A stretch of 64,000 nucleotides of DNA from an uncultured candidate division Zixibacteria bacterium. GTDB lineage: Bacteria; Zixibacteria; MSB-5A5; RBG-16-43-9. A program made the translations under genes and the position numbers. The DNA lies in contig OY970208.1 of the NCBI GenBank assembly GCA_963713865.1, positions 160,001-224,000 on the forward strand, in the 5' to 3' direction. Positions 1-64,000 of this stretch are shown here, in pieces; within the stretch, counting starts at the first letter, position 1; each line of letters begins with the position of its first letter. The notes beneath the pieces are model-generated. The model ran no database searches and was not told where the DNA came from. It saw nothing but the letters and a program-made list of their open reading frames with translations.

Positions 1-88
1 TTTTATGCACCTCTAAGGCGGCTTCTAATATCTGTTCTTGCAGTTCTTTTAAAGACATCTCCTTCTCTTTTACTGTTAAGCTGTTCAT
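1..88 (-). CDS. Partial 5' end of a probable GxxExxY-family protein (runs off window start)
   Basis: Manual translation MNSLTVKEKEMSLKELQEQILEAALEVHK resembles the usual GxxExxY N-terminus ('I..AA.EVH'); the diagnostic motif itself lies outside the window. Confidence 0.55.
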   Translation of the reverse strand, partial: MNSLTVKEKEMSLKELQEQILEAALEVHK

Positions 89-117
89 TCACTATAATAC
101 TTTACAATTTAAAGAGT

Positions 118-133
118 TGCAATTATTGTGCCA
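118..133 (-). promoter_or_regulatory. Sigma54 (-24/-12) promoter
   Basis: Minus strand TGGCAC-AATAA-TTGCA matches TGGCAC-N5-TTGC, 30 bp upstream of the ATG at 88. Confidence 0.8.
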
Positions 134-161
134 GTATTTCATTTGGAGCTAACTTACTGTA

Positions 162-174
162 AATCAATCAGTTA
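162..174 (+). promoter_or_regulatory. IHF-like binding site
   Basis: AATCAATCAGTTA matches WATCAANNNNTTR; lies between the sigma54 promoter and the putative enhancers. Confidence 0.55.
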
Positions 175-207
175 TAAATTTCCATATATCGTCAATCCTT
201 TCCTGTC

Positions 208-295
208 TGCAACAATATTGTTGCAACTGTCTAATGTATTGACTATAAAAAGGCTATAGTTGTGCAGTTTTAAACTCTGCAACAAAATAGTTACA
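208..295. promoter_or_regulatory. Putative enhancer (UAS) sites for a sigma54 activator
   Basis: Perfect 18-bp palindrome TGCAACAATATTGTTGCA (208-225) and a related copy TGCAACAAAATAGTTACA (278-295). Confidence 0.55.
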
Positions 296-547
296 AAAAA
301 AATGTAATGTTGCAGAAAAATTAAAAATCTATTCTAAGGGAAATCTGGAGTATAAACCTTTAGGTTTATTAGCGTAGAGCTTAAAGAAATGGAGTGTTTC
401 GCTATTGATAGAACTAAAAATGAATTCTCTATATTTCATACATCGAAGATAAAATAGTAAAGCTAAAGTCTTCACCAGGATCCTGCAGACAAGACCTTGA
501 TGGCTTTACACTCCCATATGTCTTTATAGAAAGTTTTTATAAAAAGA

Positions 548-2341
548 TCATTTATACTTTTTTAAAAGTCTTTGCAGTTCTACCCTGTGCATCCCGGCTT
601 CTTTGGCGGCTTGTGAGACATTATTCTGATTTCTCTGGAGTAAATCCTCTAAAAAATTTTTTTCTACTTCCTCTGCTACTTTCTTTCTCAAAGATTTCAG
701 CTCCGGATAATTCTGGGCAATTTTGATCCCGGCATCCATTCCTGAACCATCGAAGATGTTTTTTGGCAAATCATCTTTGGTTATCCATTCGCCCTTGGCT
801 AAGATCACTGCTCGTTCGATGATATTTTCCAGCTCACGAATATTACCCGGAAATCTATATCTTGATAGAATGTTTAGAGTCTCAGGTTCTATCCCTTTGA
901 TCTCTTTGTCAGATTTTTTAGTGAATTTCTGAGCGAAGCTCTCGGCTAAAGGAGCGATATCTAATTTCCTCTCTCTCAAGGCAGGAAGCTTGAGGTTAAT
1001 AACATTAATCCGATAATAAAGATCCTCTCTGAACCTATTTTCTTTGACCAGAGTAAATAAGTCTTTATTGGTAGCTGAAATAATCCTCACATCTGACCTT
1101 TTGACTTTATTGGAACCTAAAGGCTCGAACTCGTGCGACTGGAGGAAGCGTAAAATCTTCACCTGGAGAAGCGGGCTCATCTCTCCGATTTCATCTAAGA
1201 AAATAGTACCTCCATTAGCCGCCTCGAATTTCCCTAACTTTCTCTGGGTAGCACCGGTAAATGCCCCTTTCTCATATCCAAACAACTCCGACTCTAAAAG
1301 GGTTTCCGGAATTGCGGCACAGTTAATCGGCACAAAACTTTTTCGTGAACGGCTGGAGTTGAAATGAATGGCTCGCGCTAAAAGTTCTTTGCCGGTTCCG
1401 CTTTCCCCTTCGATTAACACCGTAGCCTCAGTATCTGCAATGTCTGCTACAGTTTTCAGGACCTCAACCATCTGAGGACTGTTTCCCAGGATCTCATCGA
1501 ACTTGAACTTTCCCCTTAAATCTGCTAATAATTTTTCCTCTGATTCCTTCAGCTCCATAAAAAGAAGATTATTCTCCAAAGCCACTGAGGTCCTCTCCGC
1601 TAAAGAACTCAGAAGCTCGATATCCCCGGAAATAAAAGGCTCCCCCTCCCCGCTATCTTCCAAGTAGATCATCCCCAAGACATTTTCCCTGGATTTAAGC
1701 GGAACGCAAAGAAGAGATTTTGTTCCCTTTGCCCAATCCTCTTTCTCCTCGATTTCTTTATAGATGAACTGCTGGATCAAAACGTTGTTGCCGGTGGAAA
1801 GAACCAGGTCTGTCAAATCAGATTTAATCTTTTCCTCGCTTTCCTCCAGCGCCTTTTTCTGTTTATCTTTAGCCAGCTTTAATTTTAAATTCTTATTCTC
1901 GTCATAAACCTCTAAGAATCCTTTATCAGCTGAGAAGATGTCTATGACCGAATCCAAAACTGCTTCTAAGAGGAGATTAACGTCTCTCTCGGCATAGATT
2001 ACGTTGGAAAGCTCATACAGAATCTGATAAATTCTTCTCTCTTCCTCCTTCCCCTCAGATTCTTTTTTAAATTTCTGATATTCCTGGTTGGTTTTATTCA
2101 GCCCCTCCTCTAAAGAATCCTCTAAAGCCAAAATCCTCTTATCCAGATCATCCAAACCCTGGATAATCTTTTCGAAGGAAGTGGAAAGCTTCGCCGGAGA
2201 GAGGTTTGATAATTCGGACAGGTCATTATGAACTGTATTTAAGCTTCGATAAAGAGCTTTAATCCCTTTGCCGCTTAAATTAGCCAAGGCTTTGAAATTT
2301 TCTTCAAAACTATCTGACCTGGATTCTTCTTTTCTCCTCAC
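548..2341 (-). CDS. Sigma54-dependent transcriptional activator (coiled coil + GAF + AAA+ + Fis HTH)
   Basis: GESGTGKE Walker [30 protein letters not shown]-terminal [13 protein letters not shown]. The track's TTG start at 2377 is the -35 box of a promoter, so GTG at 2341 is the likely start. Confidence 0.92.
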
Positions 2342-2348
2342 GTTTGCA

Positions 2349-2377
2349 ATATTATCTTCAAGTATAATTATTGTCAA
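2349..2377 (-). promoter_or_regulatory. Sigma70-type promoter
   Basis: TTGACA-17 bp-TAATAT, ending 7 nt before GTG 2341. Confidence 0.65.
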
Positions 2378-2433
2378 CAGAAAAATGTCGTGGGATGATG
2401 GTTAACATGTAAATATCTCTCTTAAAGTAGCAG

Positions 2434-2525
2434 GTCATAGCGAGCGATCCGCCTTTGGTGGAGAGCGAAGCAATCCCTTTAACACATCTGAAACGGATTG
2501 ATTCACCCGCAGAACTCTCAATGAC
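2434..2525. repeat. Degenerate GTCATTGCGAG-type palindromic element
   Basis: GTCATAGCGAG...CGAAGCAATCC...GGATTGATTC...CTCTCAATGAC; same family as 3582-3669. Confidence 0.65.
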
Positions 2526-2655
2526 AGTTTCTATCCCATCTTGGTCAAAGTAGACTTGTGTTGAGGTAACATTTACCTGTTAGTTGATTTTTTCCTCTTT
2601 CCGATTAACGAATCCACGTATCAAATTTAGGCAGTTCAAAACGGGAATTAAGTCA

Positions 2656-3543
2656 ATGCAAAAGGTTTTAATCAACCAGCACAAAAGAGAAGACGTCTTT
2701 AGATGCGGGCATAAGTCCCATTTTAGATTTGAGAAGAACGTCTCGGTCTATCACGTTCTCAAGGAGAAAAAATGTTTTCCTCAGGGATGTATCTATTTTG
2801 AGTGGAAATGCAAATTATTGAATAAAGGAAACGGCTGTCCGAAAAGATTCAAGCATGTGGGCAAAAGCTGCTTTTCCTGTAAGCATTACTTCGAGGAGAA
2901 GCTCTGCTATCAGCCGGAGGTTTTGCTTCCGGAAAAGGAGTTCAAGACCTTCCAGCGGGAGTTAGAGGACTATGATGAATGGTTAGACGGGCTTTCCGGG
3001 AAAAAGGTAAACGTTGGTGGGATAATAAACTCGATCAAACCTCATTTCAGAAAAATAATTTTGTATAAAAAAGAACAGATGAGTTTCCTGGGATTTTTAA
3101 TCAGTTTCAAATCAGGATATATAGATCGGGTTTTCTTCCGGGATTATTTCTATCTGAACATTCCCGCAAAGACTCAGGAGAATTATAATTTCATTCGCGG
3201 AGATAAAATGGATTTCTGGGCAAAATTAAAAACGGATCGAGGCAGGACTGTTTTTTATAATCCCAGAGAAATTGAGATCATCCATGGAAGTTCTGAAGAG
3301 TCTTTTTCAGAAGCTCCAAAATGGGATTTCGGTGAAATCTTAGTAGCCAGAAAAACCGGAACCGAGTTCGAGGTTCAGCCGGAAAAATGTTTTGCTTGTG
3401 ATAAGGGGATTTTGCTGGACATAAGCGAGGAGGATTCAAAGCGGAAAAGAAACTATCGCCACCTTTTCTGCCTTGAAGGGATAAAAAATCCTGAGAACTG
3501 CATCTATGATTTGAGAAAGAAGTTGACCCTGAACCCGAGTTGA
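2656..3543 (+). CDS. Hypothetical Cys/His-rich protein (probable metal-binding)
   Basis: Long ORF with CGHKSH, C-x4-C, CFSC and CFAC clusters; ATG 2656 preferred over TTG 2584. Confidence 0.75.
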   Translation: MQKVLINQHKREDVFRCGHKSHFRFEKNVSVYHVLKEKKCFPQGCIYFEWKCKLLNKGNGCPKRFKHVGKSCFSCKHYFEEKLCYQPEVLLPEKEFKTFQRELEDYDEWLDGLSGKKVNVGGIINSIKPHFRKIILYKKEQMSFLGFLISFKSGYIDRVFFRDYFYLNIPAKTQENYNFIRGDKMDFWAKLKTDRGRTVFYNPREIEIIHGSSEESFSEAPKWDFGEILVARKTGTEFEVQPEKCFACDKGILLDISEEDSKRKRNYRHLFCLEGIKNPENCIYDLRKKLTLNPS

Positions 3544-3581
3544 CGGGAATTTGGGTTTAACGAGTTAAATCAGATTAATTT

Positions 3582-3669
3582 GTCATTGCGAGTTCCGATT
3601 TATCGGAACGAAGCAATCCGCTTACTCTGAAGGGATTGCTTCGTCGTCCCATGGACTCCTCGCAATGAC
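3582..3669. repeat. GTCATTGCGAG...CTCGCAATGAC palindromic element (RPE-like)
   Basis: Terminal inverted repeat GTCATTGCGAG/CTCGCAATGAC plus inner CGAAGCAATCC/GGATTGCTTCG. Confidence 0.8.
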
Positions 3670-3738
3670 AGCCAGGGCACATTATTCCCACTCCTACAGA
3701 TCCAAATTCAAACTTGCCCAAAGGTTAGACAATCATTC

Positions 3739-3982
3739 GTAGCGCGACCCTTTTGGGGTCGCTCAACATATGGACAGAACATCGTTCTTTCCGTTTAGAT
3801 ACACCTACTGGAGCGCATTAGCTTGTCGAATTTGATCTTGAGACTGATGCATCCTCATAAAAAAATGCAAGAGCAAGCTCTTGCACTCCAGGTCAGTGCC
3901 GACCCTTTCAGGAATGTGAAAATGTAGCGTCTGGGTTTATCCCAAACGTAATATTATCGTCGGGCATAAAGCCCGACGCTAC
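3739..3982. repeat. Cluster of GTAG/GGAG REP-like palindromes
   Basis: GTAGCGCGACCCTTTTGGGGTCGC, GCAAGAGCAAGCTCTTGCACTCC, GTAGCGTCTGGG...GCCCGACGCTAC. Confidence 0.75.
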
Positions 3983-4080
3983 TCATAATTCAGCATTTAA
4001 TTATTGACTTTTAGACCATATAAATTAAATTTCTTCTTGGAATCTTTCTGTTATGTTCAATAACCTCTTCAGGAGTTTTA

Positions 4081-4767
4081 ATGACTCTCAAGGTTTCAAA
4101 AATAACAATTATTTTATTTTCCATCCTGCTGATCTTTTTCAACCTAAGTATCTCTGAAATCGAAAAAGACCCAGATGCCTTTACCATCGCTCGTTTGAAA
4201 TACGGAGGGGGTGGAGACTGGTACTGGGGTTCTTCTGCCATCCCCAATATGCTCAAGTTTTTAAAAGATAATACCAATGTCCCGGTAAACGAAGAAGAAG
4301 TCAGGGTAAACATAATGGACAAGGAGCTTTTCAATTATCCTTTTTTATTTCTAACCGGGCACGGCAACATAAAATTCTCAGATGAAGAAGTAGAAAGGTT
4401 AAGGAATTATTTTATTCACGGAGGATTCTTATTCGCCAATGATTCCTATGGGCTGGACAAAGCCTTCAGAAGAGAGATAAAAAAAGTCTTCCCGGAAAAA
4501 GAATTAATTGAGTTACCGTTTAGTCACGGGATTTATCATTGTTATTACGATTTCCCCAGCGGTCTCCCCAAAATCCACAAACACGATAATAAGCCTCCAC
4601 AGGGATTCGGGATAATTTACGAAAACAGGTTAGTGGTCTTCTATGTCTATGAATCAGACATCGGAGACGGCTGGGAAGACCCCCAGGTCCACAACGACCC
4701 CCCGGAGAAAAGAGAACAGGCATTGAAAATGGGAGTGAATATTATTACCTGGGTGTTGGAGAATTGA
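4081..4767 (+). CDS. DUF4159 family protein
   Basis: Signal-like N-terminus; ARLKYGGGGDWY, YPFLFLTGHG, GGFLFAND, DIGDGWED, ALKMGVNI. Confidence 0.88.
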   Translation: MTLKVSKITIILFSILLIFFNLSISEIEKDPDAFTIARLKYGGGGDWYWGSSAIPNMLKFLKDNTNVPVNEEEVRVNIMDKELFNYPFLFLTGHGNIKFSDEEVERLRNYFIHGGFLFANDSYGLDKAFRREIKKVFPEKELIELPFSHGIYHCYYDFPSGLPKIHKHDNKPPQGFGIIYENRLVVFYVYESDIGDGWEDPQVHNDPPEKREQALKMGVNIITWVLEN

Positions 4768-4810
4768 AATAGTTTGATGAGATTGTACTAAATAAAGAGG
4801 AGTATTAGAA

Positions 4811-6673
4811 ATGGTTGAAGAACAAAAAGGAATATCCTCAGAAGTAGTTTTCTTTCTGGGTGCCGGAGCCTCAGTACATGCAGGTGTCCCGCACACATTT
4901 GCCTTCGTGGAACAATTCAAGAATTCTCCTTTGTTAGATGAAAATGATAAGAAGACGATAGAGTTTATCGAAACTAGACTTCTCCAATGGAAAAAAGAAA
5001 GAGAAGAATATCCAAGAATCGACATTGAATTATTAATGGAGACTTTGGACAAGTTTACCAGAAAAGATGATGAGGCTCTGTTGCAGTTCTATGAAATCAA
5101 AAAGTTCTTATTAGAAGATTACCAGTCAAAAATATCTACTCTCTTAGACAAGATAAAAACTTTTGTAAAACAAAAAACGATAGTGCCTGAGGAAAAAATA
5201 AAATATCTTGAGCCTTTTCTTGGTTTCATTGAAGAATATCATCCGTTGGACATTTTCTCGGTAAACTACGATATCTGTATTGAACAGTTTTGTAATCTGT
5301 ATAAAAAAAGTTATAGAGATGGATTTGAGGTAGAGTGGAATCCAAGTGTTTTTACAGCCTCAAATATCGATATTCGCCTTTATAAACTACACGGTTCTAT
5401 TACCTGGTATAAGACAAGTAGTGGTGGTTTTTTGAAATCAATTATCAAAAGTGACAACGAGGAAATAGAGACATTAATGGGCCAGAAAGCTCAGTCTTTG
5501 ATGCTTTACCCTATGCGTAAATGGGAATATGCTGAGCCGCTATTAGAAAACTTACTGACGTTGAAAAATAAGCTACAATCAGAAAGCTGCAAATATGTTA
5601 TTGTGGTCGGTTATTCTTTTAGAGACGAATATATTAGAGATATCTTTTGGGATGCAGCAAGAAGGAACAAAGAGTTAATTTTAATTCTTGTGGATCCAAA
5701 TGCCTTTCAGATTTATTCGGATAAACTTGAATACTATCCTGATAAGATCCCTTCCTCATTAAAAGGAAAAGTCATACCTCTTCCATTTAAATTTGAGTTG
5801 GCATTTCCGGACCTAAAAGCAGAATATCTAACTAATTTGAAAAAGGGGGTCAATTATTTAAAACAAGCTAAGACGAAGGAATTGCTTGGCGAGGTACTAC
5901 CAAATTGGGTTGATTGTCTTCAACCATTAGCAAATTGTCAATATTTAGACAAGTTAGATGAGTTAATTAATGACAAGATAGGTTTTGTAAAAGTATCGAA
6001 GGAGACCGATGGCATTATCCATAGATTGACCGATGTACAGCTATTCAATTACGGAATCAAAGACAATATTTTGTTGAATCAAGAAATACATTTTAGACGC
6101 GCTCTTGCTCTTTACATCAACGATAGAAAAGAAGAGGGCTATCAGGCCTTTCTGTATCTGGCTGCTAATGTTTACTTGATTCTTTATATGAAACTATCGG
6201 TCGAGGTTATGCGTAACCGAATTGATCTAAGACCGAATACAAGTACTAACGGGGGTTATCATCCTGCTAAAAACTTATATGAGTTGTACTCCAATTTCAT
6301 CATCTACGAATTTTCATCTGACTCTAACCTCTTTCCAAAAGGCGAAACAGCGGATAAGTTCTTCAGAATGAAAAAGTATCTCCCCTTATATGAAAAGATA
6401 AGTAACTTGATGGACTTCGTGACTCAAATAAGCTATTATCTATCAAATTGGAGAGATAATGCAGTAGATTTTGTTAAATATATTGAACTGCGGAAAGACA
6501 AGAATCCTGAAGAAGCTGAAAAGATAGCACGTCTTTATCCTCAAGTTGCAAATGTATTTGAGCAGCAAAATCCTGAACACACTGTAATAACTCAGATGAA
6601 AGATTCAGTGTTGAAGATTGAAAGAAAAATCATCAAGGATATTCTTGAAAAATTTGTACCTAAGTTCGACTGA
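4811..6673 (+). CDS. SIR2-like (SIR2_2) protein with long unrecognised C-terminal region; candidate NADase defence protein
   Basis: FFLGAGAS, SVNYD, YKLHGS, VVGYSFRDEYI; AT-richer than neighbours by eye; GAGGAG SD. Confidence 0.85.
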   Translation: MVEEQKGISSEVVFFLGAGASVHAGVPHTFAFVEQFKNSPLLDENDKKTIEFIETRLLQWKKEREEYPRIDIELLMETLDKFTRKDDEALLQFYEIKKFLLEDYQSKISTLLDKIKTFVKQKTIVPEEKIKYLEPFLGFIEEYHPLDIFSVNYDICIEQFCNLYKKSYRDGFEVEWNPSVFTASNIDIRLYKLHGSITWYKTSSGGFLKSIIKSDNEEIETLMGQKAQSLMLYPMRKWEYAEPLLENLLTLKNKLQSESCKYVIVVGYSFRDEYIRDIFWDAARRNKELILILVDPNAFQIYSDKLEYYPDKIPSSLKGKVIPLPFKFELAFPDLKAEYLTNLKKGVNYLKQAKTKELLGEVLPNWVDCLQPLANCQYLDKLDELINDKIGFVKVSKETDGIIHRLTDVQLFNYGIKDNILLNQEIHFRRALALYINDRKEEGYQAFLYLAANVYLILYMKLSVEVMRNRIDLRPNTSTNGGYHPAKNLYELYSNFIIYEFSSDSNLFPKGETADKFFRMKKYLPLYEKISNLMDFVTQISYYLSNWRDNAVDFVKYIELRKDKNPEEAEKIARLYPQVANVFEQQNPEHTVITQMKDSVLKIERKIIKDILEKFVPKFD

Positions 6674-6848
6674 CGATACATAGAACGGTGTATAAGAATT
6701 CCCGCTTTTGAGGTGTAGGCTGGACTTAATAATTTGAAAATTTAGGTTAGTTTGATTACGTATTAATAGTAGTTGGTATTTTTGCGTCAAGAGGAAAGTC
6801 ACCCTCTCCTTAATCCTCTCCCGTAAAGGGAGAGGGAATAAAAAAAAG

Positions 6849-9800
6849 ATGAAATCCTCAAGTTACTTCAATCTCATCACCCGCCTCAACTCTTTGAGGT
6901 CATATTACACCCGGACGAGGCTGTTTTATGGTTTTCTGATCATTTTATCTGTCATTTTCGTTTATCTTTTGTTCAGCTTCATCTTATCTTATCTGAGCGG
7001 GTTCATCCTTCCGGTTTTTGTCAGGGTAGCTCTTCTGGGAATTTCCCTTTTAGCCTTATCCATTGCTTTCTCATATTATTTCCTCAGGCCTATCTTTTAT
7101 AAGCCAACCTTAGAGGATTTAGCCGTAAAAATCGAGACTCAGTTCCCTGAGCTAAAGGATAGGCTAATCGGCGCCTTGCAGCTTTACCGGAATTTAGAGA
7201 GAAATCCTGAAGGTTATTCTGTCCAGATGATCGAGGCGATAATCGAACAGGCGGATACTGTTTCCAGGGAGATGAATTTCAAATCAGTGGTCGATAAGAG
7301 CCCTCTGCGCAAGACCTTACAGGTAAGCTCTGCTCTATTGGGGTTGGTTTTAGTCTTTATGCTTCTTTCCCCTGGCAACTTCAACCGCTCTTTTTACCTT
7401 TTCTCCCATCCTTTAACCTCTGTGCAAGCACCTCAGAGATTTTTCTTCTCAATTTCCCCGGGTAATGCCGAAGTGGTGAAATATTCAGATATGAAAATCG
7501 GAATTACAGCAGAAGGGCAAAAACCTTCCAAGATTAGTTTTTACTGGAGAGATGGGGAGGGTGCGTGGAATGAGGAGAGGTTGGAAAAAGTGGATTGGAG
7601 CGGAGCAAAGGGTCAACTCCAGGATTCTGCCGGGGCAAGTAAAGAATATGATTTCGAATATCTTTTCAAACAGGTAAAAAGAGACATAGATTATTATGCT
7701 CAAGCAGAAGGGATAAAAAGCGAACAATACAAGCTGAAAGTCACGGATAAACCCAGAATAATCAATCTAAAGCTTATTTTGAACTATCCCAAATACACCC
7801 AGTTGAAACCTCTGGTCCTTGACCAGAACGATGGAACCATAGAGGCATTCGTCGGGACAAAAGTTAAAATCGAGGCAACTGCCAATAAGGACCTTGCCAG
7901 AGGTGAGTTAATCTTTTCGGATTCGACCAGAGCAAAGTTGGAGGTCGAAGGGAAAAAAGCTGTTGGCGAAATCATAATAAGAAAGGACAACTCCTATCAC
8001 ATTGAGGTTGAAGATAAATCCGGAAACAAAAATCCAGACCCGATCGAATATAAGATAACCAAAAAAGATGATCAGATTCCAGAAGTTGAAATAATCCAGC
8101 CCGGTATGGACTGCGATTTAACCGAGAATATGCAGTTACCTTTACTGGTCAAAGGCTCGGACGATTTCGGATTCACTAATTTGAAACTGGTCTATCAGAT
8201 TGTTTCACCCGGAGACGGATCCGCAGAAAAAGAATTAAAAAGCCTGAAACTCCCATTTGAGGAGAAACTCGAAGGCAAGCTTCAGTCCGATTATCTCTGG
8301 GACCTGTCTGATATAGGTCTTATGCCTGGAGACATAGTTAGATACCGGGTCGAAATCTATGACAATGATAACTTCTCCGGACCTAAAAAAGGGGTAAGCT
8401 CAACCTATAATCTCCGTCACCCGAGCCTGGAGGAGATCGCAGGAGAGATGGACGAGCAAAGAGAAAACCAACTGTCTGATCTCGAAAAAAATCTGGTTGA
8501 ACAAAAGGAGCTGAAAAAAAAATTAGAGGAGCTCTCTAAAGACCTTTTTATGCAGAGCCAATCCCCTGAGGGAAAATCATCCCAGTTAAGCTGGGAGAAA
8601 AAAAAGGAGATGGAAGCTCTTTTAGAAAAGCAGAAAAACCTGGCGGAGAATCTCAAGAAATTAGGAGAAGACGTTGGAAAAACGTGTTCTAAAGTCGAGG
8701 AAAATCGCTTAGCCTCCTTAGAGCTTTTAGAGAGGATGGCTGAGCTGAGGAAACTTTTCGATGAAGTTGCACCACAAGAGCTCAAGGAGGCAATGAAAAA
8801 ATTGCAAGAGGCTTTAGAATCTTTAGACCAGGAAAAGATCAAAGAGGCGCTCCAGAACCTGAATTTAACCACTGAGGAGCTTATCAAAAGGCTGGACCGA
8901 ACCATAGCTTTGCTTAAAAGGATGAGAATAGAGCAGAAGATGGAGAGTCTGGTAAAAATGGTAGAGAGCTTGACCCAGATGCAGAAGGATATAAACAAAG
9001 AAATAGAAAAATCCAAACCAGAAGAGTTAAGTTCCCTCAAAAATAAAGAGGAAAATCTACAAGATAGAACTGAAGTCTTAGAAGAGAACTTAAAAGAGTT
9101 AAATAATCTAATGAAGGAAACTCCTCTCCTTTCTCCAGAGGATATGGAAAAACTTTTGAACTCGGTGCAGAACTCCGGGGTAAAAAATGATATGCAGAAT
9201 ACCAGCCAGAACCTGCAGCAGGGTAAGAAAAAAGAGAGTCTTGAATCTGGAGGGCAGTGTGCCGGTAAATTAAATGACCTTAGCCAGGATTTTAAATCCG
9301 CTCTGGAGAAGATGAGACAAGGGGATAAAGAAAAAATCTTAACGGAGATGCGAAAATCTTTACAAGACCTTCTTTACCTTTCCAACTCACAGGAAACCCT
9401 GTTTGAACAAACGAAAAATTTTCAACCCAGAGAAACCGGTTTGAGACAATTAGCCACGGAGGAGCAAAAATTGGTCGAGGGCCTAAACCAGGTGGAAAAA
9501 GATTTAAAGGACCTTTCTCTTAAAACCTATTATCTAAATCCAGATTTAGGAAATAAATTAGCTTTAGCTTATGTTAATATGCTACAGTCCATTGACAGGT
9601 TAGAAGAGATGGATGGAAACAGATCCTCGGTTTTTCAATTTGAATCACTCTTTAATCTTAACGAGTCTGCCAAATCTCTTTTAGAAGGGATGGAGAATGT
9701 CGAGAAATCCTGTTCTAACTCAGGAGAGGATGTTTTTCAACAGCTCCAGAGTTTCTGCCAGAAACAGGGAGGGATAAATAGCCAAACCTTTGACCTTTCA

Positions 9801-10265
9801 GGACTGGGTCAATATACTATGGAACAACAGGCTGGTTTAGCCCGGTTAGCTGCAGAGCAGGAAGCTTTAAAGAAGGGCTTAGAACAACTTAATCGGGAGT
9901 TAGGAAACCGTTCCCAGATTCTGGGTAGTTTAGAAGATATTGCTAAGGAGATGGAAAAAGTGGTATCTGATTTAGAGAAGCTAAATGTAGACCGGAATAC
10001 CATAGAGAGACAGAAGAAAATCCTCTCCCGGCTTTTAGATTCTGAAAAATCTTTAGTCAAAAGAGACTACTCTGAAAAAAGAAAAGCTGAAATTGGTGAA
10101 GAGATAATCAGGAAGAGTCCTTTTCAGTTACCTCTGGATATAGGAGCACTAAATCAGAAGGAGAAAGAAAGGGATCAAAGGCTTTCCACTGAGACCTATC
10201 CCAGAGAATATGAGGAGGCGATCAAAGAGTATTTTAAAGCTTTATCCGAACAGGAGAGGAAATAA
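6849..10265 (+). CDS. DUF4175-like large membrane-anchored coiled-coil protein
   Basis: Three N-terminal TM helices, DRLIGALQL, Ig-like middle, DDFG, long coiled coil, RILSRLLD-like motif, YPREYEEAIKEYF end. Confidence 0.82.
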   Translation: MKSSSYFNLITRLNSLRSYYTRTRLFYGFLIILSVIFVYLLFSFILSYLSGFILPVFVRVALLGISLLALSIAFSYYFLRPIFYKPTLEDLAVKIETQFPELKDRLIGALQLYRNLERNPEGYSVQMIEAIIEQADTVSREMNFKSVVDKSPLRKTLQVSSALLGLVLVFMLLSPGNFNRSFYLFSHPLTSVQAPQRFFFSISPGNAEVVKYSDMKIGITAEGQKPSKISFYWRDGEGAWNEERLEKVDWSGAKGQLQDSAGASKEYDFEYLFKQVKRDIDYYAQAEGIKSEQYKLKVTDKPRIINLKLILNYPKYTQLKPLVLDQNDGTIEAFVGTKVKIEATANKDLARGELIFSDSTRAKLEVEGKKAVGEIIIRKDNSYHIEVEDKSGNKNPDPIEYKITKKDDQIPEVEIIQPGMDCDLTENMQLPLLVKGSDDFGFTNLKLVYQIVSPGDGSAEKELKSLKLPFEEKLEGKLQSDYLWDLSDIGLMPGDIVRYRVEIYDNDNFSGPKKGVSSTYNLRHPSLEEIAGEMDEQRENQLSDLEKNLVEQKELKKKLEELSKDLFMQSQSPEGKSSQLSWEKKKEMEALLEKQKNLAENLKKLGEDVGKTCSKVEENRLASLELLERMAELRKLFDEVAPQELKEAMKKLQEALESLDQEKIKEALQNLNLTTEELIKRLDRTIALLKRMRIEQKMESLVKMVESLTQMQKDINKEIEKSKPEELSSLKNKEENLQDRTEVLEENLKELNNLMKETPLLSPEDMEKLLNSVQNSGVKNDMQNTSQNLQQGKKKESLESGGQCAGKLNDLSQDFKSALEKMRQGDKEKILTEMRKSLQDLLYLSNSQETLFEQTKNFQPRETGLRQLATEEQKLVEGLNQVEKDLKDLSLKTYYLNPDLGNKLALAYVNMLQSIDRLEEMDGNRSSVFQFESLFNLNESAKSLLEGMENVEKSCSNSGEDVFQQLQSFCQKQGGINSQTFDLSGLGQYTMEQQAGLARLAAEQEALKKGLEQLNRELGNRSQILGSLEDIAKEMEKVVSDLEKLNVDRNTIERQKKILSRLLDSEKSLVKRDYSEKRKAEIGEEIIRKSPFQLPLDIGALNQKEKERDQRLSTETYPREYEEAIKEYFKALSEQERK

Positions 10266-10367
10266 TACGAAAGTCAAATTTGTAGGGGAATTCCTCCGCC
10301 TTTGACGGAGTTTTGATGACAATTCCCGCACAAACGATTAGATAAACGAATTTTCTATCTATAGTAT

Positions 10368-12152
10368 ATGCCAAGATTAATTTTTCTTACTTTTTTTTGT
10401 TTTTTCTTCTTTTTATCTTTTTCTTATCCCCAGGATAAAGGGGTTTTCAACCAGGATTTAGACTTAGCTCAAAACCTGATTGGAGCAGGAAGATCTTCAG
10501 AAGCCATAGAGATACTGGAAAAACTAAAAAAACTTTCCCCGGAAAACCAGCAGGTTTTCTCCCTCCTTTCCAGAGCCTACCTGGATAACAAATCTTATCC
10601 TGTACTTGAAGAACATCTGAAAAACTGGCTAAAAAAATATCCGCAAGACTGGCGAGTCTGGGCTCAATTAGGGGACCTCTATCTTAAAATAGAAAAAAAA
10701 CCATTAGCAGATGAATCTTTTAAAAAAGCTTTGGATGTCGCTCCAGATTCTGTAGAACCTTATCAAATCATAGCCACTACCTATATTTTAAACCAGGAGC
10801 CTGATAAAGCAATCGAGACCTATAAATCGGGGATCAAAAAATCAGGTAACCAGCCACTATTATTGAAATCGCTGGCTGAGTTGTATGAGATCTCCGGAGA
10901 CAACGCTTCAGCTCTGGAGTATTATTTCTACTGGGCAAAAGAGGATACTTCTAAATACAGTGAAGTTGAGAGAAAGATTATGCGGTTAATAGAGTCGGGA
11001 GAAAAATCAGAGGAACTGGAAAAAGGATTAAAAAAAGGAATAACCCTTTTACCCAAGAAAAGTTTGGGTTATAAGCTTTACGGTGATCTTTTACTAAAAA
11101 AGGGCGAGCTAAGCCAGGCGTTTGAGCTCTTCAAAACCGCAGACCTCCTCTCCGGTTCGAATGGGGAAGACCTGCTCCTCTTTGCCCAGACCTGCTTTAA
11201 ACAACACTCTTATGAACTATCCTTGAAAGCCAGTCAGTATCTGGAGAGCTCATGTCATAGAGTTGAATGTGCGATTCAGTCCAGGTTCATCTCCGGTTAT
11301 TCACTTACCGGTCTTGGGAAATATTCTGAAGCCCTGTCCGTCTATCAAAAAATCGCACAGGACTATCCGATCAGGGATATCCAGGCTCAAGCCTATTTTC
11401 AAACCGGAGAGATCTATCTTGAGTTTCTCAATAAAAAAGACGAAGCTTCAATCTGGTATGGAAAAATCCTTCCTCTAAATGAAACCTTCCTTTATCCGGC
11501 GTCCTTGATTAAATTAGGTAAGATCTATATTTTAAAAGATCAATTAGATAGCGCACGCTTCTTTTTCGAGGAAACTCTTAAAAATCCAAAAGCTGAACCG
11601 GTTTATGAGGAGCTCAATTTTTACCTGGCAGAAATTGATTTCTATCAAGGTGATTTTGAGAAGTCCATAGAAGCTTATCAGAAGTTCTTGAACGATTTCC
11701 ACAAAGGGCTTTTCGTGAATAACACGCTGGAAAGACTTAATCTCATAAAAGATAATTTAGGTATGAACCGTCCTTTTCTAAAAGACTTTTCAAGGGCTTT
11801 GCTTCTTATCTACCAAGGAAATTTCGTAGAAGGGGAAAAATTATTGGATAAGATCATTCAGGCTAAAGTCTCAACCCTGTCCGATGTTGTCTGGATGGAA
11901 AAATCTTCTCTTCTCCGAAAAAAGAATGAATTCAAAGCTTCTATTTCAGAATACCAAAAACTGATAGATAACTATCCTCAAAGCCTTTACACCCCTCTTG
12001 CTTTAAAATCTATAGGAGATGTCTATTTGGAGAGCTTAAAGGAGAACCAAAAAGCTAAAGAGACCTACGAGCTTTTTCTAAAAAAATTCCCCTCTTCCCT
12101 TTATGCTCCGGAGGTAAGAAAAAAATTGAAAGGGTTAAGCAGTGGAAATTAG
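10368..12152 (+). CDS. Secreted/periplasmic TPR repeat protein
   Basis: Signal peptide and multiple TPR-like units. Confidence 0.85.
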   Translation: MPRLIFLTFFCFFFFLSFSYPQDKGVFNQDLDLAQNLIGAGRSSEAIEILEKLKKLSPENQQVFSLLSRAYLDNKSYPVLEEHLKNWLKKYPQDWRVWAQLGDLYLKIEKKPLADESFKKALDVAPDSVEPYQIIATTYILNQEPDKAIETYKSGIKKSGNQPLLLKSLAELYEISGDNASALEYYFYWAKEDTSKYSEVERKIMRLIESGEKSEELEKGLKKGITLLPKKSLGYKLYGDLLLKKGELSQAFELFKTADLLSGSNGEDLLLFAQTCFKQHSYELSLKASQYLESSCHRVECAIQSRFISGYSLTGLGKYSEALSVYQKIAQDYPIRDIQAQAYFQTGEIYLEFLNKKDEASIWYGKILPLNETFLYPASLIKLGKIYILKDQLDSARFFFEETLKNPKAEPVYEELNFYLAEIDFYQGDFEKSIEAYQKFLNDFHKGLFVNNTLERLNLIKDNLGMNRPFLKDFSRALLLIYQGNFVEGEKLLDKIIQAKVSTLSDVVWMEKSSLLRKKNEFKASISEYQKLIDNYPQSLYTPLALKSIGDVYLESLKENQKAKETYELFLKKFPSSLYAPEVRKKLKGLSSGN

Positions 12153-12385
12153 GTTTTGACTTTCTCTTTTAGAAGCTTTACCTCTTCTTCCAGCTTTTTT
12201 ATCTTTTCAATATACCCTTCTATTTGCTTTATCTTCATCTTGGTGCTGGTTCTTACCAAAAGACCTAAGGAAACCAACATAAAGAAAACCGAGTTAATTT
12301 TCCGGAAGATCTCTCCGAAAGCGAAAAGGCTGTCTAAAAAAGCTGCTATCCCTAAGAAAAAAAGTACTGCACACCAGACTAACAT
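12149..12385 (-). CDS. Small membrane protein (2 TM + coiled-coil tail)
   Basis: MLVWCAVLFFLGIAAFLDS...; two hydrophobic segments; ATG 12385 after AGGAAAG. Confidence 0.6.
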   Translation of the reverse strand: MLVWCAVLFFLGIAAFLDSLFAFGEIFRKINSVFFMLVSLGLLVRTSTKMKIKQIEGYIEKIKKLEEEVKLLKEKVKT

Positions 12386-12470
12386 AAGCTTTCCTTGACT
12401 TTTAAGGTTTAGTTTATATCTTATCAATCGACTTATTTTTTTATACCTTTAGATCAAAATTGGAGGTAAA

Positions 12471-15047
12471 ATGAGTTCACTTATCCGCTGGTATAAGAAA
12501 GACCCAAGCAATGTCTGGTTATCGGTAATAGTCTTTTTAATTGCCTTTATAGTTTATTTATACACTATGGCACCCACAGTCCCCTTCTGGGACTGCGGTG
12601 AGTTTATCGCCTGTTCTTATATCCTGGCGATACCGCATCCACCCGGCACTCCTTTATTTGTCCTGATAGGGCGGATATTCAGCTTATTGCCCATCTTCGG
12701 GGCGATAGCTCCACGAGTCAATTTCATCTCGGTTTTATCATCCGCCTTAACTGTCTGGATGGCCTATTTATTTATCGTGCGGGTGATGGGGCATATTTTG
12801 AAAGGCAAGGAGACAGGTTCAAGTATATGGGTCAGGCTTTCCAGTTATGTAGGGGGTATATCTGGCAGTTTATTTTTAGGTTTTTCATATACCTTCTGGT
12901 CGAGTGCCGTAGAGGCGGAGGTATATGGAACATCGATGTTTTTAATGGTTTTGATAGCCTATTTAGGATTATTGTGGTGGGAGAGAAGGGGTGAGCCTGA
13001 CTCAGACCGGCTACTGGTTTTAATCGGTTTCTTAGGAGTGTTATCTACTGGCATCCACATGACCATTTATCTTATAATGCCCCCGATATTTTTATTAGTC
13101 ATCATAGAGGATAAGAGCAAGTTAAAAGATGTCCGGTTCTGGATAAGCGGGATAATATTATCTCTGGTGATGTTCACCTTAATTCCCTTCTTAGTCTCCT
13201 TACTCGTTTGGCTATTGTTGAGTTTTATTTTCTGGCAGTTAAATCCTAATTCCCGTGCCTGGAATTTCATATTTGCCTTAGTATTATTTGCCACCATCGG
13301 TTATACTGTGCAGTTATATATACCGATACGTTCAGCCTTAGAGCCAGCCATAGATGAGAACGAGCCGGAGAACTGGGATGGTTTTCAATATTTTATAGGA
13401 CGTAAGCAGTATGGGCAGGTATCAATGGTAAGTCGGATGTTTACGCGTCGTGGTAGCTGGTTAAACCAGTTTGGGGTGCATGAGCGGATGGGTCTCTGGG
13501 GATTTTTCCGGGAGCAGTATCTGGACAAATCTTTGTGGTTTATACCAATAATCTTGGGTTTATTAGGGGTAGCGGAGGGAATAAGGCGACTTAAGGGTAT
13601 AGGATGGATGTTATTGTTTTTGGTATTGATTTCTTCAATTGGGTTAGTGGTCTATATGAATTTTGGAGATGGGACAGTATATAATTCTTTATCTGGCGAG
13701 ATAGAGCGGTTAGAGGTGCGTGATCGTGATTATTTCTTTATGCCGGCATTTATCTTTTATGCCATATTAATGGGGTTAGGCATCTCCAGATTCTTGAGTT
13801 ACATAGGAGAAAGCTATACTAAATGGAAGTTGGGAGAGTTTGGAGGTAGAAGTTTAGTATATGGGCTTTCAGTTATTTTTCTCTTAGGACCTTTAATGCC
13901 ACTGGATCGAGGGCTTCATTCACCCAATAATAGACGGAATAATTATCTGGCGTATGATTATGCTTATAACATCTTAAATTCTTGTGAGAAAGATGCCATA
14001 CTATTTACCAACGGGGATAACGATACTTTCCCTTTGTGGTTTATACAGCAGGTGGAAAAGGTCAGAACCGATGTCAGGGTGATTAATTTAAGCTTGCTCC
14101 AAACCGACTGGTATATCCTTCAGCTCAAGGATAAATGGAACGTTCCGATTAGCCTAAGTTACGACCAGATAAAATGTTTTGATACACAGCGTCCAGATGG
14201 AACTATTATGCCTTTACCAAAAGAGAAATATTTTGACCCGCTCAGAGGAGTCCAGCATTATCTAACCGCTTATTATGATCAAAACTCCAAAAAGCTTATC
14301 CGGGTATCGGATCTGATGATCGAGAATATAATTATGTCCAATCAGTGGAAATACCCTGTCTTTTTCTCCTCTACTGTTCCTCCAGATGGTCGGGTGAATC
14401 TGGATAACCATCTTAAAAAAGCTGGTTTCGGTATGAAAATTGTGCCAGAGGAAGGAAAATTTATGTTTGATCCTGATAAATATAATAAGCTTCTTTGGGA
14501 GGTTTACCACTATCGGGGTTTAAATAACACTAAAGTATATAAGGACGAAAATGCTATCGGGATGATGGTCAGTTATCCGGAGATGTTTATTGAATTGAGT
14601 AATTACTATCTTTCTTCCGGAAACAGGGAAAAGGCAAAAGCTGAATTACAAAAGGCGATTCAAGTATATCCGGACTACTATCGGAGCTATTCCATTTTAG
14701 CCGGGCTTTATAATGAAGAAGGGAAAGCTGATTCGACTCGATCCCTTTTGAAAAAAGGTGAAGCACATCTCAAATCCTTATATAACCTTAACTCACAGCT
14801 TTTATATCTCCAGTATCTGGGCCTTTTCTATATAAGCCAGAAAAATACAAAAGAAGCAGAAAAAATCTTTTACCAGGCTTATCAAGAAAGTCCGGATAAC
14901 GAGATCAGCTTCAGGGCTCTTTCAGACCTTTACATAATGAACGGGAAATATACTGAATCAGAAAGGATCCTGGAGAAATGGCTGGAGAGCCATCCAAATG
15001 ATCAGACTGTTAACAATGTTTTACAGAAATTGCGAAGTAGACAATAA
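12471..15047 (+). CDS. DUF2723 (TMEM260-like) membrane glycosyltransferase with C-terminal TPRs
   Basis: FWDCGEFIA, IPHPPGTPLF, EAEVY, RDRDYFF, FTNGDNDTFPLW; GGAGG SD. Confidence 0.9.
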   Translation: MSSLIRWYKKDPSNVWLSVIVFLIAFIVYLYTMAPTVPFWDCGEFIACSYILAIPHPPGTPLFVLIGRIFSLLPIFGAIAPRVNFISVLSSALTVWMAYLFIVRVMGHILKGKETGSSIWVRLSSYVGGISGSLFLGFSYTFWSSAVEAEVYGTSMFLMVLIAYLGLLWWERRGEPDSDRLLVLIGFLGVLSTGIHMTIYLIMPPIFLLVIIEDKSKLKDVRFWISGIILSLVMFTLIPFLVSLLVWLLLSFIFWQLNPNSRAWNFIFALVLFATIGYTVQLYIPIRSALEPAIDENEPENWDGFQYFIGRKQYGQVSMVSRMFTRRGSWLNQFGVHERMGLWGFFREQYLDKSLWFIPIILGLLGVAEGIRRLKGIGWMLLFLVLISSIGLVVYMNFGDGTVYNSLSGEIERLEVRDRDYFFMPAFIFYAILMGLGISRFLSYIGESYTKWKLGEFGGRSLVYGLSVIFLLGPLMPLDRGLHSPNNRRNNYLAYDYAYNILNSCEKDAILFTNGDNDTFPLWFIQQVEKVRTDVRVINLSLLQTDWYILQLKDKWNVPISLSYDQIKCFDTQRPDGTIMPLPKEKYFDPLRGVQHYLTAYYDQNSKKLIRVSDLMIENIIMSNQWKYPVFFSSTVPPDGRVNLDNHLKKAGFGMKIVPEEGKFMFDPDKYNKLLWEVYHYRGLNNTKVYKDENAIGMMVSYPEMFIELSNYYLSSGNREKAKAELQKAIQVYPDYYRSYSILAGLYNEEGKADSTRSLLKKGEAHLKSLYNLNSQLLYLQYLGLFYISQKNTKEAEKIFYQAYQESPDNEISFRALSDLYIMNGKYTESERILEKWLESHPNDQTVNNVLQKLRSRQ

Positions 15048-15100
15048 TCTTGTAGGGACAAAGCCGTAAACCCACCTTGCCCTCAAGGTGGGTTATTTTT

Positions 15101-15967
15101 TTATTTTGGTAATTTTATTTTTAATTTTCCATCCTGTGAACCTCTATCATGAAAAACAGTATAATCAAAATCTAATTCGGATAATTCTTTCTTAGTAGGC
15201 AATACAATAGTAAAATCGAGATTCTCTGGTCTAGAGATGAGCCATTTTTTAGTATCAGTATAATACCCTATGAATTGATTGAGCCTATAACTCCATGTCT
15301 GCAAATCAGCTGAAGAATCATATACTGACCAGCCAGAAGATTTGAAATTAAATATTCTCGGGACTTTTAAAATAAAGTTATTCTTTTCAGATGTTTGATT
15401 ACCTTTGTTCAATAAAGCAGGGACAATATGCACTTTATTACTATCAATCCTTTCAACCTTGTCTACATATAAGACTAAATCCGGTTTTCGTGAGATTTCC
15501 TCCTCCCAACTTGCTTGAGTCTTTTTAAGTAGTTGTAGTTGTTTATCACTAGCCTCAACGATTTCGCTTAATTTCTTTTCGTAAGAGACCAAACTGCTTG
15601 AAAATATGTCCACATCTTTTCGTAGTCCACCTATAGACGAGCTTAATCCTTTTTGCTGCCCTTCAACCACCTCCGTCAGGTTCTGTATAGTGGAATCAAA
15701 TTTATTAACACTTTGCGGTAACGCCTCAATTCTATTCTCTACTCTTGCAAAGAGTGTATCAAGATTTCTAAGGTGACCTTCTACATTAGAGGCGAATCTA
15801 TCGGAACTCCTAAGATTCCATATTCCCAGACCGAACGCTAAGATTAATAGAGCTAATTCTACGACTCGAAAAACGGGATCAGTTCTTTTTACCCACTTGG
15901 TGAAACGCCCCCTTTTTCTGACCTTTGTTTTTTGCGGTTTATTTTCTAAATTGTTTTCGATTTCCAT
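15101..15967 (-). CDS. Hypothetical single-TM protein (coiled coil + C-terminal beta domain)
   Basis: 288-aa ORF with one TM helix and a heptad region; AT-rich. Confidence 0.7.
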   Translation of the reverse strand: MEIENNLENKPQKTKVRKRGRFTKWVKRTDPVFRVVELALLILAFGLGIWNLRSSDRFASNVEGHLRNLDTLFARVENRIEALPQSVNKFDSTIQNLTEVVEGQQKGLSSSIGGLRKDVDIFSSSLVSYEKKLSEIVEASDKQLQLLKKTQASWEEEISRKPDLVLYVDKVERIDSNKVHIVPALLNKGNQTSEKNNFILKVPRIFNFKSSGWSVYDSSADLQTWSYRLNQFIGYYTDTKKWLISRPENLDFTIVLPTKKELSELDFDYTVFHDRGSQDGKLKIKLPK

Positions 15968-16357
15968 TTGTCAATTGATTTTGATAGGTTTTAAGTCTTG
16001 CCTTAAAAGAGTTTCCAATTATTTCTAATTAAAATACATCTTTTCTATTATAATAGGCAAGAAAAATTATTACACATCTATTGAATTTTTTATTTTAAAA
16101 AATTGATATCCAAATTGTGAGAGAAGTAGGGGCACGGCATGCCGTGCCTCTACAATTTACATCTACGCCACTAAAGCAGCTAGGAACTGTTAAAGTAAAG
16201 TTAAAACTTTACACTTTAGTATTTCAATTCTTTTCTGATGTTTCGGGAATTCCTGACACCAAAGCATCAAAAAATCTCACTTTAAGTATTAAAGCGTCTT
16301 TCTCCATTATATTCTTGATAATATCCGAGATGTTCCTACGTAAGCTGAACCTGTTGA

Positions 16358-17365
16358 CTACCTAGAGAATATTTTAATTGCCGAATCAAGTAGAAAGTAG
16401 AAAATTCCTGCAGTCAGGGCAGCACCGGGGATGGTTAAAAACCAGGCCCAGACAATTTTTAAAGTAACGCCCCAGCGCACCGCGCTAAGATGCTTTGCCG
16501 CGCCCACGCCAGAAATAGCACCGGTGATAACATGAGTAGTGCTGACTGGCACGCCCATGTGGGTAGCCAGAAAAATACTAAAGGCGCTGGCAGTTTCCGC
16601 ACAAAAACCATCAATCGGTCTTAATTTAGTTATCTTTTGACCCATGGTCTTCACAATGCGCCAGCCGCCAGACAAGGTTCCTAAGGCAATGGCTGCGTGT
16701 GCGCTCAGCACGACCCAAAGAGGCACGTGGAAGCTTTTAAGTAGACCAGCAGAAAAAAGTAAACTTGAGATAATACCCATAGTTTTTTGAGCATCATTAC
16801 CCCCATGGCCCAAACTATATAAACCTGCAGAAAATAATTGCATTCGCCGCGACCACTTGTCAATAGAAGTAGGATGCCTTTTATGAACTATCCAGGTGAC
16901 AATCACAATAAAAACCAATCCCAAAACCAATCCAATTGTGGGTGCTAAAAAAAGAAAAATAATAGTTTTAGTCCATCCGCTAACGATAATAATTTTGAAG
17001 CCGGCTTTGACAATGGCCGCACCAGCGTAGCCACCGATTAAAGCATGGGAGGAGCTGGTTGGCAGGCCTAAATACCAGGTAAAAAGATTCAAACTGATGG
17101 CACCGATCAGGCCAGCGAATATAAGTCGCGGTGTGACTATACTGATATCAATCATACCTCTACCAATTGTGGTGGCTACGGCCGTTCCAAAAATCAGAAA
17201 AGCGACAAAATTAAAAAAAGCCGCCCAGACCACAGCCTGTCGAGGTGTTAAAACACGGGTGGAGACAACCGTGGCGATAGAATTAGCAGCGTCATGCAGG
17301 CCATTGGTAAAATCAAAAGCCAAAGCAATCAAAATAATAAAGATTACAAAGATTAAACTCAGCAT
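16358..17365 (-). CDS. Inorganic phosphate transporter, PiT family
   Basis: NGLHDAANSIAT, HGGNDAQKTMG, PVSTTH signatures. Confidence 0.95.
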   Translation of the reverse strand: MLSLIFVIFIILIALAFDFTNGLHDAANSIATVVSTRVLTPRQAVVWAAFFNFVAFLIFGTAVATTIGRGMIDISIVTPRLIFAGLIGAISLNLFTWYLGLPTSSSHALIGGYAGAAIVKAGFKIIIVSGWTKTIIFLFLAPTIGLVLGLVFIVIVTWIVHKRHPTSIDKWSRRMQLFSAGLYSLGHGGNDAQKTMGIISSLLFSAGLLKSFHVPLWVVLSAHAAIALGTLSGGWRIVKTMGQKITKLRPIDGFCAETASAFSIFLATHMGVPVSTTHVITGAISGVGAAKHLSAVRWGVTLKIVWAWFLTIPGAALTAGIFYFLLDSAIKIFSR

Positions 17366-17372
17366 CTTAAAA

Positions 17373-17486
17373 TTAAGTTGATTTAATCATAATGTCTTCA
17401 ATAACACTCGACAAGTCTTCGCAGCAGTCAGATGCGATTTCTAAGCGATTATAAATTTCTTTTAATTTAATCAAATCATTTAATAT
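17373..17486 (-). pseudogene. Relic 3' end of a second DUF47 gene
   Basis: Translates ILNDLIKLKEIYNRLEIASDCCEDLSSVIEDIMIKST*, aligning with the C-terminus of the adjacent DUF47 protein (AIKWKEIYGRLETAADHCENISNVIETIVVKNA). Confidence 0.8.
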
Positions 17487-18098
17487 TCAGGCGTTCTTCA
17501 CCACTATGGTTTCAATCACATTGGATATATTCTCACAGTGATCCGCCGCAGTTTCCAATCTCCCGTAGATCTCTTTCCATTTTATAGCTTTTCTCCAATC
17601 AGTTTCTGCATCCAATAGTATCCCGATCATCGTCTGGGAGATCTGGTCCGCTTCATTTTCTAAACTATTTATTTCCACACAAAAAGGGTGGAGGTTTTTG
17701 AAATGTTTCAGATCAGCTATAGCTTTTTCTATTTCCACCGTGGCTTTGTAGATTATGTTCACTAACTGGATACATTCCGGAGTGGGTTTTTCTATCTTGA
17801 AAAACAAAAGCCGGCTGGAAATCCCCTCAATCGCATCTAAGACATCATCTAACTCGCTGGCAAGCTGGTGAATATCTTCCCGGTCCAGAGGAGTAACAAA
17901 AGTTCGGTTAAGGCTTGCTACAATCTGATGAATTAACCTATCACCCTGATGCTCGATATCTTCTATCTTCTTGACCTTGTTTTCCACATCGGTATAGTTT
18001 TCCACCAGGTCTTTTAAGGCTTCCGCTCCTTTCAAAAGACTTTGAGCTAATTCCTTTAACATCTCAAAAAACTTTTCCTCTTTGGGTAAAAATCTCAT
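17487..18098 (-). CDS. DUF47 (PhoU-like) Pit accessory protein
   Basis: EHQGD, TFVTPLDREDI, ENEAD, KEIY..LE motifs; next to pit. Confidence 0.93.
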   Translation of the reverse strand: MRFLPKEEKFFEMLKELAQSLLKGAEALKDLVENYTDVENKVKKIEDIEHQGDRLIHQIVASLNRTFVTPLDREDIHQLASELDDVLDAIEGISSRLLFFKIEKPTPECIQLVNIIYKATVEIEKAIADLKHFKNLHPFCVEINSLENEADQISQTMIGILLDAETDWRKAIKWKEIYGRLETAADHCENISNVIETIVVKNA

Positions 18099-18149
18099 CG
18101 TAATACTCCTTTCTGCTCTCTCCTGTAAGGAGAAGGATAAGGCAAGGCT

Positions 18150-19325
18150 TTACCAATGTTTTCTAATAAGTTCTCTAAATTCCTTGAAAACTGTAAGTTT
18201 TCTTTTCCCCACAAAAGCTAATATCAGCTCAACATAAAGCCAGAAAAGATAAACCCAGGTTATCTCCTCTCTTAGAGTGGGTATCACAAATTGTACGAAC
18301 CATAAGCTGAAAAGCCCTAAAGCCTCATACCAGCGAAACTCCATATTGGCTAAAAGGATCATTCCTAAAGCTGATTGAGCGATGGTTAAAAATATCTCCA
18401 CTTTCTGATGAGAATCAAAATGAATGGCTGAAACCTTTCCGGTGCTTATCGAATAGACTATGGGAATCATAGCCACCAGCACGGTCCACTGATTGATATT
18501 AGAGGAAACCATGTTCATCAAAGCCATTGGAGCTTTCTTTACTGTCCGAGCCCAGTTAAAAGCCGTTACTTTTTCCGGGAACTCAGATAGAAAAGGTGAA
18601 ACCCACTGGATGAAGATGAATTGAGATACTCCTAAGAAAGTGGCTAAAGCTAACATACTATGAAGAAAAGGCTCTGCGACTAGATATAACCATAACCCTC
18701 CAAAGATAAAAAGGGAAGCTATAGCAAGATTCCTTTTTGCCGGTTTCTGTTTTAATATCCATCTGGGAACTCTGCCAACGTCCTCGACCTTCTCCTTATC
18801 CTGTGGAGGAATTTTCTGAAGAATATAAAGATAAATAACATATATCAGAAAAAGTATCATCGAATCAAAAATGGAAAGGGTTCCTTTTATAACTATAATT
18901 ACAAAATATAGAATTGGCGGAATAAGACCTAAAACCTCAACTGAATGCTCACCTTCTAACTTTATATTTGACCATCTTCTTTCCCCTGGTTTCCTTTTTC
19001 TGAAGAAAACTGTAGTGAAATAGATCATGGGCCATCCTAAACCCACCAGAAGTCTTAACGAGCCGGTGAAATTAGCAGTTACCAGATGAATTTTTTGCGG
19101 ATCGATCCCTGCTTCCCAGGCAATGACTGCTTCTACCATAAATTCAGGCAGAGTCTGAAGCCAGGCTAAAATTGCTAAGGCTAATCCTTGAGAAAGTAAA
19201 AATTGGGCTGATTCTGCCGCCCATCCGATGATTAAAGCTGAGAGGAGTACTGAGGGAAAGGTCCAGATCGCAGATAGTGCTTTCGATGTAACTGCAGAAG
19301 CAGTTGTAATTGTTTCCCTTACCAT
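18150..19325 (-). CDS. Cation:Ca2+ exchanger (CaCA superfamily)
   Basis: Two alpha-repeat-like motifs (LQTLPEF, FLSEFPE...SSNINQW); about 10 TM helices. Confidence 0.8.
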   Translation of the reverse strand: MVRETITTASAVTSKALSAIWTFPSVLLSALIIGWAAESAQFLLSQGLALAILAWLQTLPEFMVEAVIAWEAGIDPQKIHLVTANFTGSLRLLVGLGWPMIYFTTVFFRKRKPGERRWSNIKLEGEHSVEVLGLIPPILYFVIIVIKGTLSIFDSMILFLIYVIYLYILQKIPPQDKEKVEDVGRVPRWILKQKPAKRNLAIASLFIFGGLWLYLVAEPFLHSMLALATFLGVSQFIFIQWVSPFLSEFPEKVTAFNWARTVKKAPMALMNMVSSNINQWTVLVAMIPIVYSISTGKVSAIHFDSHQKVEIFLTIAQSALGMILLANMEFRWYEALGLFSLWFVQFVIPTLREEITWVYLFWLYVELILAFVGKRKLTVFKEFRELIRKHW

Positions 19326-19326
19326 A

Positions 19327-19944
19327 TCAAAAACTCATCTTTTCCTTGATGGAAAATTTATCAGGAGAAGCAATCCCGCCTGAGACAAAAAATTCAATCC
19401 CTTGTTCAACTGATATCTCTAAAAGGATAACTTCTTCTCCCTTAAAAAGTAGTGTCCATCCGGTAAAAGGGGTTGGGGTAGAGGGAACAAAGACTACCAG
19501 TAACTCTTCATTCCTAAGATAAACTCTATTGGTTATGAAACCCAAGGTGAAAACCCCCCTACGGGGAAATTGTATAAGAACAACCTGTTTGAATGCCCTC
19601 TTATCTTCAACAGTTAAACTTTCCACTAACTGTTTGGCAGGTCCATAGATAGTACGAATTATGGGAATTCTCAAAAATAGCGACTGCCCGTAAGACACCA
19701 ACCGGGAGAAAATCACGCTTGAGGCAAAAATTCCAGCTAAGAATATCAGGATCAAAGTGGCTAAAAACCCTATTCCTGGAATTTTGTATCCGATGAGTTT
19801 ATTTATTAATGGGGATAAAAGCCCATCCACATTTACAAAAAGAAAACGCAGAACCAGATAGGTGATGATTAAAGGGACAATGATTAATACGCCGGAAAGA
19901 AAATAATTTCTTAGAATTTTTGTAATAGTATCCTTAAACGCCAT
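19327..19944 (-). CDS. DUF502 family membrane protein
   Basis: RIPIIRTIY, VFVPSTPTPFTG, VSGG. Confidence 0.9.
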   Translation of the reverse strand: MAFKDTITKILRNYFLSGVLIIVPLIITYLVLRFLFVNVDGLLSPLINKLIGYKIPGIGFLATLILIFLAGIFASSVIFSRLVSYGQSLFLRIPIIRTIYGPAKQLVESLTVEDKRAFKQVVLIQFPRRGVFTLGFITNRVYLRNEELLVVFVPSTPTPFTGWTLLFKGEEVILLEISVEQGIEFFVSGGIASPDKFSIKEKMSF

Positions 19945-20016
19945 AACCTTCTTTCAATTCTCTTTAAGTTATTCTTTTTCATCTTTTTGTCAATAAGATT
20001 TGAACAAAAAAACAAT

Positions 20017-20290
20017 GTAGGGGCTCAAAATTTTGAACCCTTATAATCTTTTTTATTTTATCTTTAGTGAGTCAGGCATTCCGGTGGTTGAGTGGCTACG
20101 CTTTCGTAAGACAGGCATCGACTCCTGACCGAATCGGTAACCCCACCTTGCCCACAAGGTGGGGTTATAGTATACCCATGTTGAGGGCAACGTGGGTATA
20201 CCAGTCATAGGGCAAGGCCGTCAAGATCTTGAGACTTCAACCTTGCATAAAAAAATTGTAGGGGTGTATTGCCCCATACACCCTTACAAA
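20017..20290. repeat. REP-like palindrome cluster
   Basis: GTAGGGGCTCAAAATTTTGAACCC, ACCCCACCTTGCCCACAAGGTGGGGT, ACCCATGTTGAGGGCAACGTGGGT, GTAGGGGTGTATTGCCCCATACACCCTTAC. Confidence 0.75.
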
Positions 20291-20297
20291 AAATTAA

Positions 20298-21730
20298 TTA
20301 ATATTTAAAAACCAACGCTGCTTGGCTGGCGAGATTGAGGAATGGATTAGGAAATAGACCCACTAAAATGACACCTATGATGCAAATGAGCAGAGCTAAT
20401 TTAATCCCGAAAGGCAAAACGATTTTCTCTGCATTTTCTTTTTTTCGGAAATACATCTCCCTTAAAACACCCACATAGTAATAAAGTGAAATCACACTTG
20501 TTAAAACCGCAATCACCACTAACCAGATTAAATTCTTCTCAATCGCAGAAGCGAAAATAAAATATTTCCCCACAAAACCAGCTAAAGGCGGGATACCAAC
20601 TAAAGATAGAAGAAAAATCATCATAAAAAGCGATAAATAAGGAGAGCTCTGGGAAAGCCCGGCATAATCCTTTATCTCAGAGCTATCGGTTTGAAGCTCA
20701 AAAGCAATAGCCACCACAAAAGCGCCAAGGTTGGCAAAAAGGTAGGCTAATGTATAAAAAGCAACAGAGGAAACCCCTCTTTCTGAAATAGCTACTAAAC
20801 CAACCAAAATATACCCAACCTGAGCGATAGAGGAATAGGCTAACATCCTCTTAATATTAGTCTGAAGCAAAGCGATAATATTTCCGATGATCATACTCAA
20901 AGCTGCTAAAACCATCACTATGGTAACCCAGTCCATACTATAAACCAGAAAAGACCCAAAAAAAACCCTTAAGAAAGCCACCAATCCTGCGGCTTTGGAG
21001 CCAACTGAAAGAAAAGCAGTGATTGGAGTTGGTGCACCCTCATAGACGTTTGGCGCCACATATGAAAAGGGACCAGAGCCAATTTGAATCCGAAACCAGC
21101 GATGAAAAAGATAAAGGAAAGAAATAGCCCGGGACCTATTGGACCTATCTGTATGTAATCCACCATCAATTTGGTCTTAATCCCCTGCAAAAATGTAGTT
21201 CCGGTTATTCCATAGATTAAGCTGATGCCATAGAGCAAAATGGCTGAAGAAATAGCCCCTAATAGCATATATTTTAGTCCCGCTTCTGCGGATTTTTTAT
21301 CTGGTTTTAGATATGCCGATAAGATAAAAAGTGGGATTGTAACCAACTCTAAGGAAACATATAAGAAAATCAGTTCCCTGGCAGAGGATAAAAGCATCAT
21401 CCCTACGGTGGAGATTAAAATCAGTGCGAAGAATTCACCTTTAAAAGCCCTGAATTTAGCTATGAAATCGACTGAAACCGAAATCGCTAAAAACGAGGAT
21501 AAAAGAAAAATCAGTTTGAAGAACTGACTTAAAGAGTCAGAAGAGTAAACTTTGCCAAACATTTCTCCCTGAATGGAAAAGAAAAGCAGAACAATGGTAA
21601 TTACAATCCCTAAAAGTGAAAGGTAACCCAAATTCCTCTTCTTCTCCTCTTTTAAAAAGAAATCTACGCAGAAGATCAAAACTGCCCAGAGGAAAAGAAA
21701 AATTTCAGGAAAGATAGGGATGAAGTACAA
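20298..21730 (-). CDS. nuoN: Complex I subunit N (1-bp frameshift near 21057, probably a sequence error)
   Basis: Two track ORFs join as [22 protein letters not shown] if one G is added to ATGTGGCGCCA. Confidence 0.92.
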
Positions 21731-21787
21731 ATCAACCTCCGAAAGAACAGTTAATGATTATTAGTTCACGATTCATAGTAAAATAAA

Positions 21788-23257
21788 CTAACCGGTTACT
21801 AAATGAATTATATTTTCCAGTGTTACCCGCATAATATCTGCCAGAGGAGAAGGATAAACTCCAACTCCAATCATAAGTATGGCCAGGGGGATGACCGTAA
21901 AAAGCTCTCTGCTATTAATCTCGGTTATCGCTTCCCATTTAGTATTAAGCGTCCCTAAGAACATTTTCTGAATCATTCGCAAGAAGTAAGCTGCGGTTAA
22001 AACCACACCCAAAACTGCAAAGGCAACTATCACTTTAAAAACCGGGAATGCGCCGATAAAGACCATGAATTCGCTTACGAACCCGGATAATCCCGGAAGA
22101 CCCAATGAGCCCATACAGAACAAAGTCATCACTCCGGAATAGACCGGCAGTTTAATCCATAAACCTCCAAAGGCATCTATGTCCCGGGTATGAGCTCTAT
22201 CATATAAAACCCCCACTAATAAGAACAATGCGCCGGTGATAAGTCCGTGCGAGAACATCTGGAAAACACATCCGGAAACGCCGGTAACGGTTAAAGCTGA
22301 AATCCCCAATATGCAGTAACCCATATGACTGACTGAAGAATATGCAACTAATTTCTTTAAATCCTTCTGAGCCATACAGACCAAAGCTCCATAAACTATA
22401 TTGATCAAAGCTAATATGGCTAAAGGAAGAGCATAATAAACAGCCGCCTGGGGGAACATAGGAAGACTTACTCTTAGAAGTCCATAGGTTCCCATTTTCA
22501 ACAAAATCCCGGCAAGGATGACTGAAACTGCAGTCGGTGCCTCAACATGTGCATCCGGAAGCCAGGTATGGAACGGGAAGATTGGAACCTTAATGGCAAA
22601 GGCTAAAAAGAAAGCTACGAAAACTGTAAGTTGAAATCCCCTGCCTAAAAGAGGTGCCTGGGCAATCAGCTCCATCATATCCAGGGTATGAGGCTGGGAG
22701 GTGAAATATAAAGCCAGGATCCCGATGAGCATAAAAACACTGCCGAAAAGGGTATATAAAAAGAACTTGATAGCTGCATATTCTTTTCTGGGTCCACCCC
22801 AGACCCCGATTAGAAAATACATGGGGACCAGCATTATCTCCCAGAAGATATAGAACATAAAGAAATCCAGAGCTGCAAATACCCCCATCATACCGACTTC
22901 TAAGAGTAAGAAAAAGGCGAAATACTCTTTTACCCTGAAATTTATGTTAAAGGAGGCAATTATGGATAAAAAAGATAACAGGGCAGTCAGGAAAAGCATC
23001 GGTACTGAAAGACCATCCGCTCCTAAATGGAAGGTAACCCCCAAGGAGGGTATCCAGTCAAATTTCTCCACAAACTGCATAACCGAAGTGGAGCTGTTGT
23101 AATTTGCTACCAGGAAAAAAGAGAGGATTAAGGGTATGAAAGAAAACAGGGCTGCAGCAAAGCGAATTGCCTGAACCTGTTCCTTCCTTAAAAGAAGCAC
23201 CACTACCATCCCCAACAGAGGGATGAAGACCATAAAGCTCAAGATTGGGAAATTCAT
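21788..23257 (-). CDS. nuoM: Complex I subunit M
   Basis: FWEIMLVPMY, KVPIFPFHTWLPDAHVEAPT, AYSSVSHMG. Confidence 0.96.
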   Translation of the reverse strand: MNFPILSFMVFIPLLGMVVVLLLRKEQVQAIRFAAALFSFIPLILSFFLVANYNSSTSVMQFVEKFDWIPSLGVTFHLGADGLSVPMLFLTALLSFLSIIASFNINFRVKEYFAFFLLLEVGMMGVFAALDFFMFYIFWEIMLVPMYFLIGVWGGPRKEYAAIKFFLYTLFGSVFMLIGILALYFTSQPHTLDMMELIAQAPLLGRGFQLTVFVAFFLAFAIKVPIFPFHTWLPDAHVEAPTAVSVILAGILLKMGTYGLLRVSLPMFPQAAVYYALPLAILALINIVYGALVCMAQKDLKKLVAYSSVSHMGYCILGISALTVTGVSGCVFQMFSHGLITGALFLLVGVLYDRAHTRDIDAFGGLWIKLPVYSGVMTLFCMGSLGLPGLSGFVSEFMVFIGAFPVFKVIVAFAVLGVVLTAAYFLRMIQKMFLGTLNTKWEAITEINSRELFTVIPLAILMIGVGVYPSPLADIMRVTLENIIHLVTG

Positions 23258-23287
23258 TTTATCCTTTTCCTCCTAAATTTATTTTCA

Positions 23288-25213
23288 TTAAAATAACTTC
23301 AAAAGTATGATCAAAACTATCCCGAAAAAGATGATGAAAGCATAGTTCTGTAATTGTCCGGTCTGAACTTTTCTCATACCTGCTCCGGTTCCCCTTACCA
23401 CATATCCTAAACCATTCACTGCCCCATCCACAATGTAGGTATCGAAAAGCTCCCATAACCAGGATAAGAAAACGGTGAAATTACCAACCGAATTCACCAG
23501 CCAGTCGATAACTCCCAGGTCGAATTTCTTGAACAGGAAATCGGTCAGCTTGAATAAAGGTTTTATGATAATGGCATTATAAAGCTCATCGAAATAGTAT
23601 TTGTTATATAAAACTTTATAAATGAAAGAGAATTTATTTTTCAACTTTTCCGGAGAAATAGAACCTTTATAGTACATAAGGTAGGCTAAATATATCCCGG
23701 ATAAAGCTACCAGCGTAGCCACAATCATCAGAATAAAGTTCGGCTCTAAATGATGAACTTCGTGATGATAGACAAAAGATGAATATCCTTTATGCAGCCA
23801 GGGAATACCAACCCAGCCAGCAAAGATGGAAAGGAAAGCTAAAATAACCAAGGGTACGGTCATCACTTTCGGGGATTCATGTGCATGTTCGAATTTATGA
23901 TGATCTCTTGGTTTTCCATAGAAAGTAACAAAACACAAGCGGAACATATAAAATGCAGTCATAAAGGCAACAGCCAGTCCAACTAACATAAAAATAGAAT
24001 ATTTATTCAGTGCCAGGAGTAGTATTTCATCTTTGCTCCAGAATCCGGATAAGGGAAAGATTCCAGCTAAGGATAATGAGCCGATGATAAAGGTTATGGC
24101 AGTAGTTTTCATCTTGGGATAAAGCCCGCCCATCTCCCAGATATCATTGGTATGCATTGCGTGAATAACACTCCCTGCACCCAAGAAAAGTAGTGCTTTA
24201 AACGAAGCATGGGTCATCAGATGAAAAGTCCCTGCAGTATAACCGCCTAAACCCAGAGCCATTATCATATATCCCAACTGGCTTATGGTAGAATAAGCCA
24301 GGACCCTTTTTATGTCGTTTTGCACCAGACCAATAGATGCGGCTAAAAAGGAAGTAAAAGCACCAATGATCGCCACTACCAGAGAGGCAGGAACTGAAAG
24401 CGCATAGATGGTCATTAAGCGGGCTACTAAATAGACACCGGCTGCCACCATCGTTGCCGCATGAATTAAAGCAGAAACTGGAGTAGGACCTTCCATCGCA
24501 TCCGGAAGCCAGACATGCAAGGGGAATTGGGCGGATTTGCCAACTGCCCCTCCGAAGAGCAAAATGGCTGAAAGGGTTAGCAATGTGGAAGAGATGGCAC
24601 CAGATTCTACCTGATGGAATGCTTCCTGAAAATTCAAAGTACCCACTGTGGTGGTTAAGAGGAATATCCCCAGCATAAAAGCCAAATCTCCCGTGCGTGT
24701 GGTTATGAAAGCCTTTTTACCCGCATCTGAGGCACTCTTCTTCTCAAACCAGAACCCGATCAAAAGGTAAGAGGTTAAACCGACTAATTCCCAGAAGATG
24801 AAGATCTCGAAGAAATTGTTAGCTAAAACCAACCCTAACATCGAGAAGGTGAACAAGGATAGGAAAGAGAAATATCTTGAAAATCTGGGGTCACCAGCCA
24901 TATAACCAACAGAGTAAATCTGGACCAGCATCGAGACTATCGTTACCACCATAAGCATTACCGCAGTCAAAGGATCAATCAGCATCCCGGCTTCGACCTT
25001 AAACCCGGGCAGGTCTAACCAGTTGAACTTGAATTCAGAGGTAACCGGATTAGATAAAACCGTGAGCAGAACTATGCAGGAGAAAATAAAGGAAAGGCTG
25101 ACTGCTCCAATGGAGATAAAAGACGATAACCTGGGCTTTTTTATGGTAAAAAAGATGATCAGGGCAAACGAAAGTATCGGGAAAAACGGGATCAACCAGC
25201 TATAGGGTAACAT
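23288..25213 (-). CDS. nuoL: Complex I subunit L
   Basis: GKSAQFPLHVWLPDAMEGPTPVSALIHAATMV, AYSTISQLG, long C-terminal helix. Confidence 0.96.
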   Translation of the reverse strand: MLPYSWLIPFFPILSFALIIFFTIKKPRLSSFISIGAVSLSFIFSCIVLLTVLSNPVTSEFKFNWLDLPGFKVEAGMLIDPLTAVMLMVVTIVSMLVQIYSVGYMAGDPRFSRYFSFLSLFTFSMLGLVLANNFFEIFIFWELVGLTSYLLIGFWFEKKSASDAGKKAFITTRTGDLAFMLGIFLLTTTVGTLNFQEAFHQVESGAISSTLLTLSAILLFGGAVGKSAQFPLHVWLPDAMEGPTPVSALIHAATMVAAGVYLVARLMTIYALSVPASLVVAIIGAFTSFLAASIGLVQNDIKRVLAYSTISQLGYMIMALGLGGYTAGTFHLMTHASFKALLFLGAGSVIHAMHTNDIWEMGGLYPKMKTTAITFIIGSLSLAGIFPLSGFWSKDEILLLALNKYSIFMLVGLAVAFMTAFYMFRLCFVTFYGKPRDHHKFEHAHESPKVMTVPLVILAFLSIFAGWVGIPWLHKGYSSFVYHHEVHHLEPNFILMIVATLVALSGIYLAYLMYYKGSISPEKLKNKFSFIYKVLYNKYYFDELYNAIIIKPLFKLTDFLFKKFDLGVIDWLVNSVGNFTVFLSWLWELFDTYIVDGAVNGLGYVVRGTGAGMRKVQTGQLQNYAFIIFFGIVLIILLKLF

Positions 25214-25229
25214 AAGATTTGATTTCTCC

Positions 25230-25538
25230 TTACCATTTCATTATATTCACTCTATCCACTTCCACACCCTTATACTGTCTGTAGATTAATATGATAATTG
25301 CCAGACCTACTGCCGCTTCAGCCGCTGCAATGGTTATGACGAAGATCGTAAAGACCTGTCCAGCTATTGCCTGAGGATCGATGAACCTGGCAAAAGCGAC
25401 AAAATTTATATTAACTGCATTGAACAAAAGCTCGATTGACATCAAGATTCCGATAGCATTCCTCCGGGTCAGGACCCCGAATATCCCTATGCAGAAAAGG
25501 ATAGCGCTTAAAGCTAAATAATGGTATAAATTAAGCAT
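25230..25538 (-). CDS. nuoK: Complex I subunit K
   Basis: RRNAIGILMSIEL, AAAEAAVGLA. Confidence 0.96.
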   Translation of the reverse strand: MLNLYHYLALSAILFCIGIFGVLTRRNAIGILMSIELLFNAVNINFVAFARFIDPQAIAGQVFTIFVITIAAAEAAVGLAIIILIYRQYKGVEVDRVNIMKW

Positions 25539-25539
25539 C

Positions 25540-26037
25540 TTACTCCTTTCGAGCGATTATTATGGCGCCAATTAAAGCAGCTAACAAGACCAGAGAAACC
25601 ACCTCAAAGGGTAAAACGTAAGTGGTTAAAAGGGCTTTTCCTATGGATACAGTTGACTGTCCTTCAATTCCCTGAGTGCTTATCCTCCAGCTGGTTCTGC
25701 CTAAAACTGAAAGAGTAACAACTAAAAGTGCACCAACGACTAACAGGCCGGGGATAACCTGCTCATTTGATTGCCTTATACCAGGACTATAAAGCTGAGC
25801 CGTTAACATTATGGCAAAGATCAAAAGAACAGTAATCGCTCCAACATAGATCAAGACCTGCACGGCTGCCACAAACTCTGCTGAAAGCAAGATATAAATC
25901 CCGGCAATCGAGAAAAAACACAGGATTAAAAACAGTAGTGAATGAAAAATGTTTTTCAGTGTTACCACCATGAAGGCAGAACCAACGATTAAACCTGAGA
26001 GTACATAGAATACTGCAACCTGAGTGCTACTTTCCAC
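25540..26037 (-). CDS. nuoJ: Complex I subunit J
   Basis: QVLIYVGAI, YVLPFEVVS. Confidence 0.95.
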   Translation of the reverse strand: MESSTQVAVFYVLSGLIVGSAFMVVTLKNIFHSLLFLILCFFSIAGIYILLSAEFVAAVQVLIYVGAITVLLIFAIMLTAQLYSPGIRQSNEQVIPGLLVVGALLVVTLSVLGRTSWRISTQGIEGQSTVSIGKALLTTYVLPFEVVSLVLLAALIGAIIIARKE

Positions 26038-26497
26038 TTTCCACCCACTTTATATATTTGAATCCTTTGCCGATTTCAGTTAGTCTTTCTTTAGTATGTA
26101 TGAGCTTTTTCTTATCATAAACCGAAAACTCGTATTTGGGAATACACTTGATAGCTGAGAAAGGACAGACCTCCTCACAGATACCGCAGTAGATACATAA
26201 CCCGGCTTCAACTACAAATTCATCCGGAACCCTCTTCCCTGTCCCATCTTTAGTTTGGGTTATATAAATTGCCCTGATCGGACAGTTTCGCATGCAGATC
26301 AGGCAGGCAGTGCAGTTCAATTTACCGGTCTCAGGATCAGAAATCAATCCGACCATCCCCCTTGACCTTTCCGGCATAGTCCATCTTTCTTTGGGATATT
26401 GAAGGGTGATAGCTGGTTTGAATAGATACTTGATAGTAACCTTCATCCCCAGGAGAAGATTATATATTCCGTTTACAGTTCTCTTTACGATCCCCAT
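26027..26497 (-). CDS. nuoI: Complex I subunit I (2x[4Fe-4S])
   Basis: TLQYP, CTACLICMRNCP, CIYCGICEEVCP. Confidence 0.95.
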   Translation of the reverse strand: MGIVKRTVNGIYNLLLGMKVTIKYLFKPAITLQYPKERWTMPERSRGMVGLISDPETGKLNCTACLICMRNCPIRAIYITQTKDGTGKRVPDEFVVEAGLCIYCGICEEVCPFSAIKCIPKYEFSVYDKKKLIHTKERLTEIGKGFKYIKWVESGK

Positions 26498-26500
26498 CTT

Positions 26501-27529
26501 TTATGCAAAAAGTCCGGTTAAAATCAGATTAATAAAAGCTAAAGGTAATAAAAACTTCCAGGCAAATCCCATCAATTGATCAACTCTCAGTCGGGGGAAT
26601 GTCCATTTAAACCACATTATCACGAAAACTAAGAAAAAGCTTTTTATGAAAAACCATAACCAGGAAGGAAGAAATGGCCCGTTCCAGCCACCCAAGAAAA
26701 GGGTAGTAGCAATGGCAGATACCAAAAACAGATTGGCATATTCGGCAAAGAAAAACATAGCGAACTTCATCCCGGAATATTCCACGTTGAATCCCGCTAC
26801 TAATTCCTGCTCAGCTTCAGGGATGTCAAAAGGTGTCCGGTTAATCTCTGCAATACCGGCGGTTAGATAGATTAAAAACCCAACTGGCTGTCTCCACAAA
26901 TACCATTCCCAGATATGTTTCTGGGAACTAACAATGGTCTGCATGCTGAGGGATTGAGCTAAAATTATTACTCCTAAAATCGATAAGGTCAGAGGAACTT
27001 CATAACTTATGATCTGAGCTGCAGAACGAAAACCACCTAAGATAGAATATTTATTATTCGAGCTCCAGCCTGCAGTCAAAAGCCCGATAACCGTGAATGT
27101 GGTTATAGCCATTATATAGAGAATCCCTATGTTCAAATCTTTTACTATAAGCCCTTTACCAAAAGGGATACAGATATAAGCCATAAAAGCGGAAACGAAA
27201 ACGATAACCGGCGCTATTAAAAATCCACCTTTATCCGCATTTTCTGGAGTAGTATCTTCCTTCAAGATAAGTTTTATCGCATCTATTACCGTTTGCAGCC
27301 AGCCGTGCCAGCCGGTTCTCATCGGCCCGAACCTGGACTGCATATGACCGGATACTTTCCTTTCCCACCAGACCATAAACAGGACTGACAGAGATATGAA
27401 AGCAATGATTATCCCGGCAACTACAATCATTGAAAGAAGCTCAAGCAGGACTTGCGGTATCCCCCAGTTATAAAAGAGGTTTTCCGCCCAGAGATATATA
27501 CTTTTGAAAAGATTGTCTAACTCAAACAT
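26501..27529 (-). CDS. nuoH: Complex I subunit H
   Basis: ERKVSGHMQSRFGP, NRTPFDIPEAEQELVAG, PRLRVDQL; start set to ATG 27529, downstream of the nuoD stop. Confidence 0.95.
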   Translation of the reverse strand: MFELDNLFKSIYLWAENLFYNWGIPQVLLELLSMIVVAGIIIAFISLSVLFMVWWERKVSGHMQSRFGPMRTGWHGWLQTVIDAIKLILKEDTTPENADKGGFLIAPVIVFVSAFMAYICIPFGKGLIVKDLNIGILYIMAITTFTVIGLLTAGWSSNNKYSILGGFRSAAQIISYEVPLTLSILGVIILAQSLSMQTIVSSQKHIWEWYLWRQPVGFLIYLTAGIAEINRTPFDIPEAEQELVAGFNVEYSGMKFAMFFFAEYANLFLVSAIATTLFLGGWNGPFLPSWLWFFIKSFFLVFVIMWFKWTFPRLRVDQLMGFAWKFLLPLAFINLILTGLFA

Positions 27530-27536
27530 ATATTTT

Positions 27537-28652
27537 TTATCTGTCCACCTCCGGCAAAACCACATCCAGGCTGCCGAATATTGCCACCAGATCAGCTATT
27601 TTCCAGCTGCGGGAGATTATGGGCAAAACAGTTAAATTAGAAAAAGAACCAGTCCTGATTTTAACTCTATAAGGCTTAGACGAGCCATCAGAGACTATAT
27701 AAAAACCCATCTCACCTCTGGGTGCTTCAATTCTCAAATAGATCTCCCCTTCAGGTGGTTTAAATACTGCAGCAGTTTTGGTTTTTACTGGTCCTTCCGG
27801 AATCTTTTCCAGAGCCTGCTGAACTATCTTTGCAGATTCCCTCATCTCCATTATCCTGACCATATACCTATCCCACACATCCGAAGCCTTACCTACAGGT
27901 ATATCGAAATCGAACTTATCATAGATTGAATAAGATTCGTTCTTTCTTAAATCCCATTGTAAACCAGTTCCACGCAGAGAAGGACCGGTTACTCCATTCT
28001 CGATAGCAGTTTTCCGGTCTAATATCCCTATACCTTTTGTCCGGCTCAAAAAGATCGGGTTATTAGTAAGTATATCTTCATATTCATCCACCCTGGGTAT
28101 AAAATATTTAACAAACTCTTTTGCCATAGGGATAAATTCTGGTGTGATATCCCTGGAAACCCCCCCTATCCGCATATAATTATAGGTCAACCTCTGCCCA
28201 CAGGTCATCTCAAAAAGGTCCAGGACCTTCTCCCTTTCCCGGAAACAATAGAGGAATGGGGTTATGGCGCCTAAGTCTAAGGAGAAAGTTCCCAGCCAGA
28301 TCAAATGGCTGGCTATTCTGTTTAACTCCACCATTATTACCCTTATATATTCAGCCCTTTCCGGCACTGGAACATTCGCCAGCTTCTCCACCGTCATCAC
28401 AAAACCCTGATTGCAGAACATCGAACAGGAATAGTCTATCCTGTCAGTATAAGGTATGTACTGCAAATAAGTCCTGTTTTCCGCAATCTTCTCTAAGGAG
28501 CGATGCAGATAACCGATATGGGGAACCATATCTAAAACCACTTCTCCATCCATCTTCAGAAGAAGACGCAATACCCCGTGGGTGCTGGGATGCTGGGGTC
28601 CCATATTCACGAAGAACTCTTCAGTATATATTTCTGAAACCTGATCGTTCAT
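27537..28652 (-). CDS. nuoD: Complex I subunit D
   Basis: [30 protein letters not shown] end; no NiFe CxxC motifs. Confidence 0.96.
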
Positions 28653-29121
28653 TTCAAATCCGGCATTTTTATAAAATCTTTTCCAGTCCAGTCTTTTCTC
28701 AAAGGATAACCCTCATCCCACCCCTCAGGCAAAAGCAAAGGTCTGGGGTCAGGATGGTTTTTGAATTTTATTCCAAAAAGTTCGGCTGTCTCTCTCTCAT
28801 ACCAGTTGCGCCTGGAAACACTGGAGTTAAAGAGTCAATTTCAGGATTCTCTTTGGACAAAGGGACTTTGAAACTCATTTTATGTTTTTGAGTAAAGGAG
28901 AAGAAAATATAAATCATCTCAAACCTGTCCGGATAATCCGCACCAAACATACAGGATAACAGGTCAAAAGAGAGTTCCTTAGAATCTCTAATATATCTGC
29001 AAAATTCCAGTAGAATGTCTTTTTCCACAATAAATGAAGGCTCAAAACCAGCTATCCTGGCATCTTTTAACTTATCCGGAAATCTATCTGTTATAATTTT
29101 TTTGATATTTTCTGGAGTCAT
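28649..29121 (-). CDS. nuoC: Complex I subunit C (1-bp frameshift near 28807)
   Basis: Adding one base after GGCGC restores [41 protein letters not shown] and an ATGA overlap with nuoD. Confidence 0.92.
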
Positions 29122-29150
29122 TTCCTACGGATCCGTTTTAGGATATTTTT

Positions 29151-29657
29151 TTATGCCCAATCTTTGATCTTCTGGGTTTTAATCTTCTCCTGCAGTTTGA
29201 TACACCCCTCTAATAAAGATTCGGGACGAGGAGGACATCCTGGTATATAGACATCAACCGGGATAATATGGTCAACCCCTTTTTCCACGCTGTAGCAGTC
29301 ATAATGAAAGGGTCCGCCGGTTATCAGACACCCGCCCATTGCAATGACATACTTAGGCTCCGGCATCTGGTCATAAAGCCTTTTCACTCTGGGAGCCATC
29401 TTCTTGGTCAAAGTCCCTGCCACAATCATCAAATCCGACTGCCTGGGTGAAGCTCTAAAGAACATCCCGAACCGGTCGAAATCATACCTTGATGCACCTG
29501 TAGCCATAAGCTCGACTGCACAGCAGGCTAATCCAAATAAAAGATACCACATCGAGCTGGCACGCGCATAATTGAACACATCATCTAAGGTAGTGGTAAT
29601 GATTGCACCACCAGGCAATTTCTCCACATAAACCGGGACTTTGTTCATCACACCCAT
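29151..29657 (-). CDS. nuoB: Complex I subunit B
   Basis: [30 protein letters not shown]. Confidence 0.95.
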
Positions 29658-30005
29658 TTCAAAGCTCCTTTTTTCCAGAACATAAACCAGACCGAATAAC
29701 AAAATGGCAATGAAAATCAACATCTCAATAAAAGCATAAAACCCCAAGCTTTTATAGACCACTGCCCAGGGGAAAAGAAATACCACTTCAACGTCGAAGA
29801 TTACAAAGATTATGGCAAAAAGGTAATACCGGACATTGAACTGCACCCACCCCTGCCCGATAGGTATTTCCCCGCATTCATAATTTGCCTTTTTGGTAGG
29901 ATTAGGTTTATACGGGGCAATAAGTTTAGCCAGAAAGAAGACAAAAAAAACAAATATAACCCCGATTACAAAAAAAAGTCCCACGTAGGCATAATCACCT
30001 GGCAT
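29648..30005 (-). CDS. nuoA: Complex I subunit A (extra base near 29679 fuses it artificially to nuoB)
   Basis: [17 protein letters not shown]; removing one T from GTTCTGG gives the canonical end [11 protein letters not shown]. Confidence 0.92.
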
Positions 30006-30060
30006 ATTATTTATGGTCTGAAATTAAGAAAATTTATTTTAAAACCGTTTTCACCCAAGC

Positions 30061-30078
30061 AAGTGAAATCCTTCACAA
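30061..30078. promoter_or_regulatory. Rex-like operator upstream of nuoA
   Basis: AAGTGAA-ATCC-TTCACAA against Rex consensus TTGTGAA-N4-TTCACAA (12 of 14 defined positions); downstream of a minus-strand TTGACA at 30115-30120. Confidence 0.65.
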
Positions 30079-30165
30079 GTAAATTTCCCTATAAAAAACA
30101 CCTGAAATTTGTTTTGTCAAGTTATTTTTAAAAAAAATCTGTATTCTGCAATCTGTCGTATACAG

Positions 30166-30385
30166 GTAGGGGCAGGTTTCAAACCTGCCTTTACAAATTG
30201 GTATTCCCGCCTTGTCCGCTCCGATTTTAGATCCGCAGGAAAGGCGGGTTTATTACCCATGTTGGGGGCAACATAGGTTTACCGATTTATTGCAGGTGTT
30301 CGATTTATCGAAACCTCCTCTCCTTTGTAGCGTCGAGCTTTACGCCCGACGATGTTGTAGGGACAGAACAGTGTTCTGTCCGTAT
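30166..30385. repeat. REP-like palindrome cluster
   Basis: GTAGGGGCAGGTTTCAAACCTGCC, ACCCATGTTGGGGGCAACATAGG, GTAGCGTCGAGCTTTACGCCCGACG, GTAGGGACAGAACAGTGTTCTGTCCC. Confidence 0.75.
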
Positions 30386-30596
30386 TTTGCAAAACCCACA
30401 TTTTCATTGACAAAAAATAAGAAAATATTATCTTACTTTTGAAACGAGATTTTAAATAACTCATTCACAGCAGTCGATAAAAGCTTTACGACCCGTAGGG
30501 ATAGAGCAGATTAAGCAGATTTCAAAACTGAAATCAGCTTAATCCCAATAATCAGCTGTGAGGTAATTTTTAACCCTTAACCCCCAAGAGGGCAAC

Positions 30597-32049
30597 ATGC
30601 TTTACAAATCTACAAGTCATTGCGAGGAGTTTCGCCAAAGGCGGACGACGAAGCAATCCGTTGACTTTGATACCAAGCCCTTATTCATACTTTTCCTCTT
30701 TTTCGCCTTATCCTTCACCCCCTTCACCAACCTTTATTCCCAACCCTCACAACCCGACACCGACTCCATCCCCTTTGCCTCAGCAGTCAACTATCTTGCC
30801 GGAGATGCTCCTTTTTCTGTTTTTTGTGCGGATTTAGATGGGGATTTAGACTTGGATTTAGCTATGGCAAATTATTATAGCGACAATGTCTCTATCTTAA
30901 AGAACAACGGGGATGGGACTTTTCAAACAAAGGTGGATTATGGTGTAGGAGATTATCCTTCTTCTGTTTTTTGTGCGGATTTAGATGGGGATACAGATTT
31001 AGACCTGGCAGTGGCAAATTGGGGTAGCTACAATGTTTCCATCTTGAAGAACAATGGGGATGGGACGTTTCAGGCTAAGGTGGATTATGGTGCAGGAGAT
31101 AATCCTGCTTCTGTTTTTTGTGCGGATTTGGATGGGGATACAGATTTAGACCTGACAGTGGCAAATGGGTATAGCGATAATGTCTCCATCTTAAAGAATA
31201 ACGGGGATGGGACTTTTCAGGCTAAGGTGGATTATGGTGTACGGTCGTATCCTCATTCTGTTTTCTGTGCGGATTTAGATGGGGATACATATTTAGACTT
31301 AGCCGTGGCAAATGCGGGTAGCGACAATGTCTCCATCTTGAAGAACAACGGGGATGGGACTTTTCAGACTAAAGTGGATTATGGTGCAGGAGATAATCCT
31401 TATTCTGTTTTTTGTGCGGATTTAGATGGGGATACAGATTTAGACCTGGCAGTGGCAAATTTTTTTAGCGACAATGTTTCCATCTTAATGAATTTGACTC
31501 CTCAGTCCCTCTCTTATACTTTGTGGTTCTTCGCCTACTCACCTGTAGATTTAATAGTAACAGACCCGAAGGGGGATTCAATCGGGTTAAGTTTCAACAC
31601 TATACCATTTGCCACCTATGACACAACTCAGAATGTTGGTGGCGACGAGGATAAAGATGATGTGGTTACTATCCCAAACCCCTTAGTAGGACAGTATATG
31701 GTTAAAGTTATAGCCGAGCCTGGCGCAGATACAGGCCATTATTCTCTAACCATAAAATTAGATGGAAACGAAGATAAACCTCTGGCACAAAATTTCCCCA
31801 TTCCACCACCAGAACCAGGTTGATACATACAATTATCCAGTTATCGAATATCTGCGAGGAGATGCGAATTCAGATAAGAAAACAACTGTCTCGGATGTGA
31901 TTTACTTGATCAACTATTTATTTAAGGGAGGACCTGCACCAGACCCTGTGTATTTAGGTGATGTCAACTGCGATGGCAAAACTACAGTTACCGATGTTAT
32001 CTACCTGATCAATTATCTTTTCAAAGGTGGACCAGCACCGTGTAGTTGA
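30597..32049 (+). CDS. Secreted FG-GAP/VCBS-repeat protein with C-terminal dockerin-type domain (extra base near 31813)
   Basis: Signal peptide, about five ADLDGDxDLDLAVAN repeats, and GDANSD..VSDVIYLINYLFKGGP twice in the shifted frame. Confidence 0.9.
30801..31490 (+). repeat. Intragenic 147-bp tandem repeats (FG-GAP units)
   Basis: Units start at about 30801, 30948, 31095, 31242 and 31389 with high nucleotide identity. Confidence 0.9.
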
Positions 32050-32169
32050 AAAGGAAAATCGAAAACAGAAAAAAGGAAGAAAGAAGATGAAAAGACGTGA
32101 GCATGATTCGTGTTTGGTGAGCGTGTCGGGGCAGTTCGCAGTGATAAGTTTTCAGCTTCGTTATATAGA

Positions 32170-32450
32170 GTAGGGACAGAACAGTGTTCTGTCCCCAGGT
32201 TATTTGCGACCCTGAGAGCGGTACTACGAAAAAGTATTAAGGATATTGAAGAAAAAATTCGTAGCGTTGCCGCTCCTGTCCTACGGATCAGTTTCTAGGA
32301 TGGCAACTATGTTTTTAATTATAGGGGATGGATTTTCCCCCCACATCTTCAGGGCGAGGTATCCTTGCCCCTACAGATTTTTTACGACCCTGTCCAGCAG
32401 TGGCTCCGCCAGACGTAGTCTCCTAATAGGAAAAGGGTCACACTACGAAA
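32170..32450. repeat. REP-like palindrome cluster
   Basis: GTAGGGACAGAACAGTGTTCTGTCCC, AGGGCGAGGTATCCTTGCCCCTAC, AAGGGTCACACTACGAAA. Confidence 0.7.
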
Positions 32451-32563
32451 ATAAAGACTCCCTGTCAATTAACCTTGCTAAACAGATTCTCCTTTCTTAA
32501 ATTTTACTTGAAGTAAATTACATAAAAAAGCAGAGTTTAACTTTCCCCTTAGAGTGCCTTGAA

Positions 32564-33382
32564 ATGAGTATAATCCAACCTAAACTTAAAAAAATCATCT
32601 CCGCCAGCCGGAGAGTTGATCTTTTGAGCTTTTATCCGGATTATCTAATCCAGAGAATAGAAGAAATCGGTAAGGATAATATCCATACATTAGTTATCTG
32701 GACTAAAAACCCTCTTAATATCTTCAAAAATAAACCCTTGAGAAAATATCTTAAAACCATAAACCAGCTTTATCTTCTATTGACTGTAACTGGCTTGGGA
32801 GGAACTCCTTTAGAATCGAAAGCACCTGAGACTGATATGGTTTTAAAGAATTTACCAGATTTAGTAGATTTCTTAGGCTCTCCTTTGAGGCTGGCTTTAA
32901 GGTATGACCCCTTAATCGAGGTGGTTTATGATAAAAAAAATCACCTGACCAACATAGACCTGAAGCTTTTTCATTATATTTTAAACTCCCTTTATCCCCT
33001 GGGTATAAAAAGGGTTATAACCTCCTTCGTTACTCTGTATCCTAAAGTCAGAAAACGTCTTAGTAAATATAATTTTCAGATGATGGAGCATCCTTTAGAA
33101 GAGATTGAAGGTTTCATTCTGAAAAAAATGACCCCACAGGCTGAAAAGCTTGGAATTGAAGTTTCCACTTGCGTCTTGCCGGAGATAACCTCAAAAGGTT
33201 GTATCGATGGTAAAACCCTGATGGAGCTTCTTCCTCAGAAAGAGCCTTGCTCTCTGGTCAAAGATAAGAGCCAGAGGATAAGCTGTCACTGCACTAAATC
33301 CGTAGATATTGGCAGGTGGTTTTCCTGTCATCATGGATGTTTATATTGTTATGGAAATCCAAGTCTAAAAAAAACTAATTGA
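32564..33382 (+). CDS. DUF1848 family protein
   Basis: IISASRR, IWTKNP, RYDP, GCID, CHCTKSVDIG, CHHGCLYCY. Confidence 0.88.
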   Translation: MSIIQPKLKKIISASRRVDLLSFYPDYLIQRIEEIGKDNIHTLVIWTKNPLNIFKNKPLRKYLKTINQLYLLLTVTGLGGTPLESKAPETDMVLKNLPDLVDFLGSPLRLALRYDPLIEVVYDKKNHLTNIDLKLFHYILNSLYPLGIKRVITSFVTLYPKVRKRLSKYNFQMMEHPLEEIEGFILKKMTPQAEKLGIEVSTCVLPEITSKGCIDGKTLMELLPQKEPCSLVKDKSQRISCHCTKSVDIGRWFSCHHGCLYCYGNPSLKKTN

Positions 33383-33516
33383 CCACCGTATAACTCCCTC
33401 TTATTACTAAAGATAATCCCTCTTAAGTCGATAATAAAATAGAGATTTATCTTTAAAATAATAAAATAAAAATATGTAACCCCGAAAGAGAAAACTTTTT
33501 TTGAAAGAGGTGAGCT

Positions 33517-35433
33517 GTGAGTCAAGTCGATGAAAACCTTACGACGGCTACGCCGGGCTCGGTCCCCCGTAGGGAAGAAAACAGGCCTCTGGAAAACTCT
33601 CAGGAGATCAGAGATAATCCTGAGGAAACTAAAATAGCAGTCGAAGAAAGAAAAGAAGAAAATCCTGAAAACCCAACTCAATCTATGAAGAAAAAAGAGG
33701 GTGATACCCAGAAGATTGAGATCCAGTCCCCGATCGAGGCGATGATTGAAAAGCCCGAACCAGTATCTTCAAAACCCGAAAGTATCGAAAGAGAAAATCT
33801 GGTAGAGAAAAAACCGAAAAGAACGAGAATTTATAAGAGAAAAGAGAGGTTGGATTCCCAGGACAGTGTCCCTGAAACACCTGCAGCGGATGAGATAAAG
33901 ACCGTTGAATCAGAAGCTGAGACACCGGAACTGGATACCTTCGATCAGCCCAAACCCTTAGAAGAGCAAAAAGTCTCAACTAAAGGGATTGCTCATTTCA
34001 GAGAGAATGTAATAAAGATAGCCGGCGGGTTTAAGATTCATTCCGGTGACGAGATGAGAATCGGGGAACGGGAGTTTGAGCTCAGGCGCTTAGATCCCAG
34101 CAAGAAACCTTTCTACTGGGGAGCTTTTGCTTTAGGGATTGTAATCTTGTTCTTCATCTTTCAGCTCAATTTTACAGGATACAAAGATTCCGGCAAGATC
34201 GTGGGAGCGGTGATTGATAAAGGCACAGGTGCATTTGTTCCCGGTGCTATTATCGAGCTTAAGAATCTGGGGAAAAAAATTCACTCTAACGATTTGGGAT
34301 TTTTCATACTGGATGCCCTGCCAGCTGGCACCTATGAGCTGCAAACCCAGTTTAAAGGATTTAAACCTTCAAGGGAGAATGCAGTAGTAGTAAAGAAACA
34401 GATCACCACTACCCTGGTGGAGCTCACTTCAGAAAGTGAAGGGGTCTTACCTGCTCAGACAGGCTCTGTAGAGAAAAGAACCGAACCTCAAACTAAACCG
34501 GGAACCCCTAATCTACCTTCAGCCTCAAAGTCACAGTCAGGTTCCATCAAAATAGAATCCAATGTTCCGGGCGTGATAGTTTTTATAGATGGAGAATACT
34601 TGGGAGTGGGGAATAACGTTTACGCAGACATCGCACCCGGCACTCATAATTTAAGGCTGGCTAAAGACAACTATCAGGACTGGACCGGTAATGTGACAGT
34701 CAAAGAGAAGAAAACCTCCGGGATAAAGGCAAACCTCCCTAAAATCGAAACCTCATCCAGCTCTGCTCTTTCTGCTAAAGAACAGACGGATTACTTCACT
34801 TCAGCTCAAAAAGAATTCGATGCCGGCAACTATGCCGGAGCAGTGGAAAATTTCAACAAAGGTCTCCTGGTTAATTCCGATAATCCGGAGGCTTATTTAG
34901 GAAGAGGAAATTCCTATCTTAAGATCGGTGATCAGACCAAAGCCCTGGCAGATTTCTCTCAGGGAGCTAAGCTGTTTGAGGAAAAAGGTAATTACAATAA
35001 AGCGGCTCTGTGTTATACTCAGACGCTGAATGTTACTCCAGGCGATTTTAATGCTCTTTACAGCCGGGCACAGGATTATATCAAAACTGGGGAATACGAA
35101 AAAGCAGTTACGGACCTGAAAAAGGTGACCGAACAAAATTCAAAATTTTTCAACGGGTTTATGGAATTAGGGAATGCCCAGTATAATTCCAAAGATTATT
35201 CAGGAGCAGTGGAAAGCTACTCTAAGGCTAAAAAGCTGAACTCCAACTCCAAACAGGTCTATGTTAAATTAGCACTTACCTACACTGCCAAGCAGGATAA
35301 ATCCGGGGCAAAGAAAAATTACGAGAAATTCAAAGAGCTTACCACTCTGGTTGACCGGGAAAGTATGAAAGACGACCCGGAATGGGTCAATGTCCTTAAA
35401 TTCTTAGGAGAGGAAACCGAAAAAGAATTTTAG
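33517..35433 (+). CDS. Membrane-anchored protein with carboxypeptidase-regulatory-like, PEGA and TPR domains
   Basis: Charged disordered N-terminus, one TM, GAVIDKGTG..VPGA, IESNVPG..VFIDG..G, C-terminal TPRs. Confidence 0.85.
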   Translation: MSQVDENLTTATPGSVPRREENRPLENSQEIRDNPEETKIAVEERKEENPENPTQSMKKKEGDTQKIEIQSPIEAMIEKPEPVSSKPESIERENLVEKKPKRTRIYKRKERLDSQDSVPETPAADEIKTVESEAETPELDTFDQPKPLEEQKVSTKGIAHFRENVIKIAGGFKIHSGDEMRIGEREFELRRLDPSKKPFYWGAFALGIVILFFIFQLNFTGYKDSGKIVGAVIDKGTGAFVPGAIIELKNLGKKIHSNDLGFFILDALPAGTYELQTQFKGFKPSRENAVVVKKQITTTLVELTSESEGVLPAQTGSVEKRTEPQTKPGTPNLPSASKSQSGSIKIESNVPGVIVFIDGEYLGVGNNVYADIAPGTHNLRLAKDNYQDWTGNVTVKEKKTSGIKANLPKIETSSSSALSAKEQTDYFTSAQKEFDAGNYAGAVENFNKGLLVNSDNPEAYLGRGNSYLKIGDQTKALADFSQGAKLFEEKGNYNKAALCYTQTLNVTPGDFNALYSRAQDYIKTGEYEKAVTDLKKVTEQNSKFFNGFMELGNAQYNSKDYSGAVESYSKAKKLNSNSKQVYVKLALTYTAKQDKSGAKKNYEKFKELTTLVDRESMKDDPEWVNVLKFLGEETEKEF

Positions 35434-35545
35434 TTCTTATTTGGAGTGCGTCCATACGGATGCATTATAATTACAGATAATTCACTTCATCTCATCGCTA
35501 CACTCTAACAAAAAGACCCCTGCCCCCTGGCGGGGGTTTTTATTG

Positions 35546-35720
35546 GTAGAACAGGCATCCTTGCCTGTTTTGTTGTAGAAACCTTCAGGTTTCCATTCTT
35601 ATTAATCAAAATCGGTAGAACAGACCTTCTCTCTGTTCTACGAGTAAAATTACGTAGTTGCCCATGGTAGAACAGGCATCCTTGCCTGTTCTTTCAGTCA
35701 GACAAAAATGTCTGACTTAC
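35546..35720. repeat. REP-like palindrome cluster
   Basis: Two copies of GGTAGAACAGGCATCCTTGCCTGTT, plus GTCAGACAAAAATGTCTGAC. Confidence 0.75.
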
Positions 35721-35849
35721 CAGCTATAAAGTGTAATGGAAACCTCAGGTATCCATTTTTATAAGCACAGACACAACTCCTATGCAAGAAGGTAGATTCT
35801 TTTGAAAACCTTCCTTGACAAAATATAAAAAAAATGTAAGTTTTGAGTT

Positions 35850-36527
35850 ATGTGCGGACGTTATACCATAACCGTTAAAGAAGAAATCCTTATCCAGAGA
35901 TTCAAGGTTGAAGATTACCAGGGAGAGCATTTCCCCAGATTTAACGTTGCTCCCAGCCAGAACAATCCCGTAGTTTTAGTCAATGAAAAGAATAATAGAG
36001 CGATGTACCCTGTGAGATGGGGATTAATCCCTTCCTGGGCAAAAGAAGAGGCTATCGGGAACAAAATGATCAATGCCCGAATAGAAACAGTAGCTGAAAA
36101 ACCTACTTTCCGGACCGCTTTTTCTAAAAGGCGATGTTTAGTCCCTGCGGATGGGTATTACGAGTGGAGAAAAAACGGTAAACCGGGCAAAAAGCAGCCT
36201 TTCCGGATAGTCTTAAAATCCAGAGAGCTTTTTGCATTTGCCGGATTATGGGACCTCTGGAAGAATCCAGAAGGAGACACAATCCGCTCTTATACTATCG
36301 TCACCACAGAAGCGGATGAATTAGTGGGAAAGATTCATCCAAGGATGCCGATTATACTCAGACCCGAAAATGAAAATACCTGGATAGACCCTAATCTACA
36401 CGACCCTAATACCCTTATGAAACTCCTTTCCCCCTATCCTGCTGATTTAACCGAGATGTATGAAGTATCCTCTCTGGTAGGAAATCCAGGTGTTGACGTT
36501 GAGGATTGTATCCTGCCTGTTAAGTAA
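35850..36527 (+). CDS. SOS response-associated peptidase (SRAP; YedK/HMCES family)
   Basis: MCGRY N-terminus, WGLIPSW, INARIE, RCLVPADGYYEW, IHPRMP. Confidence 0.95.
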   Translation: MCGRYTITVKEEILIQRFKVEDYQGEHFPRFNVAPSQNNPVVLVNEKNNRAMYPVRWGLIPSWAKEEAIGNKMINARIETVAEKPTFRTAFSKRRCLVPADGYYEWRKNGKPGKKQPFRIVLKSRELFAFAGLWDLWKNPEGDTIRSYTIVTTEADELVGKIHPRMPIILRPENENTWIDPNLHDPNTLMKLLSPYPADLTEMYEVSSLVGNPGVDVEDCILPVK

Positions 36528-36598
36528 TAGTTGTTATTTAAAATGGTAGAACAGACATCTTGTCTATTCTTAACTTAATGTAGCGACTGTCTTGAAAA

Positions 36599-37524
36599 TC
36601 AAGCATTTTTTAAAATGGCATTACAGATAATTAGTAATTTGCGCATCACCGCAACCACGGCTACTTTTTTTGCCTTTCCTGAAGCTAATAACCTCTGATA
36701 AAACTCTTTTAGCTTCTGGTTAAATCTTATTGCTACCAAGACAGGCATATACAGGATCTTCTTATGAGTCCACGTCCTCCACTTATGAAGCTTTTACCTT
36801 TCCACTTGCCACTCTCTCGGTTGAAAGGTGACACCCCCGCCAACGCAGATATCTTTTTCCTATCTACTCTCCCCAACTCAGGTAAACAAGAAAGTAAACT
36901 TATAGCGGTGATAAATCCCATCCCTTTTTCCCTTCTTAAAAATCCAACCTTCCGCATAATCTGATCATCTTTTTGAGCTAATTCCTTTATCCTCTCATCC
37001 ATCAGCTCAAGCTCCTTCTCCAATACCTTGATTATCCTTTTAAGGCTTTTTGCCTTTTCCCTCTCTGCTATACGAAGCCTGTTTTTCTCTGCCACTACCA
37101 TTTCCTGCAACTCCTGCCGCCTTTTGATAAGCTCCTGAATCTCCAACTCCATCTCACTTATCTCCCCTAACTCCTCTAACTTCACCACCTGTCCAAATCT
37201 GGCTATAACCCGGGCATCAATCTTGTCCGTCTTCGCCAGTTTTCCTATCCCCCTGGCAAAATGCCTTACCCGTGCAGGATTAACTACATGAGCCTGAATC
37301 CCTAACTCTCTTAACATCCTCCTACAAACCCGCTCATACCCTCCTGATGCCTCCATAACTACCAACTCTACTTTGTTACCCCTTAACCAAGATATGAACT
37401 TCTTAATACCTTTCCTGGTGTTGCTGAAGGTCCGGCGGTGTGGATTAGCAGTATCATCTGCCAAAAGAATGCAAGCTTCAAGCTCCTCTGAACTAACGTC
37501 AATCCCGCAAACTATCTGTTGCAT
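36599..37524 (-). CDS. IS110 DEDD recombinase/transposase (1-bp frameshift near 36762)
   Basis: GIDVS, VMEASG, VVNP, KTDKIDA, RESG (Ser), ISGGR; the shifted frame continues KILYMPVLVAIRFN..FYQRL..GKAKKVAVVAVMRKLL; AAGGAGG SD. Confidence 0.93.
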
Positions 37525-37556
37525 AACTACTCCTCCTTTAGTATAATTTAATTAAC

Positions 37557-37755
37557 TTGCCTCTGGTAGCCCATACTTGCTATGCGGTCTTTTTAACCAT
37601 TCGACTGTTCGAGCTTGCAGAGGCACAAGGGACCTTGCCGACGACCAAGCTACGAACGAGCTTTTAGCCCAAGTGCGACACGATCTGTCGGCAAGGTTCC
37701 CTTCCACCATTGGGTGAAGGGTATATCCCTTATTCACCTGTAAAATATAAACATA
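37557..37755 (-). ncRNA. IS110 bridge RNA (target-binding and donor-binding loops); ends approximate
   Basis: Stem AAGGGAACCTTGCCGAC/GTCGGCAAGGTCCCTT encloses GTCGCACT and TTCGTAG (match target); stem GCCTCTG/CAGAGGC encloses ACAGTCG and GCAAG (match element junction). Confidence 0.85.
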
Positions 37756-37985
37756 ATATTCAATATACAAGTGCGACCCTTTCAGGGTCGCTTGATATAT
37801 GTGTAAGACAGTAACATCTGATTTGAAGCTTTTGTAGCGGAAACCCTCAGGTTTCCATTGGAAACTTAATATGACAGCCTTACCCTAACCCTATCTTAAA
37901 GAGAGAGGGAGAAGTATTTCCCTCCCCATAGCAGAGAGTCAGACAGGAATGTCTGATCTGCTATCGTTAGGCATAAAACACGCCG

Positions 37986-38678
37986 CTACTTAATCGCTTT
38001 GTGGATGGCACTCGCTCCAAAAAGCAGCCGTTTGAAGGTAACCTCCGAAAAACCGGCTTCTCTTATGATTTCTGCGTATTCTTCTGCTGGATAGAATCGG
38101 GGAATCGTCTGAGAAAGGTAAGTGTAAGCAGATTTGGAACCGGAGATTATCTGACCTACCGGTTTAACTGCCAACCGGATGTAGAGATGAAAGAATTTTC
38201 TGATGATTTTAGACTTCGGCTGGCTGGTCTCCACGCTCACAAATCTTCCCCCGGGTTTTAAAACCCTGTGAATTTCCTTGAGAGACTCAAGAAACTTATC
38301 GCGGTTAAGGTTTATATTCCGCACCGCAAATGAAATTGTCACCAGGTCAAAGGTATTATCCGGAAAAGGGAGGGTATTAATATCGGAGAGTATGAAAGTT
38401 ATACGGGATGACTCTTTTTTCTCCAGGGCTTTACGAATCATCGGAAAGCTGAAATCTGCAGCGAATACTTTAGTCTTTTCCGGAGCAAGCCTGCGAAGAT
38501 AAGAAGCCATCTCCCCGGTCCCAGAACAAATATCCATCCACATCTCCCCACCATCTGCAACTGATATTCTTGCTGCCTTTTTGCGCCAGAAAATATCCAT
38601 CCCGAAGGTCAAAATATGATTAACCAGCTCATAAGTCTGCGGAACCTCAGAAAAAATTTTTTTAATACCTTCTTGCAT
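37986..38678 (-). CDS. UbiE/MenG-family methyltransferase
   Basis: YELVNHILTFGMD..WR, DICSGTG, LPFPDNTFD, RVLKPGG, YTYLSQTI. Confidence 0.85.
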   Translation of the reverse strand: MQEGIKKIFSEVPQTYELVNHILTFGMDIFWRKKAARISVADGGEMWMDICSGTGEMASYLRRLAPEKTKVFAADFSFPMIRKALEKKESSRITFILSDINTLPFPDNTFDLVTISFAVRNINLNRDKFLESLKEIHRVLKPGGRFVSVETSQPKSKIIRKFFHLYIRLAVKPVGQIISGSKSAYTYLSQTIPRFYPAEEYAEIIREAGFSEVTFKRLLFGASAIHKAIK

Positions 38679-38811
38679 AAGGCATTTTTATTGATGCGGA
38701 AATTGGATTTTCCCGCTTCTGGCGGAATCCTGATGACCTGCACAAAATCCAATTCGGGAATTCCAATTCCCGAATTAACAAGAAACATCGGACGTTACGT
38801 TTTGTTCTCTT

Positions 38812-39762
38812 TCATTCTAATACATACCCTTGAAAAGCTTTTACTGCCGATTGATACCCTTCCTCTATCCTCCACTGGATCGTCTTCTGGGAAAAATCCA
38901 GGGAGTCTCCCAAATCCTTATCCGGCTGAATCAGGATGGTTTTGTAAGCTCTATAAACATCCTCACTATTTTTCTTTTTAAGAGTAAAACCTTTTTCTTT
39001 TGCCTGTTCCACCAGATAGTTGATGGTTAAATACTCCTGAATGTCAGAGTTGAAAATCTCATTGATGGTAATTTCGGTTAAAGACCTTTTGGCAATCATC
39101 AAGAAGTTCTTGGAAGCCCTGGGATCCGGTTCTAATTTCGACAGCTGGCAGTTGACGATTATAACCTCTGTGGGGTCCTCATCCAGGATGTCACCCAGCG
39201 GGCTGACGTTCCGGACCCCGCCATCCACAAGGTTTTCAAGGTGCAAATTATTTTTCAGGTTAATCTCTTTGATCGGTTTCCAGATAAGAGGAATGGCAGT
39301 TGAGGCTAAAACCGCTTTTCTAAAATCCTCATCCTTGTCAAAATCAGAAGGCTTAAGCGCTTTATACTCGCCTGAAACCAGTAATACAACCCCAACTCTC
39401 AAATCATATTTATCTGACTTTACGTCTTTGAGAAAAACGTGCTGGTCTAATTTTTCCTTTAATGGCTTGTTGCTCAGAACCGATTTTGCGCCGAACAATA
39501 TTTTAAAGACTGCAGTCCAGGATATTTTCCCTTTATATACCTGGTCATTTGACATGTTATTCCATATCTCTTTTAATTTATCATACTTTTCCATCGCCAG
39601 CATAATCCCGTTTAAGGCACCCACCGATACGCCAGCTATGATGGAATAATCAAAGCCCGGGAATTTTTTTCTGATCTCTTCCTCGATATATTTTATTGCC
39701 CCAAACTGGAACGAGCCCCAGGCATTCCCCCCGCTTAAAACCAATGCTATCTTCCTCGACAT
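38812..39762 (-). CDS. Patatin-like phospholipase
   Basis: LVLSGG, GVSVG (GxSxG), ASTAIP, VDGG. Confidence 0.92.
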   Translation of the reverse strand: MSRKIALVLSGGNAWGSFQFGAIKYIEEEIRKKFPGFDYSIIAGVSVGALNGIMLAMEKYDKLKEIWNNMSNDQVYKGKISWTAVFKILFGAKSVLSNKPLKEKLDQHVFLKDVKSDKYDLRVGVVLLVSGEYKALKPSDFDKDEDFRKAVLASTAIPLIWKPIKEINLKNNLHLENLVDGGVRNVSPLGDILDEDPTEVIIVNCQLSKLEPDPRASKNFLMIAKRSLTEITINEIFNSDIQEYLTINYLVEQAKEKGFTLKKKNSEDVYRAYKTILIQPDKDLGDSLDFSQKTIQWRIEEGYQSAVKAFQGYVLE

Positions 39763-39874
39763 AAACCCTCCCTTCGAATACTTATGATAATGATTTAGTT
39801 ACTTAGGTCAACCATCTCCGTCAAAGGCAGAGTGGTTGACATTTTTTTGTCTATTCAAAACCTCCGAACTTTTA

Positions 39875-40288
39875 TCATCGGTTATCAGATCCTCTGTCCT
39901 TTCCATAAGTGAATTCTCTGATGTGCATCCCGTAGATTTCATCAAAACCTAATTTTTTATAGAATGCTCCTTTATCCGGATCAGTGATTAAAACAATATC
40001 ATAATAACCCCTAAGATGCGAAATCGCCAGATTCACCAGATGCTTGCCAATCCCTTTTCCTTGATGGAGCTGGAGAACTTCAACCAGAGTGATAAAGGCA
40101 TGCATCGCTCCATCGCTAATTGCTGTAAGAAAACCTAAAAGCTTCCCCTTTTCCCTGGCAGTGATTATTAGATCAGACCCGGCTATAAGCCTACCTTTAA
40201 TCTTTGAGGAGGGAGGCGATTTCCAATTCTGGAAAAAGGAGTCAAGCTCATCCTGCATAACGCTGTCATTTATTTTATACTCGATCAT
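39875..40288 (-). CDS. GNAT acetyltransferase
   Basis: QGKGIG motif A, FYKKLGF; ATG 40288 preferred because the upstream TTG lies in a REP. Confidence 0.85.
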   Translation of the reverse strand: MIEYKINDSVMQDELDSFFQNWKSPPSSKIKGRLIAGSDLIITAREKGKLLGFLTAISDGAMHAFITLVEVLQLHQGKGIGKHLVNLAISHLRGYYDIVLITDPDKGAFYKKLGFDEIYGMHIREFTYGKDRGSDNR

Positions 40289-40365
40289 CTCAAATTTTGT
40301 AGGTCGCAATCCCCGATGTATCAGAAGTCACCTTCTGTCTACAACATACTTATCCTACTATGCTC

Positions 40366-40833
40366 TCAACTCAAACTAAGTTCCATGAATATCGCACCCT
40401 TTACAGGATTGGGCCGATAAGGCTCAATTTCTTTAAAGCCCAAAGAGCGATAAAGCGCTATTGCTTCCTTCATCGAAGGAACAGTATCCAGAAGCATTTT
40501 GGAATAACCGAGCTTGCGCGCCTCCTCAATAATAGTCACTGCTAAACCTCTGCCGATCCCTTTCCCTTTAAATTCTGGTTTTACATATAACCTTTTCATC
40601 TCGCAGATACCTTCGCTGAATTTTCTCAAAGCAACGCATCCAGCTGTCTTCGTTTCGTATTCAGCTAAAAGCAGGCAGCCGTCAGGCGGAGCATAATCTC
40701 CCGGAAGCCCTGCCAGCTCTTTGTCGAAATTCTGAAAACAGAGGTCAAAATTTAGAGAACTGGCGTACTCTATGAACAATTCTTTAATCTGACCAAGTTG
40801 TTCTTCAGATTCAGCATAAACGAATTTTAACAT
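40366..40833 (-). CDS. GNAT acetyltransferase
   Basis: CEMKRLYVKPEFKGKGIG, AIALYRSLGF. Confidence 0.92.
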   Translation of the reverse strand: MLKFVYAESEEQLGQIKELFIEYASSLNFDLCFQNFDKELAGLPGDYAPPDGCLLLAEYETKTAGCVALRKFSEGICEMKRLYVKPEFKGKGIGRGLAVTIIEEARKLGYSKMLLDTVPSMKEAIALYRSLGFKEIEPYRPNPVKGAIFMELSLS

Positions 40834-41184
40834 TTCCTGATAATTCCTAAAATGTCAGACACTTTTTTGTCAAGCAGATCGCCTTTGATGAGATATGCTT
40901 AACCTGAGATCTACTGGAGTTTAAAACCTTAGTTTTATCTTGAATAATCATTGTAAAACACGGGATTTCTTTCTTGTAAACCTGGGGGTTTACACTCCCA
41001 AAACTATTTTGTCAAGTTTCTCTCATCGGGTATAAAGCCTGACGCTATTTTTTTTTCGTCTTCCTTTTTATGCTTTCCTTTTCCCCTTTTTTAGGGATTT
41101 AACCGCACTAACTTTAACACTTACCACCCAAATCCTTTATCTCGATAATGGTAGGACAGGCATCTTGTCTGTCCTTAGCTTAAC

Positions 41185-43358
41185 TCATTTACTCTCCAAC
41201 ATCCCCATCCCAAGAATCTTGAACAAAAACGCATAGATATCGCTTGATTCCTCGATGACTTTTGAGGTTGGCTTTCCACCACCGTGCCCGGCTTTGGTCT
41301 CCACCCGTAGTAAAACAGGATTGTCTCCTGCTGCTACAGATTGCAGGGCTGCGGCAAATTTTTTAGCATGTAAGGGTGCTACCCGGTCATCGGTATCTGC
41401 TGTGGTAATCAAAATTGGTGGATAGACCACTCCTTTTTTTACATTGTGCAAAGGTGAATAAGCATAAAGAAATTTGAACTGGTCCGGATTTACTTCTGCG
41501 TTTCCATATTCCGGTATCCAGTAGCGTCCCACGGTGAACTTATGATATCTCAGCATATCGATAACCGGAACCTGGCAGATAACCGCACCGAACAAGTCCG
41601 GTCGCTGGACCATGCAGGCCGCAACTAACAGACCGCCATTGCTCCCGCCACTGATCGCTAATTTTTTTGAGCTGGTATATCTATTTTTAATCAGCCATTC
41701 TGCCGCAGCTATAAAATCATCGAATACGTTCTGCTTTTTATCTAACATCCCTGCCTGGTGCCAGGCTTCACCATATTCATCCCCCCCGCGTAAATTCGCT
41801 ACAGCAAATACTCCACCGTTTTCCAGCCAGACCAGAACGGGATATAGAAAAATACGGGGTGATACTGCTGTTAAAACCACCGTAACCATAAAGGAGAACC
41901 GGATTATTCCCATCCAATTTGAGTCCTTTTTTGTGAACTATGAACATCGGTACCTTTGTGCCGTCCCTGGAAGTATAGAATACCTGCTCGGTTTCATATC
42001 CGGACAGGTCGAAATCGATTTTACTCTCAAAAAAAGGCGAGAGCTTCTCAGTTTCAAAATCATATCGAAAAATAGTCTGGGGATATAGAAAAGAAGTGAA
42101 CTCAAAAAACATCTCCTTATCTTTTTGTTCTGGCTGAAATACTCCCGATTGAACCTAAATCCGGTAATTTAATCTCTTTCAAAAAAACTCCATTCAGGTT
42201 ATGAAGCATCATTTTATGCTTAGCATCCTGCATATAAACCAGCACTAATTGATGGTTGACCATATCCGCAAAACTCAATACTTCTTTTTTCTGCGAGATA
42301 ATCTCTTTCCAGTTGTTTGGAGATGGATTATTTATATTAATCTGTATAATTCTGCCATTCGGGGCATCTAAATCCGTGCGAAAGTAGAACAGCGTATCGA
42401 GGTTGCTGATGAAAGTATAGTTGGCATCAGCTTTATCCAAGAGCTTGATGAATGGTCCGTTACTTTGTACCTCGCGGTAATAAATCCGGTTTTTCGGGTC
42501 AGTGCCGTGCTCCACAATCAGGACAAGATATTTTCCGTCCTCAGTGATAAAGGGCGTGAAATCAAATTCCTTTGTTTCTGGTTGTTCATAGATGAGCAGG
42601 TCTTCGGATTGAGAAGTGCCGAGTTTATGATAATAAACTCTACTGTAACTGTACTGATCCTCCTCTGGCACACTGCCCGGCTCAGGATAGCGATTATAAT
42701 AAAACCCCTGATTATTATGTTTCCAGGCAACATTGCTGAACTTAAGCCATTTTATAACCTCCGGGTATTCTTTCCCAGTTTCGATATTTAATATCCTGAC
42801 CTCCTGCCAGTCACTCCCGCTTTTTGAAATGCCATAAGCCAGGAGTTTACCATCCATACTGAAAGCCGGGATAGTCAGGGCTATGGTCCCATCCGGGCTG
42901 AGTTTATTGGGATCAATTACCATAATCGGTTTGCTGTTTAAACTTTCTTGCATGTAATACACCGATTGATTCTGCAGTCCATCGTTTTTGGTATAAAAGT
43001 ACCGTTCACCTTTTTTAATTGGCACAGAATATTTAGGATAATTCCACAATTTTGTCAATTTTGCCTTGATCTTTTCCCTTTGAGGAATGGAATTGAGAAA
43101 ATTGTAAGTCAATTTATTCTCCGCTTCCACCCAGGCCTGGGTCTCAGGAGAATCCGGATTTTCCAGCCAGCGGTAAGGATCAGCCACTTTAGTGCCGAAA
43201 TAATCATCCACCACATTATCCGTTTTTGCGACTGGATATTTAAACTTTTGAGCATAACTCAGGCTGAAAAGGGTAATCAGGACAAAACAAAACGCCAGTA
43301 AAGAAGAAAGAAAGCATACCTTAAAATCGATTCTTTTACTGTTGAATTTTCTTGGCAT
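41185..43358 (-). CDS. Secreted prolyl oligopeptidase (S9A); two 1-bp insertions near 42129 and 41836
   Basis: [28 protein letters not shown] (Ser), DDRV (Asp), AGHG (His) spread over three track ORFs; total length is 3n+2. Confidence 0.93.
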
Positions 43359-43420
43359 TGCAGATCCTCCTTTAATAGATTTTCTAACCTCTGATTAACA
43401 CAGAGGGAATATATTAAAAG

Positions 43421-43436
43421 AGCATACTTTGTGCCA
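43421..43436 (-). promoter_or_regulatory. Possible sigma54 promoter for the prolyl oligopeptidase gene
   Basis: TGGCAC-AAAGT-ATGCT with correct GG/GC spacing and one mismatch to TTGC. Confidence 0.45.
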
Positions 43437-43454
43437 GCAAAAAATGGAGAAAAT

Positions 43455-43710
43455 AGGAGGGGCGTATTGCAATACGCCCCTACAAAAAATGTAGAGGAAG
43501 GCTTTAGCCTTCCATCATTCGCACAACAAATGAACCTGATCCCGCTTTTGGCGGGACAAGCAGGCTCGCGCTACGAAAAAATATTATATGGAGTGCATTG
43601 ACTGTGTTAATGCTTGATAGCGACCCTGAAGGGTCGCACTACGAAACCGGTAACCTCACCGTGCCCCAAGGTGGGATTAAGAAAAAACTGGAGGGCTGAA
43701 GACCTCTTCT
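43455..43710. repeat. REP-like palindrome cluster containing an empty IS110 target
   Basis: GGGGCGTATTGCAATACGCCCCTAC, TCCCGCTTTTGGCGGGA, GCGACCCTGAAGGGTCGCACTACGAAA. Confidence 0.8.
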
Positions 43711-44611
43711 ACCTAAACCCGTAAATCTGTTTTGGGGCAAGGTATTGCGGGAATTTATCCAAAAGTAATAAGCGAACGCAGTAGCACAGATGGCAGGGGT
43801 CAACATATTTATCTTCAGTTTTAACCTGGTATTCTTTAGCTAAGAGAGCAGGACCGCCTTTAACCAGGGGAGCACAAATGGGATGTGAATCAGATTTGTA
43901 ATTCTTAACCAAACCCGCTAAAGGAGTCTCCCACATATTCCCGATACTCAACCCCTGGCAGAGGAATACGTTCCCATAAGGGTCCAGGTGAACCCTTTTA
44001 GGGTCTTTCAAATCCTCATAAGGACATTCGTTGAACTCTTCCCAATATCTTCCGGGCAACCCCCCGGTCAATTTCTCAACTGCCCTGCCTCTGAACATAG
44101 CACCACCACCGATAACTGGCAGCCCTTTTCCCTTTTTATCGTTTGTAATTATTTCAATTTTAGGTTTATCAATACAAATCGTATTAACTGGCATACCCAT
44201 CCTTTTCGCCACGTTCAATGCTATTCTGGCATAATTATCTTTATCCTCCTCAAAGTGATATAGATCGTTGCTTAAACTTAAATCCGAAATTTGTAAATCG
44301 CGCAGAGAAGCAAGCCATAGCTCTGCATCTTCATCTGAGATCGCCCAGTAGGCATTGGTAACTATCCCGGTTTTAAAATGCAGACCTGAACCTAATTTAA
44401 CGCCCTCGAGCATCAGCGGATAAAATAAAAATGGCTCACCCCCTTCAAAATATACCCATTCGATAGTCCCGATTTTGACTAATTCATTAAATACATTCTT
44501 GATTTGATTCAGAGTAAAAGTCCCCTTTGCTTTAGGACCGCTGTACACAAAACAATGGTCGCATTCAAAATTACAGGAATAGGTTAGAAGAAAATGGATA
44601 CCGGTTAGCAT
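43709..44611 (-). CDS. Radical SAM protein
   Basis: CNFECDHC (CxxxCxxC), EGGEPF, TNA, C-terminal Cys residues; ATG 44611 with GGAGG SD. Confidence 0.9.
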   Translation of the reverse strand: MLTGIHFLLTYSCNFECDHCFVYSGPKAKGTFTLNQIKNVFNELVKIGTIEWVYFEGGEPFLFYPLMLEGVKLGSGLHFKTGIVTNAYWAISDEDAELWLASLRDLQISDLSLSNDLYHFEEDKDNYARIALNVAKRMGMPVNTICIDKPKIEIITNDKKGKGLPVIGGGAMFRGRAVEKLTGGLPGRYWEEFNECPYEDLKDPKRVHLDPYGNVFLCQGLSIGNMWETPLAGLVKNYKSDSHPICAPLVKGGPALLAKEYQVKTEDKYVDPCHLCYCVRLLLLDKFPQYLAPKQIYGFR

Positions 44612-44753
44612 AATACCCTCCTTAATTCTATTCGCTAAACCCACTTTGCCCACAAGGTGGTTTAATCAAATGAGTGATTCTCTGTGGGGACAGAATCCGC
44701 CTCAGGTGGATTCTGTCCATTATAAAGACGCATTCGATGCGTCTCTACAATTC

Positions 44754-45416
44754 TTAAAACCCTAATTCCTCCCCCACCAAAATCACGGTTAATCTTCCTT
44801 TATCCCTCTCCCCCTCTATGACCAAAAGCTGGTTACACATCCGGTCGTATTCTGGAGGTCTGCACAGGTCATAATCGCAAAAGGCAGTATCTTTACAGGG
44901 AGTATTGAAATCCAGCCTCTGAGCATTCATTGGAGCAACCAGATTTCTGGTCCTTTCTATCCCCTCTTTCACATCTTTAACGATTTTGTTTATCCCGGCA
45001 ACGATTATCACCTTCTTTCCATAGCAAAGTCCGGCGATTTTATTTCCCATAGCGCTGATATTAATAAGCTCGCCCTTTAGGGTAACCGCATTGGTTCCGG
45101 AAAGAAAATAGTCTGCCCAAACCCCCTCCCTTCTTATTCTTAGACTCTCCTCCCTGGAAAGCTCAGGCAGGTATGGATTAAAAACCTTAAAGTTCCCCTG
45201 CATCAGCTCATCTATAAGGCCTATCTCCCTTAAGGTTAAAGAACCAGCCATACCGACCGTAGCCCCTTGAGGAATCATACTCAGGACCTTTTCCTTTGCC
45301 TCCTTACCGGTTTTTAAATAAAAGCTTTCGATATTGTTTCTTTTCAGATTTTCCAGAACTTGCGAAGAAAGCTTCTCGTAAAACCAGAGTTTATTTTTGT
45401 TCATCTTTACCTCCAT
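44754..45416 (-). CDS. LUD-domain (lactate utilisation/YkgG-like) protein
   Basis: GSLTL, ADYFLSGTNAVT..GELINI, GINKIV, APMNA, TPC. Confidence 0.85.
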   Translation of the reverse strand: MEVKMNKNKLWFYEKLSSQVLENLKRNNIESFYLKTGKEAKEKVLSMIPQGATVGMAGSLTLREIGLIDELMQGNFKVFNPYLPELSREESLRIRREGVWADYFLSGTNAVTLKGELINISAMGNKIAGLCYGKKVIIVAGINKIVKDVKEGIERTRNLVAPMNAQRLDFNTPCKDTAFCDYDLCRPPEYDRMCNQLLVIEGERDKGRLTVILVGEELGF

Positions 45417-45841
45417 TTCTAACCATCCAATAAATAAAATTCTTTCATTTTGTCAAGATAATAGGAATCTGAAGTCGTCCAACTGTTTACCATTATTAAT
45501 GTTAGGCATATAGTCGTCGTTATCGAATGAGATATCTTAAGGCTGAAAACCATCATCCCGGGACCCGAAAAAGATGGACAAAGTATCTTCATTTTTATCT
45601 AAATATCAAAGGATAATAATAAAACTTCCTGTAATTTATCCGATAAATAAAATAAGCTGTTATCTTTTGAGATTTTTACTTGACAAAACCGGTTTTTTAC
45701 GTATATTGATATTGTAAGGGATTAGAAGGAAAGAGTTAGTTGATTTTAAAATGCCTTAAAAGATTTTAATTGACCACGAGAGTTTTTAGTTTTGTGGTAT
45801 CTTTCGTGGTTTTTTTTGTTTTAACGTCAGGTTAGTGAAAG

Positions 45842-46063
45842 GTGGTGAATAAGATTTTGGCAGAAGGGAAAGTGAAGTGGTTCAACGAGGCTAAGGGATT
45901 CGGATTTATCGAGCTCAAGGAAGGGGGGAAAGACGTCTTTGTGCATTATTCCGTGATAAAATCAGAGGGATATAAGTCCCTGAAAGAGGGAGACGAGGTT
46001 AGCTTCGATATCACAGAAGGTCCTAAGGGACCGCAGGCAATTAATGTAGTTAAATTAGAATAG
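45842..46063 (+). CDS. Cold-shock protein (CspA family)
   Basis: [15 protein letters not shown] (RNP1), DVFVHYS (RNP2), KGPQA. Confidence 0.96.
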
Positions 46064-46097
46064 TCGATATAAGATTTACGATTTAACCGCATTATCG

Positions 46098-46130
46098 ACC
46101 CCTCCCGCATATAGGCGAGAGGGGTTTTTT
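46098..46130 (+). terminator. Intrinsic terminator after csp
   Basis: ACCCCTC...GAGGGGT hairpin followed by a T run. Confidence 0.7.
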
Positions 46131-46365
46131 ATTATCAGGCTAAAGTCCAAAGCTTAAGGTTAAGAGATAAAGGCACGTAGCAGAAAACGGGCAGCAAATA
46201 GCTGATACGGGCTAATCGCGAACAGTGAATTGCCAATCACGACACCAAAAGTTTGCTTGACAATGAAGTATCCATTTCTATATTAATTAGCGTATTAGTT
46301 TGGAGAATAAGACGTTATCTATAGGAGCATCATTTACTGACAGTGGCTTTGGAGTTTGAATTTAA

Positions 46366-46439
46366 CGGGGTGTAGCGCAGCCTGGTAGCGCACATGGTTT
46401 GGGACCATGCTGTCGGAGGTTCAAATCCCCCCACCCCGA
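46366..46439 (+). tRNA. tRNA-Pro(TGG), CCA not encoded
   Basis: CGGGGTG/CACCCCG acceptor stem, CATGG-TTTGGGA-CCATG anticodon arm, GGTTCAAATC T-loop. Confidence 0.95.
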
Positions 46440-46446
46440 GAAATAC

Positions 46447-46513
46447 AGTGAGAAAGTGATTAGTGATAGAGTGATTAGACCATCCCCCACTAATCACTTA
46501 TTCACTAATCACT
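46447..46513. repeat. Inverted (GTGATTA)n/(TAATCAC)n heptamer arrays forming a hairpin
   Basis: AGTGAGAAAGTGATTAGTGATAGAGTGATTAG...ACTAATCACTTATTCACTAATCACT. Confidence 0.8.
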
Positions 46514-46529
46514 CAGTCATTAAACCTTC

Positions 46530-46603
46530 GCCCCCGTAGCTCAGGTGGATAGAGCATCTGCCTTCTAAGCAGAGGGTCGCCCGTTCGAATCGGGCCGGGG
46601 GTA
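46530..46603 (+). tRNA. tRNA-Arg(TCT), CCA not encoded
   Basis: GCCCCCG/CGGGGGT acceptor, TCTGC-CTTCTAA-GCAGA anticodon arm, GTTCGAATC. Confidence 0.95.
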
Positions 46604-46643
46604 TATAAAGCAGTGATAAAGTGATTAGTGATTAGCAAAGACA

Positions 46644-47021
46644 ATGCAAGAGATAAATAGTTATAAAGATTTGGTAGTCTGGCAGAAGTCGCATCAATTG
46701 GTTAATAGGATTTTCGACTTGGTAGAGAATTTTCCCAAAACCAGAGGTGCAGAGATAGTCGCAAGTCAAGTTTTACGTTCCTGTTCATCAATCCCGGCTA
46801 ACCTGGCTGAGGGTTATGGTGGCAGAAAAGGTAATGAATTTATCAGTTATCTCTATCAGGCTCGGAGATCTATTCCTGAAACCGATTACTGGCTCTATCT
46901 AAGCTCTCAAAGGAAATACATCGACCAGAACGAATACGAAAAGCTATCCTCAGAATATTCTGAGGTGCTGAAGATGATAAACAGCATCATCTCAAAACTC
47001 AAGAGGCAGTTATCTTTTTAA
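46644..47021 (+). CDS. Four-helix-bundle protein (23S rRNA IVP-like family)
   Basis: SYKDLVVWQKS, SQVLRSCSSIPANLAEG, EFISYL, ETDYWL. Confidence 0.92.
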   Translation: MQEINSYKDLVVWQKSHQLVNRIFDLVENFPKTRGAEIVASQVLRSCSSIPANLAEGYGGRKGNEFISYLYQARRSIPETDYWLYLSSQRKYIDQNEYEKLSSEYSEVLKMINSIISKLKRQLSF

Positions 47022-47224
47022 TCACTTTAATCACTCTTTCACTAATCACTTAATCACTTGCTGAAGTAATGAAGGAATAGAAATAATAATATAAAAACGC
47101 TTGAAACATAGGTAGAAAGTGAATATAAAACTAATATAATCAATTTACCTACTACGGATAACTTAAAAGTAAAGAGGAAAATATCTTTTTTTTAATCACT
47201 CTCTCACTAATCACTTAATCACTT
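47019..47224. repeat. Two near-identical 34-bp (TAATCAC)n arrays
   Basis: TTTAATCACTCTTTCACTAATCACTTAATCACTT (47026-47059) and TTTAATCACTCTCTCACTAATCACTTAATCACTT (47191-47224). Confidence 0.8.
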
Positions 47225-47229
47225 ACTAT

Positions 47230-47308
47230 GGTGGGTGTAGCTCAGCCTGGTTAGAGCATCAGGTTGTGGCCCTGAGGGTCGCGGGTTCAAATCCCGTCAC
47301 CCACCCCA
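47230..47308 (+). tRNA. tRNA-His(GTG) with encoded G-1 and CCA
   Basis: G-GTGGGTG/CACCCAC-C-CCA; TCAGG-TTGTGGC-CCTGA anticodon arm. Confidence 0.95.
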
Positions 47309-47499
47309 GAAATACAGTGATTAGTGATTGGTGATTAGTCAACAACAGACCTATAACTTCTTAAATTTCCTGTTCATAAATTCTATTTTTAATCTAAAGT
47401 TTTTGTCTTTTTTTCTTGACAAATTCTGCCTGTCACTCTATTATTTTAAGTAGAGAATTAGGAACAAAACCTTTCAAAAATTTAGCAAAGGAGTTAAAG

Positions 47500-48231
47500 A
47501 TGAAACCAAAGACCTTTTGCTGGTTAATTTTCTTATTGGTTTTATTCCTCACCTTTGCCAATTCCCAGGCACAGATTACTTCTATCAATATAATACCGCC
47601 AAATCCCACTACTGACGACAGTGTAACGGTTATTGTCGAAGTAGGTGTACCATCAGGTTGTAATCATGTCCTAAAAGGTCCCCAATGGTTATGGAACGAT
47701 CTTTATGGGAATTCACACATTGTTCTTGAAATATCTCACTGGTTCGTTAGTCAACCCTGTACCCAATGGCCCCACATCGTATCTGTAACATTTAATCTGG
47801 GCAAGCTGCAAGCGGACTCCTATTCACTGCATATCGCAACTATTTATCATCAACTGGTTACTGATACACCTCAGATTAGTTATTCCGACACCCTGTTACA
47901 ATTCACAGTAACTCCACCTACTTATATCAATGGAGAGGAAGGTCCGGTGCCTGGGAAATTTGAGTTATTCCAGAACTACCCTAACCCTTTCAATCAGATT
48001 ACCCAGATCGGATTTACTCTTGAAAATTCAGCTTTTGTTGATCTGACAATTTATGACCTTCTGGGAAGAAAGGTAAAAACTTTGGTCTCAGAAAATCTGC
48101 CCACGGGTTATAAATCTGTATTATGGGATGGCACTGATGAATCGGGTAAAGAGGTGGCTTCGGGAATTTACTTGTATGAGCTGAAGGCTGGGGACCTCTC
48201 CAGCAGTAAAAAGTTAGTTTTACTGAAGTAA
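47500..48231 (+). CDS. Secreted protein with C-terminal FlgD-Ig/secretion-sorting-type domain
   Basis: Signal peptide MKPKTF...AQ; FELFQNYPNPFN...IYDLLGRKVKTL...WDG...ASGIYLY...KKLVLLK. The track's TTG 47416 is a -35 box (TTGACA-17-TATTAT). Confidence 0.9.
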   Translation: MKPKTFCWLIFLLVLFLTFANSQAQITSINIIPPNPTTDDSVTVIVEVGVPSGCNHVLKGPQWLWNDLYGNSHIVLEISHWFVSQPCTQWPHIVSVTFNLGKLQADSYSLHIATIYHQLVTDTPQISYSDTLLQFTVTPPTYINGEEGPVPGKFELFQNYPNPFNQITQIGFTLENSAFVDLTIYDLLGRKVKTLVSENLPTGYKSVLWDGTDESGKEVASGIYLYELKAGDLSSSKKLVLLK

Positions 48232-48402
48232 TAAGTTATCTGGAGATAGGAGATTAGTAGCAGTAGGTCAGGAGCCCTATACTCCTGACCTACTGCTATT
48301 TTACCAAATCGGAAATCCTTAACTATCTTACTCCCTTTCGTATTATATAACCAATTGCGAAACTCATCCCCTTTGAGCACCCCCAGCTTCTTTACCTCAT
48401 TA

Positions 48403-48579
48403 CTAACTGGTCACAGATCCCTCAAACCTTTCCTTGAGGTTTATGAGTTCATTGTTAATCATTATTTCATTTACGTGGTATCTTTTGTACAACTCCTCCA
48501 TGGCTCTCATATTGCCATTTCTTGCTTGCTCACGCAAGACTCTAAACCTCTCTTGATACTTCATTGGTTTTCCGTGCAC
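48403..48579 (-). CDS. 58-aa small protein missing from the ORF track
   Basis: AAGGAGG SD then GTG; MHGKPMKYQERFRVLREQARNGNMRAMEELYKRYHVNEIMINNELINLKERFEGSVTS followed by tandem stops TAG TAA TGA. Confidence 0.65.
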   Translation of the reverse strand: MHGKPMKYQERFRVLREQARNGNMRAMEELYKRYHVNEIMINNELINLKERFEGSVTS

Positions 48580-49044
48580 GGTTTCCTCCTTATCCTGTAG
48601 CTTTTTTTGAGCATCCCCTCCACCGTAATCTTTTCAAAGGGGAAGATATCAGAGTACTCCTAAAAAAGGTTCTGTTCACAAAAAGAGGGCCTCTGTGAAC
48701 TCCCCTTACCATCCCATAGAAACCCTAAAAAGGGAAGGAATTAATGAACCGATTTGCGTGTCCGAGATTTCCACAAACATAAATCCTACTCTTTCTAAAA
48801 TCGTTCTTTAAACGCTCGCTTACAGAACGCCCACCAGTGATGTTAGCCGATTAACATATCTAATTTAGCCAATCCCCTCTGCTAAGTCAACTAAAAAATC
48901 AAAACTGGTCAAGTTTTTCCTTGCACCAAATTGTGTATCCCGACAAGGGGCTTAGTAGTAGCTCAGAAGCTCTGTGCTCCTGACATTTTATTTGACAAAT
49001 ACTCAGACGAACCCGTCTGGAGGAAGAGTACCCTACCTGCGAGG

Positions 49045-50462
49045 TTACTTTAAGCGATCAAGGAACGAGTCGATCTTGCGTGCAACTTTTTCCGCTGCTG
49101 GCGGGTCGTAATTCGAAAGAACGATGATTACATAGTCGGTTTCAGGATTGGTTTCCACATAGGCATTAATTCCGGGAGCACCGCCCGCTATGGCGATGCC
49201 ATGCTGGTTTATTTCCTCCGAAGTTTTGGGCGCAGAGAGCTTGTTCCCCTTTAGTGCAGCAACTAATTTTAAAAGATCGTCAGCTGTGGAATACCCGCCT
49301 CCCGCAGAGCTTCCGCGTGCCGGACGGGTGTAGATGTTATTGCGCCTGGGCTCGCCTGGATGATCGTTTTCATCCCAGTTGTTGGTATAACCACTTGCCA
49401 CATTCTCCGCTGGCACGTCAGCCTCGAGGTGGGTCGTGTTCTCCATTCCGGCAATCTTATAGATATGATCACGGACATAATCGAAATAGGTCTGTCCGCT
49501 CACCTTTTCGATGATTAACCCGAGGACTATGTACCCGCCATTAGAGTATTGGCGATTCGTGCCTGGCTCGAACAGGAGCGGCTCATCCCCAAAGAGCAAC
49601 AGATAGTCAGACAAGGGTCCTGATCCGGTCTTTTGGAGTGGACTGATACTTCTCACCAAAGAAATCTCCTATTCCGGAAGTCATGTCCAGCAGATGGCGG
49701 ATCGTCACTTTCTCAGCCGCTTCCTTATTGGGATAATCCGGAAGATATTTGCCGATTGGGTCTTCCAATCTGAGTTCACCTTTTCCCTCAAGCTGTTCAA
49801 TCGCGATGCGGGTCAGGAATTTGTTGATCGAACCCAGGTTAAAGCGCGTATCCACACGGTTAGGGACGTTATATTCTTTACTTGCCAGGCCATAAGCTTT
49901 CCGGAAGATCGGATTTTCCCCTTTTGCGAGCAGAACCACTCCGGAGAAACTATCCTCAACTGATAATCCCCTCCATAAAAATCCCGATCTCTTTCAGCAT
50001 CTCCGCTTCGGTTATGGTGGACATCGGAACGTTAAGATCAGGCGGTCCGTCAAGGCGCATTATCCTTATGCCGAGGAGTTTATAAGGTTCACTCTTTTCG
50101 AACTCGAAGACAAGCTCAAGCCACGACTCCTTTGCAGAGCGGGCAACCAGCTTGATCGCATCCGTGCTCTGCTTGAGGATTTTTACCGGCTCTAATGTCT
50201 CCTGGTCGCTTTTAATCTGCCGATATACAGCCATGCGCTCTTCGATAGGACGCTCCTTAAGGGTGTTGGGAGCGAAGTTCTGCTCTAAATATGTTCGCAT
50301 GTCATTCTCGTTATTGCTGTTGAATGCGCTGAAATACGATTCAGCCCGCTTGCCAGCGATGGTCTCGGGAAAGCGAATTGCTGGTTCATCACCAGCACAC
50401 ACCACACCAGCGAAAACCAAAATCGCTATCAGGGATATGGATGCTGTAAAGCTTTTTTTCAT
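49045..50462 (-). CDS. Secreted serine hydrolase (beta-lactamase/AmpC-like); two 1-bp insertions near 49970 and 49617
   Basis: Signal peptide, FNLGSINK (SxxK), LLDMTSG, FEPG..YSN, AGGAPG; GC-richer codon usage than neighbours by eye. Confidence 0.88.
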
Positions 50463-50888
50463 TGCTTTCTCCTCTCCTTAAAGGACTTCCGACAATATAC
50501 TATGTTTTACACCACCAACACAACTGAGTTCCCACTTTTTTATTCGGGATGGAAAACACTTTGAGCGAAGTAGGTCAGGAATACAGGGTTTCAGAACCAC
50601 AACTATTATTTTTAATATAATCAGTTGCGAAACTCATCTCAAGGTGATACTTTGAATACATTTTAAAATCTGAGGTTTTGAGTTTGAGTATTAAAAGTTA
50701 AGTTCCTAAAACAAATGTTGACTTGATCCCTCAAGTAAAAACAATCGTTTTGAAAAAGAAATTTCCTTCTAAAAAAGTATAATTCCCGTAAATAAATATT
50801 GAAGGGAAAAATTTATTTAGAAAATTTAAGTTTTGCATTTCTATAACTAATTTTTCAAAAGTTTAAAAAATAACAAAAGGAGGTAAAA

Positions 50889-51365
50889 ATGCCAGCAGAA
50901 GAAAGAAAAAGCGAAATCGGAAAAGTCGCAAAAGAATTTACCTTAAAAGACCAGAATGGAAAAGATTTTAAGCTATCTTCATTCAGCGGAAAAAGAGTGC
51001 TTCTTTCTTTCCACCCTCTTGCCTGGACCGATGTATGTGCCAAACAGATGAAATCCCTGGAAGATAACCGGGAAATCTTGGGTTCATTGAATACCGTAGC
51101 CCTTGGTATTAGCGTTGATACGGTGCCATCCAAAAAAGCCTGGGCTAAAAGTCTGGGAATTGAAAATACCCCTCTGTTATCAGATTTCTGGCCCCACGGC
51201 GAGGTAGCAAAACTTTACGGGATTTTCCGGGAGAAAAATGGATTCTCCGAAAGGGTAAATATAATCATTGACGAAAACCAGAAAATCGTATTTTTCAGGG
51301 TTTATGAGATAAGCCAGCTCCCGGATATGAATGAGATCATAGATTTTATAAAAAATCTTAAGTGA
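50889..51365 (+). CDS. Peroxiredoxin (AhpE-like redoxin)
   Basis: FHPLAWTDVC (PxxxTxxC), GISVD, LLSDFWPHGEVA..YG. Confidence 0.9.
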   Translation: MPAEERKSEIGKVAKEFTLKDQNGKDFKLSSFSGKRVLLSFHPLAWTDVCAKQMKSLEDNREILGSLNTVALGISVDTVPSKKAWAKSLGIENTPLLSDFWPHGEVAKLYGIFREKNGFSERVNIIIDENQKIVFFRVYEISQLPDMNEIIDFIKNLK

Positions 51366-51515
51366 TATTGGAGTGTAAAACTTTAGTTTTACCGGTAAAC
51401 CTGAAGGTTTATACTCCTATGTTTGTTTTAAGTAGAGGCAGGGTATATGCCCTGCTTCAGCAGAGAACTTTTAAACCTTTGAGCTTTTCAATTCCCTTCT
51501 AATTTTCAAGTATTG

Positions 51516-52673
51516 ATGAAAACCATAAATTTCATCTTCTTTTTTACTATTGTCTTGGCAGTCTACGGACTGGTCAATTATTATATTTTCATCCGGGGAT
51601 GGCAGTCAATACCCCCGGGTTCTCCTCTAAGAGCATATTATCTGATATTATTCTTGATTTTCGCTTCCTCTTTTATAGCTGGCAGGATATTGGAAAGATT
51701 CTGGCTTTCCATACCCAGTAATGTATTGATATGGATAGGCTCTTTCTGGCTGGCTGCAATGTTATACTTTTTCCTGATTATCCTGTTATTAGATTTTTTA
51801 AGACTGATCAACCACTGGCTTCCGTTTTTCCCCTCTTTCATAACCGGAGATTATGTAAGAGCAAAACAGATGATAACTCTTGTATCTATAGGGATTGTTT
51901 CGATTCTACTCACTGCAGGATATATAAACTCGCTAAACCCCCGCATAAAAACACTTTATTTGACTATCCCCAAGCCAGTTGATATTCCAACATCCGTAAA
52001 CCTCGTGATTGCATCAGACATCCATCTCGGGACCCTTATAAGTAACTCAAGATTTAATCAGATAGTTGACCGCATAAACCGGCTTAAGCCTGACATTGTC
52101 CTTTTGCCCGGAGATATCGTGGATGAGGACTTGGCTCCAGTCATAAAATATAACCTGGGCCAGGCACTCAGGAACATAAAATCGACATTCGGAGTCATTG
52201 CCATCACCGGCAATCATGAATATATCGGAGGAGTTGAAAAAGCGTGTAAATATCTGGAAGACCACAATGTAACGGTCTTGAGGGATAGTGCTATAAAAAT
52301 CAACAACAGCTTTTATATTATAGGCAGAGAAGATAGAAGTATAAAAAGCTTTACAGGTAAAATAAGAAAACCACTGAAAGAATTACTGACCAAAGTCGAT
52401 AAGAGTTATCCTCTCATCTTATTGGACCATCAGCCCTTTAATCTGGAGCAAGCAGTCGAAAACGGCATAGACCTTCAGATTTCAGGCCATACCCATCATG
52501 GCCAGCTCTGGCCCTTTAATTATATCACCAATATGATTTACGAGGTAAGCTGGGGATACAAAAAGAAAGAAAATACGCAGGTGTATGTCTCTTCCGGCGT
52601 TGGCACCTGGGGTCCCCCAGTGCGCCTGGGCAACAGACCGGAAATAGTGAATATAAAATTGAGTTTTAAGTAG
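51516..52673 (+). CDS. Membrane-bound metallophosphoesterase (YkuE-like)
   Basis: SDIHLG, GDIVD, GNHE, LLDHQP, SGHTHHGQ. Confidence 0.93.
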   Translation: MKTINFIFFFTIVLAVYGLVNYYIFIRGWQSIPPGSPLRAYYLILFLIFASSFIAGRILERFWLSIPSNVLIWIGSFWLAAMLYFFLIILLLDFLRLINHWLPFFPSFITGDYVRAKQMITLVSIGIVSILLTAGYINSLNPRIKTLYLTIPKPVDIPTSVNLVIASDIHLGTLISNSRFNQIVDRINRLKPDIVLLPGDIVDEDLAPVIKYNLGQALRNIKSTFGVIAITGNHEYIGGVEKACKYLEDHNVTVLRDSAIKINNSFYIIGREDRSIKSFTGKIRKPLKELLTKVDKSYPLILLDHQPFNLEQAVENGIDLQISGHTHHGQLWPFNYITNMIYEVSWGYKKKENTQVYVSSGVGTWGPPVRLGNRPEIVNIKLSFK

Positions 52674-52809
52674 ATTATTGTGGGGATAGAATCCGCCTCA
52701 GGCGGATTCTGTCCCTTTACTTTCTATCACATGAATCCTAAAGTTTGGTCATTCCTCTTTTATTTAAAGGAGAGGGACTAAGGGTGAGGTTCTCCTTTGA
52801 ACTTTTTTA

Positions 52810-53283
52810 TTATTGTATTACCCTTCTCCCCCCTAAATATCTTTTCGCATAATATTTTTCTTCCAGGGAAGAGATGATCACCCCCTGGGAGGAAGAGGAA
52901 TGGACAAACCGGTTATCCCCGATATAGATTCCCACATGGAAAGGGGTAAAACCATCCTCAGTGAAAAAAACTAAATCGCCAAAGGAAAGATTCTCCCTGT
53001 CGACTTTCTTCACTATTTTGTAAAGATTTTCAGTATTTGAGGGCAGAGAAATTCCTGAATATCTGCGATAAACCTCATGCACTAAAGCTGAGCAATCGTA
53101 TTTGGAATAAGGCTCCCCTAAATATGATTCTATTATCCGCGTCATCTTGACTTTATCGATTTTCGTCTCCGGAGGAGTATAAACAGAAGGATGAGTGGTA
53201 TATCTGGGATAAGATACACAGCTAACCAGTAAAAAGAAAAACAGGGAGAGGTAACTTATTTTTTTGATTAAATTTAATTTCAT
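52810..53283 (-). CDS. NlpC/P60 (C40) peptidoglycan endopeptidase, lipoprotein
   Basis: Lipobox LVSC, DCSA, GDLVFF, HVGIY, FVHSS. Confidence 0.92.
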   Translation of the reverse strand: MKLNLIKKISYLSLFFFLLVSCVSYPRYTTHPSVYTPPETKIDKVKMTRIIESYLGEPYSKYDCSALVHEVYRRYSGISLPSNTENLYKIVKKVDRENLSFGDLVFFTEDGFTPFHVGIYIGDNRFVHSSSSQGVIISSLEEKYYAKRYLGGRRVIQ

Positions 53284-53460
53284 CTACGACCTGTTAGAAT
53301 TCTAATTCGTATCACTGCGAATTCACCGGCGGGGACAAACCCCGCCCCTGCATTTTTTTGTGTGGGAATTGGATTTTTCCGCTTATAGCGGAATCCTGGT
53401 GACCCGCACATCATAGTTTCTATCTTATCGGATATAGAACCCAATACTATATATAACATA

Positions 53461-54783
53461 CTAATCTCCATTCAGACCCGTTTCAGATAACATTTTCTCA
53501 AATTTTGATACACATTTCCCGTCCCTATCGTATCTGGAAAGGTATTTTATGAAATCCTCATAGTATAAAATTTTCCCTTTGAAATCCTTATAAATTTCCC
53601 TGATCAGTTTATTCCAGTTTTCATCCCCGATCTCTCTGCGCACTTTGTCCAGGACATAAGGGCCTTTTCCGTAAATGACCGCACCCTTTTCCTTTGTATT
53701 CAGAAAATCGACTTTGATTATCGGTATATCCTTGTCTGTGCCGGCAAATTCTTTATATGTATCCAGTCCCTGATTTAATCCGGTGATAAAAGCATCTTCT
53801 CCTTTTGTTTGCTCAAGATAGATAAGCCTTAAATAATGCGGTAAGGATAACAGGAAAAACCAGAATCCTTTTCCATAAAGTTTAAAAAATACCCCGGCCG
53901 CAGTCCATTGAGCTGCGATGGATAAATGAAGATTATCGTAATAACCCTGCTTGAACGCCTGGATGAACGTCGAGCCGATCATAAGAAGACCGGTTGCGAT
54001 ATTCGTTCCCTCCATTTCGGGAATCTCAACCAGGGTCAGGCGATTATGCGGGTATTCTCCGATATATTCATTATAGAACTTTAGAGCGGCACAGGCTTCG
54101 GAAATAATTTTTTCCCTTTCCACTTTATCGACTGTAGCAGAATAAAGATAGACCTCTTTTCCACCGCATTTTTTAAAAGTCTCATTATACACACCTGTTT
54201 TTGCAATGACCAGAGGCAGTTTGAATACCGGAATTTTGCTCTCGTAGGTAAATTGGGAATGCTCAGGCGAGGTTTTCTTTTCAATCAAATCTCCTGCGGA
54301 AAAAACAATATAACCAGGCGGTACTTCCGCCCTAAGCTTGAACCTAAAAATATTATCCATGATGAGAGGATACCAGCGATTCCCCCGGTCAAAAATCATC
54401 AGACTGTCTTTCAATCCACCAGACGGAAAAGAATACTCAAAATCTATTTTAAAATCACGGCTTAGCCTCAATGCAGGTGGGATGGTTAAGCTTAAAGTAT
54501 CTTTACCCGTGAATTTATAAGAAAGATCAATCCAGCCACCTTTTGTTTTAGATTTCACCGACTTTATTTCTGCATTTGAACTCAGTATCAAATCGATTGT
54601 ATTAAAGGTATCAGCCCTGTGAAGCGTTAATCCAGCCCTGACCAGTAACTGACTATCGGGCAAATCTAAATTTACCGTAACTTCAGAGGAAGTTATCTCT
54701 ATCCGGGAAGTTTGACAAAACCCATTCTGCCCGATAAATAGGTACAAAATACATATCAATATTATTGAATTAAAATTGCGCAT
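53461..54783 (-). CDS. Secreted M1-aminopeptidase-like protein lacking HEXXH
   Basis: WYP, GEYP..L..VE, IYGKG..VL..R..IGDE; HLSIAAQW occupies the expected HExxHQW position. Confidence 0.75.
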   Translation of the reverse strand: MRNFNSIILICILYLFIGQNGFCQTSRIEITSSEVTVNLDLPDSQLLVRAGLTLHRADTFNTIDLILSSNAEIKSVKSKTKGGWIDLSYKFTGKDTLSLTIPPALRLSRDFKIDFEYSFPSGGLKDSLMIFDRGNRWYPLIMDNIFRFKLRAEVPPGYIVFSAGDLIEKKTSPEHSQFTYESKIPVFKLPLVIAKTGVYNETFKKCGGKEVYLYSATVDKVEREKIISEACAALKFYNEYIGEYPHNRLTLVEIPEMEGTNIATGLLMIGSTFIQAFKQGYYDNLHLSIAAQWTAAGVFFKLYGKGFWFFLLSLPHYLRLIYLEQTKGEDAFITGLNQGLDTYKEFAGTDKDIPIIKVDFLNTKEKGAVIYGKGPYVLDKVRREIGDENWNKLIREIYKDFKGKILYYEDFIKYLSRYDRDGKCVSKFEKMLSETGLNGD

Positions 54784-54862
54784 ATTTCCTCCATTGTAAC
54801 ACGACCTTTCCAGGGTCGCCCGCGAGGGCGGGGACAAGCCCCGTCCCTGCGCGATTAGGCAG

Positions 54863-55480
54863 CTAATCTGTTAATTTAACACTTATCGCCACACCATCAC
54901 CAATCGGTAATATGGTGCTGAACAAACGCTTATCCGAAAATATTTGCTGGTTGTATTTATGGATTGGCTCACTGAGTTCTTCTCCAATCCCCATAGGTTT
55001 AAATAACGCATCATCCGCTATAATCAATCCATTCTTTCTGGTTATTTCAATACATCGATCTAACATCTGGGAATATAACTTCTTATCAGAATCCTGAAGT
55101 ATCAAATCAAAAGGTCCTTTAATCTGATCGATGATTATATTCGCATCACCCCATATCAAATCAACAAACTCAGATAACTCTGTTTCCACAATATTTTTTC
55201 TGGTTATCTCTAAAAATTCTTTTTTCTGCTCGATAGATATCAACTTACCACCTGTAGTACGAAGTGCTTCTGCCAGCCAAACCGTGGAATAACCCAGGCA
55301 GGTGCCAAATTCCAGTACCCTTTTAGCCTGTATCATTTGAATTAGTAAACTTAAAAGCCTGCCAGCCTGTAATCCGATATTAGGGCTGGTATCGTTCCTT
55401 GTATTCTGCTGATGAATAATTTTAACTAATTGCTCATTGCCTGCAGGGATTAAGCTCTCTATATATTCTATTATACTCAT
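54863..55480 (-). CDS. O-methyltransferase (methyltransferase_3 / caffeoyl-CoA type)
   Basis: VLEFGTCLGYS, FDLILQDSDK..Y, GLIIADD, LPIGDG. Confidence 0.9.
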   Translation of the reverse strand: MSIIEYIESLIPAGNEQLVKIIHQQNTRNDTSPNIGLQAGRLLSLLIQMIQAKRVLEFGTCLGYSTVWLAEALRTTGGKLISIEQKKEFLEITRKNIVETELSEFVDLIWGDANIIIDQIKGPFDLILQDSDKKLYSQMLDRCIEITRKNGLIIADDALFKPMGIGEELSEPIHKYNQQIFSDKRLFSTILPIGDGVAISVKLTD

Positions 55481-55605
55481 TTTAAAACTCCTTCATTGCT
55501 TTTCGTAGAACAACTCTTTCAGGTTCACTTTACGGTTTTGCGCAGGGACAGAATCACGCCTGAGGCGGATTCTGTCCTTGCACCTCGCAAGGCTGAAACC
55601 TTGCC

Positions 55606-56844
55606 CTACATTCTTATTTGTATATTTTCCATCTTCCTTGTTCCTTCGGAGAGGCCAAAATAAAAAACAACTCCGGCTACAATTGCCAGAATTGCACCAA
55701 AGGAAAAAGCCACAGCTGCACCAAAACCCTGCCAGAGGAAACCCATAATCAAGCTGGCAGGCAGAGCACATAATCCCACTGCCCCATGATAGAACCCATA
55801 AGCAGTTCCTCTTTTATCCTTATCCTTCACCATATCAGCTACAAAAGCCCGCAGGGCTCCGTCTGAGATACCATAATAAACTCCATATAAAGCAAAAAGT
55901 CCCCAGATATGCAAAGCCTGAGTGGCAAAAGCAAAACCTAAATAAGCTAACCCATAGACTGTAAACCCAATGAGAATAACTTTTTTTCTGCCAATCCTGT
56001 CTGATAAAATCCCGGCGGGAATAGAAGATAAAGTATACACCAGATTGAAAAAACCCCAGAGCAAAGGGATAAGAATTAAATTCACCCCTAAGCCTTTGGC
56101 TCTCAAGAATAAAAAGGCATCACTGGAATTACCCAGGGTGAAAATCGCCACTATCAGAATGAAAATTTTGAACTTATTATCAAATTCAATGCCCTTTTTC
56201 CTTTCTGAAATAACACTTTCTTTTTTTCTGATTTTTATCTCCTTAACCCACAGAAACAAAACCAAAACCGAGAAAAAAGCTGGGATTGAGGCTAATAAAA
56301 AAAGATGCCTGTAGTTTTTATTTAAAAGGGGTAAAAAAAGAAATGCTAAAAGTGGACCAAAGATTGCCCCGGCAGAATCCATGGCCCGGTGAAGTCCAAA
56401 AGAAGTTCCCCGTCTTCTTTCGTCAGAAGATTCAGCGATTAAAGCATCCCGGGGAGAGGTCCGCACCCCCTTTCCCACGCGATCCCCAAACCTTAAGAAA
56501 AGAACCTGCAAGCCAGAAGTAACTAAAGCTAAAAGTGGCTTGCTAATTGAGGAAAGTGAATATCCCAGGATAACTATCGGCTTTCTTTTTCCGATCTTAT
56601 CTGAAAACCATCCCGAGAAAATTTTAAATAGACTGGCAGTGCTCTCTGCCACTCCTTCGATTAATCCCACAACGACCTTGCTGGAATGGAGTACCTCAGT
56701 CAGAAATACCGGTAATAAAGGATAAACCATATCTGAGGAGATATCAGTGAGAAAACTTACCAAGCCTAAGAAGAAGATATTCTTCTTTATTCCGAAAAAA
56801 AGGCTCTCGTTCCTGCTTTTGTCTTCTTTATTTTCCTTATCCAT
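55606..56844 (-). CDS. MFS transporter
   Basis: DISSDMVYPLLP, SDKIGKRK, DRVGKGVRTSPRDA, SDRIGRKK; 12 TM helices. Confidence 0.93.
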   Translation of the reverse strand: MDKENKEDKSRNESLFFGIKKNIFFLGLVSFLTDISSDMVYPLLPVFLTEVLHSSKVVVGLIEGVAESTASLFKIFSGWFSDKIGKRKPIVILGYSLSSISKPLLALVTSGLQVLFLRFGDRVGKGVRTSPRDALIAESSDERRRGTSFGLHRAMDSAGAIFGPLLAFLFLPLLNKNYRHLFLLASIPAFFSVLVLFLWVKEIKIRKKESVISERKKGIEFDNKFKIFILIVAIFTLGNSSDAFLFLRAKGLGVNLILIPLLWGFFNLVYTLSSIPAGILSDRIGRKKVILIGFTVYGLAYLGFAFATQALHIWGLFALYGVYYGISDGALRAFVADMVKDKDKRGTAYGFYHGAVGLCALPASLIMGFLWQGFGAAVAFSFGAILAIVAGVVFYFGLSEGTRKMENIQIRM

Positions 56845-57189
56845 AAAATTTATATTCAATCCTAAAACAGATTTAAAGACAGTATATATTTATCCTTTTA
56901 AACCGTCAAGGATTTTGTAATTTGGAAATCTCTGAAAAGTATCATAACGGGTGATTCGGGAGTAACCTTGCCTAACTGGAGATCCGAATGGATTCTCTTG
57001 ATTTTCAAGGGGTTAGGGTAAACCATAATCCCTGAGAACTTATATACTCAAGTATTTTAGTCTATTGTTCGACTTTATAAAGAGAAACCAGATAAAATTT
57101 ACTTGACAAATCGAGAAATTTTAGTAAATTAAAGTTGCTTTAGTTTGTTATTTGTTTCAGAACATCAATTAAAAGATCGGAGGAGGAAG

Positions 57190-59967
57190 ATGATTAAATC
57201 AAAGTTAGTTTTAGCATTGTTGATTGCGATATTGATTTTATTTTTCGCAAAACCGCTTTTATCTGAGAACAGCTACAAAGTCCAGTATAAAGCTGAATTC
57301 TCAAAAGAAAACTTTTCATTTGATAAACTGAAGGGGTATGATAGAATAAGGTTTAAAGAGGGGACCTATCTGACTGATGTTGCCAAACCAATGCTGCCAT
57401 CCAGAGAAATCCAGATAGCCATTCCAGCCGGGATGAAGGTCACAAATGTTTATGCTTCGGATACTAAAAGTGAGGAAATCTTTGGTGAATATAATATCTT
57501 TCCTGCTCAACCACCAGCAAGAACAAGCCTTTCAGAGGATGAAATTAAGTTTGTGGAACCAGACATAGAGACATATAGATCAACCCAGCCCTATCCTTCA
57601 AAATTGGTGGAGTTCATTCGACAGAGCGATTTAGCCGGTCAAAGTATAGCCTATTTCAGGCTTTACCCTCTACAGTATGTCCCTGGAGAAAAAAGGTTAG
57701 AACTTTACACTTCAATCTCTGTTGTTCTGGAAGGCACTCCTGGATACGAATGTGGTGATTACCTCTCACCTAATATCACTGAGGAAGATAGAGAAATCTA
57801 TGAGGAGATGGTCAAAGAGATAGTGGTAAACCCTGAGGAGGTTCAGTTAAGCACCGGAATGAAGTTGGGCAAAATAACTGCCCTTCCCCCTGGTTCCTAT
57901 CAGCATGTGATCATCACCCATTCTTTGTATGCTTCAGCTTTTCAGCCCTTAGTTGAGTGGCACACCAAAAAGGGGGTAAAAGATACAGTGGTTTGTACCT
58001 CTGATATCTATGCCAATTACAGTGGAGCAACCAACCAGGAAAAGATACGCAACTTCATTATCGATGCCCATTCAACCTGGGGAGCAATTTATTACCTTTT
58101 GGGAGGCGAAGATGGTTCTGTGCCCTTTGAATTCAGAACCTATTATAGTGAAAGCGCACCCAGTGATCAATATTATTCTGACTATGACGATGACTGGACG
58201 CATGAGGTCTTTGTAGGCAGAATCCCCGCAGGAAGCTCGAATTCGGTTACGACCTTCGTCAACAAAGTTCTAAAATATGAGACTGACCCTCCTCGAACAG
58301 ACTACCCTCTGGATGTTCTGTTAGTAGGAATGGATCTGGATGCAAGCACGCCAGAGGAGGAATTGAAGGAATCTATTGCTTCCTATATTCCTGCAAGGTT
58401 TAATATAACCAAAGTGTATGATAGCTATTCTGGTAACCACAAAACCGACGTTATCAACGCTCTTAATGCTGGTCAAAACCTGGTGAATCATGCAGACCAT
58501 TCCAACATCACTGTCATGGGTACAGGATACTTTAACCACAACCTGGATATCAATCAAACCAATGTGAATGCACTAACCAATGACAATCAGATGTCCATCA
58601 TAGTTTCCACTGGTTGCGACCCAAATGCAATGGATGCCACCGACTGCATTGCTGAGACCTTTGTCGAATCCAATCCATATCAAGCTGGAGTAGCTTTTAA
58701 CGGCAACACTCGCAGTGGTTGGTATAGCCCAGGTGAACCGAGCAGCCTCTCCAGTATATTGGATATGCAGTGGTGGGCGGCGCTTTTTATACGCAATAAA
58801 TATAACCTCGGTCAAACTTTAGTAGATAGTAAGCATAATTTTTACACTTCTACTGATATACAGAAACAATGTGAATGGGTCTTCAACCTTCTGGGAGAGC
58901 CGGAGATGCCAATCTGGACAGATGAGCCGGATAGTTTTGCAGTTACCTTCTCTTCCTTGCTTCCAGTTGGATCTTCCTCCTTTCTGGTCCATGTTGAGGA
59001 TTCTACTACACATACCGCCGTGTCTCAGGCTTACATCTGTTTATGGAAAGGAAACGAAGTCTATCTCACCGGATACACCAACACACTCGGTAATATAACT
59101 TTCAATCCTTCACCAGCTACCCAGGGAACGATGTATGTAACTGTAACCAAGCACAATTATCTTCCCTACGAAGGTCAAGCCAGCGTAGCCAGTCCGGTCC
59201 TTACCACTCAAAAGGCAACAGATATAGAAGAGACTAATGCAACCCTCCATGGCCGTTTGGATAATGATTTTGGATATGAAACAACTTGCTGGCTTTTCTG
59301 GGACACAGACGCTGGTGAACCATATTCCTACAGCGAATCCATAGGAGTATTTACCAACGGTTCAGAGTTCAGCAATGACCTCACCAGTCTGACAGAAGGA
59401 ACCCTTTATTATTACACCGCTAAAGGATTTAATATCGTAGGCTGGGGCAGTGGAGCAGAACTTAAATTTTTGACCAAACCAATCCCACCAACTGATCTTT
59501 CTCCAGATTCAATCACTTCCTGTTCTATAAAGCTTCTCTGGAATAAACATACCTCGGCTGATAAAACGATCATCGAAAGAAATGATACTCTGGTCTGGGC
59601 AAGAGGAGAAGGGACAGTAATCTACAACGATACCGGTTCAAACTGTAAAGATACCGGGCTGGCACCTTTAACTCAATACTATTATCAAGCCTGGTCATAT
59701 AGCGAAGAAGGAGAGTTGTATCAATACAGCGATGATTTTGATACCTCAAATACAATCACACTTTTCAAACATGGCGATGTTAATGCAGATAGGGCGATAA
59801 CTGTGTCAGATGTGATATTTCTGATTAACTATCTCTTTAAGGGAGGACCTGAGCCACAACCAATGCAGGCAGGAGATGCTAATTGTGACGGTAAAGTTAC
59901 TGTTGGCGATGTAGTCTATTTAATCAATTATCTTTTCAAAGGTGGACCGCAACCACCAGTTTGCTGA
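57190..59967 (+). CDS. Secreted C25 (gingipain-like) cysteine peptidase with propeptide, FN3-like region and dockerin-type tail
   Basis: VGRIP, NHADH (His), TGC (Cys), NLLGEP, C-terminal GDVNAD..SDVIFLINYLFKGGP twice; AGGAGG SD before ATG 57190. Confidence 0.9.
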   Translation: MIKSKLVLALLIAILILFFAKPLLSENSYKVQYKAEFSKENFSFDKLKGYDRIRFKEGTYLTDVAKPMLPSREIQIAIPAGMKVTNVYASDTKSEEIFGEYNIFPAQPPARTSLSEDEIKFVEPDIETYRSTQPYPSKLVEFIRQSDLAGQSIAYFRLYPLQYVPGEKRLELYTSISVVLEGTPGYECGDYLSPNITEEDREIYEEMVKEIVVNPEEVQLSTGMKLGKITALPPGSYQHVIITHSLYASAFQPLVEWHTKKGVKDTVVCTSDIYANYSGATNQEKIRNFIIDAHSTWGAIYYLLGGEDGSVPFEFRTYYSESAPSDQYYSDYDDDWTHEVFVGRIPAGSSNSVTTFVNKVLKYETDPPRTDYPLDVLLVGMDLDASTPEEELKESIASYIPARFNITKVYDSYSGNHKTDVINALNAGQNLVNHADHSNITVMGTGYFNHNLDINQTNVNALTNDNQMSIIVSTGCDPNAMDATDCIAETFVESNPYQAGVAFNGNTRSGWYSPGEPSSLSSILDMQWWAALFIRNKYNLGQTLVDSKHNFYTSTDIQKQCEWVFNLLGEPEMPIWTDEPDSFAVTFSSLLPVGSSSFLVHVEDSTTHTAVSQAYICLWKGNEVYLTGYTNTLGNITFNPSPATQGTMYVTVTKHNYLPYEGQASVASPVLTTQKATDIEETNATLHGRLDNDFGYETTCWLFWDTDAGEPYSYSESIGVFTNGSEFSNDLTSLTEGTLYYYTAKGFNIVGWGSGAELKFLTKPIPPTDLSPDSITSCSIKLLWNKHTSADKTIIERNDTLVWARGEGTVIYNDTGSNCKDTGLAPLTQYYYQAWSYSEEGELYQYSDDFDTSNTITLFKHGDVNADRAITVSDVIFLINYLFKGGPEPQPMQAGDANCDGKVTVGDVVYLINYLFKGGPQPPVC

Positions 59968-60157
59968 AAAAAGCAATTTATAGCTTGAGTTCTACCGGGG
60001 CACGTAATAACGTGCCCCTTTGTTGTAACATTCTTATGGTCCAGCTTGATGCGGATCCTTTTTAATCCTGCCCTTTAAAATGGCGAGTAAAATAATAGGG
60101 ACAATTTGTGAATTGTCCCTATTATTTCTTTTGATTTTGAAAAATTAAGACTTCGAC

Positions 60158-60718
60158 CTACTTCAGAAACGAAATCTTCCCCTTGGTGTTATCAAACCCC
60201 GGATAAATCGACTGGGCGACTTTATCTTGAGCCTTCACTAACTGCAGGACGTTAGATGGGGGGAATAAAGTAGTATCCAGAGTTACGCTTCCTTCACCTG
60301 ATCCCTTTTTCAGAGTAAAATAAAGCCGGGCGATCTCATTATTCCCCTTGGATAGATAAATATCCGCTGCCGAAATAGTGCTGATTAAAGCGATAAGCAC
60401 CCTCTGAGTTTTCGCATCGATGTTAGGATTCTTTAAGGCAAATTTATCCACCGGGGTGTTGGTAAAACCAATAGAATCCAGAGAAATGGGGCTTTTACCG
60501 GTACCGTATTTTAAGGGCACAACAATGGCTGTGATGTTCTCATCATTCAACAGGCTCACTTTAGCCACAACCTTGTCACTCCCTGGTTTCTGGTCAACTA
60601 CCACACTCACCATATCCAGTTTACCAAATGGGTCATTCGCTTTGTCCGACCAGACGATGGAGAAAGACGTGAGGAGTAGCAGAATCGCAAGATAAAGGGT
60701 TATATACGTTTTTTTCAT
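60158..60718 (-). CDS. Secreted cohesin-like beta-sandwich protein
   Basis: Signal peptide; beta-rich pattern VSLLNDENITAIVVPLKY..LDSIGF..IARLYFTL..LDTT..PP. Confidence 0.6.
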   Translation of the reverse strand: MKKTYITLYLAILLLLTSFSIVWSDKANDPFGKLDMVSVVVDQKPGSDKVVAKVSLLNDENITAIVVPLKYGTGKSPISLDSIGFTNTPVDKFALKNPNIDAKTQRVLIALISTISAADIYLSKGNNEIARLYFTLKKGSGEGSVTLDTTLFPPSNVLQLVKAQDKVAQSIYPGFDNTKGKISFLK

Positions 60719-61124
60719 CCCTTCCCTCCTTAGCATTATGATTAGAGCTTAAGTTCAATTATCATTCCAGCCTTTAGAAGCTCACAAAGATTTATTTTAA
60801 GAAATCTGCGGGGCTTCCCTGCCCCTCAAAGCTGGTCTTCCCCTTCTAAATCGTTCGCTTTTTTGCGAAGATTTTATTTTTAATGAATTGACCTTTCTTG
60901 AGTACACCTCCTTGTTTCAAGTTACTTAATTTTTTTCAATCGGCTTATCTGGGCTATCATATATAATTTTCGTCAGAAATCATATAATCTTTAGGCAGGC
61001 AATTCCTTGCATCCTAAAGCTCTTTTTTATATTAACTTTTATAACATTTCCGCTTGGAACAGCTTAGCCCTCTAACGAACCCTGCAAACTCAGTCTCTTT
61101 TTTAATTCGTTTTATTCAAATCGC

Positions 61125-62624
61125 TTATCTTCTAAAAAGAGTATCAGGAATTATTCCCGGATACTCCGTCTCAATCCGGGCAAGAATCTCTTTATACTTT
61201 TTCTCATCCTTCAACTCCTGCTGATAGATTCTCACAAGATTGAGAAGGGAATTCAGTCCGGCCTCTGTCCCTGGATTTTTTTCTGCTATTTTTAATAAAA
61301 TAGATACTGCTTTATCCCATTCTTTTTGTAAGGTACAGAGCTTGGCTTTCTGGCTCTCTATCAAAATTGCAAAAGGTTTATCTTTATATTTATTCAGGAG
61401 CTGATCATAATGTTCAATACCTTTTTCAAAAGACTCCTTAGCTAAGGCTTTATTTTCTTTGAGGTAATATGCAACTACTTTCAAAGGAGACTCTAATCCC
61501 TCCGTGGTCAAAGGATAATTGACCATTAACCAATTGTACTCATTGAGGGATCTCTCCCACTCTCCAGTGTTCTCATAGATCTGGGCAATCAGGTATTGAG
61601 AGGTGGCAATAAATCGATCTGTTTCTGGATAAAGTTTTTGCACCCTGGAAAGCTCCTGCTTAGCCCTGGAATAATCTTTCTTTTGTAAATATATCATCCC
61701 GATCTTCATCTGAGCTTCAGCCTTAGAGGAGGAATCAGGGGATGAATTAATCACCCGATAGAAAGTCAACAGGGAATTCTTTTCATCTTTCAGATAGTCA
61801 TAATATATATTTCCAACCTGTAAAAGGACCGAGCCGGGGGTTTGTCCGGTTGAATCTTTTGCAGTTTCTAAAATCACAATCGACTCTTCCCAGAGGTTCT
61901 GAAATTGATATGCCCGGGCTAAACTTAAGGTAGCTGCCAAAGAGACTTGAGTATTAGGATAAGTGCGGATCAGGTTTTGAAAATATTTTTGGACATACTC
62001 AAATTCACTCTCCCTTCTGGCTTTTTCTTCTCCTGGAGAAAAAAGCTGGATCAGATGGTTGGGTACAGAAAAAATATCCGGGTCAGGCAGTCTTTTTTTC
62101 ATTACCGCCGGGTAATTATCTAAAAGCTGATGATAAGTCTGAACGGCTTTTTCCTTTTCATTTCTTTTCTCGTAGATCTGGGCTAAGCCTAATAGAGCAT
62201 TTTTACCTTGATTTTTGCTTTCGGGATATTTTCTCAGAACATTTTCTAAAGATCTCTGAGCCGAGTCGAAATCTTTTTGCATAATATAAAGCTCGGCTAT
62301 GCGCAGTTCAGCTGATGCGGCAATATCGGAGATGTCCTTTTCTAAAGGTACCCCCGGCTGAGTAGAAGCCAAAGCCACTACCTCTTGGTAGGATTGAACA
62401 ACCTTTTTAAAATCAGCCGGAGCAGCGGCTTTTAAATTTATAGACAAAACCTTCCTCATCTTCTCTGACTTGTAGAAATTTTTCTCAATCTTATAGCGCA
62501 GGGAAAGGTTTTTTTGATTTGAACAGGAAGATGTCAGAATAAATACGCTGACAAAGAGAAGAAAAGTTATAAAATAGAAAACCTTCCCAGAATATATCCA
62601 GGGGATATTTATTTTTCTTTTCAA
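61125..62624 (-). CDS. TPR lipoprotein
   Basis: Lipobox-like TSSC; repeated TPR units with 'YP' motifs. Confidence 0.85.
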   Translation of the reverse strand: MKRKINIPWIYSGKVFYFITFLLFVSVFILTSSCSNQKNLSLRYKIEKNFYKSEKMRKVLSINLKAAAPADFKKVVQSYQEVVALASTQPGVPLEKDISDIAASAELRIAELYIMQKDFDSAQRSLENVLRKYPESKNQGKNALLGLAQIYEKRNEKEKAVQTYHQLLDNYPAVMKKRLPDPDIFSVPNHLIQLFSPGEEKARRESEFEYVQKYFQNLIRTYPNTQVSLAATLSLARAYQFQNLWEESIVILETAKDSTGQTPGSVLLQVGNIYYDYLKDEKNSLLTFYRVINSSPDSSSKAEAQMKIGMIYLQKKDYSRAKQELSRVQKLYPETDRFIATSQYLIAQIYENTGEWERSLNEYNWLMVNYPLTTEGLESPLKVVAYYLKENKALAKESFEKGIEHYDQLLNKYKDKPFAILIESQKAKLCTLQKEWDKAVSILLKIAEKNPGTEAGLNSLLNLVRIYQQELKDEKKYKEILARIETEYPGIIPDTLFRR

Positions 62625-62799
62625 TTTATTTTCTCCATAAGTCCCTCTCTTTTTTAAAGAGAGGGTAGAGGTAAGTTCTTTTTATCAATTTTTATCCGGC
62701 ATAAAGTCTGATAATACTTTTTTTACTCCTGTATCAATCCTAATATATTGTAGGAATAGAACCCACCTGAGGCGAATTCTGTCCCTGCACTTCTTATGT

Positions 62800-64000
62800 T
62801 TATAAATTCTCTCTCATGGCACAGAAATCACCACACATACCGCACTTGCGGTAATCGGCCGGGATTTTTCCTCTTTTCTCCTTTGTTTTTTCAGGGTCTA
62901 AACTTAAGGCTATCATCTTTTCCCATTCAAAGGATTTGCGAGCTTTTGAGATATCCTCATCTATATTTTTAACACCTTTTATCCCTTTGGCAATGTCAGC
63001 CGCATGGGCAGCGATCCTGGAGGCGATAATCCCTTCTCTTACATCCTCTAAACTCGGTAAAGTAAGATGTTCTGCTGGAGTCACATAACAGAGAAAGTCA
63101 GCACCATAGGCACCAGCAATGGCTCCGCCTATGGCAGAGACGATATGGTCATATCCGGGAGCGCAGTCTATAACCAGAGGTCCTAATACATAAAAGGGAG
63201 CCTCCTCACACAATTTCTTCTCCAGAAGGACATTTGCCTCTATCTCTTGAATGGGGATATGGCCTGGTCCTTCCACCATTGCGAAAACCCCCTTTTCTCT
63301 TGCTCTCTGAACCAGTTCTCCCAAAACTAAAAGCTCATCCATCTGCACCCGGTCAGTTGAATCTGCAATCGAGCCAGGTCTTAAGCCATCCCCTAAGCTT
63401 AGGGTGGCATTATACGATTTTACCAGGTCTAAAAGCTCATCATAATATTCATACAGAGGGTTTTCCTTTTGATTTACTTTCATCCACCGGGCTAAAAAAG
63501 AGCCTCCCCGGCTGACAATCCCGGTTAGCCTTTTTTTTCTCTCTATAGTCTGCAGAGCTCTTTTAGTCAACCCGCAATGCACCGTAATGAAATCAACCCC
63601 GGTCTCTAAATGATCCTCTATAACCGAAAAAAGCTCCTCCTTTTTCATTCCCTCCGAGCTTTTACCCTGTTTAGCTAAATTGCATACAGCCTCATAGATC
63701 GGCACAGTCCCGATTGGAATTATGGATTTATTCAAAATCTCAATCCTCAAATCCCTGATATTCCCTCCGGTGGAGAGATCCATAACTGTGTCTGCTCCGT
63801 ATTTGATAGAAACTTCTAATTTTTTTAATTCTAAATCGAAATCTACAAAATCGGGTGAGGTGCCTAAATTAGCATTGATCTTAGTCCTTAATCCCTTTCC
63901 TATACCCACCGGTTTTATATTCTTATGCAAGCGATTTTTAAGGATAACGATTCTACCAGATTTAATATTTTCAGTGAGGAAGTCTATGGAGACCTTCTCT
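62800..64000 (-). CDS. thiC: Phosphomethylpyrimidine synthase ThiC (5' end beyond window)
   Basis: TKINANLGTS, DTVMDLS, GTVPIY, TVHCG, VSRGG, LGDGLRPG, EGPGH, CYVTPAEH, CGMCGDFC; frame open to the window edge. Confidence 0.93.
   Translation of the reverse strand, partial: EKVSIDFLTENIKSGRIVILKNRLHKNIKPVGIGKGLRTKINANLGTSPDFVDFDLELKKLEVSIKYGADTVMDLSTGGNIRDLRIEILNKSIIPIGTVPIYEAVCNLAKQGKSSEGMKKEELFSVIEDHLETGVDFITVHCGLTKRALQTIERKKRLTGIVSRGGSFLARWMKVNQKENPLYEYYDELLDLVKSYNATLSLGDGLRPGSIADSTDRVQMDELLVLGELVQRAREKGVFAMVEGPGHIPIQEIEANVLLEKKLCEEAPFYVLGPLVIDCAPGYDHIVSAIGGAIAGAYGADFLCYVTPAEHLTLPSLEDVREGIIASRIAAHAADIAKGIKGVKNIDEDISKARKSFEWEKMIALSLDPEKTKEKRGKIPADYRKCGMCGDFCAMRENL

Follow-up and report, generated by a model that had tools for sequence, protein, structure and literature searches.

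Predicted bridge RNA of an IS110-group insertion sequence in an uncultured Zixibacteria bacterium and its match to the end of a host REP-like repeat

A gene for a DEDD recombinase lies on the minus strand of a 64,000-nucleotide stretch of Zixibacteria DNA (the window), which raises the question of whether the non-coding DNA upstream of it encodes a bridge RNA and, if so, which target and donor sequences this RNA would address. The gene was found to sit in an IS110-group insertion sequence at 36582–37771 (minus strand; 1,188 bp with one core counted), bounded by a CT core at each end, of which the left end reads ..GGGTCGCA-CT|TGTATATT.. and the right end ..ACAGTCG-CT|ACATTAAG. Three copies of the element are present in the 2.72-Mb genome and differ from one another by one base only; in all three, CT stands at both junctions and the flanks differ straight outside CT...CT. 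The matches to the DEDD_Tnp_IS110 domain across the genome are these three copies and none besides. The element, its copies and their exact ends are thus read straight from the sequence, as are the domains and catalytic residues of its protein. The non-coding left end spans 245 nt (37769–37525) and holds the predicted RNA gene, and the right end is only 15 nt long (36598–36584); a long RNA-bearing left end with a much shorter right end is the criterion given for the IS110 group in the published description (PMC11208160). It is very likely that this is a bridge-RNA insertion sequence of the IS110 group, moved by IS621-type RNA-guided recombination. A metagenome contig of 1,200 nt (run X6, record 18) spans 36580–37776 only.

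The recombinase gene (36599–37524, minus strand) encodes a protein matching the Pfam families DEDD_Tnp_IS110 (PF01548, 6.3e-27) and Transposase_20 (PF02371, 1.3e-07), as well as the NCBIfam model NF033542, 'IS110 family RNA-guided transposase', with 211 bits against a cut-off of 140. Its best solved relative is the IS621 transposase (E 1.5e-36 over residues 6–307), followed by the ISCro4 transposase (PDB 9t56; E 1.4e-34, residues 6–307), which is as distant from the recombinase as IS621. Residues D9, E58, D100, D103 and S238-G239, with positions counted by hand on the alignment, fall in the columns of the IS621 DEDD residues and Ser-Gly, and catalytic roles of the DEDD and Ser residues are described for IS621 (in the account of PMC11208158).

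The window copy of this gene is frameshifted, with one A missing near 36757–36759. Its open frame (37524–36733) gives 263 aa instead of 308, with the last ~54 residues lost, and the window copy itself probably cannot provide a full-length recombinase. The same 1-nt frameshift occurs in a second copy (L002); the third, at G000:C1:1081784-1082995, is intact and encodes all 308 aa. The difference is a single A (AAGAAAG versus AAGAAG), and the extra base behind 36758, that is the intact form, was also present in metagenome contigs of runs X1, X2 and X6, which come from three studies. It could be argued that the base missing from the window copy and from L002 was lost in assembly or base calling, and that all three copies are intact. 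The missing base is a single A within a short A/G run, contigs of all three runs show the longer form, and the genome is one 2.72-Mb contig, suggesting a long-read assembly. Nevertheless, the run is merely three A's long, the third copy was read correctly in the same assembly, and the same deletion would have had to arise at two separate loci, so that we consider an error rather unlikely, if well worth bearing in mind. Either way, the frameshift-repaired recombinase that had been proposed for recombination assays is unneeded, given the intact copy in the genome and the intact form on contigs of three runs. The ends and the RNA gene of the window copy are undamaged, so that it could be mobilised in trans by the intact copy.

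The left end was found to fold as a 5' stem-loop followed by two stem-enclosed loops, which is how IS621's bridge RNA is laid out. The 5' stem-loop, GGUGAAUAAGGGAUAUACCCUUCACC, is placed at 37713–37738 (minus strand, as are all RNA features below) by the IS621-type model, and its helices 1 and 2 show two-sided changes in 9/9 pairs among homologs. The target-binding loop module (37627–37703) is enclosed by a 16-bp outer stem pairing 37703–37687, AAGGGAACCTTGCCGAC, with 37642–37627, GTCGGCAAGGTCCCTT; all 16 pairs of this helix 3 changed on both sides in homologs, and 95.4% of its cells are paired. The donor-binding loop module (37559–37624) has an outer stem of GCCUCUG/CAGAGGC, formed by GCCTCTG at 37624–37618 with CAGAGGC at 37565–37559, continued by AGCUCG/UGGGCU, and 11 of the 13 pairs of helix 5 changed on both sides. 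According to the same model, each loop contains an inner hairpin, namely GGGCUAAAAGCUC (37658–37670, helix 4) in the target loop and GGUUAAAAAGACC (37586–37598) in the donor loop. In contigs of three metagenome runs, a variant at 37595 (A>G on the plus strand) turns a U-G pair of the latter into C-G. The order in each loop is therefore stem, left guide, inner hairpin, right guide, stem, as in the published descriptions of the IS621 bridge RNA (PMC11208158, PMC11208160), with an IS110-family recombinase encoded alongside; the original prediction of this layout thus stands, and all of its coordinates and strings for stems and guides proved exact on the minus strand.

The minimum free energy of 37545–37775 is −89.1 kcal/mol, compared to −59.2 ± 4.5 for 200 dinucleotide shuffles (z = −6.65; 0/200 as good). 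The raw minimum-energy structure joins the opposite sides of each loop by a few weak pairs (5+2+2 bp in loop 1) and pairs the 5' stem-loop region differently from the IS621-type model. Because it partly closes the loops, the open-loop drawing is that of the IS621-type model backed by stem covariation, rather than of the raw fold. Scanning 36400–38000 against Rfam 15 at E <= 10 gave four noise hits only (E >= 1.1).

All proposed guides lie within the two enclosed loops of the IS621-type model. On the left side of the target loop, the guide GUCGCACU (37672–37679; DNA GTCGCACT) runs in the same sense as the left target with its CT core, and the flank matches it at 8/8 positions for the window copy and at 7/8 for both L002 and L003. 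The TGGG that had been counted with this guide is instead a 1-nt linker followed by the start of the inner hairpin GGGCUAAAAGCUC (37670–37658). On the right side, UUCGUAG (37650–37656) is the reverse complement of CT-ACGAA, and jointly the two guides spell the target GTCGCA-CT-ACGAA, as originally read.

In the donor loop, the left guide ACAGUCG (37602–37608) matches the final 7 bases of the right end exactly (36590–36584), in agreement with the earlier reading of ACAGTCG as a copy of the element end beside the core. It is kept as ACAGTCG or ACAGTTG in homologs, the same 7-mer standing before CT at their right ends. The right donor guide had been read as GCAAG (37576–37580) only. This pentamer does pair with the left-end CTTGT, one of the pairs being a G-T wobble, but the extent of the guide is probably larger: it may be the discontiguous AU-A-GCAAG (37576–37583), in which AU could pair with the next AT of the left end when one A is skipped. 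A discontiguous right donor guide of this kind is described for IS621 (in the account of PMC11208158), and we therefore regard AU, a skipped A and GCAAG with its G-T wobble as the probable guide. As a control for chance, the 187-nt RNA was shuffled 20,000 times with its dinucleotides preserved; GTCGCACT appeared in 55 of the shuffles, TTCGTAG in 192 and ACAGTCG in 222. [GA]CAAG appeared in 10,008, so that these 5 nt of the right donor guide carry no information by themselves (the real RNA has GCAAG 4 times). All four guide strings together were found in none of the 20,000.

Putative handshake positions were assigned by the rule stated in PMC11208158, under which position 7 of a handshake guide complements the non-cognate DNA. 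In the target loop these would be CU (37648–37649), of which C37649 is complementary to the G that closes the left donor ACAGTCG but not to the target A at the same position; in the donor loop they would be UA (37574–37575), of which U37575 can pair with the A preceding the core in the target. Among homologs, the target-loop pair can form in 30/30 rows and the donor-loop pair in 28/30 (19 C-G, 4 A-U and 5 G-U). Pairing is thus possible in 58/60 handshake cells, compared to 10–65% when slid, although most of these pairs are an invariant C-G.

Which DNA would such guides address? The guide-derived 13-mer GTCGCA-CT-ACGAA has 24 exact copies in the 2.72-Mb genome against 0.05 expected, and 200 shuffled 13-mers gave a mean of 0.045 and a maximum of 2 copies; sites with up to one mismatch number 59. 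The 13-mer marks the CTAC end (reverse complement GTAG) of REP-like hairpins, and the hairpin GCGACCCTGAAAGG, of the same type as at the window insertion, precedes 24 of the 59 near-copy sites. At the window insertion, the left target is the REP-like hairpin GCGACCCTGAAAGGGTCGCA (37772–37791, minus strand), whose last bases plus CT (GTCGCACT, 37777–37770) equal the left target guide. The right target of this copy, ACATT (36577–36581, minus strand), gives CTACATT with the core and matches the guide-predicted CTACGAA at 4/7 positions. Better agreement was found at the other insertions, with CTACGAG (6/7) at L002, CTACGAT (6/7) at L003 and CTACGAA (7/7) at the metagenome contig L092, and all four observed insertions, three genomic and one on L092, are independent and stand at the REP-end target.

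REP-associated tyrosine transposases are encoded in the genome as well: of four Y1 proteins tested, three score above the NF047646 cut-off (80 bits). The proposed host-REP target thus corresponds to a 24-copy repeat end carrying CTAC in a genome with such transposases. A search for a particular transposase gene tied to the target repeat found none, as only 1/8 Y1 genes has a site within 1.2 kb. The flank of L092 and an empty REP at G000:203633 were tried as an occupied/empty site pair and rejected, as blastn revealed short shared repeat modules only.

With three targets occupied, the host genome raises the question of whether the family assignment is right but the element extinct here, such that all copies would be relics, the frameshifts real, the intact copy immobile and the RNA gene a fossil. 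The frameshift common to two of three copies fits this account, as does the presence of three copies only, though 24 perfect and 59 near-perfect targets are free, and no joints or circle junctions were seen in metagenome contigs of four runs, where rare forms would be invisible and stretches without cover carry no weight. However, that the three copies are alike but for one base argues for recent spread, one of them retains the full 308-aa frame with all catalytic residues, and the intact form occurs beside differing flanks on contigs from three runs of three studies. Sibling right ends at contig ends in same-genus and same-family genomes also speak against extinction, which we consider distinctly unlikely.

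If the loops are guides, their sequences should change together with the insertion sites in related elements. A covariance model was built from this single RNA sequence with the IS621-type structure and run on a homolog set of 80 loci with 35–46% protein identity to the recombinase. It matched 51 of the 80, all on the coding strand and directly upstream of the recombinase gene, with no match elsewhere in these loci at E <= 10; it also found the element's own copy L003 and gave no match in L004. In the resulting alignment 91.3% of cells pair, compared to 33–48% with slid partners, and 43/47 pairs changed on both sides, values reached by 0/500 shuffles, although these pairing and covariation figures lean towards the model because the alignment was fitted to it.

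For the flanks, the longest string shared by a loop side and its own flank was compared with that shared with the flanks of other elements, controls that include related elements with common targets. On the left side the value was 6.0 for own flanks (n=23) against 3.66 across elements (n=575), and on the right side 6.71 (n=28) against 3.74 (n=700). Individual fits reach 9/9 on both sides in L037, 9/9 on the right side in L084 and 9 on the left side in L065, and in the L084 group the right donor guide and the left end change together (GGAG with CTCC). Poor fits were found on the right side in 2/28 (L009 and L041) and on the left side in several (L056, L013 and L076), and the left flank is out of fit with the left guide in L068 and L083. 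The covariation of guides with insertion sites that had been proposed as a check was thus borne out on both sides of the loop. The fold and its conservation, the matches of guides to target and donor, the covariation in homologs and the multi-copy target are all directly legible in the DNA. That the left-end structure is a mere leader that regulates recombinase translation or binds protein, with coincidental or DNA-level matches, is highly improbable, since, although it adjoins the ribosome-binding site and its minimum-energy fold closes part of the loops, the four strings never co-occurred in the shuffles and stand in the guide positions, order and strand sense of IS621, the homologous loop sequences follow their flanks with stems changing only compensatorily, and a DNA-site account would not predict sense identity on one side of a loop and antisense on the other.

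Among species-representative genomes, the nearest relatives of the recombinase are 35–46% identical, and the closer ones (66–76%) are metagenome proteins only; a scan of metagenome loci gave mostly 37–48% relatives and one 99% fragment. Right ends of siblings stand at contig ends in one same-genus and one same-family genome. A literature search pairing Zixibacteria with IS110 found nothing.

How the RNA might be expressed is suggested by the ends of the element. A predicted −10 box, TATATT, lies in the left end (37762–37767, minus strand), and a predicted −35 box, TTGATT, in the right end (36597–36602, minus strand), overlapping the stop codon of the recombinase (TGA, 36601–36599). The sigma-70-like promoter TTGATT-17-TATATT, with 4/6 and 5/6 consensus matches, forms only across joined right and left ends; the integrated context contained no promoter site at the same threshold. 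In the right ends of homologs, TTGAC stands at the corresponding place. Of the listed sequencing runs in which the sequence occurs, none is recorded as RNA. Transcription, the binding of the RNA by the protein, the reaction chemistry and present activity are inferred from homology. The element would excise or be copied into a circle, in which the joined right and left ends would create both the donor site ACAGTCG-CT-TGTAT and the promoter, with its −35 box from the right end and its −10 box from the left end. This junction promoter may transcribe ~190–200 nt of the left end as the bridge RNA, to be bound by the DEDD/Ser recombinase. Loop 1 would then pair with both strands of the target GTCGCA-CT-ACGAA at the CTAC-tagged end of host REP-like hairpins and loop 2 with the donor junction, and strand exchange at the CT core would leave the inserted element flanked by CT.

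These features place the element close to IS621 of E. coli, to which the RNA was compared through the published description rather than by alignment (PMC11208158, PMC11208160). The two share the protein family and catalytic residues by alignment and, on that description, an RNA gene placed in a long left end and encoding a 5' stem-loop, a target loop and a donor loop in this order; the same guide order within the loops; a CT core and a target at the CTAC end of REP elements; a right donor guide ending in GCAAG, in which one base is skipped and one pair is a G-T wobble; handshake positions complementary to the non-cognate DNA; and a promoter split across the joined ends. They differ in that the HMMER alignment is distant (129 bits), with 308 aa here against 328 residues in the deposited IS621 chain. 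As far as IS621 is described in these papers, the complementarity of its right target guide to the REP consensus extends over 4 nt, compared to 7 nt here, and its target and donor modules are separated by an 11-nt linker (nt 99–109), compared to 2 nt here. By the same account, the left donor guide here differs in stopping short of the core (ACAGUCG, then AA), the outer stem of the target loop (16 bp) is longer, and the target sequence and host are others.

Two candidate sources of an IS621 sequence were tried and rejected. In E. coli, blastn found a 65-nt stretch only, in 19 genomes, with one locus being a partial, frameshifted IS110 gene, and the covariance model gave no match. A match on a Citrobacter plasmid belongs to another IS110 element (E 6e-28 to IS621), in which the covariance model finds nothing.

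ISPpu9 and ISPpu10 of Pseudomonas putida are alike, by published description only, in being IS110-family copies within host REP or other conserved intergenic repeats (PMC12288879, bioRxiv 10.64898/2026.03.19.712850), and unlike in host and sequences. Elements of the IS1111 group and seekRNA elements share the DEDD recombinase superfamily and the RNA-guided logic. In the IS1111 group, however, a long right end is described as the site of the RNA, alongside subterminal inverted repeats that are likewise long (PMC11208160). Membership of that group was considered and rejected here on the 15-nt right end and the RNA in the 245-nt left end.

The element belongs to a bridge-RNA system that was known before, of which it is a very clean new example; it does not represent a new type. 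The class of bridge RNA with IS110 recombinase, its targeting of REP elements and its wide spread were published in 2024, so that the present find adds an ortholog rather than a principle. It is of use as a worked natural example in which the guide pairs, the CT core, the predicted discontiguous wobble guide, the putative handshake complementarity and the predicted split promoter can all be followed in one locus. It comes from an uncultured sediment/soil lineage and combines a compact 308-aa enzyme with a right target guide that is naturally 7 nt long, and divergent compact orthologs of this kind are candidates for genome-engineering screens. Moreover, the host genome offers a natural read-out of specificity through its perfect and near-perfect targets and the few of them that are occupied.

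A truncated sibling in the same genome carries a different left guide, TTGCCCCT, and its flank differs to match (ATGCCCCT). This relic, at G000:C1:596630-596745, consists of a left REP half (..GGCGGGATGCCC-CT), ~100 nt of sibling left end and then ACAAT. As the DNA encoding a left guide is a copy of the left target plus core, it could act as an internal pseudo-target, and we tentatively propose, as an idea that we hold to be unlikely but worth stating, that it may serve the element's own recombinase in this way and provide a route of self-truncation. If this were true in general, every IS110-group element would carry a built-in decay site, and engineered bridge-RNA cassettes would carry a predictable off-target in their own DNA. 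In the relic, the last bases of the left end are its own guide-coding TTGCCC-CT, exactly to the CT, and ACAAT is the normal right side of the REP family to which the left half belongs, whose end TGCCCCTAC has 84 exact genomic copies; a recombination of the CT in the guide-coding DNA with that of the right end would be expected to give this arrangement, and would have three of the four guide pairings in place.

The element is bounded by CT dinucleotides on the minus strand, its left end starting at 37769 (TGTATATT..) directly after the CT at 37771-37770 and its right end carrying the terminal ACAGTCG (36590-36584) followed by CT at 36583-36582. The host genome, a single contig of 2.72 Mb (G000:C1; 40.4% G+C), holds three copies, which account for all DEDD_Tnp_IS110 matches in the whole genome. 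The window copy (G000:C1:196580-197790), with an SRAP peptidase gene on one side and a ubiE-type methyltransferase gene on the other, has the junctions GCGACCCTGAAAGGGTCGCA-CT-[IS]-ACATTAAG; those of the second copy (G000:C1:2436479-2437689) read GCGAACCTGAAAGGTTCGCA-CT-[IS]-ACGAGAAA, and those of the third (G000:C1:1081784-1082995) GCGACCCTGAAAGGGTCACA-CT-[IS]-ACGATGTT. CT-to-CT alignment of the three copies revealed one differing base, and flank similarity is lost immediately outside.

The recombinase frame ends after 263 codons in the window and second copies because one A is missing from AAGAAAG; the third copy has a complete frame of 308 codons, and the extra base that keeps the frame intact is also present in metagenome contigs of three runs from three studies. 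The protein matches the Pfam families DEDD_Tnp_IS110 and Transposase_20, as scored on the truncated frame of the window copy, and the NCBIfam model 'IS110 family RNA-guided transposase' with 211 bits (cut-off 140). Among proteins of solved structure it is closest to the IS621 transposase (E 1.5e-36, residues 6-307), followed by ISCro4 (1.4e-34). Counted along the printed alignment, D9, E58, D100, D103 and S238-G239 stand opposite the DEDD motif and catalytic Ser-Gly of IS621, as named in PMC11208158. The closest relatives outside its own cluster in a large protein collection are 66-76% identical, metagenomic, and named at most 'transposase'.

On re-reading of the sequence, the strings and coordinates of guides, stems and ends in the original prediction were all exact. 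Folding of 37545-37775 gave -89.1 kcal/mol, compared to -59.2 +/- 4.5 kcal/mol for shuffles (z = -6.65). Read on the minus strand, a -10-like TATATT (37767-37762) in the left end is followed by a modelled 5' stem-loop (37738-37713) and by the 16-bp outer stem modelled for loop 1, the predicted target-binding loop (37703-37687 with 37642-37627), inside which lie the left target guide GUCGCACU (37679-37672), a small modelled hairpin (37670-37658) and the right target guide UUCGUAG (37656-37650). Two unpaired bases separate this module in the model from the stem of loop 2, the predicted donor-binding loop (37624-37618 with 37565-37559, extended by AGCUCG/UGGGCU), which encloses the left donor guide ACAGUCG (37608-37602), a modelled inner hairpin (37598-37586) and the right donor guide GCAAG (37580-37576); a Shine-Dalgarno sequence and the recombinase ATG at 37524 follow 3'. 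The originally proposed IS621-like layout agrees in the order of its parts with the description published in PMC11208158: 5' stem-loop, target loop (stem, left guide, stem-loop, right guide) and a donor loop built alike. The raw minimum free energy (MFE) structure joins the opposite sides of each loop by a few additional weak pairs and folds the 5' part differently; since it thus closes the loops partly, the open-loop drawing is a model rather than a thermodynamic prediction. Within 37700-37745 on the minus strand, the segments GGUGAAUAAGGG, CCCUUCACC and GGUGGAAGGG are mutually complementary, so that the 5' part can fold in two mutually exclusive ways; the second is the one in the MFE, and covariation among homologs speaks for the 5' stem-loop.

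PMC11208160 describes the left guides of IS621 as top-strand in sense and the right guides as complementary to that strand. Under this rule, loop 1 spells GTCGCA-CT-ACGAA. In the three genomic copies, the left flanks match GTCGCACT at 8/8, 7/8 and 7/8 positions, and the right flanks, core included, agree with CTACGAA at 4/7, 6/7 and 6/7; a fourth copy, carried by a metagenome contig (..ACAGTCG-CT-ACGAAACC), matches the right target guide at 7/7. The target reading first proposed for loop 1 is therefore borne out (left 7/8-8/8 in the three genomic copies, right 4/7-7/7 in all four), and the donor reading of loop 2 holds as well, with ACAGTCG identical to the right terminus and GCAAG able to pair, at the cost of one G-T wobble, with the CTTGT of the left terminus. 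The AU before GCAAG could also pair with the next AT of the left end if one A is skipped; PMC11208158 describes a wobble and flipped-out bases in the right donor guide of IS621 too. The 8-mer turned up in 55 of 20,000 dinucleotide-shuffled versions of the RNA and the two 7-mers in 192 and 222 of them; none contained all four strings. The right donor 5-mer, found in half of the shuffles, carries no weight by itself.

For IS621, PMC11208158 reports that the bases immediately 3' of a right guide form pairs at position 7 of the opposite, non-cognate DNA, and that pairing with the cognate DNA should be avoided. Here, C37649 is able to pair with donor G and unable to pair with target A, and U37575 is able to pair with target A. 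Across homologs, 58 of 60 such cells can pair (10-65% with slid partners), comprising 19 C-G, 4 A-U and 5 G-U at one position and 27 C-G, 2 G-U and 1 A-U at the other; because most cells are invariant, this result is consistent rather than strong. Joining the right and left ends in silico creates TTGATT, a 17-bp spacer and TATATT, a promoter predicted by consensus match only; the same scan at the same threshold found none in the integrated context, and homologs carry TTGAC at the corresponding right-end position.

The RNA-derived 13-mer has 24 exact occurrences in the host genome versus 0.05 expected, and each of 200 shuffled 13-mers occurs at most twice. At up to one mismatch there are 59 sites, 24 of which are preceded by the hairpin GCGACCCTGAAAGG; the remainder belong to at least three more repeat types with the same end in common. 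REP elements are defined by a GTAG tag, and the target motif includes its reverse complement, CTAC. Of four Y1 proteins tested, three score above the NCBIfam threshold of 80 bits for REP-associated tyrosine transposases, at G000:C1:2205429-2205875, 1824898-1825404 and 1449548-1449955 (100.5, 98.9 and 94.9 bits), and the fourth (801428-801868) scores as IS200-type; no positional tie of the Y1 genes to the target repeat was found in the genome. A host REP as target, as originally predicted, thus agrees with the 24 CTAC-carrying occurrences and the encoded RAYT-type proteins. Insertion of IS110 elements into REPs is stated in PMC11208160 with reference to the original IS621 report, so the targeting of such repeats is already known for this family. 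Empty targets also occur inside the window, GTCGCACTACGAA (exact) at 43633 (G000:C1:203633) and GTCACACTACGAA at 32437 (G000:C1:192437).

A scan of species-representative genomes returned 501 relatives, the best 80 being 35-46% identical. A covariance model built from a single sequence, the window RNA, and the IS621-type structure matched 51 of these 80 loci plus the third genomic copy (L003), in each case immediately upstream of the recombinase gene and in its coding orientation, with nothing else reported at E <= 10; no match was obtained in L004, the locus of a truncated sibling relic. Over 37 distinct rows, 91.3% of cells pair, compared to 33-48% with slid partners, and 43 of 47 helix pairs show changes on both sides, figures that lean in the model's favour because the alignment was fitted to it; no shuffle of the alignment reached the observed pairing values. 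Donor guides are kept (ACAGTCG or ACAGTTG, and GCAAG), and the homologous elements end in the guide's own 7-mer followed by CT; the group of L084 has GGAG as right donor guide and CTCC as left terminus. Target guides vary widely and track their own flanks, as in L037 (9/9 on both sides), L084 (right 9/9), L065 (left 9) and L058 (7 and 7). The guide-flank covariation called for by the original prediction was also seen in an alignment-free measure, the longest string common to loop side and flank in the 35 of 52 matches with both loop sides aligned: own flanks averaged 6.0 on the left (n=23) and 6.71 on the right (n=28), versus 3.66 (n=575) and 3.74 (n=700) for flanks of other-guide elements, a control raised by related elements with similar targets. 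On the right, L009 and L041 fitted poorly, as did L056, L013 and L076 on the left. L068 and L083 (Dehalococcoidia MAGs) have a right flank that agrees with the right guide at 7/7 and a left flank that does not fit the left guide; in them an inverted repeat, TCTTC.CCCTCGGGAGACCTTTG and its reverse complement, encloses the element (about 1200-1300 and downstream of the gene). In L014, L017 and L024 (Anaerolineaceae MAGs), the 5' side of loop 1 (ACTGTCATTAG) is identical to the element's left terminus, and a different right donor guide, ACTAATG, is present; their core may differ from CT.

All sequence-level features of an IS110-group bridge system that were tested were found, and the element is predicted to work like IS621, adding another bridge-type case to an already known class. 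IS1111-group membership was rejected because the RNA gene lies outside the right end. Compared to IS621, whose RNA is likened here through its published description, the recombinase is distant (129 bits), the natural right target guide has 7 nt, the left donor guide stops short of the core, the two modules are 2 nt apart and the target-loop outer stem is longer.

Part or all of the stretch was present in twenty runs of 14 studies (sediment, wetland and soil metagenomes), none recorded as RNA. One 1,200-nt contig is the element alone, flanks beyond the REP hairpin vary between contigs, and contigs of three runs change U-G to C-G in the donor-loop hairpin (37595); no joints were found in the contigs examined. 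In run X1, one contig has 37857 joined to 36544 with 13 other letters between, a strain variant from which the element is missing, as are the REP hairpin and some of the intergenic spacer. Sibling right ends (..TTGATTTTCAAGACAGTCG-CT-AC..) were found at contig ends in one same-family and one same-genus genome, within the first 80 nt of loci L175 (genome G008) and L176, L178 and L180 (genome G001), respectively, followed by ACAAAAG, ACATCTC, ACTATAT and ACTATAT, all four right targets starting with AC; 38 other relatives, many of them incomplete genomes, gave no match.

The sibling relic lies outside the window (G000:C1:596630-596745; about 1489-1600 of L004) and shares 77% identity with the initial ~90 nt of the left end. 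The flanking sequence is ..GGCGGGATGCCC-CT|TGTATATT.., and the relic's own left guide TTGCCCCT fits that flank (ATGCCCCT), providing a second guide-flank case in the genome. The left-end piece, about 100 nt, stops exactly behind the guide-coding CT (TTGCCC-CT) and is followed by ACAATATTT. The relic starts with the left half of a REP plus CT and ends in ACAAT, the usual right side of the same REP family; TGCCCCTAC is the end of a second repeat family (GTAGGGGCA...TGCCCCTAC, 84 exact copies). The relic is thus made up of a left target, CT, the left end as far as the CT of its guide, and a right target. This single case hints that guide-coding DNA may have been used as a recombination site. The second family is palindromic and GTAG/CTAC-tagged like the one targeted by the window element, its 84 genome-wide TGCCCCTAC copies including those at G000:C1:1388775 and 2563177-2563188.
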